Assembly: GCA_965207735.1 (NCBI GenBank)
Contig: OZ242296.1
Location: 3,104,001-3,168,000, forward strand
Source of the DNA: Candidatus Versatilivorator sp.
Lineage (GTDB): Bacteria; Acidobacteriota; Terriglobia; Versatilivoradales; Versatilivoraceae
Direction: 5' to 3'
DNA: 64,000 bases
Position 1 is the stretch's first letter, and each line of letters starts with the position of its first letter. Both the position numbers and the translations under genes were made by a program. Shown piece after piece: positions 1 to 64,000 of this stretch. Under the pieces are notes generated by a model. It was given only the letters and a program-made list of their open reading frames with translations. It searched no databases and was not told where the DNA came from.

Positions 1-11363: not shown

Positions 11364-12182
11364 ATGAATTTGATCGAACTATTCCGCCTGGACCGACTCA
11401 CCTGGTCCGCGGCCGTCGACATTCTCATCGTCAGCATTCTGATCTACCACATCCTGTTGTTGATCCGCGGGACGCGTGCGGTGCAAATGGCGCTGGGAGT
11501 GGGATTCCTGGTGCTTTTCTATTACGTGACTCTCTGGTTCAACCTGGAAACCGTTCAATGGATCATGACCACCATTCTGCCTTTTTTCGTGGTCGGGATC
11601 ATCGTGTTGTTCGCGGCTGAGATTCGCCGAGCCCTGGCCAACATCGGCAAGAACCCATTGCTGAGAAAGTTCTCCCGAAATCCGATCACGGAGACCTACG
11701 ACGAGATCGTGGTGGCGGCGACCCACCTGTCCGCCCAGCATGTCGGGGCACTGATGGTCATCGAGCGCGAGATGGGGCTCAAGAACTATACCGAAAGCGG
11801 GGTGGCCATCGATGCGGCCCTCACTTCCGATCTGCTGGTGAGCATCTTTTCGCCCGGGACGCCCCTCCACGACGGGGCCGTCATCGTCCAGAAGGGCCGG
11901 ATTACCGCGGCTGCCTGCTTCTTGCCTCTCACTCTCGACCCCAGGTTGAGCAAGGAGATGGGGACCCGCCACCGGGCAGCCATCGGTGTCACCGAAGAGT
12001 CGGACGCCGTGGTGGTGGTGATCTCCGAAGAGACTGGAATCATCTCCGCCGTAGTCGGCGGCGACATTCGGAGGAACCTGGACGGTCCGTCCCTGCGCCA
12101 GCATCTGGCCAGCATCCTCGAGTCTGCCGACTCGGTGCCGGCACCCCCATCCCACCTCTCCCCGGTGGCGGAAGGCAAATGA
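11364..12182 (+). CDS. cdaA: diadenylate cyclase CdaA/DacA
   Basis: Three N-terminal TM helices, catalytic LHDGA and GTRHRAA motifs. Confidence 0.93.
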   Translation: MNLIELFRLDRLTWSAAVDILIVSILIYHILLLIRGTRAVQMALGVGFLVLFYYVTLWFNLETVQWIMTTILPFFVVGIIVLFAAEIRRALANIGKNPLLRKFSRNPITETYDEIVVAATHLSAQHVGALMVIEREMGLKNYTESGVAIDAALTSDLLVSIFSPGTPLHDGAVIVQKGRITAAACFLPLTLDPRLSKEMGTRHRAAIGVTEESDAVVVVISEETGIISAVVGGDIRRNLDGPSLRQHLASILESADSVPAPPSHLSPVAEGK

Positions 12183-12895
12183 GCCGAATCTGGAAGGTTC
12201 TGAAAGGTTTACTGCTCGATAACGCCGGTTTGAAGCTCGCCTCGCTGGGCCTTGCCCTGCTGCTGTGGGCCGCGCTTAACGGCGAGCCCCGCTTTGTGGG
12301 AGAGGTCGGGTTCAAGATCAGTCTCCAATACCTGATGCCCCCGCACCTGGAGCTGGTGGATAATCCTGCAGGCTCGGTGGATGTCCGTCTGAGAGCTCCC
12401 TCCAGCATCCTGGACAGGCTGGAGTCCTCCGAAATGTCCGCCCACATCGACCTGGCCAACGCCCAACCCGGTGAACGGGTCTACTCCATCACCCCCGATC
12501 ACATCTCCAGACCGCAGGGGATCACGGTCACCCACATCAGGCCTTCCACGGTGCGCCTCAACCTGCAACCTACCGTAAGCAAGGAAGTGGAAATCAACCC
12601 CCGAATCGTGGGCCGGGTGGGGGAGGGCTTCCGGCTGCGGTCGGTGACTCCCCAACCCAGGCGGGTGTTGGTGGAGGGTCCGGGCGGACGCGTGTCGGGC
12701 GTGACGGGAGTGACCACCGAAGACATCGACGTCACCGGTCGTTCCACCGACTTTGTGGCTCGAGTCTATCTGGATGCGGAAGACGGGGTGGTGCGTTTTC
12801 CGCAGGGCCGCCGAGTGGAAGTCGAAGTCGCCATCGAACCCCTGGAATCTCCAGCGGACAATCAAGGTTCCCAGCCAAACAGAGTTACCCCATGA
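12179..12895 (+). CDS. cdaR: YbbR-domain regulator CdaR
   Basis: N-terminal TM (KLASLGLALLLW), beta-rich YbbR-like repeats, position between cdaA and glmM. Confidence 0.85.
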   Translation: MSRIWKVLKGLLLDNAGLKLASLGLALLLWAALNGEPRFVGEVGFKISLQYLMPPHLELVDNPAGSVDVRLRAPSSILDRLESSEMSAHIDLANAQPGERVYSITPDHISRPQGITVTHIRPSTVRLNLQPTVSKEVEINPRIVGRVGEGFRLRSVTPQPRRVLVEGPGGRVSGVTGVTTEDIDVTGRSTDFVARVYLDAEDGVVRFPQGRRVEVEVAIEPLESPADNQGSQPNRVTP

Positions 12896-14244
12896 GAAAA
12901 CTGTTCGGGACGGATGGGATCCGGGGTGAGGCGGGCCGCTTTCCTCTGGACGAGAAGACAGTGTGCGCCATTGGCCGGGCCTTGGCCGAGTTCGGAGGCC
13001 CTCCGGGCGTCGGCCGGATCCTGATCGGCAGAGACACGCGAGAATCCGGCCCCTGGATCACCGCTCGGCTGAGCCAGGGCCTTGCCTTTGGGGGGGTGGA
13101 CGCCATTCACGACCTGGGAGTGATCCCTACGGCCGGCCTGGCCTACTTGACCCGGGCACGTGGCTACGATCTGGGGATCATGATCTCGGCTTCCCACAAT
13201 CCCTACCGGGACAACGGGATCAAGCTGTTCTCAGGACAAGGCTTCAAGGTTTCCGATGACCGGGAGGCCGAGATCGAGCGCCGCATCGATTCCTGGAGGA
13301 ACGCGACGGCGATTTCGATCTGCCGCGGCTCCGACGGTCCCGACAACCGGGCAGCGCTGGCGGCGGAATACCTGGCCTTTCTGAGCCGGCAAGCCGGAAC
13401 CCGGCTGGAGCCTCTCCGTGTAGGCCTGGACGTTTGCAACGGCGCGGCCTACCTCATCGCGCCTTCGCTATTCAGGAAGCTGGGGGCCGAGGTCCACGTT
13501 CTCAACGACAGTCCGGACGGTCGAAACATCAACCGCAACTGCGGATCCCTTCACCTGGATGGCTTGGCCCGGGCAGTGGAAGCCAACCGGTTGGACCTGG
13601 GCGTGGCCTTCGACGGAGATGCCGACCGTGTCCTTTTTGTCACAAGCAGCGCAAAGTGCCTGGACGGAGACCATGTCCTCTATGCCCTGACCAGGGACCG
13701 GAAGGTCGAAGGGTCAATGGCCGGCGAGAAGGTGGTCGGAACCATCATGACCAATTTGGCCCTTGAAAAGGCCCTGATCCGGGATGGCATTTCCTTGATT
13801 CGCACCCCGGTGGGAGACAAGCACGTCCTGGAGGCCATGCAGACCTCGGGAGCCGTCCTGGGAGGAGAACCCTCCGGGCACATTATTCTGGGTGACTTGC
13901 ATACCACCGGGGACGGACTCCTGACGGCGGTCAAGATGGCGGAGCTTCTGGTTCGCCGCGGTGCCGTCCTGGACGACCTGGTTGCCGGATATCGGCCCTT
14001 CCCCCAGGTTCTGGACGGCCTCAGGGTTTCCCGCAAGGTCCCCATTGAGCAATCCCCCGAACTGTCGCGCCTGATCGGGAACGCCCGCGCCCAACTGTCG
14101 GATTCGGGCCGCATGGTGGTTCGCTACTCCGGCACCGAGCCCTTGCTGAGAATCATGGCCGAAGGCCGGGAACTGGCCCAGGTGCAAGCGACAGTGGACA
14201 AACTGAAGCACGAGGCCTCACAGTTCTTCAACTCGCTGGAGTAA
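12892..14244 (+). CDS. glmM: phosphoglucosamine mutase
   Basis: FGTDGIRG, SASHNP, DGDADR, GGEPSGH, RYSGTEP. Confidence 0.95.
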   Translation: MRKLFGTDGIRGEAGRFPLDEKTVCAIGRALAEFGGPPGVGRILIGRDTRESGPWITARLSQGLAFGGVDAIHDLGVIPTAGLAYLTRARGYDLGIMISASHNPYRDNGIKLFSGQGFKVSDDREAEIERRIDSWRNATAISICRGSDGPDNRAALAAEYLAFLSRQAGTRLEPLRVGLDVCNGAAYLIAPSLFRKLGAEVHVLNDSPDGRNINRNCGSLHLDGLARAVEANRLDLGVAFDGDADRVLFVTSSAKCLDGDHVLYALTRDRKVEGSMAGEKVVGTIMTNLALEKALIRDGISLIRTPVGDKHVLEAMQTSGAVLGGEPSGHIILGDLHTTGDGLLTAVKMAELLVRRGAVLDDLVAGYRPFPQVLDGLRVSRKVPIEQSPELSRLIGNARAQLSDSGRMVVRYSGTEPLLRIMAEGRELAQVQATVDKLKHEASQFFNSLE

Positions 14245-14260
14245 CCCGGCCTCCACCCCC

Positions 14261-14289
14261 TTGACAAGGGCCGGTCCCCCCAATAGGAT
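14261..14289 (+). promoter_or_regulatory. sigma70 promoter upstream of pilB
   Basis: TTGACA, 17 bp spacer, TAGGAT. Confidence 0.6.
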
Positions 14290-14379
14290 GAAGGCCAGCA
14301 ACCTCCCTCAGTTCAACACCCATTTCAATCCCGTTTCCTGCGGTCATTGGCCCGGGTGCGCCTGGGGGAGTCTTGATTC

Positions 14380-16113
14380 ATGGCGGCAAAGCTCGGTGAC
14401 CTGCTGGTCAGAGAAAACCTCATCAGCCGGCAACAGCTCCGGAAGGCCCTGGAGTATCAGCGGGTCCACGGAGGTCGTCTGGGGAATTGCCTGATCCAGT
14501 TGGGATGGGTCACCGGCGAAGACATCAGCGCCATCCTCTGCCGCCAGTTCGGCCTGCCCTCCATCAACCTCCCCTTCTTCCAGGTCGATCCTTCGATCGT
14601 GAAGCTCATTCCGCAGCAGACGGCGCAGAAATACCAGGTACTGCCGCTGAGTCGGGAAGGCTCCACCCTGACCATCGCCACCATCGATCCAACCGACGTC
14701 CTGGCCATGGACGACCTGCAATTCATGACGGGCTTCACCATCGAGCCCCTGGTGGCCGCCGAGTCCGCCATCCGGGAGGCCATCCGGAAGTACTACGGCG
14801 GTGCCGGCCGGACCCTGGAGCCCAAGCAAAGTGTCGGGAAAGCTTCGGTCGAGAGTGTCCCGGCGGCCGTGCGCGAGCCGGGGCGGGATAGTTCCGAGCA
14901 AAGCCCCACCGCCGCGGAAGATTTGAAGCAGGCCGCCCGGGAAGCCCCCGTCGTCAGGCTGGTCAACCGGATCCTGTCGGTCGCCCTGAAACGGGAGGCC
15001 AGCGACATCCATATCGAGCCTTACGAGCGGGAGTTTCGAGTGCGCTTTCGCGTCGACGGTCTCTTGAGCACCGTCATGACCCCTCCCCTGAGCCTGAAAG
15101 ACGCCGTGACCTCCAGAATCAAGATCATGGCCAAGCTGGATATCTCGGAAAAGCGCCTGCCGCAGGATGGCCGAATGAAGATTCGACTGAAGAAGGAGGG
15201 TAGGGGGCAGGACCTCGACGTTCGAGTGTCGGTTCTGCCTACGCTACACGGTGAAAAGGTGGTTCTGCGGCTGCTCGATCGGGACCGCCTGGTCCTGGAC
15301 ATGGCCCGGTTGGGTTTCGAGCCGGAGTCCCTGAGGAGGTTCGAGTCAGCCATCCTGAAGCCCTACGGTATGGTACTGGTGACCGGACCCACCGGAAGCG
15401 GCAAGACCAGCACCCTCTATTCCTCGATCACCCGCTTGAATCGCATGGAAACCAACATCCTGACCGCCGAGGACCCGGTCGAGTTCAACCTGGCGGGGAT
15501 CAACCAGGTTCAGGTCAAGGAGCAAATCGGATTGACCTTCGCCACCGCGCTGCGGGCCTTCCTGCGCCAGGACCCCAACATCGTGCTGGTGGGCGAGGTG
15601 CGGGACCTGGAGACGGCCGAGATCGCCATCAAGGCGGCTCTCACCGGTCACCTGGTGCTCAGCACTCTGCACACCAACGATGCCGCCTCCACCGTCAGCC
15701 GTCTAACCAATATGGGTGTGGAGCCCTTCCTGGTGGCGACCTCGGTCCACTTGATCTGCGCCCAGCGGTTGGTTCGCCGCATTTGCGGGCAGTGCAGGCA
15801 AGCGGCCGAGCCTCCGGTTGAAAGCCTCATCGACGCGGGCTTCGCTCCCTCCGAAGCCTCCCGGATCCCCACCTTTCGAGGACGTGGCTGCGACGCCTGC
15901 AATCACACGGGCTACAAGGGGCGGGTGGGACTCTTCGAGGTGATGGAGATCGGCGACGGCCTCAGGGAACACATTGTGAGGGGCGGGACCTCCGTCCAGC
16001 TCAAGCAGAAGGCCGTCCAGGACGGGATGATCACCCTGCGGGCCAGCGGAATGCAAAAGATCCGGGATGGCGTCACTACCCTGGAAGAGGTCCTGCGCGA
16101 GACAGACAGGTAG
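14380..16113 (+). CDS. pilB: type IV pilus assembly ATPase PilB with N-terminal MshEN domain
   Basis: KLGDLLV...RLGNCLI MshEN repeats, GPTGSGKT, LRQDPN, tetracysteine Zn motif. Confidence 0.93.
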   Translation: MAAKLGDLLVRENLISRQQLRKALEYQRVHGGRLGNCLIQLGWVTGEDISAILCRQFGLPSINLPFFQVDPSIVKLIPQQTAQKYQVLPLSREGSTLTIATIDPTDVLAMDDLQFMTGFTIEPLVAAESAIREAIRKYYGGAGRTLEPKQSVGKASVESVPAAVREPGRDSSEQSPTAAEDLKQAAREAPVVRLVNRILSVALKREASDIHIEPYEREFRVRFRVDGLLSTVMTPPLSLKDAVTSRIKIMAKLDISEKRLPQDGRMKIRLKKEGRGQDLDVRVSVLPTLHGEKVVLRLLDRDRLVLDMARLGFEPESLRRFESAILKPYGMVLVTGPTGSGKTSTLYSSITRLNRMETNILTAEDPVEFNLAGINQVQVKEQIGLTFATALRAFLRQDPNIVLVGEVRDLETAEIAIKAALTGHLVLSTLHTNDAASTVSRLTNMGVEPFLVATSVHLICAQRLVRRICGQCRQAAEPPVESLIDAGFAPSEASRIPTFRGRGCDACNHTGYKGRVGLFEVMEIGDGLREHIVRGGTSVQLKQKAVQDGMITLRASGMQKIRDGVTTLEEVLRETDR

Positions 16114-16163
16114 CCGCCGCTACCGCGGCCGCAACCGGTTTAGTCCATCTTAGGGAAGACCCC

Positions 16164-17363
16164 ATGCAAACTCCGTCCCTGGCAGAGCTGCTCAAGATAA
16201 TGACCGAAATGGGAGCGTCCGATCTCCACCTCTCCACCGGTACTCCTCCCCATGTGCGAGTAGACGGACGGCTCCGCCCCCTGCGGGAATTCCCGCCCCT
16301 GACGGCCGAGGATACCCGGCGGCTGGCCTACAGCGTGCTGACCCCCAATCAGAAGCAGCAGCTGGAACAACACCTGGAGTTGGACTTCTCCTTTGGAATC
16401 GGAGGGCTGTCGCGGTTTCGAGGCAACTGCTTCAGCCAGCGAGGCGCGGTGGGGGCGGTCTTTCGCGGCATTCCTTTCCGGGTCAGGAGCTTTGACGACC
16501 TCAATCTGCCGGCGGTGCTGAAGACATTCTGCCAAAAGTCCAGGGGCCTCATCCTGGTGACAGGCGCCACCGGCAGCGGCAAGTCCACCACCCTGGCGGC
16601 CATGATCGATCAGATCAACTGCGACCGCCACGCCCATATCCTGACCGTGGAAGACCCCATCGAGTTTCTGCACGACCACAGGAATTGCCTGGTCAACCAG
16701 CGGGAGGTTCACTCCGACACCCGATCCTTTGCGACGGCCTTGCGAGCGGCTTTGCGCCAGGACCCCGACGTGGTGCTGCTTGGTGAGCTGCGCGACCTGG
16801 AGACCATGGAAGCGGCCCTGCGCATCGCCGAGACCGGACACCTCACCCTGGGAACCCTGCATACCCGTTCGGCGGCCTCCACCATCCATCGCGTCATCGA
16901 CCTGTTTCCCGTCCACCAGCAATCCCAGATTCGCGCCCAGCTTTCGCTGGTGTTGGAGGGAGTCGTTTGCCAGGCCCTTCTTCCCCGGGCCAACGTCGCG
17001 GGCCGTGCGCTGGCCATGGAGGTTCTGGTTCCCAATGCGGCCATCCGCAACCTGATCCGAGAGGACAAGGTGCATCAACTGGAATCGGCCATGCAGATGG
17101 GCCGGGGAAAGTATGGAATGCAGACCTTCAACCAGTGCTTGGCCTCTCTGTTCCTGTCCGGACAGATTGAACGCCGGACTGCCCTGGAATACTCGATCAA
17201 TCCGGACGAACTGCGCCAGATGCTCGACAGGGGAAGGCCGGCTGCAATCGGACCGGAAAGGGCTGCACGAGCGGCCGGAGCCGCTTGTCTGAAACAACCT
17301 AAAAAAGACAAAAGAAAAAGAGTTATCCACGAAGGGGCACGAAGAACGACGAAGGGCCACTAA
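16164..17363 (+). CDS. pilT: type IV pilus retraction ATPase PilT, with a repeat-derived C-terminal tail
   Basis: GATGSGKST, LRQDPD, AETGHL, AIRNLIRE. The last ~26 codons lie in repeat family A. Confidence 0.93.
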   Translation: MQTPSLAELLKIMTEMGASDLHLSTGTPPHVRVDGRLRPLREFPPLTAEDTRRLAYSVLTPNQKQQLEQHLELDFSFGIGGLSRFRGNCFSQRGAVGAVFRGIPFRVRSFDDLNLPAVLKTFCQKSRGLILVTGATGSGKSTTLAAMIDQINCDRHAHILTVEDPIEFLHDHRNCLVNQREVHSDTRSFATALRAALRQDPDVVLLGELRDLETMEAALRIAETGHLTLGTLHTRSAASTIHRVIDLFPVHQQSQIRAQLSLVLEGVVCQALLPRANVAGRALAMEVLVPNAAIRNLIREDKVHQLESAMQMGRGKYGMQTFNQCLASLFLSGQIERRTALEYSINPDELRQMLDRGRPAAIGPERAARAAGAACLKQPKKDKRKRVIHEGARRTTKGH

Positions 17364-17873
17364 GGCGCTGAGGTTGGCCGCGACGGGATACCAAGTTCGC
17401 GAAGGGGTTGTCGATTTCCGATGGTTTCACTCTCGAATGATCCGCACACCAGGGCGGGGGCCCGGCTTGTCTGAAACAACCTAAAAAGACAAAAGAAAAA
17501 GACATTTCCACGAAGGGGCACGAAGAACGACGAAGGGCCACTAAGGCTCCACCAATCCCCGCTCCGATGGTTTCACTCTCGAATGATCCGCACACCAGGG
17601 CGGGGGCCCGGCTTGTCTGAAACAACCTAAAAAGAGAAAAAGACATTTCCACGAAGGGGCACGAAGAACGACGAAGGGCCACTAAGGCGCGAGGTTGGCC
17701 GCGACGGGGTACCAAGTTCGCGAAGGGTTGATCGATTTCTGATTGTTTCACTCTATGTATGATCCGCACACCAGGGCGGGGGCGGGACTTGCCTGAAACA
17801 ACCTAAAAAAGACAAAAGAAAAAGAGTTATCCACGAAAGGACACGAAGAACGACGAAGGGCCACCAAGGCGCT
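17283..17873 (+). repeat. tandem array of repeat family A (~146-182 bp units, 3 full + 1 partial)
   Basis: Units start at about 17283, 17465, 17611 and 17787 with gcttgtctgaaacaacc and contain ccacgaaggggcacgaagaacgacgaagggccactaaggc. Confidence 0.92.
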
Positions 17874-18026
17874 GGAGAAGGCTCAAGAGGGATGGGGCGA
17901 AGGTCGGCAAGGGGGTCAACGAAGGACGCAAGGGACAAAGCGGATTTGTCCGCGAAGAATCAACAAGGACCGCGGCGGAGCCAGTGGGGAAGCTTCCGAC
18001 CCCATCGTGATTTACAGGGATTATTC

Positions 18027-18168
18027 ACATCGATGCACAGGATTCTTCAGGAAACGGCCAGCTTCTAATGCCGGGAATCCGCAAAGCCGCACCGGATCAT
18101 CGCCCGAGTTGGCTTCTGGTGCAGGAAGCTCTCGTCCTGTTAATCCTGTTAATCCTGTGCATCGATGT
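18027..18168. repeat. inverted pair of repeat family B (acatcgatgcacaggatt)
   Basis: 18027-18044 and its exact reverse complement at 18151-18168, with extra aatcctgtt iterations. Confidence 0.85.
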
Positions 18169-18321
18169 TCAATAGGTAGAAAACCGTGCTAAGGGAACAG
18201 GGCCCTTGTTCCCGACCGGCTATGAAGATTCGTTGTTTCACTCTCGAATGTTCCGCACGGTAGAGCGGGCAAACTGCTAACCAGCCGGCACAAATACGCC
18301 AAATCACTTCAGGAGAAATCG

Positions 18322-19530
18322 ATGCCGGAATACCTCTATCGCGGAAGGTCGCGGGCCGGAACCGAGGTGCGCGGGCAGCGCCAGGCGGCCTCCAGGCAGG
18401 CATTGGCCAATATGCTGGGAAGAGAGCAGGTCAGCCCGGTGATGATCAGGGAAAAGGGCGGGCGCCGTCTCCTTTCCCGAAGCCGAGGTCGAGTCAAACC
18501 CAAGGAACTGGCGGTTTTCACCCGGCAATTCTCGGTCATGATCGACGCCGGCCTGCCTCTGGTGCAGTGCCTGGAATCCCTGGGGCAACAGCAGGAGAAC
18601 AGCACCTTCCAAAACGTGTTGCAGGCAGTGCGGGAGGACGTCGAGAACGGGACTTCCCTGGCTTCGGCACTGGAGCAACACCCCAAGGTCTTCGATCCCC
18701 TCTACAGCAGCATGGTGGCCGCGGGAGAGGCCGGAGGCATCCTGGACGCCATTCTCCGGAGGCTGTCCACCTACATCGAGAAGGCGGTCAAGTTGAAGCG
18801 CGCGGTGGTGTCCGCCATGGTTTATCCGACCGTGGTCCTGGCGGTCGCCATGGGAATCGTGTTCCTGATCTTGTGGAAGGTAGTGCCACTGTTCGCCACT
18901 CTTTTCACCAGCCTCCAGGCCGAGCTTCCCTGGCCGACCCGGGTGGTCATGGCCGCCAGCCAACTGGTCGGCCATGCCATTCCTTTCCTTGTGCTCGGCG
19001 CCTTCGGGTTCGGCTATACCTTTCGGCGCCTCTACGCGACCCAGGGGGGCCGCCGGGCAATAGACCAGGCCCTGCTGAAGATTCCCATCCTGGGAGGCGT
19101 GATGCGAAAAATCGCCATTTCCAGGTTCTCCAGAACCCTGGCTACGCTTCTCTCGGGCGGAGTACCCATCCTGGAGTCTCTGGCCATCACTGCCAGGACG
19201 GCGGGCAACGCCCTGGTGGAGGAAGCCGTCTTCAAGACGCGCGGCGCCGTTCAGGAGGGCAAGTCCATGGCTGAGACTCTCCGGTATTCCCCGGTGTTTC
19301 CTCCCATTGTCACCCAGATGGTGGGAGTCGGGGAACAGACGGGCGCCTTGGACGCCATGTTGACCAAGTTGGCCGAGTTCTATGAAGACGAGGTCGACGC
19401 CGCCGTTTCCGACCTGTTGACCTCCCTGGAGCCTCTGCTGATCCTGCTGTTGGGCCTGATAGTCGGTGGGATCGTCATTTCCATGTACCTGCCGCTTTTC
19501 TCGCTGATCGCCAGGCTGTCCATGGTATAG
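18322..19530 (+). CDS. pilC: type IV pilus platform protein PilC (GspF family)
   Basis: FTRQFSVMIDAGLPL, AGEAGGILD, AMVYP, VGEQTGALD, MYLPLF. Confidence 0.93.
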   Translation: MPEYLYRGRSRAGTEVRGQRQAASRQALANMLGREQVSPVMIREKGGRRLLSRSRGRVKPKELAVFTRQFSVMIDAGLPLVQCLESLGQQQENSTFQNVLQAVREDVENGTSLASALEQHPKVFDPLYSSMVAAGEAGGILDAILRRLSTYIEKAVKLKRAVVSAMVYPTVVLAVAMGIVFLILWKVVPLFATLFTSLQAELPWPTRVVMAASQLVGHAIPFLVLGAFGFGYTFRRLYATQGGRRAIDQALLKIPILGGVMRKIAISRFSRTLATLLSGGVPILESLAITARTAGNALVEEAVFKTRGAVQEGKSMAETLRYSPVFPPIVTQMVGVGEQTGALDAMLTKLAEFYEDEVDAAVSDLLTSLEPLLILLLGLIVGGIVISMYLPLFSLIARLSMV

Positions 19531-19618
19531 GGCTTCGAGAAATCCAGGTTATCCGTTGACATGGCAACCATCCTCGTATATCAACTCGGAGATCCTCATT
19601 GAGACGCTTCAGAAACTC

Positions 19619-20017
19619 ATGTTCTTCATACTACTGGCCATCACATTCCTTATTGCTTTGGCGGTGTCCTACGGCGTGGTGCGGCTCTTCGACCGGCCTG
19701 TCGCTTCAATACTCGATCGGATCGTAGCTGAGGATTTGGGCGGGGCATGGCACCGCTACATCAAGTTCGCGGCCTACGTTGTCGGCATCTCGTCAGGCGT
19801 TCGCATCCACCAGTTGGAACGGTACATCTCGGCGCCCCAGAAGGATAAGGAGGTTTTGGTCCTCACGTCGGAACGGTGGACCCTGGAGGTCTATCGGACC
19901 ATCATCGAGACGCTCCAGGGAATTGCCTGGATGCTCCTTGTGGTCTTTGTGGTGGCGCTGGTGGCATATGTATTTGCAAGGGGCTTCGAGCTGAAACAAG
20001 GCCGATCAAAATCTTGA
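19619..20017 (+). CDS. hypothetical membrane protein
   Basis: Three hydrophobic segments. Start set at ATG 19619. Confidence 0.7.
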   Translation: MFFILLAITFLIALAVSYGVVRLFDRPVASILDRIVAEDLGGAWHRYIKFAAYVVGISSGVRIHQLERYISAPQKDKEVLVLTSERWTLEVYRTIIETLQGIAWMLLVVFVVALVAYVFARGFELKQGRSKS

Positions 20018-20041
20018 CAGTTTAGGTAGTTTCCGTATACT
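20014..20041 (+). promoter_or_regulatory. sigma70 promoter of the cold-shock gene (implies ~165 nt 5' UTR)
   Basis: TTGACA, 16 bp spacer, TATACT. A long leader is typical of csp genes. Confidence 0.65.
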
Positions 20042-20213
20042 TTCGCATCTGTTGTAATGTTTTTAGGGATTTGAGAATTCAAGCATGTCGAAAATGAGGT
20101 TGTTCCCCCTGGCGGTTCGTTTGTCTGAAGGCTCCCCTTTTTTTCGAGGCTTCTTCAAGTTGTAAAAACATCTACGACACCCTCCCCATGATTCGAAAGG
20201 AGTCTCGAAGCCC

Positions 20214-20441
20214 ATGAGTAGAGAGACCGGAAAAGTCAAATGGTTCAACAACTCCAAGGGTTACGGCTTTATTGAGCGCAGTCAGGGCGGCGACGTCTTT
20301 GTCCACCACACTGCGATTCAGGCCGAGGGCTACCGCACCCTGGAAGAAGGACAGTCAGTGGAATTCGCCGTCGTGCAGGGACCCAAGGGTCTGCAGGCAC
20401 AGGAAGTGTCCATAGCCGACGAAGAAGACCCAGGCGTGTAG
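20214..20441 (+). CDS. cold-shock protein (CspA family)
   Basis: GKVKWFN, KGYGFI (RNP1), DVFVHH (RNP2), GPKGLQA. AAGGAG RBS. Confidence 0.96.
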
Positions 20442-20469
20442 ACTGTATTCCCTCAAGACGTGGTATTCC

Positions 20470-20508
20470 CGCCCTGAAGCCGGACCGGCTTCAGGGCGTT
20501 TTGTTTTT
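20470..20508 (+). terminator. intrinsic terminator after csp
   Basis: Stem cgccctgaagccgg / ccggcttcagggcg followed by ttttgttttt. Confidence 0.85.
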
Positions 20509-20551
20509 GGGTGGACCTGCCGGGCAGCGACTACCCCTCTTGGTTCACTTG

Positions 20552-20676
20552 CCCGCATTTCTCACCACGGCGCGCCCAGCGCAGTCTGTAGCCGCAGATC
20601 CCTTGAATGGCGCCAATCAAGGTACTGAAGATAAACCGCTTTTCACTATGCATTCAGCGACCTGGTGAGAAAAAGG
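20552..20676 (+). mobile_element. MITE family M, internally deleted copy
   Basis: Left end cccgcatttctcacc, right end cctggtgagaaaaagg followed by ctag. The interior (gcccagcg...ccaatcaa.gtactgaagataaa...cagcgacctgg) aligns with 37268-37360. Confidence 0.8.
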
Positions 20677-20731
20677 CTAGCGGACTCTGCCACGGTTTTT
20701 CCTCACCTCCCTGAACTCGGTTGCCGTAGCC

Positions 20732-21442
20732 ATGATCATGCCCCCCGGCGTTGACCTTGCCAGAATCGCCGACCTGCGCCGCCTGCAGGCAGAGATTCCC
20801 GAATGCCGTCTGTGCCCTCGTTTGAATGCCTGGCGCGACCGGACCGCTCGAGACAAGGTGGCCCGATTCCGGCATTGGGACTATTGGGGTCGACCCGTGC
20901 CAAGCCTGGGGCGAGACGACGCCCGCCTGTTGGTGGTGGGACTGGCTCCGGCGGCACACGGGGCAAACCGAACCGGCCGCATGTTTACCGGAGACCGAAG
21001 CGGGGAGTGGCTCTATGGCGCCCTTTATCGACATGGCTTTGCCAGCCATCCCCAATCCAGCCACCGACACGATCCTCTGAGACTGATTGACTGCTACATC
21101 ACTGCCGTCATCCACTGCGCTCCTCCGTCCAACAAGCCCAGCCAGCAGGAGATCCGGAATTGTCGTCCCTACCTGCAATTCGAATGGGAGCAGTTGACCC
21201 GGGTGCGGGTGGTGCTGGCGTTGGGCCGGATCGCTTTCGATAACGTCTGGGACACTCACCGCGGAAACAGCCGCAAGGGGCGTCCCCGCTTCGGACATGG
21301 CATCGAGGTCCCCCTGGGCGACGACCGCCTGCTGCTGGCGTCCTTTCACCCCAGCCAGCAGAACACCTTTACCGGGAGGCTGACCCAACCCATGTTCGAT
21401 TCCGTCTTCCGGAGAATTCGGCAGGTGATCGATGCCCAGTGA
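20732..21442 (+). CDS. uracil-DNA glycosylase family 5 (UdgB-like, Fe-S)
   Basis: [44 protein letters not shown]. Confidence 0.92.
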
Positions 21443-21506
21443 TAGAATGGCGGAGCTTCTCCTGAAATATCCGACCTGAAGCTGTCCCTCCCAGGGAGAT
21501 GGAGCC

Positions 21507-22778
21507 TTGAAGAAAAATTCGCTCGACGACCAAAAACTGCCGCGGCGTTCCCTGCTCAAGGGCACCGCCGGAATGATCGGGTTGGGTGCGACCCAGGCTG
21601 CCGCATCGGGAGGCGCACCCTCAACCGCCACCGCCTCTCCCGTGGGGCCCAAGGGAGCACGCGCCCGGGAACTCATGCGCATCACCCGGTTGGAGACCTT
21701 TCTGGTGAAGCCCCGCTGGCTGTTCCTGAAGATCCACACCAATGCGGGCATCGCCGGCTGGGGAGAACCGATCCTGGAGGGCCGGGCCCGGACCTGCGCC
21801 ACCGCCATCCAAGAGTTGGAATCCTACCTGATCGGCAAGGACCCGCGGGCGGTGGCCCACCACTGGCAGGCGATCTACCGTCATGCCTTCTATCGCGGAG
21901 GTCCCATTCTCACCAGCGCACTGAGCGGCATCGATCAGGCGCTTTGGGATATCAAGGGCCAGGCCCTGCAGGTTCCCGTTTACGAGTTGCTGGGGGGGCC
22001 GACCCGGCAGCGGATACGAGTGTATGCCCATGCCGGCACCCCCGAGGCATTGAAGGAAAAAATGCAGCAGGGGTTTACGGCCTTCAAGACGGGGCCGGCC
22101 AAGAAACGCCCTGCCCGCCCGGTGGAAACCCCTCAATTCGTGGACCACGCCGCCGAGAAATTCGCCGAATTGCGCCAGGCCGCCGGGCCGGAGGGAGATA
22201 TCGGCATCGATTTTCACGGGGCCATTTCCCCCCAGACGGCCAAACTGCTCATCAAGGCGCTGGAACCCTACCAGCCCATGTTCATCGAAGAGCCGGTCAA
22301 TTGCCAGAACGTGGAGGTCATGGCCGATATCGCCAGGGGCACCCACTTACCCATCGCCACCGGGGAGCGCATCTTCACCAAGTGGGGTTTCAGGGAAATT
22401 CTGGAGAAGGGAGCGGCTTCGATCCTGCAACCCGACCTGTGCCATGCCGGAGGAATTACCGAGGTTCGCCTCATTGCGGGAATGGCGGAGGCCCACTACG
22501 CCACGCTGGCCCCCCACAATCCTTTGGGACCCATTTCCCTGGCCGCCGGACTGCAGATCGCGGCCTCGATTCCCAACTTTCTTTGCCAGGAGCAGGTAAG
22601 CCTGGGCGAGGGCTATCTCAAGAATCCCTTCCAGGTCCGGGAGGGCTACATCGATCTGCCGAAGGGTCCGGGGCTGGGGATTGAAATCGACGAGGAAGCC
22701 CTGGCTTCGAAGATCGGCCACGACTGGCACAATCCGGAAACCTACGACGCCGACGACGGCTCGGTAGTGGATTGGTAA
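21507..22778 (+). CDS. dgoD: galactonate dehydratase-like enolase-superfamily protein with Tat-like leader
   Basis: KPRWLFLKI, GWGEP, FYRGGP, IDFHG, FIEEP, ATGER, APHNPLGP, DGSVVDW. N-terminal RRSLLKG. TTG start after GGAG. Confidence 0.85.
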   Translation: MKKNSLDDQKLPRRSLLKGTAGMIGLGATQAAASGGAPSTATASPVGPKGARARELMRITRLETFLVKPRWLFLKIHTNAGIAGWGEPILEGRARTCATAIQELESYLIGKDPRAVAHHWQAIYRHAFYRGGPILTSALSGIDQALWDIKGQALQVPVYELLGGPTRQRIRVYAHAGTPEALKEKMQQGFTAFKTGPAKKRPARPVETPQFVDHAAEKFAELRQAAGPEGDIGIDFHGAISPQTAKLLIKALEPYQPMFIEEPVNCQNVEVMADIARGTHLPIATGERIFTKWGFREILEKGAASILQPDLCHAGGITEVRLIAGMAEAHYATLAPHNPLGPISLAAGLQIAASIPNFLCQEQVSLGEGYLKNPFQVREGYIDLPKGPGLGIEIDEEALASKIGHDWHNPETYDADDGSVVDW

Positions 22779-22830
22779 AAAAACAGCCAGGACGCCGCCG
22801 GCGCACACAACGCTCGCGTCTTCGCCCTGT

Positions 22831-25008
22831 CTATCTCACGAACAGCATGTCCCGATAGTTCGGCAGCGGCCAGAGATCGTCCGGAATCACCTTCTCCATC
22901 CGGTCGGCCACATCGCGCACAGCGTTCATGGCGGGAATCACGTTGTTGCGCATGTGGATCACCTTCGACGATACCTCGTCGCCACCGAGTTCCTCGTTCT
23001 GCGCGTCCAGCGTGCCCAGCGCCTCCGTCAGTTCGTCGATGAGGCCCGAAACACGCTCGATGCTGCTGTCGAGGCCACTCGTTCCGACCCCCGCCACCTG
23101 CGTGCCGCCCCGAGCCGAAACCAGCCGGTTCAGGTAGGTGACCGCTGCCGGCAGGATCATGCAGCGTGCCATGTGCGCGGCCGTCTCGCCCTCGATGTTG
23201 ATCTTGATGAAGTACTGCTCGGTCAGCACCTCCAGCCGGGCCTCGAGCTCGCGGGACGTCATGACCCCGTACTTGTCGAAGAGATGCTCGTTCTTGCCCG
23301 CGGCAAGCGCGGGAAGCGCCTGCACCGTATTCCCGGAATTGAGCAGTCCGCGCCGCTCGGCCTCCTCCACCCACTCGGGCGCGTAGTTGTCGCCGTTGAA
23401 GATGATCCGCTTGAACGACGGGATCTCGTTGGAGAGCAGCTTCCAAAGCGCGGTATCGACGGACGCCCCCGACTCGACCACCGCTTCAAGCACGTCGGCC
23501 CAGAGGTCTATGGACTCGGCCACGATCGTGTTCAGTACCGTTGCCGGCAGCGAAATGCTGGCCGAAGAACCCACCGCGCGGAACTCGAACTTGTTCCCGG
23601 TGAAGGCGAAGGGCGATGTGCGGTTGCGGTCGCCGAAGTGGCGGGGCAGGTCGGGCAGCACCGAGACGCCCAGGCCGACGAGGCCTTCCCGTTGCTTCTC
23701 CTCCGCCGAGCCCGACTCCTCGATCTGCTCGAAGATGTCCTGCAACTGGTCGCCCAGGAAGACCGAGATGATCGAGGGAGGGGCTTCGTTGGCGCCCAGA
23801 CGGTGGTCGTTCCCTGCGGTCGAAACGCATGCCAGCAGCAGATCCTGGTGCTTCTCCACCGCGCTCATGACCGCGGTACAGAAGAAGAGAAACATCAGGT
23901 TGTCGTGGGGAGTGTCCCCCGGGTCCATCAGGTTTCGGTCCGCAGTCCCGAATGACCAGTTGAGGTGCTTGCCGCTCCCGTTGATCCCGTGGAAGGGCTT
24001 CTCGTGCAGCAGGCACACCAGTCCATAGTCGCGCGCGTTCCGCTCCAGGATCCGCATTGTCAACTGTTGATGGTCGGACGCTACGTTGGCGTTCTCGTAG
24101 ACCGGCGCCACCTCGTACTGCCCCGGCGCCACCTCGTTGTGGCGCGTCTTCATCGGGACGCCCAGACGGTAAAGATCCATCTCGACGGCCTGGATGTAGG
24201 CCATTACCCGATCGTGGATTGAACCGAAGTAGTGGTCGTCGAGCTCCTGCCCCCTCGGCGGCTTGGCTCCGAAGAGGGTACGGCCGCAAGTCATCAGGTC
24301 CGGGCGGCGGTAGTAGAACTCGCGGTCCAAAAGGAAGAACTCCTGCTCGGGACCCAGGCTGGCCGTGACCCTTCCGGCCTCCAGGCCGAAGATCTTGAGT
24401 GCGCGTCGCGTGACCCGGTCAAGCGCGTCCATCGACCGGAGCAGGGGGATCTTGGCGTCGAGACTTTCGCCTGCCCAACTGGAGAAGGCAGTCGGAATGC
24501 ACAGGTAGGTGGCCGACTCGCCGCCCAGAATGAAGGCCGGCGAGGTCGGATCCCAAGCGGTGTAGCCGCGGGCCTCGAAGGTGGCGCGGAGCCCCCCGGA
24601 AGGAAACGAAGATGCGTCAGGCTCGCCCTGAACGAGCTCGTCGCCCCCGAAATCGGTAATCGCGCGCCCGTCGCGATCGACCTTCAGAAAGGAGTCGTGC
24701 TTCTCCGCGGTGCTCCCCGTGAGCGGCTGGAACCAGTGCGTATAGTGGGTGGCGCCCCGCGAGAGCGCCCAGTCCTTCATGGCGGCGGCGATCGTATCGG
24801 CACTCCTTATGTCCAGCGTTTCCGCGTGCTCAATGGTCCTCATAAGCTGCTTGAATACGTTGTCCGGCAGCCGCGCGCGCATCTCCTTCACCCCGAAGGT
24901 GTCTTCCCCGAAGATTCGCGGTAGGAGATCGCGGTCTCCCGACCGGGATTCCGACCTGCCACTCCAGGAATGCACTGCGCTAACGGAGTCGAAGCGTTTC
25001 TGTGTCAT
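22831..25008 (-). CDS. glnN: glutamine synthetase type III
   Basis: THYTHWFQPLTGSTAEKHDSF, GEPDASSFPSGGLR, HNEVAPGQYE, NGSGKH, DRNRTSPFAFTGNKFEFR, WPLPNY. Start set at ATG 25008 after GAGG. Confidence 0.95.
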   Translation of the reverse strand: MTQKRFDSVSAVHSWSGRSESRSGDRDLLPRIFGEDTFGVKEMRARLPDNVFKQLMRTIEHAETLDIRSADTIAAAMKDWALSRGATHYTHWFQPLTGSTAEKHDSFLKVDRDGRAITDFGGDELVQGEPDASSFPSGGLRATFEARGYTAWDPTSPAFILGGESATYLCIPTAFSSWAGESLDAKIPLLRSMDALDRVTRRALKIFGLEAGRVTASLGPEQEFFLLDREFYYRRPDLMTCGRTLFGAKPPRGQELDDHYFGSIHDRVMAYIQAVEMDLYRLGVPMKTRHNEVAPGQYEVAPVYENANVASDHQQLTMRILERNARDYGLVCLLHEKPFHGINGSGKHLNWSFGTADRNLMDPGDTPHDNLMFLFFCTAVMSAVEKHQDLLLACVSTAGNDHRLGANEAPPSIISVFLGDQLQDIFEQIEESGSAEEKQREGLVGLGVSVLPDLPRHFGDRNRTSPFAFTGNKFEFRAVGSSASISLPATVLNTIVAESIDLWADVLEAVVESGASVDTALWKLLSNEIPSFKRIIFNGDNYAPEWVEEAERRGLLNSGNTVQALPALAAGKNEHLFDKYGVMTSRELEARLEVLTEQYFIKINIEGETAAHMARCMILPAAVTYLNRLVSARGGTQVAGVGTSGLDSSIERVSGLIDELTEALGTLDAQNEELGGDEVSSKVIHMRNNVIPAMNAVRDVADRMEKVIPDDLWPLPNYRDMLFVR

Positions 25009-25333
25009 CGCCGGGGTATCCTCATCTCTAAAGGTTGGGGCTATCCGCAAGCCGCGGCAGCACTTCGGACCGGGAACCGATTCCGCCGCATCCACTCAAT
25101 GAACGCCCGCACAGGTGATGCGAAGGGTTGGCCGCTTTTTTGAGGTTTTCCAGGGGGCGAACATAAGATCGCCCCATCAACTGAAAAACTCTGTCCCTGT
25201 TCTTTGAGCCGCACCGCAGAAGAATTCTACCGCATCACGTGGTTATTTTCCGACATTCTGGGAAAAAGAGAAGTCTTTGGGGAAATGTCCAGCAATAGCA
25301 ACGACCCGACAGTCCCGTTTCCCCTGATCCACT

Positions 25334-26716
25334 TCAACTCGAACTCGGACCCTCCTCTTTCCCCGTCCGGCGGAGCTTGGCAATCTTCTCCCGCCAGGTG
25401 CGCAACCGCTGGCGGATGACTTCCTCGAATCCCTCCCCCGAAGGCTGGAAGTATCTTCGGTCCTTCAGTGACTCCGGAAGACAGCTCATGGAGGTCAGCC
25501 GATCGGCAAAATCGTGGGCGTACTGGTAGCCCTTGCCGTAGCCCATAGTCTTCATGAGTTGGGTGGGGGCATTGCGCAGGTGCAGGGGAACCGGCTCGGC
25601 AAGGGTGTGCTTCACGTCCTGGACGGCCGCGGCGTAGGCTCGATCCAGAGCATTGGACTTGGGAGCGGTGGCCAGGTAGACCGCCGCCTGAGCCAAGGCC
25701 AGGGTCCCCTCGGGAAGACCAATGAAGTGGAAGGCCTCCTTGGCCTGCACGGCCACGGTCAGGGCGTGGGGGTCGGCCATGCCGACGTCCTCGGAGGCAA
25801 AGCGGACCAGGCGCCGGGCAACGTATAGCGGGTCTTCTCCCGCCTCCAGCATGCGGGCCAACCAGTAGATTGCAGCATCCGGATCGCTGTTGCGGAGCGA
25901 TTTGTGCAACGCCGAGATAAGGTTGAAGTGTTCCTCGCCGGCCTTGTCGTAGAGAAGCACCCGCCGCTGCATCGCATCTCTGACCAGCTGTTCGCTGATC
26001 CTTTTCGGGCCGGGTTCCTCGGCTGGAGCCATCTGAGCGGCAATTTCCAAGGTGTTGTAGGCCACCCGGGCGTCTCCGTTGGCAAGGTCGGCGATGATGG
26101 CGAGGTGAGCGTCCTCAATTTCGATCGGGTCGGCCCCCATTCCACGTTCCCGGTCCGTCAGAGACCGGCGAAGCAGTTGGACTACTTCCCGGGATGACAG
26201 AGGTTCCAGTTGGTAGACCTTGCAACGGGAGAGCAGGGCCGGATTCACCTCGAAGGAAGGATTCTCGGTGGTGGCGCCGATCAGGACGATGGCGCCGGTC
26301 TCGACATAGGGCAGAAAAGCATCCTGCTGGGCCTTGTTGAAACGGTGAATTTCGTCGATGAACAGCAGGGTCCGGCGTCCGGAACGCCGGTTCCGCTCCG
26401 CCTCCTGCATCACCGAGCGGATCTCCCTGATCCCTGAAAGGACCGCGCTGAAGGGAACGAAGTCCATACGGGTGCCGTGGGCGATGATGCGGGCCAGCGT
26501 CGTCTTGCCCGTACCCGGCGGACCCCAGAGAATGAGGGAGCCGATGCGGTCTTTTTCCAGTAGCAGGCGCACCGGCTTGCCGGGACCGACCAAGTGTTGC
26601 TGGCCCACGAAGTCCTCCAGGCAAGTGGGCCGCATCCGGTCCGCCAGGGGAGCCCCCTCGCCCGCCGGCGCCTGCCGGTGCGAGGCGAATTCGGGAAAGA
26701 GATTCATGGAGCTCAT
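25334..26716 (-). CDS. rarA: replication-associated recombination protein A (RarA/MgsA)
   Basis: [48 protein letters not shown]. Confidence 0.95.
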   Translation of the reverse strand: MSSMNLFPEFASHRQAPAGEGAPLADRMRPTCLEDFVGQQHLVGPGKPVRLLLEKDRIGSLILWGPPGTGKTTLARIIAHGTRMDFVPFSAVLSGIREIRSVMQEAERNRRSGRRTLLFIDEIHRFNKAQQDAFLPYVETGAIVLIGATTENPSFEVNPALLSRCKVYQLEPLSSREVVQLLRRSLTDRERGMGADPIEIEDAHLAIIADLANGDARVAYNTLEIAAQMAPAEEPGPKRISEQLVRDAMQRRVLLYDKAGEEHFNLISALHKSLRNSDPDAAIYWLARMLEAGEDPLYVARRLVRFASEDVGMADPHALTVAVQAKEAFHFIGLPEGTLALAQAAVYLATAPKSNALDRAYAAAVQDVKHTLAEPVPLHLRNAPTQLMKTMGYGKGYQYAHDFADRLTSMSCLPESLKDRRYFQPSGEGFEEVIRQRLRTWREKIAKLRRTGKEEGPSSS

Positions 26717-26717
26717 G

Positions 26718-27551
26718 CTACAACGGCTGACCCGGTCCTGTCGATTGCGGGAAATTTCCGGGACAGTCTCTCTGCCTGGCGGCTTCGCACAAGAGGATGG
26801 CGGCTGCCGTCGCCACATTGAGCGAATCGACCCCTTTGGCTGTGGGCACCCGGATTTCGGCATCGAAGGCTCCCAGACCGGGAGGAATTCCCCGACCCTC
26901 GCTCCCGACCACCAGAGCCAGGCCTCCCTGGTAATCGGCCATTCTGAAGTCGGTTCGCCCGTCCGGCATGGCCGCCATCAAGCGGATCCGGCTCCGCCGC
27001 AGCCGTGCAAACAGGGATTCGGGAGCCGACGGGCCGGCAAGGGGAAGCCGGAAGAAGGAACCGGCGGAAGCTCGAATGGCCTTGGGGTTGAGAGGACTGA
27101 CGGTGTGGGTGGTGAGCAGAAGCGCGGTGGCCCCGAAGGCCTCGGCCGAGCGGGCCAGCGTTCCCAGGTTTCCCGGGTCCTGCACCTGGTGGGCTATCAG
27201 CAGCAGAGGATCGCCGGCCAGCATGGGATCCAGGGAAGCAGCCGGGATGCGCACAATGGCCAGGATTCCCTGGCTGGTCACGGTATCGGAAAGGGCATGA
27301 AACAGTTTGTCCGAGACCCCACAGAGATCGGCCCCCGCCCCTTCCACCCAGTTCTCTTCCCTGAAGGCGGCCATCTTGCTGGAGGCCACCAGGATCTCCT
27401 CGACCTCGAGACCGCTGCGGCAGGCCTCGCGCACCAGCTTGGGTCCCTCGACCACGGCCAGGGCGTCGCCGTCCAGGGGAGAGCGGCGCATCAGCGCCCT
27501 CAACCGCTGGATCCTTCGATTCGAGGAGGAGGTGATGGTCTCAGGGCTCAT
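26718..27551 (-). CDS. TrmH/SpoU family RNA methyltransferase
   Basis: VEG, QDPGNLGTLARSA, GSEGRG, DSLNVA (SPOUT motifs). Confidence 0.92.
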   Translation of the reverse strand: MSPETITSSSNRRIQRLRALMRRSPLDGDALAVVEGPKLVREACRSGLEVEEILVASSKMAAFREENWVEGAGADLCGVSDKLFHALSDTVTSQGILAIVRIPAASLDPMLAGDPLLLIAHQVQDPGNLGTLARSAEAFGATALLLTTHTVSPLNPKAIRASAGSFFRLPLAGPSAPESLFARLRRSRIRLMAAMPDGRTDFRMADYQGGLALVVGSEGRGIPPGLGAFDAEIRVPTAKGVDSLNVATAAAILLCEAARQRDCPGNFPQSTGPGQPL

Positions 27552-27730
27552 CGATGGTTCTCGGCAGGGAAGCCGCTTCAGCCTGAGGCGGCTGCGCGGT
27601 GGGTGGAGGATGAGTTCGGAGGACGCCGTTGGCGGCGGTTGGAGACCTCTTGACCCCCCTCTCGTTCCGGCCGTGCCGCGCTCTCGCGGACGCGTTGACC
27701 CACCTGGGTGTTTATGTTAGTTTCAGCTTG

Positions 27731-28369
27731 ATGCTAACGCAAAGAATCAAACTTCAGGGAGGCAGCGCGGACCAGACTGCGCTCGAGACCGCCTCGGCAG
27801 CCATTCTCGACGGCCACCTGGTCGCGCTCCCGACCGAAACCTTCTATGCACTGTCCGCGGATCTCTATAACCTGCGAGCCGTAGAGCGGATCTTTCAAAT
27901 CAAGGGACGACCGGACTGGAAAGCCCTGCTGGTGTTGATCGACACGGTGGATCAGGCTGAATTCATCTGTGAGAACATTCCACCGGTTTTCTACGAAATT
28001 GCAGCGAGTTATTGGCCCGGCCCGCTCACCCTCATCCTTCCGGCAGCCAAAAGGGTTCCCCTGAAGGTGACCGGGGGAACGGGAACGGTGGGCATGCGGA
28101 TTCCAGACCAATCCTTTACCCGGAGTGTCATTCACAGGGTTCGCCTACCCATCATCGGCACCAGCGCCAACCTGTCCGGACATCCTTCCTGTTCCACGGC
28201 GGAGGACGTGTTGAGCCAGCTCGGGGGCAAGATCGAGTTGGTTGTGGACTCCGGTGACTCCCCTGGAACGGCCCCTTCAACCGTTCTCGACCTGACCTCG
28301 AAACCGGCCCGGGTGGTTCGGAAAGGAGCCATCCCCAACGAAGTTCTGGCAGATTACCTCTCCCGGTAG
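27731..28369 (+). CDS. tsaC: L-threonylcarbamoyladenylate synthase (Sua5/YrdC)
   Basis: PTETFYAL, KGRP, WPGPLTL, TSANLSG, PSTVLD. Start set at ATG 27731. Confidence 0.92.
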   Translation: MLTQRIKLQGGSADQTALETASAAILDGHLVALPTETFYALSADLYNLRAVERIFQIKGRPDWKALLVLIDTVDQAEFICENIPPVFYEIAASYWPGPLTLILPAAKRVPLKVTGGTGTVGMRIPDQSFTRSVIHRVRLPIIGTSANLSGHPSCSTAEDVLSQLGGKIELVVDSGDSPGTAPSTVLDLTSKPARVVRKGAIPNEVLADYLSR

Positions 28370-28373
28370 AGTC

Positions 28374-29012
28374 ATGAAAGCCCGACGGAAGCGGTTTGCG
28401 TTCAAGGTCTTTGCCGGTTATCTCCCCTCCGCCGCCCTGATCTATGCTCTGGCCGTCTACGCTCTGGTCAGGACCGAGGCCAACCGGGACGACGCCCGGC
28501 CGGCCGGCCGCATCATCGTCTTCGGCGCCGCCCAGTATAACGGCCGTCCCTCGCCGGTCTTCAGGGCGCGGCTGGACCATGGCGTGGAGCTCTTCAAGAG
28601 GAGGCTCTCAAACCGGATCATTACGACGGGGGGATACGGTATGGACCCTCGCTTCACCGAGGCCGAGGTCGGCAAGGCCTACCTCATCCAGCACGGCGTC
28701 CCCGAGGACAGCATTGAAATTGAAGCCATCGGGCTCACCACCCTGGCCAGCATTCAGCAGATCGTGGAGGTCTTGCGCCGTCAGGGAATCCGGAAGGTGG
28801 TGGCGGTCAGCGACGGGTTCCACCTCTTTCGGATCAAGCAGATCTTCCAGGACCGCCAGATCGTCGTTTTCGGATCGCCCGTCCCCAACAGTCCCATCGA
28901 GTCGAACTGGAGGCGGCGCCTACAGGCTTCCCTGCGGGAGGTGGTGGGATACACCGTCTACGCCGCCCGCGAAAAGCTCCATCTGCCCATACCGGCCGGG
29001 GACCTAATGTGA
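28374..29012 (+). CDS. YdcF/DUF218 (SanA/ElyC-like) envelope protein
   Basis: N-terminal TM, FGAAQY, RLD, TGG, EAEV, SDGFHLFR, RE motif. Confidence 0.85.
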   Translation: MKARRKRFAFKVFAGYLPSAALIYALAVYALVRTEANRDDARPAGRIIVFGAAQYNGRPSPVFRARLDHGVELFKRRLSNRIITTGGYGMDPRFTEAEVGKAYLIQHGVPEDSIEIEAIGLTTLASIQQIVEVLRRQGIRKVVAVSDGFHLFRIKQIFQDRQIVVFGSPVPNSPIESNWRRRLQASLREVVGYTVYAAREKLHLPIPAGDLM

Positions 29013-29024
29013 ACCGGCGGGGGC

Positions 29025-29195
29025 CTTGTTTGAAACAACCGAAAAACGACAAGAGACAAAAGAAAAAAGACTTATCCACGAAGGGGCACGAAGAACGACG
29101 AAGGGCCACTAAGGCGCTGAGGTTAACCGCGACGGGGTACCAAGGTCGCGAAGGGATGGTCGATTTCAGATTGTTTCACTCTCGCATGATCCACC
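29025..29195 (+). repeat. repeat family A, single copy
   Basis: cttgtttgaaacaacc...ccacgaaggggcacgaagaacgacgaagggccactaaggcgctgagg...ttgtttcactctcgcatgatcc. Confidence 0.9.
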
Positions 29196-29224
29196 CCGTG
29201 CGGCGGGAGCCGGCTAACTACTAG

Positions 29225-29284
29225 TCACTCTTCACTCTCCACTCTCCACTCTTCACTCTCCACTCTTCACTCTCCACTCTCCAC
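29225..29284. repeat. heptanucleotide tandem repeat (YCACTCT) x8.5
   Basis: Counted directly from the sequence. Confidence 0.95.
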
Positions 29285-30157
29285 CGAACGGCCGGCGGCC
29301 GGGCCGTCAGCCGCAGGGTCCGCCGGCAGCATCCGCACGCTGGTTCCGAAACGCCGGTAATCGGAGAACTCGCCGGTCATGCGCATGTTGAATCCCTTGA
29401 GCAGAAATATCCGGCCGTTCATGGTAAGTTCGAACCGCCGCGGGAACCAGACCTCGTCCCGCAATTTCTCCTGCCGCACCCACAGGGTCGAGCCCTTGTG
29501 CAATCTGGCCACCAGCCCCCCGGCGACCTTCACGGGCTTGACGAACTCCATATCGACCTGAGTCACCTGCAGGTCCTGCCTGTCGATCCAGATCCGACCC
29601 TGGAGCTTGTCGAGAATCCAGAAATCCTTTTCGGCGGGCCGGTATTCCTGGTGGGGCAGCAGATCCACCACGGCCACGGCTCGACCCTCCAGCACTTCCT
29701 CACCCCGATAGCGAAAATGAAAGGCCCGCACGGCGTCCTCCCAGAATAGCGCCTCCTTGCGGCGCCGCTCGGCATGCTTGCGCTCCAGCCTGGCGTGGCC
29801 CGCGGGGGAAAGCTTTCTCTGGCGGCGCAGGCGGGCCTCTGCCTTCCTCTGCTGCTTCCGGGCCTCTTTCTCCGCTAGGGGTTGGCCGTTCCTGCGGATC
29901 AGCTTTCGGTAAACTCCATCGTCCAGCGGAATCACCTCGTAGGTGGAAGAGGTTCTTTTCTTTTCGCGGCCCTTTCGGTCGAGTATGATTCTGTCCCTTT
30001 GCAGGCGGTAGAAATAGCCCATCTCCCGGAATCTGTTCTTGCGCTCATTCTCGGCCACCTGGGCGACGAACCCGCGCAACTCGGCCTCCTGGTTCAAATC
30101 GACCGCTGCAAGCAGGATCGGGTTGGCCAGCAGGAAAGCCAGAACGGTCTTGAACAC
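29267..30157 (-). CDS. hypothetical exported protein (beta-rich)
   Basis: GTG at 30157 after GGAGG, signal peptide-like N-terminus, GRIWID...WFP...FSDYRRF pattern. Confidence 0.7.
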   Translation of the reverse strand: MFKTVLAFLLANPILLAAVDLNQEAELRGFVAQVAENERKNRFREMGYFYRLQRDRIILDRKGREKKRTSSTYEVIPLDDGVYRKLIRRNGQPLAEKEARKQQRKAEARLRRQRKLSPAGHARLERKHAERRRKEALFWEDAVRAFHFRYRGEEVLEGRAVAVVDLLPHQEYRPAEKDFWILDKLQGRIWIDRQDLQVTQVDMEFVKPVKVAGGLVARLHKGSTLWVRQEKLRDEVWFPRRFELTMNGRIFLLKGFNMRMTGEFSDYRRFGTSVRMLPADPAADGPAAGRSVESGE

Positions 30158-30254
30158 GTTGCCCTCCAAGGGTCGTTCAACCCCATTATGCCACGGGTAG
30201 CGCACCCCGACTGAACCGTCCGATCCGCGAACCGGTTCCGGTGAGAACCGATCC

Positions 30255-31172
30255 ATGAACCAACGGACCATGATTCTCAATATGCCGCCCGACTTCAGTT
30301 TCTGGCGGACCGTGCTGAGCCACGGCTGGTGCACCCTGCAGCCCTTTTTTCTGGATCGGCGCCGCCGCAGGCTGCTGCGGGTTCTGCAGCTTGATTCTCA
30401 GCCGGTTCTGGCCGAGATGCGGGAACAAAGGGACGGCAAAGTCCGAGTGGGGCTATGCTCCCCCGGGCCGCTCGCCGGCCGGGACCGAAAAGCCGTCAAG
30501 GCGGCCGTAGCCCACATCTTTCGGTCGGAAGAGTCTTTGGGAGAGTTCCATCGCGAGCTGGCCCGGCGGGACCGCCGGGGCCGGTTCACCTGGGTCCCCC
30601 GGGCCAAGGCGGGGCGCTTGCTGCGGGCTCCCTCCTTCTTCGAGGACATGGTCAAAATGATCTGCACGACCAACTGTTCCTGGAAGGCCACCCAGCGCAT
30701 GGTGACGGGGATGGTTCAGATGCTGGGGACACGACTGGATTCCGATTACTGCTGTTTCCCCAGCCCCGAGCAACTGGCGGGGTCCACTGCTGGTTTTCTG
30801 AGCCGGGAGATTGGCTGCGGATACCGCAGCGGCTATCTCATCGAGCTGGCCGAGCGGGTGGCCACCGGCCGGCTACCAAGCGGGGACTGGGCGAAATTGA
30901 CCGGGGAGGAAGCCCACAGCCGCCTGTTGGCCACCAAGGGAATCGGCCCCTATGCCGCCGGAAATCTGTTGAAGCTGCTGGGGCACTACGACCATCTGAG
31001 CCTGGACAGCTGGGTTCGCCCCAGGTTCGCGGCCGTCCATGGACTAAAGAGGGTTCCCAAGGACTCTGCTATCGAGAGGCACTACCGGCCTTTCGGCCGC
31101 TGGCAGGGACTGGTGCTGTGGCTGGATCTGACCCGCGACTGGTTCGAAGACGGGGATGCCCAGGCTCCCTGA
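30255..31172 (+). CDS. HhH-GPD DNA glycosylase (AlkA/Ogg1-like)
   Basis: FPSPEQLA, GYR, helix-hairpin-helix KGIGPYAA, downstream catalytic D (LDSW). Confidence 0.85.
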   Translation: MNQRTMILNMPPDFSFWRTVLSHGWCTLQPFFLDRRRRRLLRVLQLDSQPVLAEMREQRDGKVRVGLCSPGPLAGRDRKAVKAAVAHIFRSEESLGEFHRELARRDRRGRFTWVPRAKAGRLLRAPSFFEDMVKMICTTNCSWKATQRMVTGMVQMLGTRLDSDYCCFPSPEQLAGSTAGFLSREIGCGYRSGYLIELAERVATGRLPSGDWAKLTGEEAHSRLLATKGIGPYAAGNLLKLLGHYDHLSLDSWVRPRFAAVHGLKRVPKDSAIERHYRPFGRWQGLVLWLDLTRDWFEDGDAQAP

Positions 31173-31231
31173 TGCACGGTTGGTTCCGGGCACAGCCACG
31201 TCCAGACTCGGGAATTGCAAGCCCGGGTATC

Positions 31232-33667
31232 TTAAAAGAACCGTAGCGAGTAGCCCACCCGCACCCCGCGACCCATCTCCGGGGCCAAGTCCTTGATGAA
31301 CGAGGTGTGGTTTCGATAGAGCGCGTTCGTCAGGTTGTACCCGGTGAACGACAGGACGTGCGCAAAGTGCTGGCGCGGCCAGACGTAGGACGCCTCCATG
31401 TTGACCACCGAATAGCCGCGTGTCCCGGTCTCGCTTCGGAAGATCCTGTCCTGGCGCCCCGCGATCAGCAGCTCCGGGCTGATCGTCAACGACCCTAACG
31501 GGATGTCGAGACTCAACGTGCCGCGTAGCGGCGGAATGCGCGGCAGCGGCTCTCCCGTGCTCGTCAGGGTCGCATTGACGTAACCGAGTCCGAGCGTGGC
31601 CCAGACCTGACCACCCAGCCGCAGGCTCCCCCGCCCATCGAACCCGACGAACCGGCTGTCGCCCTGTCTGATGTCCAGAATCCGCAGGTTGTCGACAATC
31701 TCGTTGGTCAAGTCTCCGAAGATGAAGTTGTCGATGTCGTATACGTAGAAGTTCGTCTCCCCCTGGACGCGGCCGAGGCGTTGCCGAAAGCTCACCTCGA
31801 AACTGCGCATCGTCTCCGCCGCGAGATCGGTCCTGCCGATCTCGAAGTTCCCCAGGTGCGGACCGAAGTTGTAGAGTTCCTCGAGCGCCGGTACGCGATG
31901 CGAGTGGGTCAAGTTGGCCACGATCGCGGAACCGGAGCCGAGATCCGCATGCAGGCCGACGGACCCCGACGCAGCCAGGAAATGCCGGTCCCGGGGGTCG
32001 GGCGGCATCGGCACGTGCTCCTCTCCGACCTCGTCGTGCTCCTCCCCGTCGTCTTCGTGATCGTGCTCGTCGTCTTCGTGATCGTGCTCGTCGTCTTCGT
32101 CGTGCCCGTGGTCGCCACCCGCCAGTGCGGGACGCCCGGCCGCGTCGTAGTCGGTGCGCTCTAGGCGCCCGCCGACCTGCAGGCGATAGCGTCCGAAGGT
32201 CAGCTCCTCGTAGCCGAAGGCCGAGAGCGAGACTTGCTCCGTGCGTGGCGCGAGCGCCTCGGCGCCTGTCGCGGCGAAATTGCGGAAACTCAACTCCGAA
32301 CCGAACCTTCCGGTGATGTGGTCCTGCTGCCGCTGATAAACCAGGGTTCGCGTGATGTAGGTCCGGTTGCTGAAGCGGGTATCGACGTTCTCGACGCCAC
32401 CGATGGTGTCGACGTGGTCGTCCTGGACGGCGATCGCGAAGAACCCGGTGCGGATCCCCTGAATCACACTGTTGTCGATGTTGCGCATGCCAATGTCGAG
32501 CCGGGCCACGTGACGTTCGGAAGCGAGGTCGATCTCGATCTGATCCTCCTCGTGCTCGTGCTCGTCCCCGTCGACTTCATGATCGTGCTCGTCCCCGTCC
32601 CCATGGGCGTGAAAACGGTCTTCAAAGGGCAAGCCGAATCGACTGTCCTCCTTGGTGAGACTGAGGCTCGTGAAAAAGCGGTCCCCGAAATAGCCGAGCC
32701 CGGCGCGGGCGTTCGAAAGCTCGGTGGCCGAGTTGAAGACGCTCCCCTCCGGAGTGGCGTAGTCCCCCGCCTGCCGGTAGGCGCCGCTACCCCAATAGAG
32801 GAGGTGACCGCGGGAATGCTGCACGTTGGCGTAGGTGCCGACCTGCCGGCTGGCGCTGGTGGCATCGGTGCCCAGCCTCCCTCGCGTACCGTCGAGCAGC
32901 GTGTCACCGTAGCTCTCGGGCGGTGTGAGCAGATTCCGATAGGCCGCATGCGGTGTGATCACGTTGATGAGGCCGACGATGTTGGACCCGTAGAGCAGCG
33001 TGGCCGGTCCGCGTGTGATCTCGATCCGCTCGGCGCTGCTCGGGTCGATTGTGACTCCATGATGATCCGAGGTACTGGAAAGGTCGCCTGTCGGGATCCC
33101 GTCCTCAATAATGTGCACCCGGTCGCCGCCGAACCCGCGGACGATCGGCCGGCTCGACCCGGGTCCGAAGCTGCGGTTCGCAATGCCCGGCTCGTCGTCG
33201 AGCGCTTCTCCGATGCTGCCGGGTGCATCCCGGGCAATCTCGAAGGAGTCGATCGTGCTGACGGCATTGAATGCCCTGAGCGTCGCCTCGGCCCCCACAG
33301 TCACCTCGGCGGTGACGTTCACTTCCTCGCGCACCAGCAACAGGCTCAGTGCGAAATCGAGGCCGGCCGTCTCGCCGGCTGCTACAGTCACCGTCTGACG
33401 GCCGGCGGCCAGGTGCTCGCGCTGGGCCGTGACCTCGTACGAGCCCACCGGGACGTTGGTGAACTGGAAAATCCCATCGTCGGTGAACGTGAACGCCCCC
33501 GTCCCGATGATCTGGATCAACGCACCATCGACCGGATCTCCGGTCTCCACCAGGATCACGCTGCCCCGCAACGTGCCGGTCTCCTGTGCCTGGACCGGCG
33601 ATGCCGCCCCGATCAGTGCGACGGCCAAAACGCCGAGCCACAAAACCCAGCCTGAGTTTGCAGGCAT
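31232..33667 (-). CDS. TonB-dependent receptor with His/Asp/Glu-rich loops (ZnuD-like)
   Basis: Plug motifs FGPGSSRPIVRG and ERIEITRGPATLLYG, PLPRIPP, NHTSFIK, C-terminal F. Start uncertain (33667, 33724 or 33751). Confidence 0.88.
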   Translation of the reverse strand: MPANSGWVLWLGVLAVALIGAASPVQAQETGTLRGSVILVETGDPVDGALIQIIGTGAFTFTDDGIFQFTNVPVGSYEVTAQREHLAAGRQTVTVAAGETAGLDFALSLLLVREEVNVTAEVTVGAEATLRAFNAVSTIDSFEIARDAPGSIGEALDDEPGIANRSFGPGSSRPIVRGFGGDRVHIIEDGIPTGDLSSTSDHHGVTIDPSSAERIEITRGPATLLYGSNIVGLINVITPHAAYRNLLTPPESYGDTLLDGTRGRLGTDATSASRQVGTYANVQHSRGHLLYWGSGAYRQAGDYATPEGSVFNSATELSNARAGLGYFGDRFFTSLSLTKEDSRFGLPFEDRFHAHGDGDEHDHEVDGDEHEHEEDQIEIDLASERHVARLDIGMRNIDNSVIQGIRTGFFAIAVQDDHVDTIGGVENVDTRFSNRTYITRTLVYQRQQDHITGRFGSELSFRNFAATGAEALAPRTEQVSLSAFGYEELTFGRYRLQVGGRLERTDYDAAGRPALAGGDHGHDEDDEHDHEDDEHDHEDDGEEHDEVGEEHVPMPPDPRDRHFLAASGSVGLHADLGSGSAIVANLTHSHRVPALEELYNFGPHLGNFEIGRTDLAAETMRSFEVSFRQRLGRVQGETNFYVYDIDNFIFGDLTNEIVDNLRILDIRQGDSRFVGFDGRGSLRLGGQVWATLGLGYVNATLTSTGEPLPRIPPLRGTLSLDIPLGSLTISPELLIAGRQDRIFRSETGTRGYSVVNMEASYVWPRQHFAHVLSFTGYNLTNALYRNHTSFIKDLAPEMGRGVRVGYSLRFF

Positions 33668-33796
33668 AGGCAGTACCCGCCGGCAGCCCGTGCGTCTCGG
33701 CACTTTGAAGGCCACCCGGTCCATTGCAGTGAAGGGCTCAGCCTCAAACATGCGCAAATTATAGTCCAATGATAGAATTCCGCTAGGACCTGACTT

Positions 33797-33965
33797 GAGG
33801 GCAGGCGGGTTCAGGCGACGCTGGGCACGCCCCAGCTTGCCTTTTCCCTTTCAGCCAAAACAGGCCCCCTCGCACGGTGTGCCCGCGACGCTCTTCGGTC
33901 GGGAGCGCACCCTGAAGGGTAAACTGCCTGCGCCAAGATCGCACCCTCTGGTGAGAAATGCAGGC
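33797..33965 (-). mobile_element. MITE family M, diverged and truncated copy in reverse orientation
   Basis: acgctcttcggtcgggagcgcaccctgaaggg...cctgcgccaagatc...ctggtgagaaatgcagg aligns with the reverse complement of 37131-37300. Confidence 0.78.
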
Positions 33966-34001
33966 CCGAGGATCCCCCAACCCGGGATTCTCCAAGGGAA
34001 C

Positions 34002-35600
34002 ATGCTGCCATTGGCACTGGTAAGTCAATTCAAGGACCAATGCATCCTCATCGCCGGCGACACCCATATCGACCGTGAAGTCTACGGGGATGTGCACCGC
34101 CTGGCTCCCGAGGGCCCCGTTCCGGTGCTGCAGATCACCTCGAAAAGGGCCATCCCGGGCGGGGCCGCCAATGTCGCCCGAAACATTTCCAGGCTGGGGG
34201 GCCGGGCGGCTCTCTACGGCTTCTTCGAAGGGGATGAGGCCAGCCGGGAGATTCTGAGCGAACTGCGGGCGGAGGGCGTCCAGGTGCTGAGCGCCCCGCC
34301 GACCTCTCCCTTCCGCCTGCCGGAGCGGAGGCGTTTCTTCGCCTCCAACCACCAGCTCATCCAGATCCTTCAACGACCGGGCAATGACCATTACGCTGAC
34401 TCATTGACCCCCCTCGGCGAGTTCGCGGCCGGACTCCCCAGCCGGCCCCGGACTGTGGTGGTCTACGACCAGGGCTACGGCTTCGTGACACGGGCGCTTC
34501 TGGACTCGGTGGAAGCCTTGGCCCGGGACCAGGGCTTGAAGGTCGTCATCGACGCCCATCCCGAGCATGTCTCCTGGTATCCCCGGGCCGACCTGTTCAC
34601 CTTCAATGCCAGGGAAATTGTGGCAGCGGCCGCTCGACTGGGGGACCCCGACTGCAGCCTGGAGCGGGCGGGAGAACGGGTAGCCGGGAGACTGGGCTCG
34701 GATGTCCTGGTCACCCGAGGAAGCCAGGGGATGACCATCTTCCCGGTGTCGGGCACCCAGCACACCCTTCCCGCCGACCCGGTGCCTCTGGCCGACCGCG
34801 CCGGAGCCGGCGACAGCGTGACCGCGGTCCTGGCCCTGGGATTGTCCTCCGGCGCCGAACTGCAATCGGCGGCGGCCCTGGCCAACAAGGCCGCGGCCAG
34901 CGTCGTCTCCAAGCCCGGCATCGCCTACCTGAATCCGGAAGAGCTGCTGAATGTCTTCCACCCCCAGATCAGCAGCCTGCTGCGCGAGAGCGTCACGGTG
35001 AAGCAGCGCCTGATCACCGAGCAACTCCCGGAGATCGAAAGGGTGGTGAAGGCCATCATTCAGACCTATCGCGACCGCAAGACCGTCTATGCCTTCGGCA
35101 ACGGGGGGAGCGCCGCTGACGCCAACCACTTCATTACCGAGCTGGTGGGCCGTTTCCGCATCGAGCGCAAGGGCCTGCCCGCCTTCTCCTTCTCCACCAA
35201 CGAGATCCTGATGACCTCCATCGCCAACGACTACGGCTATGAAAGCACCTTCACCCGCCAGGTGGACACCTTCGTCAAGCCCGGGGACCTGGTGACGGCC
35301 TTTTCGACCAGCGGAAAATCGGAGAACGTCGTCCGGGCCCTCCAGTTGGCCAAGGAAAAAGGAGCCACCACGGTCGGCTTCACCGGATCCTCCGCCGGGA
35401 GCTTTCCGGGACTCTGCGACCTCTGCATTCGGGTGCCATCGGACAACACCCCCCGAATCCAGGAATCCCACCTGGTGGTCGTCCATATCATCTGTGAGCT
35501 GCTGGAAAAGGAGTTGGCCCTGACGGATCCAACCGAAGTCCCCCCGGTTCCGGCCCGGACTCCAGGCCAAAGCCCCCATGGAAACACACGTCAAGAGTAG
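34002..35600 (+). CDS. fusion of a PfkB-family heptose-7-phosphate kinase (HldA/RfaE domain I) and a sedoheptulose-7-phosphate isomerase (GmhA)
   Basis: N-terminal PEGPVPV, GGAANVARN, TRGSQGM, AGAGD. C-terminal FGNGGSAADANH, IANDYGYE, STSGKS, PRIQESH. Start set at ATG 34002. Confidence 0.85.
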   Translation: MLPLALVSQFKDQCILIAGDTHIDREVYGDVHRLAPEGPVPVLQITSKRAIPGGAANVARNISRLGGRAALYGFFEGDEASREILSELRAEGVQVLSAPPTSPFRLPERRRFFASNHQLIQILQRPGNDHYADSLTPLGEFAAGLPSRPRTVVVYDQGYGFVTRALLDSVEALARDQGLKVVIDAHPEHVSWYPRADLFTFNAREIVAAAARLGDPDCSLERAGERVAGRLGSDVLVTRGSQGMTIFPVSGTQHTLPADPVPLADRAGAGDSVTAVLALGLSSGAELQSAAALANKAAASVVSKPGIAYLNPEELLNVFHPQISSLLRESVTVKQRLITEQLPEIERVVKAIIQTYRDRKTVYAFGNGGSAADANHFITELVGRFRIERKGLPAFSFSTNEILMTSIANDYGYESTFTRQVDTFVKPGDLVTAFSTSGKSENVVRALQLAKEKGATTVGFTGSSAGSFPGLCDLCIRVPSDNTPRIQESHLVVVHIICELLEKELALTDPTEVPPVPARTPGQSPHGNTRQE

Positions 35601-36576
35601 CCTGGAGTGCGTTCGGCGGATCTCCGGCGCTCGGGTGCTGGTGCTCGGCGACGTCATGCTGGACACCTACCTGGCTTGCCGGGCCCTGGGCGTGGCCGAC
35701 GAAGCCCCGGTCCCCCTGCTGGAAATCCAGAGCCAATCCCGGGCGCTGGGGGGAGCCGCCAACGTGGCCCGCAACCTGGCTCGACTGGGAGCCCAAACCG
35801 CCCTGGTGGGGCTGCTGGGAGGCGATTCCGAGGGAGAAACGGTCAGACGGCTGCTACGGGAATCGAGCGTGGACGGGTTCCTGCTTCAGACCCAAAGGCC
35901 GACCACCCTCAAGACCCGGGTGCTGTCGGGAGATCACTATTACCTTCGGCTGGACGAAGAAGAGCTCTCGCCTCTGAGCGAAGCCGAACAGGTTGCCCTG
36001 GCCGCCCAGGTCGAAGCTCAATTGAACCAGGTCGACCTGCTGGTGGTCTCCGACTACGACAAGGGGTTGCTCTCGCCGGGCCTGGCCGAGCGGATCGAGC
36101 GCTTGGCCCGGGACCGCGGCCGCAGGATCGTGGCCGACCTCAAGCCCCCGAACGCCCTCGCTTGGCGCCACCTCGACCTGATCGCCCCCAACTTGAGCGA
36201 AGCCCGCTCGCTTTGCACCCTGCTCGATCCCGGAGGGGAGTCGGACCATGACGCCGAGACCATTGCCCAAACGCTCAGATCCCGGCTGGGTTGCGCCGTA
36301 GTTCTGACGATGGGCAGCCAGGGCATGGTCGTTGCGCCATCCTCAGGCTCTCCGAGCCGCCTGGAAGCCCTCTGCCGCTCCCCGGTCGAGGTCTCGGGAG
36401 CCGGCGACACCGTGCTGGCAACCCTGGCCGCCACCCTGGCCGCGGGCGCCGACCTGCACCAGGCCGCCCGGCTGGCCAACCTGGCGGCGTCCATCTCCGT
36501 CTCCAGGCCCGGCACTCACGCCGTCTCCGCGGCCGAGCTGACGGAGGCGGTCACTCAATCGGCGGAGCCCTCCTGA
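35578..36576 (+). CDS. stand-alone HldA/RfaE-type PfkB sugar kinase
   Basis: LGDVMLD, EAPVP, GGAANVARN, SDYDKG, PNLSEA, SGAGDT. Confidence 0.85.
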   Translation: METHVKSSLECVRRISGARVLVLGDVMLDTYLACRALGVADEAPVPLLEIQSQSRALGGAANVARNLARLGAQTALVGLLGGDSEGETVRRLLRESSVDGFLLQTQRPTTLKTRVLSGDHYYLRLDEEELSPLSEAEQVALAAQVEAQLNQVDLLVVSDYDKGLLSPGLAERIERLARDRGRRIVADLKPPNALAWRHLDLIAPNLSEARSLCTLLDPGGESDHDAETIAQTLRSRLGCAVVLTMGSQGMVVAPSSGSPSRLEALCRSPVEVSGAGDTVLATLAATLAAGADLHQAARLANLAASISVSRPGTHAVSAAELTEAVTQSAEPS

Positions 36577-36609
36577 ACTCGAAAGAGTCGCTGCCTGAGT
36601 AACCGATGG

Positions 36610-37053
36610 GTGTCCGATAAAGTCCAGGTCAGTGCAGGAATTACCGCAAACTATTCGAGTGACGCTTTGCGATTCAAGGAGCATGTAACGCCGTATCGAC
36701 TTGTTCGCTGTGAGGACCTTGAGTCCCTGCGTTCCATGATGGTGAATGGCGCATTCGCCTGCGCGTTCGAAGGTGACCATTCGATCCTGGTCCCGATTCC
36801 GGACGCAGGAAGCCATGCCGGGGATGACTGGGCTTGTTTTCGCATTGACGCGGATATTCCACTGGGCACGGTCGGGATTGCCGCCGAGGTCACGGGGGTG
36901 CTGGCGGCAGCAGACATAAGCCTACTGGTGATGAGCGGTTACCGTACCGATTACTTTCTTGTCCGTGACTCGCAGCGGCAACCGGCGCGGGATGCTCTGA
37001 CTGCTGCGGGTCATCATGTCGACGTTCATCGTGAAAGTGAGGCGACATGGTGA
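36610..37053 (+). CDS. ACT-domain protein (CASTOR/ACT_7-like)
   Basis: W..F.I...IPLGTVGIAAEVTGVLAAADISLLVMSGYRTDYFLV. Start uncertain. Confidence 0.7.
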   Translation: MSDKVQVSAGITANYSSDALRFKEHVTPYRLVRCEDLESLRSMMVNGAFACAFEGDHSILVPIPDAGSHAGDDWACFRIDADIPLGTVGIAAEVTGVLAAADISLLVMSGYRTDYFLVRDSQRQPARDALTAAGHHVDVHRESEATW

Positions 37054-37130
37054 TGCGGCCTGCTGTATGGATTGTGCTCGTGGTGACGATAGCGCTCACG
37101 GTGCGAGTTACTCATCCGTGGGAAGTCTAG

Positions 37131-38242
37131 CCCGCATTTCTCACCAGGGGGCAGGATCATGGCGCAGGATTTTTCCCTTCAGCGCGTGCTCGCGACCGAA
37201 GAGCGTAGCGGTCACTACGCGCGAGGGAGCATGTGCGCGCTGAAGGGAAAAAGACAAGCCAGGGCATGCCCAGCGCCGTCTGTTACCCGCAAGCCCTTAC
37301 CAGAGAGCCAATCAAAGTACTGAAGATAAACTACTTTTCGTCATGGCACCAGCGACCTGGGTAGAGTCGAGGACTGGCGCGTTGACTATAGGGTCCGGTG
37401 GCTATTCCGTCGCTTTCGCTTCGGGCCTCAGTCCGGCTCCCTTATCACGTTTCCAGTCCCCGCTCTCCGAACCGGACGTGCGGTTTTCCCGCATCTCGGC
37501 TCTCCAGTGGGATCATGCGTCTCGCACACAGGTCCCCGCTCGCATCCGTGGACGACTCCTATGGGATTGGCACCCGTCCCCCACTCCATCCACTTCCGCT
37601 CCCGGGTTGCCGCCAGGCCTGTTGATGCCCTGACGACGCCGTCCTCCTCCGACGACCCTTTCACTTTTGCATGTGATGCTTCCGGAGTCTCCGGCCCTTT
37701 TTTGGTCGGGGTTTCAGGCTTTCGCCACTCCCGGGACCCTTCCCCCTTCGGTCACCGCTCCTCACCTGAGGCCCCTTCCCTCCACCGGTATTACCCGGCT
37801 TCTCCGGTACTACAGGCCTCTCCGCCACCCTGTCGGCCTAGACTGACTCTCGCGAGCTTCCGGTTCGGTGCGTGCCTCACCACCCACAGGGCTTCCCATG
37901 TTGCTGCCTTCTTCCCCTTCCATGCGTGCCAGCGCCACTACCCCGGCGGGTCCAAAGGGGTGCCCGCGTCGCTCGCTTCCCCCTCCGTCTTCGGCCTTCC
38001 CCATTTCTCAGGTGGGTCGGCCCCCGCATTGCCCGTTTCGAGGCCTGCTCGACGTTCACTCGCGTTCCGGCCCGCATGCTCGCTGAACCGCCTTAAGCGG
38101 CCCTTTGACACCAGAGGGCTTCAGACCATATCGTTACCTCCATGATCCGCCCTGGCTGCTACCAACCGGAGCGACAGTTGTTGGACGGGTTTCGCACCCG
38201 TTGGAAGAAGGCGCCTTTCCATGGCGCACTGAGAAATGCGGG
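37131..38242. mobile_element. MITE family M (~243 bp without the intron), 18 bp perfect TIR, CTAG on both sides, interrupted by a group II intron
   Basis: ctag|cccgcatttctcaccagg ... cctgg[intron]tgagaaatgcggg|ctag. Internal hairpin arms tttttcccttcagcgcg / cgcgctgaagggaaaaa. No transposase. Confidence 0.88.
37361..38229 (-). ncRNA. group II intron, ORF-less (869 nt)
   Basis: 5' GTGCG at 38229. Domain V GAGCCGAGATGCGGGAAAACCGCACGTCCGGTTC (37502-37469). Domain VI ends ...CTCGACTCTAC with a candidate bulged A 7 nt from the end. EBS1/EBS2 match the 5' exon. Removing it restores the MITE TIR exactly. Confidence 0.93.
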
Positions 38243-38357
38243 CTAGCGACGCCTGCCCGCGTGGGCAGATCGGTGAGAACTCTCAGTGGCTCTGGGGATT
38301 GGCAGCGACCAGGGCTGCGCAAGGCCCGGTCACTCCCGCCAACCCCGACCTTGAGTC

Positions 38358-39074
38358 TCAGAAGAAGCACAAGGCGCCCGACGCGAGCAAAAAGACGGCC
38401 ACCCACCTCCGAAACACCGTCTCCCCAACGCGAAGATGGACAAAGTGACCCAGCAGGGTCGCCGCGATCAGAGCCGGCAGCAGGCTCAGAGCCAACTGCA
38501 ACCCCTGAATGTCCAGCATCCCCTGGCGAGCATACAATCCGAGCCTCCAGGCGTATTCGACGGCAAACAGCACGATCAGCGTCGCCCGAAATGCTGCCTT
38601 GTCCAGGGCCTGGGTTGAGAGGAAGGCCACATAAGCCGGACCGCTGGTTCCGAACATCCCTCCCAGCAACCCTCCCGCAAACCCCGCCGCCAGGCCCCAT
38701 CGGCTGGACATGACCGCGCGTGAGGGCGCTTTTCGCAAGAGCACCAGGCCGACCCCAATGACGGCCGCGCCCAGGATTATCTCCATATGCCGGTTGGCCC
38801 AGGAGGCCAGCAGAAAGACTCCCAAAAGGCTACCCGGGACCGCCCCGCCAAGCAGCCGCATCAGGTTGCCCCGGTCGACCTTTCGAATGGCAGCGGGCAA
38901 CAGCAGTATGCTGAGAATCACCTCCAGAACGGATTCGACAGGAACGATGAACTTCAGGGGAAAGAACAGAGCCAGCAGGGGGATGCTGAGCAACGCCCCT
39001 CCGAACCCGGAAAAGGATCGGAAGAAAAAGGCAAACAGCACGATAACTTGAGCAGCCAGCAAGGATGGATTCAT
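38358..39074 (-). CDS. sulfite exporter TauE/SafE family membrane protein
   Basis: SFSGFGGALL, GGLLGGMFGTSGP, FRATL, about 8 TM helices. Confidence 0.85.
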   Translation of the reverse strand: MNPSLLAAQVIVLFAFFFRSFSGFGGALLSIPLLALFFPLKFIVPVESVLEVILSILLLPAAIRKVDRGNLMRLLGGAVPGSLLGVFLLASWANRHMEIILGAAVIGVGLVLLRKAPSRAVMSSRWGLAAGFAGGLLGGMFGTSGPAYVAFLSTQALDKAAFRATLIVLFAVEYAWRLGLYARQGMLDIQGLQLALSLLPALIAATLLGHFVHLRVGETVFRRWVAVFLLASGALCFF

Positions 39075-39343
39075 GAATTGGTTTGGCGACAGCCCGATGG
39101 AACGACCTCGGCCCGCCTACATGAACGTCCTCGCCACCGGCGACAGCGAGACCGGGGTGGCGATCTGGGAAAATGCGCCGCTAAGGTTGAAAATCGATCG
39201 AAGTTACTCAAGAGATAGCAACAACTCTATTCTGTAGCGGCGAGCAAGAGAGCGATCTGCGCGAGAATATTGGCTCCACGAACCTCTTACTCTGAGTCCG
39301 CGACCAAGGCTGCCACGGACCGCTCTTTGTCTCGAACCACAAG

Positions 39344-39383
39344 TTGCGCATATCTCAATTATTAGGTATGATTTCCTGAATCA
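39344..39383 (+). promoter_or_regulatory. vapBC promoter with a putative autoregulatory operator
   Basis: TTGCGC, 17 bp spacer, TATGAT. The palindrome TGATT-N5-AATCA overlaps the -10. Confidence 0.6.
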
Positions 39384-39403
39384 GATATTCTTACGAGATT
39401 ACT

Positions 39404-39619
39404 ATGAAAATCTCCGAACGAGGACAGGTGACCATTCCCAAGCTACTCAGAGACCGTTTCGGCATGAATCCCAATGTCGAGATTGAGATCACTCCAACTG
39501 AGAATGGCCTGCTCATCCAAAAGCGCACCGTCACGAAACACCCCGTGGATCGAATCTATGGAATCGTCTCCTGGCGCGGTAGCACCAACGACTACGTAGA
39601 GGAGATACGAGGCCGGTGA
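39404..39619 (+). CDS. vapB: AbrB/MazE/SpoVT-type antitoxin
   Basis: MKISERGQVTIPKLLRDRFGM swapped-hairpin signature. Confidence 0.88.
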   Translation: MKISERGQVTIPKLLRDRFGMNPNVEIEITPTENGLLIQKRTVTKHPVDRIYGIVSWRGSTNDYVEEIRGR

Positions 39620-40011
39620 TTACGGCGGTCGACACCAGCGTCCTTTTGGATGTCTTCCTGGCTGATGCGCACCACGGACCCCGGTCAAACGAGTGGCTTC
39701 GGCGGGCTTATGACCAGGGAGCGATTCTCATTTGCGACTTGGTCTACGCAGAGCTCGCTCCTGCGTTCGACAGCCGCGAAACACTCGATGACGCTTTACG
39801 GCAGATTAGCGCAAACATCTCGCCGATAGATTCCAATATCGCCTACGATGCTGGGCGACGGTGGCTACGCTACCGGAAGGCGGGAGGACCTCGAAAACGC
39901 ATTATCACAGACTTTCTCATCGGTGCCCACGCGCTTGCCACAGCTGAGATCTTCCTGACGCGGGATCGCGGCTTCTACGCAACTTACTTCCCGGAGCTGA
40001 CCCGGCCTTGA
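39616..40011 (+). CDS. vapC: PIN-domain toxin
   Basis: VDTSVLLD, AEL, DFLIGAHA, LTRDRGFY. GTGA overlap with the antitoxin. Confidence 0.9.
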   Translation: MITAVDTSVLLDVFLADAHHGPRSNEWLRRAYDQGAILICDLVYAELAPAFDSRETLDDALRQISANISPIDSNIAYDAGRRWLRYRKAGGPRKRIITDFLIGAHALATAEIFLTRDRGFYATYFPELTRP

Positions 40012-40104
40012 AGCGAATGCGGTTGAGATTTGCTCCTCAGGCAACATGGGCAGCTGGTTGAGACTCCTGACCCTTCCCTACAACGAAGAGCCCGCCACTT
40101 TCCT

Positions 40105-41079
40105 TCACCGAAAAAACCCCCGCCAGGCGACGTCGACCAGGGTGTGGAGCAGGGCCGGGGCCATCAGGTTGCGGGTTTTGGCGTAGGCTCGGCCGTAGAC
40201 CAGTCCGGCCAGGGTGGCCAGCAGGAAGTAGCGCCAGTCGGGGCTGGGGCCGTTGTTGAGATGGGCGGCGCCGAAGATGAGCGAGGCCACCCCCAGGGCC
40301 AGGACGGGGCGGCCGAGCGCTTTTTCCAGCAGGTTCTGAATGATGCCTCGGAACAGCAGCTCCTCGGGAATACCGATGAAAATGAAAATTCCCAGCGCCA
40401 TTGGGAGGAGGGCGGCCGGTGAGGCAAAGCTCTCGCGAAGCTGGAGAAACCCTGTCAATAGACCCAAAGCGATGGCCACGGGGGCGTACAGCGCGAAATA
40501 ACCCGCGGCCACCCGCCAATCCAGCGCCCGCCAGCGCCACCGATAGCCCACCCCGTCCAGGCCCTGCAGGCACACCACACAGAACACGCCCAGGCAGGTC
40601 CCGACCAGCGCGTTCATTCCATAAGCCAGCCCCCCGCCGGGCCAGGTCCAGACTCCCTTCATCAAGCCGAAGTCCAGTGGAAGCCACAGCACCAGGGCCA
40701 CCAGCCACTCCTGCCAGTGAAACCGATTGGAAAGCCTTCGGGTGGACAGGACAATCAGAAGAGGGACCAACAGATAAAGCGCCAGCGTGAGACGCGGCAG
40801 GGCTCGCAGGTTGTCGGTGGCCACGCAGTAAACGGAGTAGGGAATCCAGAGAAAGGACACAGCGGCCAGCGTCCGGCCGACGTTCCGCCCAAACCAGTCC
40901 CCGAGAGTCTCTTGAAGGGGTGGGTAACCCAAGAGCAGAAAGAGGAAGAAGTAGCTGTTCAGGCAGAGGGCCGCCAGCCCGGTTCTCAGGTCGATAGCGA
41001 CCTGCCCGCCGGAGAGTCCCCAGGCCAGCAGGTTGACCCCCGCCAGGATGAGGCAGATCGTCAGGACCGGAAGCTTCAT
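40105..41079 (-). CDS. CPBP (Abi/CAAX) intramembrane glutamic endopeptidase
   Basis: EELLFRG, FGAAH, ALLHTLVD, multiple TM helices. Confidence 0.88.
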   Translation of the reverse strand: MKLPVLTICLILAGVNLLAWGLSGGQVAIDLRTGLAALCLNSYFFLFLLLGYPPLQETLGDWFGRNVGRTLAAVSFLWIPYSVYCVATDNLRALPRLTLALYLLVPLLIVLSTRRLSNRFHWQEWLVALVLWLPLDFGLMKGVWTWPGGGLAYGMNALVGTCLGVFCVVCLQGLDGVGYRWRWRALDWRVAAGYFALYAPVAIALGLLTGFLQLRESFASPAALLPMALGIFIFIGIPEELLFRGIIQNLLEKALGRPVLALGVASLIFGAAHLNNGPSPDWRYFLLATLAGLVYGRAYAKTRNLMAPALLHTLVDVAWRGFFR

Positions 41080-41250
41080 CGATTGAGCGCTCCTCGACCC
41101 GTGCCGGGTCGTTGCCGGGTTGTCAAACCGCCCCGTTGACGGGATAGGCCGGCCTCGGGTCGGTGTTCCGGGACCCCAAAATCGATGGGACCCAAGGGGG
41201 TTGATGTATTATGCCCTGACTCCGAGAGGGGAGGCAGGAGCTTTTCTTCA

Positions 41251-43356
41251 ATGACCTGGAAACCCAAATCCCTGTGGCCGACCATTGCCTGGGCCCTGAT
41301 CCTGGGGATCGCCTGTCCGTTGTCCCTGCAGGCCTACATCGGACCGGGGGCTGGTTTTGCCTTCGTTTCCTCGTTCCTGGTACTGTTGCTGGCCGTCCTG
41401 CTGGCGGGCTTTTCTCTCCTCTCCTGGCCCCTGCGGCTCCTGTTGGGTCTCTTTTTCAAGCGCAAGGGAAAGGGGCGGCAAAGGACCGACACGTCCAGGG
41501 TGGTGGTGGTGGGTTTCGACGGCATGGACCCCAAGCTGGCCGAGGGCTTCATGAAGGAAGGCCTCCTGCCCAACTTCCAGAGGCTGAAGGACAGGGGTGT
41601 GTTTTCCGAGCTGGCTACCAGCGAACCGGCCATTTCCCCGGTGGCCTGGTCCTCCTTCACCACCGGCGTGGACGCCTCCCACCACAACATCTACGACTTT
41701 CTCACCCGTGATCCCTGCACTTATGCTCCCATCCTGTCTTCGGCTGAAATCGGAGCCGCCTCCAAAGTCTTCTCGGTGGGCAAGTACCTGATCCCCCTGG
41801 GTAAGCCCAGGGCCAGGCTGAAACAGAAGAGCAAACCCTTCTGGAAGATTCTGGGTGAGAGGGGAGTCTTCAGCTCCATCATTCGTGTTCCAGTCACCTT
41901 CCCGCCGGAGAAGTTCCACGGAGTGCTGCTTTCCGGCATGTGCACCCCCGACCTGAAGGGCTCCCAGGGGACCTTCTCGCTCTATACCAGCAACGGCGAC
42001 CCCTCCGGGGCCAGGGTCGGGGGAATGCGGTACCCGGTCTCCATCACCGACAACCGCATCCGGACCGAACTCCACGGACCCGAGAACCCGCTGCGCCGCG
42101 GTGGGGGAGAGTTGACCCTGCCAGTGGAAATTCGGCTGGACTCCTCCCGGGACCGGGTTCGCATCGCCGTCTCGGGCCAGGAGTTCGAGTTGGAACCAGG
42201 CGCCTATTCTCCCTGGATTCGGGTGGTCTTTCGGCCCGGTCTGGGAATGAAGATCCATGGAATCTGCCTCTTCCATCTGATTCGGACCTCGCCCCACTTC
42301 GAGCTCTACGTCTCCCCCATTCACATCGATCCCGAACACCCCAGCCTGCCGATCTCCCACCCCTTCATCTACTCCGTCTACCTGGCCAAGCTGATCGGGC
42401 CCTACGGCACCCTGGGGCTGGCGGAAGACACATGGGCCCTGAACGAGGAGGCCATCGACGAAGAGGCCTTCCTCAAGCAGGCCTATCTGCTCTACGAAGA
42501 GCGGGAGAAGATGTTCTTCAAGGTCCTGGAGCGCACCCCAAAGGGACTCTGCGCCTGCGTCTTCGACACCACCGATCGCGTTCAGCACATGTTCTTCAGG
42601 TGCCTGGACCCCGATCACCCCTCCAACCGCGGCAAGGAAACCGAGAAGTACCGGAACGTGATCCGGGACCTCTACATGCGAACGGATCGCCTGATGGGGC
42701 GGCTGCTCGAGGTCATCGACGACAAGACCCTGCTGCTGGTCATCTCCGACCACGGGTTCACCCAGTTCAAGCGGGGTCTCAATCTGAACACCTGGCTGCG
42801 GGACAACGGCTATCTCTTCCTGGAGGAGGGCCGCTCCGAGAGCGGGGATTGGCTGAAGGGCGTCGACTGGGAACGGACCCGAGCCTTCGCCCTGGGATTG
42901 ACCGGGGTGTTTATCAATCGAAAGGGGCGCGAGGCCAAGGGAATCGTGGAGGAGGGAGAGCCGCTGGAGGCCTTGAGAAAGGAGATCTCCCAAAAGCTGA
43001 CCGGGCTGGTCGACCCCGACACCGGCCAGGCCGCCATTCGGAGGGTGGTCGAGACCGAAAGCGCCTTTGCGGGACCCTACACCTATGACGCCCCCGATTT
43101 GCTGGTAGGATACAATGCCGGCTACCGGACCTCGTGGGACGGCGCCATGGGACGGGTCACCCGGTCGCAGTTCGAGGACAACACCCGGCACTGGAGCGGC
43201 GACCACTGCGTGGACCCGGCACTGGTTCCCGGGGTCCTCTTCAGCAATCGAAAGATCCGGCGGGACAACCCCGGGCTGACCGATATCGCCCCGACCGTGC
43301 TCAAGGCGCTGGGAGTGGAACAACCGGCCCACATGAAGGGACGCCCACTGATTTAA
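41251..43356 (+). CDS. alkaline-phosphatase superfamily (type I phosphodiesterase/NPP-like) protein with a membrane anchor
   Basis: Signal peptide, then AYIGPGAG and TM; GFDGMDP, SPVAWSSF, DRVQH, SDHGF, WSGDH, DIAPT. Start set at ATG 41251. Confidence 0.85.
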   Translation: MTWKPKSLWPTIAWALILGIACPLSLQAYIGPGAGFAFVSSFLVLLLAVLLAGFSLLSWPLRLLLGLFFKRKGKGRQRTDTSRVVVVGFDGMDPKLAEGFMKEGLLPNFQRLKDRGVFSELATSEPAISPVAWSSFTTGVDASHHNIYDFLTRDPCTYAPILSSAEIGAASKVFSVGKYLIPLGKPRARLKQKSKPFWKILGERGVFSSIIRVPVTFPPEKFHGVLLSGMCTPDLKGSQGTFSLYTSNGDPSGARVGGMRYPVSITDNRIRTELHGPENPLRRGGGELTLPVEIRLDSSRDRVRIAVSGQEFELEPGAYSPWIRVVFRPGLGMKIHGICLFHLIRTSPHFELYVSPIHIDPEHPSLPISHPFIYSVYLAKLIGPYGTLGLAEDTWALNEEAIDEEAFLKQAYLLYEEREKMFFKVLERTPKGLCACVFDTTDRVQHMFFRCLDPDHPSNRGKETEKYRNVIRDLYMRTDRLMGRLLEVIDDKTLLLVISDHGFTQFKRGLNLNTWLRDNGYLFLEEGRSESGDWLKGVDWERTRAFALGLTGVFINRKGREAKGIVEEGEPLEALRKEISQKLTGLVDPDTGQAAIRRVVETESAFAGPYTYDAPDLLVGYNAGYRTSWDGAMGRVTRSQFEDNTRHWSGDHCVDPALVPGVLFSNRKIRRDNPGLTDIAPTVLKALGVEQPAHMKGRPLI

Positions 43357-43415
43357 GCGTTCGGGAGCCGGTCGCCGGCCGGACCGGACCACCCCTAACG
43401 CACGGAGAAAATCTC

Positions 43416-43622
43416 ATGTTTGGCAGCAGGATCAAGCTGGACGGCGACTTGCTGAGCCGATGCCGGAAGCAGGCGGAACAGCTCGGTTACAGCTCGGTCG
43501 AGGAATTCATCACCCACGTTCTGGAACGTGAGTTGCGGTCCATGGAGGAAACCGGGGGCGAGATCGCGGCCGATGAAGAGGAGATCGCCAACCGCCTGAA
43601 AGGGCTCGGCTATATTGAATGA
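43416..43622 (+). CDS. small ribbon-helix-helix-like protein with a C-terminal RLKGLGY motif
   Basis: 68 aa, GGAG RBS. RIKLDGDLLSRCRKQAEQLGYSSVEEFITHVLEREL followed by EEEIANRLKGLGYIE. Confidence 0.75.
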   Translation: MFGSRIKLDGDLLSRCRKQAEQLGYSSVEEFITHVLERELRSMEETGGEIAADEEEIANRLKGLGYIE

Positions 43623-43678
43623 TCGCAGCCTGCTGGAACTGGCTCGATTGAAGGCTACCGATTTCAACCCTACCGACC

Positions 43679-44503
43679 ATGGAGCTGTTCAACCGCACAT
43701 TGGGCCTGGCGACGGACCTGGTGATGGCGCCCTTGCGGGGGCTCTCGCCCTCGATCTCGCTGCTGGTGCTGTCGGCCGCCTTGGGCCTGCTGTTGCTGCT
43801 GCTCTTTCGGCTCACCTCCAACCAGGCAGCCATCGGCAGCCTGCGCCGCCGGATGGCGGCCTATCTGCTGGAGTTCCGTCTCTTCCAACACAGCCTGGGC
43901 ATCCAGTGGTCGTCTCTGTCCCGCATGCTGCTGGCCAACTTGATTTACTTGAAGGTTGCCGCACGGCCCCTGTTGCTGATGCTGGTACCGCTCGGCCTGG
44001 TGCTGATCCAGTTGAACCAGTGGTACGGATACCACCCCCTCAAACCGGACGAGACCGCCGTGGTGGCCTTGAAGCTGGCGGGTGAGGGCCTCGATCTCTC
44101 CAGGGTGCGTCTGGAAACCGGCGACGGTCTGGAGCTGGTGGGCCGACCCCTGCGCATTCCCCACGCCGGTGAGGTGAACTGGAGCATCCGACCCCAACGT
44201 CAGGGAACCCACCGGCTGACCTTCCTGTTTGAGGGCCGGCAGGTGCAGAAAGAGATCGTCACCTCCGGCCAGGAACTGGCGAGGGTTTCGGCGGTCACTC
44301 CGACTCAAGATTTCTGGGACGTCCTGCAGCACCCGGGAGAGCCACCGCTGCCGCCGGACTCCTTCGCACAACGCATCTCGGTGGACTATCCGGCCCGCAG
44401 GATCGACCTGCTGGGATGGGAGACCCACTGGGCGGTCTTCCTCCTGGTCGTCTCCACGCTCACCGCTTTGGCCTTCAAGCGGCTTCTCCGGGTTCAAATC
44501 TAG
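43679..44503 (+). CDS. hypothetical membrane protein (possible EMC3/TMCO1/DUF106-like N-terminus)
   Basis: TM, amphipathic helix, TM, soluble beta domain, C-terminal TM. Confidence 0.65.
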   Translation: MELFNRTLGLATDLVMAPLRGLSPSISLLVLSAALGLLLLLLFRLTSNQAAIGSLRRRMAAYLLEFRLFQHSLGIQWSSLSRMLLANLIYLKVAARPLLLMLVPLGLVLIQLNQWYGYHPLKPDETAVVALKLAGEGLDLSRVRLETGDGLELVGRPLRIPHAGEVNWSIRPQRQGTHRLTFLFEGRQVQKEIVTSGQELARVSAVTPTQDFWDVLQHPGEPPLPPDSFAQRISVDYPARRIDLLGWETHWAVFLLVVSTLTALAFKRLLRVQI

Positions 44504-44514
44504 GAACACACCCC

Positions 44515-45891
44515 ATGACCAAGATCCTGGTGATCGGGCTCGACTGCGCCGCCCCGGAAATTCTCTTCGGCGATGAGAGACTGACCCACTTTCGCCGGCT
44601 CATGGCCAACGGCTGCTACGGCAGACTGGAGAGCGTGATCCCCCCCATCACCATTCCCGCCTGGATGTGCCTGGCCACCAGCCAGGACCCCGGATCGCTG
44701 GGCGTCTACGGCTTCCGCAACCGGGCGGACCACTCCTATGACGGTCTCCGCTTCGCCAACTCCCGATCCATCCTGGAGCCGGCCATCTGGGACCAGGTCT
44801 CCCGTCAGGGGGGACGCTCCAACATCATCGGCGTGCCTCCTTCCTACCCTCCCAGAAAGGTGGACGGCATCTGCGTCGGGTGTTTCCTGACTCCCGACAG
44901 CCGTCGCAGCCAGTACACCCACCCGGCCCTCGTCCAGGAACGAATCGCCCGGCTTGTCGGAGACTACCCGGTCGACGTGAGCGGTTTTCGCACTCATCGC
45001 AAGGACTGGTTGAAGCAGCAGATCGACTCCATGACCCGCAAGCACTTCGACGTGGTCCGCCACTTTCTGCGACGCTCCAAGTGGGACTTCTTCCAGTTTG
45101 TGGAGATCGGCCTGGACCGGGTCCACCACGGCTTCTGGCAGTTTCACGACCCACGCCACCGGCTCTATGAGGCGGACAACCCCTATCGGGAAGTGGTCGG
45201 CGACTACTATCGGCTGCTGGACGACGAGGTAGGGGAACTGCTGGAGCTTCTGGACGAAGAGACGGTCATCCTGGTGGTCTCAGACCATGGAGCCAAGCCT
45301 CTGGACGGCGGTTTCTGCGTCAACGAATGGCTCATTCGCCAGGGCTGGCTGGTCTTGAATCGCTACCCCGGGGAGGCCACGCCCTTCGGCCGACTGGCGG
45401 TCGACTGGGACCGGACCCGGGTCTGGAGCGAGGGGGGCTACTACGCCCGGGTCTTCCTGAACGTCAAGGGGCGGGAGCCTCGGGGAACCATTGCCCCCGA
45501 GGACTACGAGTCTTTCCGCGACGAGGTGGCCGCCAGGCTGGAGGCCGTCCCGGACGACCTGGGCCGGCCCATGGGCACCCGGGTCTTCAAGCCGGACCGG
45601 ATCTACCGCTCGGTTCGCAGGGTGGCCCCCGACCTCATTGCCCACTTCGGGGGGCTCGCCTGGCGCTCCATCGGATCGGTGGGTCGGCCGGAACTGCACT
45701 TGCAGGAGAACGACACCGGCCCCGACGGCTGCAACCACGCCCAACAGGGCGCCTTCATCCTCAACGCCCCCGGACTCTCGCGGCGCGGAGAAGTCCAGGG
45801 AGCCCACCTGCTGGACATGGCCCCAACGCTGCTCCAACTCGGCGGCTACGACCTGCCCGGCTCCATGCAGGGAACCCCTCTCGGCTTTTGA
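44515..45891 (+). CDS. alkaline-phosphatase superfamily (type I phosphodiesterase-like) protein, no signal peptide
   Basis: IGLDCA, PPITIPAW, DRVHHGFW, SDHGA, NH, DMAPT. Start set at ATG 44515. Confidence 0.87.
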   Translation: MTKILVIGLDCAAPEILFGDERLTHFRRLMANGCYGRLESVIPPITIPAWMCLATSQDPGSLGVYGFRNRADHSYDGLRFANSRSILEPAIWDQVSRQGGRSNIIGVPPSYPPRKVDGICVGCFLTPDSRRSQYTHPALVQERIARLVGDYPVDVSGFRTHRKDWLKQQIDSMTRKHFDVVRHFLRRSKWDFFQFVEIGLDRVHHGFWQFHDPRHRLYEADNPYREVVGDYYRLLDDEVGELLELLDEETVILVVSDHGAKPLDGGFCVNEWLIRQGWLVLNRYPGEATPFGRLAVDWDRTRVWSEGGYYARVFLNVKGREPRGTIAPEDYESFRDEVAARLEAVPDDLGRPMGTRVFKPDRIYRSVRRVAPDLIAHFGGLAWRSIGSVGRPELHLQENDTGPDGCNHAQQGAFILNAPGLSRRGEVQGAHLLDMAPTLLQLGGYDLPGSMQGTPLGF

Positions 45892-45921
45892 GGCTTGGCT
45901 CGGACCCAGCCGGCCCCGACC

Positions 45922-46980
45922 CTATCGGAGCCACTCGTCCCGGTGCTCCCGCACAAAATCGTCGTCGTTGAGATGGGGATAGGCCTGGTAGACGCGGTCG
46001 ATCTCCTCCAGTTGCCCCGGCCCCAGGATTTCCGCCGGGTCCAGGCACCAGATGCCCTCCAGCAGTCCTTGCCGGCGCAGCACTTCGTGCAGCCCCGGGA
46101 CGCAGCCCCGAAAATGGTTGGCCGCGTCGAAAAAGGCCGCGTTGCTGTCGGTCACCTCAATGGCCAGCCTCAGCGCGGTCTCCGGCAGAGTCCCGTCCCC
46201 GTTCCGGTAGCCATGGCATTCCTCCAGGATCTCGACCGCCCGACGGGTCCACACGGCCCAGTGCCCCAGCAATCCCCCCACAATCCGCAGCTCCACCTCC
46301 CGACCCCCGACCCGGAAGCGGTGGGGGGTGATGAGGTCCATCACGATGTTGTCGTCGTTGCCGGTATAGAGGGCGATGTCCTCCCGCCCCGCCTCGGCCA
46401 CCGCGCGCAGCACATCCAGGGTGTGGTAGCGGTTGAAGGGCGCGAGCTTGATGGCAACCACTTCCGGAAGCTCCACAAAGCGGCGCCAGAACCCGTAGGA
46501 CAGCTCCCGGCCGCCGATGGTCGACTGCAGGTAGAAGCCGAAAACAGGGGTGACCCGGGCCACCTCCCGGCAGTGGTCCAGCAGCTCCCGGTCGCCGGCC
46601 TCGCTCAAGGCGGACAGGTTCAACAGGCCGGCATGGTATCCCAGCTCCCGGATGAGACCCGCCTCAGCCACCGCCTGGGAGGTGGGGCCGCAGATCCCGG
46701 CGATGCGGAGCAGGGGCTCCGGCCGGTTGGCGTCGGCCCGGTCCATCTCTTCCCGGGTCAGCTCCAGGACGGGTCGAAACAGGTCATGCCTGGGATCGCG
46801 GATGGAAAACTGAGTCATGTGCACACCCAGGGCCAGGCCTCCCGAACCGGCCGCGATGTAGTAGCGGGACAAGGCCCGCTGCCGCCGCTCGTCCAGCTTG
46901 CGGCCGGCCGTCAGGGCCAGGGGATGGGCGGGAATGACCACTCCCCTGGAAAGCTGGGTCTGCAAGGATTGACTCAACAC
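45922..46980 (-). CDS. DHDPS/NAL family aldolase-like protein
   Basis: VIPAHPLAL, GVHMTQF, FYLQ, Schiff-base K in AIKLAPF, YTGNDD. GTG start after GGAGG. Confidence 0.85.
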   Translation of the reverse strand: MLSQSLQTQLSRGVVIPAHPLALTAGRKLDERRQRALSRYYIAAGSGGLALGVHMTQFSIRDPRHDLFRPVLELTREEMDRADANRPEPLLRIAGICGPTSQAVAEAGLIRELGYHAGLLNLSALSEAGDRELLDHCREVARVTPVFGFYLQSTIGGRELSYGFWRRFVELPEVVAIKLAPFNRYHTLDVLRAVAEAGREDIALYTGNDDNIVMDLITPHRFRVGGREVELRIVGGLLGHWAVWTRRAVEILEECHGYRNGDGTLPETALRLAIEVTDSNAAFFDAANHFRGCVPGLHEVLRRQGLLEGIWCLDPAEILGPGQLEEIDRVYQAYPHLNDDDFVREHRDEWLR

Positions 46981-46992
46981 GGCTACCTCCTT

Positions 46993-48033
46993 CTAGAATC
47001 GTCCGTCACGCACCTGGAAATGGGTGGGCTTGTCGAGGCTGGGGCCGCCCCGCATCACCCAGTCGGCAATCCAGCCCAGGAGCCGTTCAATGGCCACCCG
47101 GGGCCGGCCCAGCCGCTCATGACCGCGACGCCCGTCGCTCAGCAGGGCGTCGGGCGCTTCCTCTCCCACCAGGTTGAAGGGACGGTCCATGAGCCGACCC
47201 AGTTCCTGGCAGATCCGGCGAATCGACAGACGCTCGGGGCCGGCGATGTTCACCACGAAGGGCGGGGAGGCGCAGTACTCCACGGCCCGCAGGGCCATGG
47301 CATTGGCGTCACCCTGCCAGATCACGTTCACATGGCCCGTGGTCAGGTCGATGGGCTGCCGCTCCCAGACCTTGCGGGCCAGGTCGACCAGGACTCCGTA
47401 GCGCAGCTCGCAGGCATAGTTGAGCCGCAGTAGCGATACCCGGCTCCCCCGGGTCCGACTGAAATATTCGAACATCCGCTCCCTGCCCAGGCAGCTCATG
47501 GCATACTCGCCCTCCGGCACGGGCGGATCCTCCTCGCTGGAGCCGCTACCCGAAACCGGGGTCATGGGGTATACATTGCCCGTCGAGAAAGCCACGAGCC
47601 GACTCCGGGAGAACCGCCGGCAGACCATTGCCGGCAGGTAGGCGTTGACCGCCCAGGTGCGGGCCTCGTTGCCGGTGGAGCCGAACTTCATGCCCACCAT
47701 GTAGATCACGGTGGGACAATCGGGCAGTTCCTCCAGCCCCCGCGGGTCCAGCAGGTCGCAGCCGATGGTCTCGACCCCGCGGGAGTCCAGTCGATCCCTC
47801 TCTCTTTGGTTGGAGAAGCGGGAGACGGCAATTACCCGGCCCCGGCCCGAGCCCGCATCCAGAGCCCGACCGGCCATGCGGGCCAGGGTGGGACCCATCT
47901 TCCCCCCCGCTCCCAGGACCAGAATATCCCCCGAATGCCGGCCTAGGCTGCGAATGACGTCGGCAGTCGGTTCACTCAGCAGGTCCTCGAGCTGATCGAC
48001 ATCGTCAATGCGATCCGTCATGGGGACCGTCAT
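46993..48033 (-). CDS. NAD-dependent epimerase/dehydratase
   Basis: LGAGGKMG, GMKFG, STGNVY, YAMSC, RLNYA. Start 48033 or 48021. Confidence 0.87.
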   Translation of the reverse strand: MTVPMTDRIDDVDQLEDLLSEPTADVIRSLGRHSGDILVLGAGGKMGPTLARMAGRALDAGSGRGRVIAVSRFSNQRERDRLDSRGVETIGCDLLDPRGLEELPDCPTVIYMVGMKFGSTGNEARTWAVNAYLPAMVCRRFSRSRLVAFSTGNVYPMTPVSGSGSSEEDPPVPEGEYAMSCLGRERMFEYFSRTRGSRVSLLRLNYACELRYGVLVDLARKVWERQPIDLTTGHVNVIWQGDANAMALRAVEYCASPPFVVNIAGPERLSIRRICQELGRLMDRPFNLVGEEAPDALLSDGRRGHERLGRPRVAIERLLGWIADWVMRGGPSLDKPTHFQVRDGRF

Positions 48034-48154
48034 AATTGAAACAACTCGGGGGTTGGGTGAAGAAAAACCGGTTACAGGGTTACCCCAGAAGGATACGAAG
48101 TTACATCCTACAATTCCGACTTCAGGTTCTGGCGTCAAGCACAGGTAGATTGCT

Positions 48155-48185
48155 GATTAACATCGATGCACAGGATTAACAGGAT
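48155..48185 (+). repeat. repeat family B copy
   Basis: gattaacatcgatgcacaggattaacaggat. Confidence 0.85.
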
Positions 48186-48238
48186 GATTTGTTGATGGGT
48201 CTGGTCCGGGTGCTCCGCAATGAGGGCGTTCATTCCCT

Positions 48239-49261
48239 TCAAGTCAGGCGGCCCTGCAGCAGGGTCACGTCCACCGGCCGGTCGTTGATTCGGATCGCCT
48301 CCGGCAGCGTCGCCACCGGCGTCAGGCCGACAGCCCGCAAATGCTCGACTTTGCCCCTGTCGGTGGCGGCGGCATAGGCTTGCAGCAGCGCAATGCCTTT
48401 CTGGCGGGCGGTTTCCACCAACCGGTCCAGCAGATCTCCTACACTTTGGGCATAGTTGTCATGGGCCAGGGCGTCGATCACGGCGCTGTGCCCTCGCAAG
48501 GGAGCCGGACCCGGCGTGATGGAACCCAAGCCCAGCACCCGGTGGGGACCCTCCCCCGCCAGAATGAGCATGGAGCCGCTCAGGGCCTCCACGCCATACC
48601 AGAGCGAGGTGAAGTTCGACACGCAGCGAAGGGGCGGCGCATACCTCGGAGATACCAGGCCGCGGAGGAAGTCCAGGCAGAGACTCTCCATCGGCCGGGC
48701 CATCAGGCAGGCGATCCCGGGCATGTCGCCCCAGTTGGCCGGACGGACGGTTGTCTGCTGGCCGGGCGCGAAGAAGTGGGCTTCGGGCTCGGGCTCGCCT
48801 GGAGCCGGCCGACGCATCACGGCACCGTAGAGTCGCCGGAAACCGATCTTCTCGTAGACCGAAACCTCCCGCGGCGAATTGCCCAGATAGACGACCCGGC
48901 ACCCTGCCTTCCAGGCTTTTTGAACCAGCCCCTCGGTCAGAGTGGCGGCAATGCCCAACCCCCGGAAGTCCTTCCGCGTCATCACGTCTTCCACCACCCC
49001 GACCTGTGGGCAGTCGCGGGCAAAGGCAATCGAGGCTGTCCCCACCGCATGGCCCTCCACCCTGGCCAGAGCCACCTGCGTCCGCAAGTCCTGGCCGTAG
49101 GCCCCCCGCATGGACTGAAGCCAGTCCACGTCGGTTCGGGACCACTCCTGCTGGAGCAGCTCGATAATGCCCATGCGCTCAGCGGGCCCGATGGGATAGG
49201 TCCAGTGAACCACATCCATGGCCCGGCCGTCCTTGAGGGGGATCCTTTCACTCTGGCTCAT
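48239..49261 (-). CDS. GNAT acetyltransferase (tandem domains likely)
   Basis: VMTRKDFRGLGIA acetyl-CoA loop, VYEKIGF, a second degenerate GNAT-like half. Confidence 0.78.
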   Translation of the reverse strand: MSQSERIPLKDGRAMDVVHWTYPIGPAERMGIIELLQQEWSRTDVDWLQSMRGAYGQDLRTQVALARVEGHAVGTASIAFARDCPQVGVVEDVMTRKDFRGLGIAATLTEGLVQKAWKAGCRVVYLGNSPREVSVYEKIGFRRLYGAVMRRPAPGEPEPEAHFFAPGQQTTVRPANWGDMPGIACLMARPMESLCLDFLRGLVSPRYAPPLRCVSNFTSLWYGVEALSGSMLILAGEGPHRVLGLGSITPGPAPLRGHSAVIDALAHDNYAQSVGDLLDRLVETARQKGIALLQAYAAATDRGKVEHLRAVGLTPVATLPEAIRINDRPVDVTLLQGRLT

Positions 49262-49351
49262 GAGCCTGCCTCACCGCTTCCGATCGGTTCGCTCCAGTAA
49301 TCTGCCGCCGCTGCTGGCGCAAACCCTCCCCACCGAATCACCCGTGGAGGC

Positions 49352-50419
49352 TCACAATCGGCTGCCGGAACCGAGGGGCTGCGCCACGGCTTCCCCCTCC
49401 GTCCCCTGCCGAACCGACTCCGGCTTATCCACGCTCCAGATGGAATCGGCGAAGAAACGGCAGGAATCGAACAGGTGTTCCCGGATCTTGAATCCGGACT
49501 GCGAGGCCAGCCACTCGACATCCGAAAGCGAGTACTTGCAGGAGTGCTCAGTGTGAATTGCCTCCCAGGCTTCAAAGTCAAAGGAGCGGCCGATCTGCTC
49601 GATGAAGACCGACTGCCGCTCCTGGCTGACCAGGTAGCTTTCCATGGAGCCGGAGGAGACATCGTAGGTGCCGAAATGGCGGAACTTCTCCATATCGAAG
49701 CAGCCCCCCAGTTCGCGGTTGATGCGCTCCAGCAGGTTCAGGTTGAACCGGCTGGTCAACCCCAGTGAATCGTTGTAGGCCCGAAGAAGGACGTCGATGT
49801 CCTTCTTGAGGTCGAAGCCTATCAGCATCAGATCGTCGTGATTCAGGCACTTCCAGGCACTGCGCAGAAAGGAACAGGACTCCTCCCGGGTGAAATTGCC
49901 GATGGAGGATCCCAGAAACAGCACCAGGTTTCGCCGCCGGAAGCGATGGTTCAACCACTTCAGGCCGTGGAAGTAATCTCCTACCAAGCCCTGGGTCTTC
50001 AGGTCGGGAAACCGGGCATCGAGCTCGCCGACCAGCGAACCCATGGACGATGCCGAGATGTCGATGGGCACGTACTGATAGTCCAGCCCGGACTTCAGGA
50101 ACCGTTCCAGGAAGAGAGTGGTCTTCCGGCTGAAGCCGGGGCCGAGCTCCACCAGGTTGAAGGGTTTCCCGGCCACAAAGGCGGCAATTGTGTCCCACTG
50201 GCCCTCGAGAATCTCCAGCTCGCATCCGGTCAGGTAGTATTCCGGCAGCCGGGTGATCCGGCGAAACAGCTCGCTGCCCTGCTCGTCATAGAAATACTTG
50301 GAAGGAATCGACTTGTGGGCCGCGGACAAGCCCGCCAGGACGTCCAGGGCAAAGGCGTCCCTCTCATCGAAAGAGTCGGCGCAGTCTCTCGAGCCCAGGA
50401 TTTTGACGTTAGCCCGCAT
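49352..50419 (-). CDS. egtD: L-histidine N(alpha)-methyltransferase
   Basis: IPSKYFYDEQGSELF, LPEYYLT, ELGPG, FLGSSIGNF, AYND, FNLNLL, IHTEHSCKY. Confidence 0.92.
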   Translation of the reverse strand: MRANVKILGSRDCADSFDERDAFALDVLAGLSAAHKSIPSKYFYDEQGSELFRRITRLPEYYLTGCELEILEGQWDTIAAFVAGKPFNLVELGPGFSRKTTLFLERFLKSGLDYQYVPIDISASSMGSLVGELDARFPDLKTQGLVGDYFHGLKWLNHRFRRRNLVLFLGSSIGNFTREESCSFLRSAWKCLNHDDLMLIGFDLKKDIDVLLRAYNDSLGLTSRFNLNLLERINRELGGCFDMEKFRHFGTYDVSSGSMESYLVSQERQSVFIEQIGRSFDFEAWEAIHTEHSCKYSLSDVEWLASQSGFKIREHLFDSCRFFADSIWSVDKPESVRQGTEGEAVAQPLGSGSRL

Positions 50420-50434
50420 TTCTCACCAGGTCGC
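50413..50434 (+). repeat. isolated MITE M terminal repeat (empty intron target) overlapping the egtD start
   Basis: ttag|cccgcatttctcaccaggtcgc is identical to the reconstructed right end of the 37131-38242 element. Confidence 0.8.
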
Positions 50435-50451
50435 CGGCACGGCCGTCTCCC

Positions 50452-51732
50452 TCAATCCAGATCCTTCGCCAATCGAATGCCCGTGAACTGCCAGCGTTTG
50501 TCGCACTGGAAGAAGTTGCGATAGCTCGGGCGAATGTGGCTCTTAGGGGTAGCGCAGGAGCCCCCTCTGAGAACCATCTGGTTGCTCATGAACTTTCCGT
50601 TGTACTCCCCAAGCGGACCCCGATCCTGCCGGTATCCGGGATAGGGCAGGTAGGCGCTTCCCGTCCATTCCCAGACGTCCCCGAACAGTTGGCGCACTCC
50701 GGGATGCTCCTCACCGGCCTCGCACCCCCGGCCAACCGGATGGAAGCGTCCGTCTTCCAGAAAGTTCCCCCGCAGCGAACTCCCATGCTGCCGGGCAGCC
50801 CTTTCCCATTCCGCCTCGGTCGGCAAGCGCTTATCCGCCCAACGGGCATAGGCGGCCGCCTCATAGAAGCTGACGTGGGCTACCGGCTCTTCCAGGTTCA
50901 GGGGACGGGACCCGCGGAGGGTGACAATTTCCCAATCGCCGTCGCTCCGGTCCCAGTAGAGGGGCGCCTCCCAGCCGTTCTCAGCGACGGCGTCCCAGCC
51001 ATCGGAAAGCCACAGCAAGGGGTCCCCATACCCGCCGTCGTTGATGAAATCCAGGTACTCCCCGCAGGTCACCGGCCGGTCCATCAGGCCGAAGTCGGAG
51101 AGCCAGGTCTTGTGCCGGGGCCGCTCGTTGTCCCAGGCGAATCCCCGGTCAGGAGCCCCCATCTCGAACATCCCGCCTTCGAACTGGTGAAATTTCGCAG
51201 GAGAAGGTCGGACAGGCTTGCGGGTTCCGTCTTCATCGCAAACCCGATAGCTGGGTTTCAAGGGATTGCTCGCCAGGATGTGCTTGACATCGGTGACCAG
51301 CAACTCCTGATGCTGCTGTTCGTGGTGCAAACCCAGCTCCACCAGGTCCCCGAACTCGGAAAAACGCTCCCGGTCCAGCCCCTCGATCAGGTCCATCAGC
51401 TTCTCGTCGACGCCGGCGCGGTAGTCATACACCTCCTCTACCGTGGGGCGGGACAGGGTTCCTCGAATGTCGCGGGCCACTCGCTCTCCGAAGCTCTGGT
51501 AATAGGAGTTGAAGACAAAATAATACCGAGGATGATGAGCCCGAAAACCATCGGCAAATCGTTCCAGGATCATGCGCTCGAAGAACCAGGTGGTGTGACC
51601 CAGGTGCCACTTGGGAGGACTGACGTCCGGCATGGACTGTATTACGTAGTCCTCGGTGCAGAGGGGCCGGCAGAGATCCCGGGTGGTCTGCCTGACCGTC
51701 TGAAACGCGCTCGACAGCTCGGATCTATTCAT
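50452..51732 (-). CDS. egtB: ergothioneine biosynthesis sulfoxide synthase
   Basis: QSMPDVSPPKWHLGHTTWFFE, HHEQQHQELL, RLPTEAEWE, EYNGKFM, RGGSC (DinB + FGE-sulfatase). Start set at ATG 51732. Confidence 0.92.
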   Translation of the reverse strand: MNRSELSSAFQTVRQTTRDLCRPLCTEDYVIQSMPDVSPPKWHLGHTTWFFERMILERFADGFRAHHPRYYFVFNSYYQSFGERVARDIRGTLSRPTVEEVYDYRAGVDEKLMDLIEGLDRERFSEFGDLVELGLHHEQQHQELLVTDVKHILASNPLKPSYRVCDEDGTRKPVRPSPAKFHQFEGGMFEMGAPDRGFAWDNERPRHKTWLSDFGLMDRPVTCGEYLDFINDGGYGDPLLWLSDGWDAVAENGWEAPLYWDRSDGDWEIVTLRGSRPLNLEEPVAHVSFYEAAAYARWADKRLPTEAEWERAARQHGSSLRGNFLEDGRFHPVGRGCEAGEEHPGVRQLFGDVWEWTGSAYLPYPGYRQDRGPLGEYNGKFMSNQMVLRGGSCATPKSHIRPSYRNFFQCDKRWQFTGIRLAKDLD

Positions 51733-51951
51733 GGGAGGGGATAGCGTCTGACGGTTATCGATGGGCTGCCGGCCGGCCTGTAGCAGGCGATACCGCGAGC
51801 GCGGCGAGCCCTTTGCGGCAGGCTCAAGGGCGCACCCGGCGGGGTCCTGAGCGGCTGAGCCTGCAACTGCTCCTTGACCGCAAATTTCCTGCAACCGCAA
51901 ATGGGCAGATCAGCCTACCATACAACCTTGTCCCGGTCGAGCAGCCCGGCT

Positions 51952-52422
51952 TCAGGGATTCAATCGCCAGATGCCGTAGTTCAGATAGGCGGCGTACCCT
52001 ACCCAGGCGAGGTAGGGCAGCAGGAGTAGAGCCGCCACCAGGCTGTGGGATTTGAAAGCCAGAAACGTGACCAGAATTGCCACCCAGAACAGCAGGATCT
52101 CAACCAGGGCGGCGCCGGGTTGGCGCAAGCCGAAAAACAGAAAGGACCAGGCGATGTTCAGCAGCAACTGCAGCCCGAACAGCACAAAGGCCAGCCTGGC
52201 TCCCTCGAACCCCGACCGGGTCCAGACCTGCCAGGCCGCCACCGCCATCAGCAGAAAGAGGGCGGTCCAAACGGGACCGAAAACGCTGTCCGGCGGAGTC
52301 CCGGGTGGCTTGATGAGCCCGGGATACCATTCGCGAACCGATTGCGCCGTCGCCAGCGACCCCAGATAGCCGGCTCCCAAACACAGCACAAGCAGCGAAA
52401 CCAGAACACCCAGAGACCGCAT
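51952..52422 (-). CDS. tspO: TspO/MBR family protein
   Basis: WYPGLIKP, PP..VFGPVW, LN.AWS.LFF, PYLAWVGYA..LN. Confidence 0.92.
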   Translation of the reverse strand: MRSLGVLVSLLVLCLGAGYLGSLATAQSVREWYPGLIKPPGTPPDSVFGPVWTALFLLMAVAAWQVWTRSGFEGARLAFVLFGLQLLLNIAWSFLFFGLRQPGAALVEILLFWVAILVTFLAFKSHSLVAALLLLPYLAWVGYAAYLNYGIWRLNP

Positions 52423-52425
52423 CGG

Positions 52426-53904
52426 TTAACCCTCCCTGCGGCGTGGCGCCGCTGTCGCCCGGCCGGTTGCGAGCTGGGCGATCCGCCTGAGCATGCGCTC
52501 GAAGATCAGCCGGTGGAGCGGATAGAGACCGTACCAGTAGGCCAGCCCCGCCAGACCGAGGGGTTCGAACTCCGCCGTCTGCCGGATGACGCAGCCGGAG
52601 CCGGAGCGCTCGACCTCGAACTGCAGCCAGGCTCGACCCGGAAGCCGCATTTCCGCGTACAAGCGCAGCAGCCGATCGGGCTCGTAGACCTCGACTCGCC
52701 AGAAGTCGATGGTCTCCCCCACTACCGGACGCTCCGGATCCTTGCGGCCGCGCCGTAGGCCCGGCCCTCCGGCCATCAGATCCAGCCATCCCCGCAGCCT
52801 CCAGAGCCAGTTGCAGGCGTACCACCCAGCCTCCCCACCGATCTTGCGGATCGGCGCAAAGGCGGCGCCGGCGCCGACTTCCACCTTTTGAGCCCGGGAG
52901 TCGACCAGACGCGCACCGTAGCGAACGCCGGCCATTCCCCTGACCGGCCCCGACGAGGAGAGGGCATCGGACCACCGGGTCTGGGCGAATTGACGATCTT
53001 CATTCACCAGGGCGCGAGCGATCGATTCCCGTAGAGTGCGCGGCCGAATGTCGAACCCGTCGAGCGCCTCCGGCTTCTTGACGACGGTCTCGTTTCTGAG
53101 GCTGTTGACCAGCTTGCGGCCCACACGGGCATAGACCGGGGTGACCAGGCCCAGCCACAGCCCTGACAGCCGCGGGGACAGAAGGGGAACCGGGATCATC
53201 ATACGGTGAAGTCTGCGCTGCCTGGCGTATTCCCTCATGATGTCGCTGTAGGAAGCCCGGTCCCGCCCGCCGATCTCGAAGACGCGGCTCTCGGCACTAG
53301 GAAGCTCCAAAGCAGCCACCAGGTATGCGATCACATCCTCGACGGCGATTGGCTGAGACAGAGTTCGCACCCATCGCGGGGTGATCATCACCGGCAGCCG
53401 GTCCACCAGGGCGCGAATCATCTCAAACGACAGGCTGCCCGATCCGATGATGATGGAGGCGCGAAACTCCAGCGTGGGGACGCCGGAGTGCCTGAGGATT
53501 CGGCCCACCTCCTGACGGCTGGCCAGGTGGCTGGAAAGATCCTCCTGGCCGCCCAGTCCTCCCAGGTAAATAATCCGCCCCACCCTTGCGCTACGGGCCG
53601 CCTCCGCAAAGGCTCTGGCGGCGAGACGGTCCGCTTCGGCAAAGCTGTCCTCCAACGCCATGGAATGGACCAGGTAGTAGGCCGTCGAGACGCCTCGCAT
53701 GGCGGCCGGAAGCGTCCCCGGCCGCGTCAGGTCCCCCCTGACCACCTCGGTACCGTGGCCGACTCGGCCCCGAAGAAACTCGGGATGCCGCGCCAGGCAG
53801 CGAACCGATCGGGATTGCTCCTCAAGTCTCGCCAGCAGCCTGCCACCGATGTACCCGCTAGCACCCGTAACCAGTATCCGTCCTCCGGATTCGACCGAAC
53901 GCAT
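52426..53904 (-). CDS. atypical SDR oxidoreductase with C-terminal DUF2867 (YbjT-like)
   Basis: TGASGYIG, YYLVHSM, HLASR, GETIDFWRVE, AEMRLPGRAWL. Start 53904 or 53961. Confidence 0.87.
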   Translation of the reverse strand: MRSVESGGRILVTGASGYIGGRLLARLEEQSRSVRCLARHPEFLRGRVGHGTEVVRGDLTRPGTLPAAMRGVSTAYYLVHSMALEDSFAEADRLAARAFAEAARSARVGRIIYLGGLGGQEDLSSHLASRQEVGRILRHSGVPTLEFRASIIIGSGSLSFEMIRALVDRLPVMITPRWVRTLSQPIAVEDVIAYLVAALELPSAESRVFEIGGRDRASYSDIMREYARQRRLHRMMIPVPLLSPRLSGLWLGLVTPVYARVGRKLVNSLRNETVVKKPEALDGFDIRPRTLRESIARALVNEDRQFAQTRWSDALSSSGPVRGMAGVRYGARLVDSRAQKVEVGAGAAFAPIRKIGGEAGWYACNWLWRLRGWLDLMAGGPGLRRGRKDPERPVVGETIDFWRVEVYEPDRLLRLYAEMRLPGRAWLQFEVERSGSGCVIRQTAEFEPLGLAGLAYWYGLYPLHRLIFERMLRRIAQLATGRATAAPRRREG

Positions 53905-53948
53905 TCTCGGTTCTGCGGCTTCGACCAACGGCAATTTCAGTTGCTGCC

Positions 53949-54482
53949 TTATTGCTTGCAAGGGGCTCCTTTCGAATCCGGAAAGCGCTCAAGCAGCCGT
54001 TCCCGGCGATAGCGGAAGATCCGGGACAGATCCGGCGCCACCAACCATCGGTCGACCAGCCGGCCGCCCCAGACCGCGTACCGCACATGATCCTCGACCA
54101 GCGTGCCACCTTCCACCAGGCGGAAGCGGTGCTGGTGGATCCAACGGCGATAGGGGCCGCGGACCTGCTCGTCCACAAATATATTGGGGGGATTCCAGGC
54201 CGTGATGCGGCTCCGCCACCGCAGTGGAATCCCCCGGAGTCGGAGCCGGTAGTCGATTTCCGTGCCTTGTTCAATGGCGATGGGTGCAGGATCGAGGACT
54301 CGAAAGTGCAGCCAGGGCGGGGTGAGCAGATCCAGGTTGCGCGCATCGGCGAAGAAGGGAAAAATCTCCTCCGGAGTCCGCGGGATCAGGACTGCACTGT
54401 GCAATTGGAAGGTTCTCACGCCGGTGTCTCCCGGGAGCGGAAATACAGTCCGATTCGAAGTTGCACTAAACGACTCCGACAT
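53949..54482 (-). CDS. SRPBCC family protein
   Basis: FFADARNLDLLTPP, FVDEQVRGPYRRWIHQHRF, IFRYR. Confidence 0.85.
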   Translation of the reverse strand: MSESFSATSNRTVFPLPGDTGVRTFQLHSAVLIPRTPEEIFPFFADARNLDLLTPPWLHFRVLDPAPIAIEQGTEIDYRLRLRGIPLRWRSRITAWNPPNIFVDEQVRGPYRRWIHQHRFRLVEGGTLVEDHVRYAVWGGRLVDRWLVAPDLSRIFRYRRERLLERFPDSKGAPCKQ

Positions 54483-54514
54483 CGGGCCTCGGTGTCGAGC
54501 ACGGGAACATTTTT

Positions 54515-54546
54515 GATTAACATCGATGCACAGGATTGACAGGATT
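54515..54546 (+). repeat. repeat family B copy
   Basis: gattaacatcgatgcacaggattgacaggatt. Confidence 0.85.
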
Positions 54547-54680
54547 ATTGGTTGATGGAACCAGAGCGGCAACCCAAGGGAGAGGATGCGGGTGGGCCGC
54601 TTTCGTCACGATTGCCCTTCAAGGGAGAGTCGGCGCAAACGAACTGGATGGATGGTCGCCTTGAATCCCCATATGACAAT

Positions 54681-54724
54681 CCTTTGGTGGCCCTTCGTGG
54701 AAAACTCTTTTCTTTTGTTTCAGG
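54681..54724 (-). repeat. shortened repeat family A copy, reverse orientation
   Basis: Minus strand reads cctgaaacaaaagaaaagagttttccacgaagggccaccaaagg. Confidence 0.7.
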
Positions 54725-54850
54725 TCAGTCAGGTCACCAGGCGCGTGCCTGTTCCCGAACCCCTCGGCTAACAACTCTCCACTCTCCACTCAATCGAAGC
54801 ACCCCTGTTTCACCCTGCTTGATCCATCACCTCGTGCACGGCGGCGCCGG

Positions 54851-56395
54851 CTACTCAGGAAGCGCTCCCCCGCCACCCTTGGCCGGGGACGATAGCCCAA
54901 CGGCCTGCAAGAGAAAGCGGGCGGCCTGGGCGGGAGACTCCCCATCCACATCCACCCGCTTGTTGGCCGCTCTCATGGTCCCGTCATCGATAATCCCGTC
55001 AAAAACCTCCAGCGCGCTGACCAGCTCAGTCCGCCGGGCTGCCGCCGGAGAAAGCACCAGCACGGCGTCATAGGGCGGCAGCGCTTGCAGCGGATCGGTC
55101 AGAACCGCCAGGTCGTACTCGATGATGCGGCCGTCGGTGGTATAGGCGGAGATGACATCCACCACTCCCTCGCGAGCGGCGGCGTACATGAGACTGGGAT
55201 CGAAGGTCCGCTTCTCTCTGAATTCGAGACGGTAAGCCTCTCGCAGCGCTGTCCATTCCGGCCGGACGAAGAACTCGAAGTCGGACCCGATGGTCATCTG
55301 AGGGGCGTGCCTGGTCAGGTCCTGTATCGAGGCAAGCTTCAAAGCCTCCGCCTTGTGTCTGGCGACTGCCAGACCATAATTGTTCTCGAACCCCAGCGCC
55401 CCCAGGACCAGAACCTGGTGTTCCCGCTGGAGCCAGGCCTTCATCTCTTCCAGCAGATCCGCCCGTGGAGGCAGATCCTGGCGCTTCATGACATTGGCCC
55501 AGATCGTTCCCGAGTAGTCCACGTAGCAATCGACGTGCCCTGCGGTCAGGGCGTCGAACAGGATCATGGAGCCCATGCTGGATCGGTTCTCGACCTGCAG
55601 CCCGGCTTGAGTCAGCCTCTGGGTCAGGGCTTCCGCCAGAACGTACTGCTCGGTAAACGGTTTGGCCCCGACCACCACCACGCCCGACCCCTTTGCAGTG
55701 GGAATCTGAAGGATCAGCGTCGAGAGCAGGATGAACAGCAGGCCGGCTCCCGCCAGCCAACCCTTGGTCCGGCTGCGTCCGGCCACGGCCAGTTCCCCCA
55801 GGCGAATGAGCTGGTCCAGCGCGATCGCCAGCACCGCCGCGGCCGCGCAGCCAACCAGGACCGCGGTTGAGTTCTGGGTTTGCAGGCCGCTGAAGATATA
55901 GTTGCCCAGGCTGGTGGCGCCGACCGGAGTGGAAAGGGTGGCCGACCCCACCACCCAGACCGTGGCCGTGCGGATGCCGGCGATGATCACCGGTGCCGCC
56001 AGCGGCAGCTCCACCCGGAAGAGTCTCTGGCCGGAGGTCATGCCCAGGCCCTCGGCGGCTTCCAGAATGTCGGGGGCCACCCCCAGGATGCCGGTGACGG
56101 TGTTGCGCAGGATCGGGAGCATGCTGTAGAGCAGCAAGGCGATGAAGGCCGGCAGGAAGCCGATCTGACCCAGCAGGGGAACCATGAGGGCCAGCAGTGC
56201 CAGCCCGGGGATGGTCTGGGCCACGCTGGCAACCGTGAGCACCGGCCATTGCAGCGGTTTCACCCGGGTCACCAGAATGGCCAGGGGCAGGCACACGGCG
56301 ATCCCGCTGAACAAGGCCACCAGGGTCAGGGTCAGATGGTGCCCCAGGTATTCGGGAAGTAGCCGCAACTGTTCCGCCAAAGCGGTCTCGGTCAT
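54851..56395 (-). CDS. Opu/ProU-type ABC transporter, fused permease and substrate-binding protein
   Basis: QTIPGLALLA, EAA loop (EAAEGLGM), GAKPFTEQY, DYSGT, GFENNY, AYTTDG, PPYDA. Confidence 0.9.
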   Translation of the reverse strand: MTETALAEQLRLLPEYLGHHLTLTLVALFSGIAVCLPLAILVTRVKPLQWPVLTVASVAQTIPGLALLALMVPLLGQIGFLPAFIALLLYSMLPILRNTVTGILGVAPDILEAAEGLGMTSGQRLFRVELPLAAPVIIAGIRTATVWVVGSATLSTPVGATSLGNYIFSGLQTQNSTAVLVGCAAAAVLAIALDQLIRLGELAVAGRSRTKGWLAGAGLLFILLSTLILQIPTAKGSGVVVVGAKPFTEQYVLAEALTQRLTQAGLQVENRSSMGSMILFDALTAGHVDCYVDYSGTIWANVMKRQDLPPRADLLEEMKAWLQREHQVLVLGALGFENNYGLAVARHKAEALKLASIQDLTRHAPQMTIGSDFEFFVRPEWTALREAYRLEFREKRTFDPSLMYAAAREGVVDVISAYTTDGRIIEYDLAVLTDPLQALPPYDAVLVLSPAAARRTELVSALEVFDGIIDDGTMRAANKRVDVDGESPAQAARFLLQAVGLSSPAKGGGGALPE

Positions 56396-57171
56396 TTCCC
56401 CTCCCCCCCGGCGCGCAGGATGGATTCCACCTGGTCGGCCTGGCGCCTGGGGGTCTCCATCAGGGCGGCGATATAGGGGTGGCTCGGGCTGCGCAGGACC
56501 TGACCGGGGGAACCCGTTCCCACCAGAACGCCCTGCTTCATCACGGCGATGCGATCGGCCAGCAGCAGGGCCTCGGTCATGTCGTGGGTGACCATGACCA
56601 CCGTCAGGTTCAGGGTCTGCTGCAGGCGTTTGAACTCCCGTTGCAGACCGTCGCGGGTCATGGGGTCCAGGGCGCCGAAGGGCTCGTCCATCAGCATGAT
56701 CCTGGGTCGAGCCGCCAGTGCCCGCGCCAGTCCCACCCTCTGGCGCTGTCCCCCCGAAAGCTCGTGGGGCTTGCGGTCGCGATGGGTCCGGGGAGAGAGC
56801 CCGGTCAGGCGCAACAGTTCATCCACCCGGTCCCGGCAGGCGGACGGTTCCCAGTTGAGCAGCCTCGGCACCACCGCCACGTTCTCGGCCACGGTCATGT
56901 GGGGAAACAGGCCGACGCCTTGAAAGACGTATCCGATCCCCCGGCGCAGCACGACCGGATTGACCCGGCAGACGTCCCGCTCCTCCACCAGAATCCGGCC
57001 CCGGCTGGGCTCCACCAGGCGGTTGATCATCTTGAGCAGGGTGGTTTTGCCGCAGCCCGATTCGCCCAGCAGCACCAGAAATTCACCGGCTCCAACCTCC
57101 AGGTCGACCTCCTGAACGGCGAAGCTTCGCCCCTGGTCGAACGTCTTGGACACCTGTTGAATGCAAATCAT
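56392..57171 (-). CDS. Opu/ProV-type ABC ATP-binding protein (no CBS domains)
   Basis: GESGCGKTT, MINRL, LSGGQRQR, MDEPFGALD, VTHD. Confidence 0.92.
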   Translation of the reverse strand: MICIQQVSKTFDQGRSFAVQEVDLEVGAGEFLVLLGESGCGKTTLLKMINRLVEPSRGRILVEERDVCRVNPVVLRRGIGYVFQGVGLFPHMTVAENVAVVPRLLNWEPSACRDRVDELLRLTGLSPRTHRDRKPHELSGGQRQRVGLARALAARPRIMLMDEPFGALDPMTRDGLQREFKRLQQTLNLTVVMVTHDMTEALLLADRIAVMKQGVLVGTGSPGQVLRSPSHPYIAALMETPRRQADQVESILRAGGEGK

Positions 57172-58025
57172 GATGGAGCGGTCTCGGGGTCGGGGCCGGC
57201 TTCCCCGGCCGAGCGGATGACGGCCTCGGTCTTTTCCCTCCCGGTTGCGGCCACTTCCTCCGGATCCCGCGTCCAGTATCGAGGATTGAAGAGCTCCAGG
57301 GAGAGAAAGCCCTCATAGCCGGTGGCATCCAGATCCCTCAGGAATGCCTTGAGCGGGAGAATGCCGTCTCCGGGATAAACCCGGTCGGCGTCGGTCTGTT
57401 CGAACTGGGGAGGGGAGGCAGGAGCGTCGTTGAAGTGGCACACGGCGATTGCGGCGGCTGACAGGTCCGCCAATCCGCCGAAGCCGGAACCGCCCCGGTA
57501 GAGGTGAAAGGGATCCAGCACCAGGCAGCCGTGGGGGTGGTCGGCCTGCCGCACCACGGCCAGGGCCTGTTCCAGTTGAAAGACGTTATGCTGGAAACCC
57601 AGGAACTCCATGGCCGGACGAACGCCGAAGGCTTGGCCCTCCTCCAGCAGCTCGCGGTAACGCGCCGCCGCCAGGGGGATATCCAGGTGAAGGGCGTCGG
57701 GAACCGGCGAGGCCACCATGTGGGCGGCGCCCACGGCTGCCGCCTGTCCCAGCCGCCTGCGAGCCTCCCGGTAGGCGGCTTCCTTGTGAAACCCGCGGCT
57801 CTGCATCCAGTCCGAAAGGGTAATGACGCTGGCCACCGCCAGGCCCGAGTCCTTCAGGATACGGTGCAACTCGGCCAGGGACCGTCCCGACTGCTCGAAC
57901 CGGGTCAACTCCTCGGTCCAGAGCTCGATGGCCGAGTAGCCGGTTCGGGCCGCGATGTCGATTTTCTCCAGCAGGCCCGCCGGCCGAATGGTGCTGGTGT
58001 TCAAGCAGAGAGGCCACTGATGCAT
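57168..58025 (-). CDS. sugar phosphate isomerase/epimerase (xylose isomerase-like TIM barrel)
   Basis: GYSAIELW, MEFLGF, LDPFH, HFND, RVYPGDG, SLELFN. Start set at ATG 58025. Confidence 0.87.
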   Translation of the reverse strand: MHQWPLCLNTSTIRPAGLLEKIDIAARTGYSAIELWTEELTRFEQSGRSLAELHRILKDSGLAVASVITLSDWMQSRGFHKEAAYREARRRLGQAAAVGAAHMVASPVPDALHLDIPLAAARYRELLEEGQAFGVRPAMEFLGFQHNVFQLEQALAVVRQADHPHGCLVLDPFHLYRGGSGFGGLADLSAAAIAVCHFNDAPASPPQFEQTDADRVYPGDGILPLKAFLRDLDATGYEGFLSLELFNPRYWTRDPEEVAATGREKTEAVIRSAGEAGPDPETAPS

Positions 58026-58078
58026 AACGTTTCCATGGGGGAGGTCGGCTGCCGTGTTCCGGACAGCTTCCGGCCAGG

Positions 58079-64000: not shown

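Follow-up and report, generated by a model that had tools for sequence, protein, structure and literature searches.

Homing of group II introns into the ends of insertion sequences (IS), and mobilisation in trans of introns without an open reading frame (ORF), have both been described. In Sinorhizobium meliloti GR4, RmInt2 invades ISRm17 at either of its inverted repeats (PMC4615759, PMC5894124), RmInt1 and RmInt2 share a bias towards the lagging-strand template (PMC4615759), and IS-homing introns are also known from enterobacteria (PMC3522654). In Thermosynechococcus elongatus, ORF-less TeI3 introns have been multiplied in trans by the TeI4c IEP; they trace back to one ORF deletion, and each family with its own exon-binding sites (EBS) forms a separate clade (PMC2882425). 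Trans-mobilised ORF-less introns were suggested for B. cereus (PMC2504315), and endonuclease ORFs are described as having been acquired modularly (PMC13190283); the literature used for comparison also includes PMC8643678 and PMC7923331.

The window analysed in this study (the whole stretch of 64,000 nt; coordinates are window positions unless prefixed by a genome) lies within a 5.26-Mb single-contig genome, G000, and other G numbers denote the genomes of relatives. It carries an ORF-less group II intron inserted into the terminal inverted repeat (TIR) of a MITE. A sequence-only reading of this DNA knew of no described example of such an arrangement, but RmInt2, homing into both inverted repeats of ISRm17, is one (PMC4615759). 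As described for RmInt2 in that source, the system is endonuclease-less, uses both inverted repeats of an IS, has recent identical copies and is biased towards the lagging-strand template. RmInt2 is a class D intron with its own RT and 7 copies, whereas the window intron is class F-type, has no ORF, is present in 28 copies and targets an IS1380-family element and mostly MITEs. With the TeI3/TeI4c introns (PMC2882425) it would share an RT acting in trans, several target families and one family at a fixed IS site. The T. elongatus introns, however, are of the CL1/IIB1 class with an endonuclease and visible ORF remnants, whereas the window intron shows neither a remnant nor a concordant history: 28 copies belong to one family, and the histories of domain I and the 3' half conflict. 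The intron is present as 28 precise insertions at one base of the IS1380/MITE TIR, and we consider it likely that it spread by retrohoming with a borrowed RT and that its lineage changed target several times through acquisition of domain I.

The intron occupies positions 37361..38229 of the minus strand (869 nt, read from 38229 to 37361), and its ends, GTGCG and CTCTAC, are those given in the sequence-only reading. Its assignment to group II was upheld by Rfam, with matches to RF02003 (group-II-D1D4-4; 38203-38060, 80.8 bits, cut-off 49) and RF00029 (Intron_gpII; 37504-37361, 41.2 bits, gathering cut-off 40). The RNA has a GUGYG start, an AY end, a bulged A in domain VI, the catalytic triad and bulge of domain V, and EBS1-IBS1 and alpha-alpha' pairings. 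The alpha motif in the loop of domain Ib (38170..38175, minus strand) pairs in 126 of 126 cells with alpha' (37968..37973, minus), which lies in a terminal loop, a class E/F feature. Domain V (37469..37502, minus) contains an AGC triad, an AC bulge, a 5-nt loop and an extra bulged A at 37496, which is not present in the co-resident RT introns, while the long domain VI (37363..37466, minus) carries the bulged branch-point A at 37367. The domain IV region (37508..37768, minus; approximately 260 nt) contains neither an ORF nor a recognisable trace of an RT: when it was aligned locally with three RT introns, nothing but low-complexity sequence scored (43-44), and BLAST returned no RT match. The intron RNA is class F-type, with EBS2 and EBS3 present; the terminal-loop alpha' and the 5-nt domain V loop are common to classes E and F, for which both are listed in PMC3753933. 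Bacterial class F/IIF introns (PMC3753933, PMC8919778) have in common with this system these two features, EBS1/2/3 and an endonuclease-less RT; the window intron differs in having no ORF and in the extra bulged A of domain V. Class C (IIC) introns lack EBS2 and insert after a hairpin; this assignment was rejected, since EBS2 is present here and the upstream flanks vary freely. Within domain IV, some 57 nt (intron nt 510-566; region 37736-37664) have an 89% match at G000:C1:4917931-4917985, beside a transposase-like region.

Removal of the intron in silico restores, as had been predicted, a perfect TIR: the resulting element of 243 bp has an 18/18-bp TIR pair with CTAG on both flanks. On the plus strand, the left target-site duplication (CTAG, 37127..37130) is followed by the left TIR (37131..37148, 18 bp), an empty intron target. 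The MITE body, including the inner 5 bp of the right TIR (37356-37360, the 3' exon), extends over 37131..37360, and beyond the intron lie the outer 13 bp of the right TIR (38230..38242), which on the minus strand form the 5' exon with IBS1 and most of IBS2, and the right duplication CTAG (38243..38246), providing position -14 of IBS2. The element is flanked by a convergent ACT-domain ORF (36610..37053, plus) and by a tauE/safE gene (38358..39074, minus) in the same orientation as the intron, which ends 129 bp upstream of it and is a possible source of a read-through transcript. The MITE with its intron is missing from 12 of 12 loci with the tauE flank in relatives, one of which has a different element with the same TIR near this flank. 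In five relatives the ACT-domain gene, here located between pfkB and tauE, lies elsewhere, and pfkB is either next to tauE or separated from it by other inserts. No sigma-70-like promoter driving the window intron in the sense direction was found. One 10/12 sigma-70-like match (38105-38134, plus; 0.6 expected by chance) lies within the intron, antisense to it and directed outward past the 5' exon towards tauE.

The exon-binding sites were examined by covariation in 143 intron copies with their exons (32 domain I clusters), drawn from the own genome, 40 further stretches and 76 RT loci, with tandem-internal and truncated copies dropped; the copies are kin, and the p-values are therefore overstated. 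EBS1 (UGAGAAA, 38004..38010, minus) lies in a loop and pairs with exon positions -1 to -7, much as the sequence-only reading had placed it. Intron nt 220 and 222-226 are the best columns covarying with exon -1 and -3 to -7, position -2 being too invariant to rank. EBS2, proposed earlier as TGCGGG at 38028-38023, had to be relocated. Five of these six bases form the 5' strand of a domain Id helix (38023..38027, minus) with 37950-37946, paired in 104 of 105 cells and with compensatory change at 3 of 5 pairs, and the motif paired with its own exon no more often than after shuffling (75/150 vs 74.9, p=0.56). EBS2 is instead CGGGC (38031..38035, minus), pairing with exon -10 to -14: intron nt 196-199 are among the best covarying with exon -11 to -14, and nt 195-199 pair with the own exon at 87 of 125 positions vs 59.6 shuffled (p=1e-4; 25 non-redundant pairs). 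EBS3 (G, 37938, minus; nt 292) pairs with the first 3' exon base, C, with a Watson-Crick frequency of 0.85 at +1 vs 0.42 expected. With EBS2 at 38035-38031, the target spans -14 to +1 and thus includes the last base of the duplicated YTAR; the preference for G at -14 predicted from this pairing was not seen among G000 sites (23/28 occupied vs 102/123 empty). For class F introns EBS2 is described as dispensable for splicing (PMC3753933).

The target 13-mer occurs 157 times in the genome, vs 0.22 expected under an order-4 Markov model. The copies noted earlier at 20552, 37131 and 50413 are real: besides the left TIR of the same MITE, they are empty targets in a decayed short MITE (20552..20564, plus) and at a lone TIR-like site (50413..50425, plus). 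The near match at 33953-33965 has one mismatch and belongs to a decayed MITE fragment (33798..33965, minus; 79%).

Genome searches for an IS with the same ends, as suggested by the sequence-only reading, identified an element of 1698 bp present in 20 copies in G000, with a 465-codon frame and 18-bp TIRs. It is not a member of the IS5 family, as had been guessed: its protein matches only the IS1380 family model NF033539 (410.5 bits, cut-off 180), together with PF13701. Matching 4-bp duplications of CTAG, CTAA or TTAG (YTAR) flank 19 of the 20 copies, and the IS resembles other IS1380 members (NCBIfam NF033539) in being TIR-bounded and YTAR-duplicating. The MITE is represented by 35 full-length copies of 240-256 bp. 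It is short and multi-copy, has TIRs and a target duplication, encodes no transposase, and has its outer 17-18 bp in common with the autonomous IS, to which its interior shows no similarity beyond the ends. From the shared ends and duplications we infer that the MITE is mobilised in trans by the IS1380 transposase. The view of two nested non-autonomous elements, an intron without an ORF in a MITE without a transposase, is thus retained.

In total, 28 full intron copies were found in G000, with at least 99.6% identity; 22 are identical. All lie at the same TIR base, in agreement with the multi-copy homing proposed before. The same 13 nt precede each copy (27 exact, one with a single change), and +1 is always C. 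The hosts are 15 full MITEs, 4 short MITEs, 6 of the 20 IS copies and 3 lone TIR-like sites. The idea that the MITE terminus is the target therefore holds for the 19 copies in MITEs, but is too narrow, as the terminus also serves in the IS and at the lone sites. Among the full MITEs, 11 are occupied at the right end and 4 at the left; no element in G000 is occupied at both. Short-read contigs from two runs, X1 and X2 (possibly the assembly's own sample), had depths of 241 and 223 within the intron, compared with 8-11 for the flanking sequence, as would be expected from the copy number; a read joint skipping 869 nt was excluded as an empty allele, since its sides are short and it may represent the other TIR. 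That the intron is a dead relic or an assembly artefact is exceedingly improbable. The extra bulged A in domain V of an intron whose splicing is predicted would be compatible with it, but the 22 identical copies have distinct flanks, the depth ratio is approximately 20-30, the tertiary pairings are intact, and full-length copies also occur in 5 further genomes of the genus.

The distribution of the copies argues for repeated insertion. The lagging-strand template, for which the target is leading-strand sequence, was used by 22 of 28 copies with the origin at 4.51 Mb (p=0.004) and by 24 of 28 with the origin at 3.5 Mb or with local skew (p=0.0002), the origin being ambiguous because the skew is irregular at 3.5-4.5 Mb. 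Among elements offering both orientations, 20-22 of 25 copies are on this template; empty sites are skewed in the opposite direction (45 vs 78, Fisher p=9e-5), and 13 of the 15 RT introns show the same bias. Between occupied full MITEs the median difference is 8 nt, and one of 105 pairs is identical (5027596 and 5213340); this divergence indicates that the host MITEs predate their introns. Only one intron variant, 806C>A, is shared between copies, and its two hosts are unlike each other. Passive spread, in which one or a few insertions were multiplied as IS/MITE cargo or by gene conversion among repeats, could explain the identical MITE pair, and it is compatible with the intact state of the duplications and of the outer 13 TIR positions and with the six occupied IS copies, which are indistinguishable by sequence and may have moved as composites. 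It is nevertheless quite unlikely as a general account, as identical introns sit in divergent hosts, at both ends, in IS, MITEs and lone sites, and as transposition would not yield a replication-strand bias. Strand bias and divergent hosts together make independent retrohoming the best reading, with splicing, lariat formation and homing deduced from the genomic pattern. In the proposed mechanism, a read-through transcript would splice with the aid of an RT supplied in trans, and the lariat-RT complex would reverse-splice at the replication fork into the lagging-strand template, where the TIR is single-stranded and the inserted intron could be copied from a nascent-strand primer. Each IS or MITE would offer two opposite-facing targets, and transposition would renew them.

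Among 14 genomes of the genus, the intron junction was found in six (31, 16, 13, 8, 1 and 1 matches) and in none of the other eight, while 13 have the empty TIR. It could be proposed that the host retains the intron as a form of transposon control, because insertion would disable the IS1380 ends. Insertion does part the inner 5 bp of the TIR from the outer 13 bp, and may in this way immobilise the MITE as the sequence-only reading proposed; RmInt1 is reported to block the spread of its host IS (PMC5894124). Yet only 6 of 20 IS copies are hit, none of them at both ends in G000, there are no shared orthologous sites (the window site is empty or different in all 12 relatives' loci mentioned above), introns with this 3' half are also found at targets that have nothing to do with the TIR, and the junction is missing from eight genomes, all of which makes such retention quite unlikely. 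Outside G000, 88 distinct junctions were recovered, with YTAR at -17 in 30, an inverted partner in 17 and a downstream IS1380 transposase in 5, short flanks limiting the test; two of these five are in Gemmatimonadota records. Beyond the genus, targeting of IS1380 ends is patchy.

The expected related RT intron with the same EBS was found at G000:5004992, in the left TIR of an 88% sister IS. It has an intact 456-codon ORF and the same EBS1, EBS2 and EBS3 as the window intron. In domain I the two introns are identical at 284 of 298 nt, whereas over the last 150 nt they are only approximately 66% alike, and domain IV shows no clear homology. G000 contains 15 related RT introns, namely this one, that at 4589468 and a 13-copy family, the latter two with other targets; 14 have the full frame of 456-459 codons and one is frameshifted. 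The RT encoded at 5004992 matches TIGR04416 (332.9 bits, cut-off 300), and the co-resident RT proteins contain Pfam RVT_1 and GIIM only, with no endonuclease domain found by Pfam. Their nearest relatives come from records of Ca. Versatilivorator, Terriglobia and Bryobacterales. They show 46-53% identity to three class F proteins vs 29-30% to one class D protein, and all six that were checked of 110 plasmid matches are labelled F(g2-g5) in Table 3 of PMC8919778. On this best-hit comparison with F and D references, the co-resident RTs group with class F. Only partial copies of the same-target RT were found in G011 and G009, where RTs with other targets are intact. The helper is likely to be the RT of one of the co-resident class F introns.

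The two halves of the ORF-less introns have different histories. Trees were built from 26 introns of the genus, thinned from 42 distinct ones and including 12 ORF-less rows. In the last 150 nt these 12 form one clade (100/100), 98-100% alike internally and 65-67% alike to RT introns, while in nt 1-300 they lie beside RT introns of like target, requiring at least 3 changes, and their monophyly is rejected (p-AU 0.00018). Another ORF-less intron of the same genome, G000:1135573, occupies the target used by the RT intron 4589468, which it matches at 296 of 300 nt in domain I; before nt 398-411 it resembles this RT intron at 55 of 58 informative sites, and after that point it follows the window intron (20 of 22). 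A third type of domain I and target is found in the ORF-less copies of G004 (three sites) and of G008, with split points at nt 320-343 and 394-407. Three co-resident pairs of ORF-less and RT introns agree in domain I at 296/300, 295/297 and 296/298 nt. The domain I of the window intron matches an RT intron of G005 at 291 of 298 nt, and its 3' end is closer to RT introns from Gemmatimonadota records (81-83% alike across 160-190 nt), of which one also sits in an IS1380 end; a possible swap involving the window intron and the distant RT intron L117 gave no significant signal. The mobility of the hybrids is reflected in the three G004 copies at three sites and in a second, deleted B-type copy at G000:4261108.

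An origin of the target types without any domain swap, by convergent EBS mutation or by separate ORF deletions, would follow the route of EBS divergence by mutation described in T. elongatus (PMC2882425). We regard it as very improbable, because in the three co-resident pairs the ORF-less intron resembles its RT partner along the whole of domain I, and because separate deletions would leave RT-type domains V-VI, whereas the observed ones form their own clade and are only 65-67% alike to these. Under the domain-swap reading, a crossover in domains II-III (nt approximately 320-460) would join the domain I of an RT intron to the common ORF-less 3' half, and the hybrid would then home to sites like those of the donor. 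The preferred route is a single crossover with subsequent retrohoming, with gene conversion or template switching as alternatives. The RT divergence tracks the domain I type (83% and 91% amino acid identity), which points to a direction from RT intron to ORF-less intron. RT introns with identical 3' ends but different EBS1 also occur, and these introns appear to recombine among themselves as well. Gene conversion among intron copies has reportedly been observed in Wolbachia, so that recombination as such is not new. It seems reasonably likely that domains III/IV-VI form a long-lived protein-free chassis, which borrows the enzyme of RT introns, repeatedly captures their domain I and inherits the target.

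If this is correct, the genus provides a natural case of whole-module retargeting of a ribozyme retroelement, at least three times, the IS1380/MITE-end version being the most prolific with its 28 copies. Domain I exchange would add a way of changing targets without stepwise EBS mutation, and would show that a 3' half with only approximately 66% similarity can accept a foreign domain I. In the literature searched, which takes in few subscription papers, we found no report of homing into IS1380 or MITE ends, nor of bacterial ORF-less introns exchanging domain I. Parts of the nesting are known (IS-end homing and trans-mobilised ORF-less introns), and class F and MITE ends are additions to these strategies; the recurrent capture of domain I may be the new piece. 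The system is natural and compact, and could be used to probe how promiscuous the RTs are, what EBS2 contributes to homing in class F (a question left by PMC3753933) and the effect of TIR splitting on IS1380 transposition.

Several further arrangements were observed. In a MITE of G011 (G011:C1:2783100-2786300), ORF-less introns occupy both TIRs and face each other. At G000:C1:572744-572986, the MITE TIR runs into the first bases of the intron instead of its own and then into MITE sequence, which is likely a scar of intron loss by deletion. The copy at G000:C1:4261108 is a remnant of 84 nt of 5' end fused to 37 nt of an ORF-less-type 3' end, while at G000:C1:331225 (minus strand) roughly 20 nt of the 5' end are left as a stub, both with the correct junction. 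Head-to-tail arrays of 2-5 related introns per site were seen at nine loci, in one of which (L116) ORF-less copies of 719 nt and RT-encoding copies are mixed; double insertions have been described for RmInt2. ORF-less relatives of 909 and approximately 722 nt, in other families, were found at five loci (two in G048, three in G047 and G055); these also follow YTAR-CCC flanks, and two are within short TIR-bounded elements.

The 13-copy RT intron family (e.g., L004:1329-3323) targets a second abundant intergenic repeat, with about 139 empty look-alike sites (by a loose pattern), into which several IS1380 copies are also inserted. An IS1182-family element with a CTAG target (13 copies; e.g., C1:5025800-5029200) shares this CTAG with an IS1380/MITE TIR at 11 of its 26 ends. 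The recurring flank end gcagactc-CTAG, tried as a palindromic target, was rejected, being the end of an IS1182. TIRs abutting the left end of IS1182 contain the intron in 7 of 9 cases vs 22 of 163 others (Fisher p=6e-5); no outward sigma-70-like promoter was found at the IS1182 end. Between 3.5 and 4.5 Mb of G000, GC skew and KOPS polarity reverse locally, which suggests a large inversion that the many identical repeats could mediate. The window also contains the 5' part of a 16S rRNA gene (1-822, minus strand) and an Acido-Lenti-1 RNA (60815-60860, minus strand).
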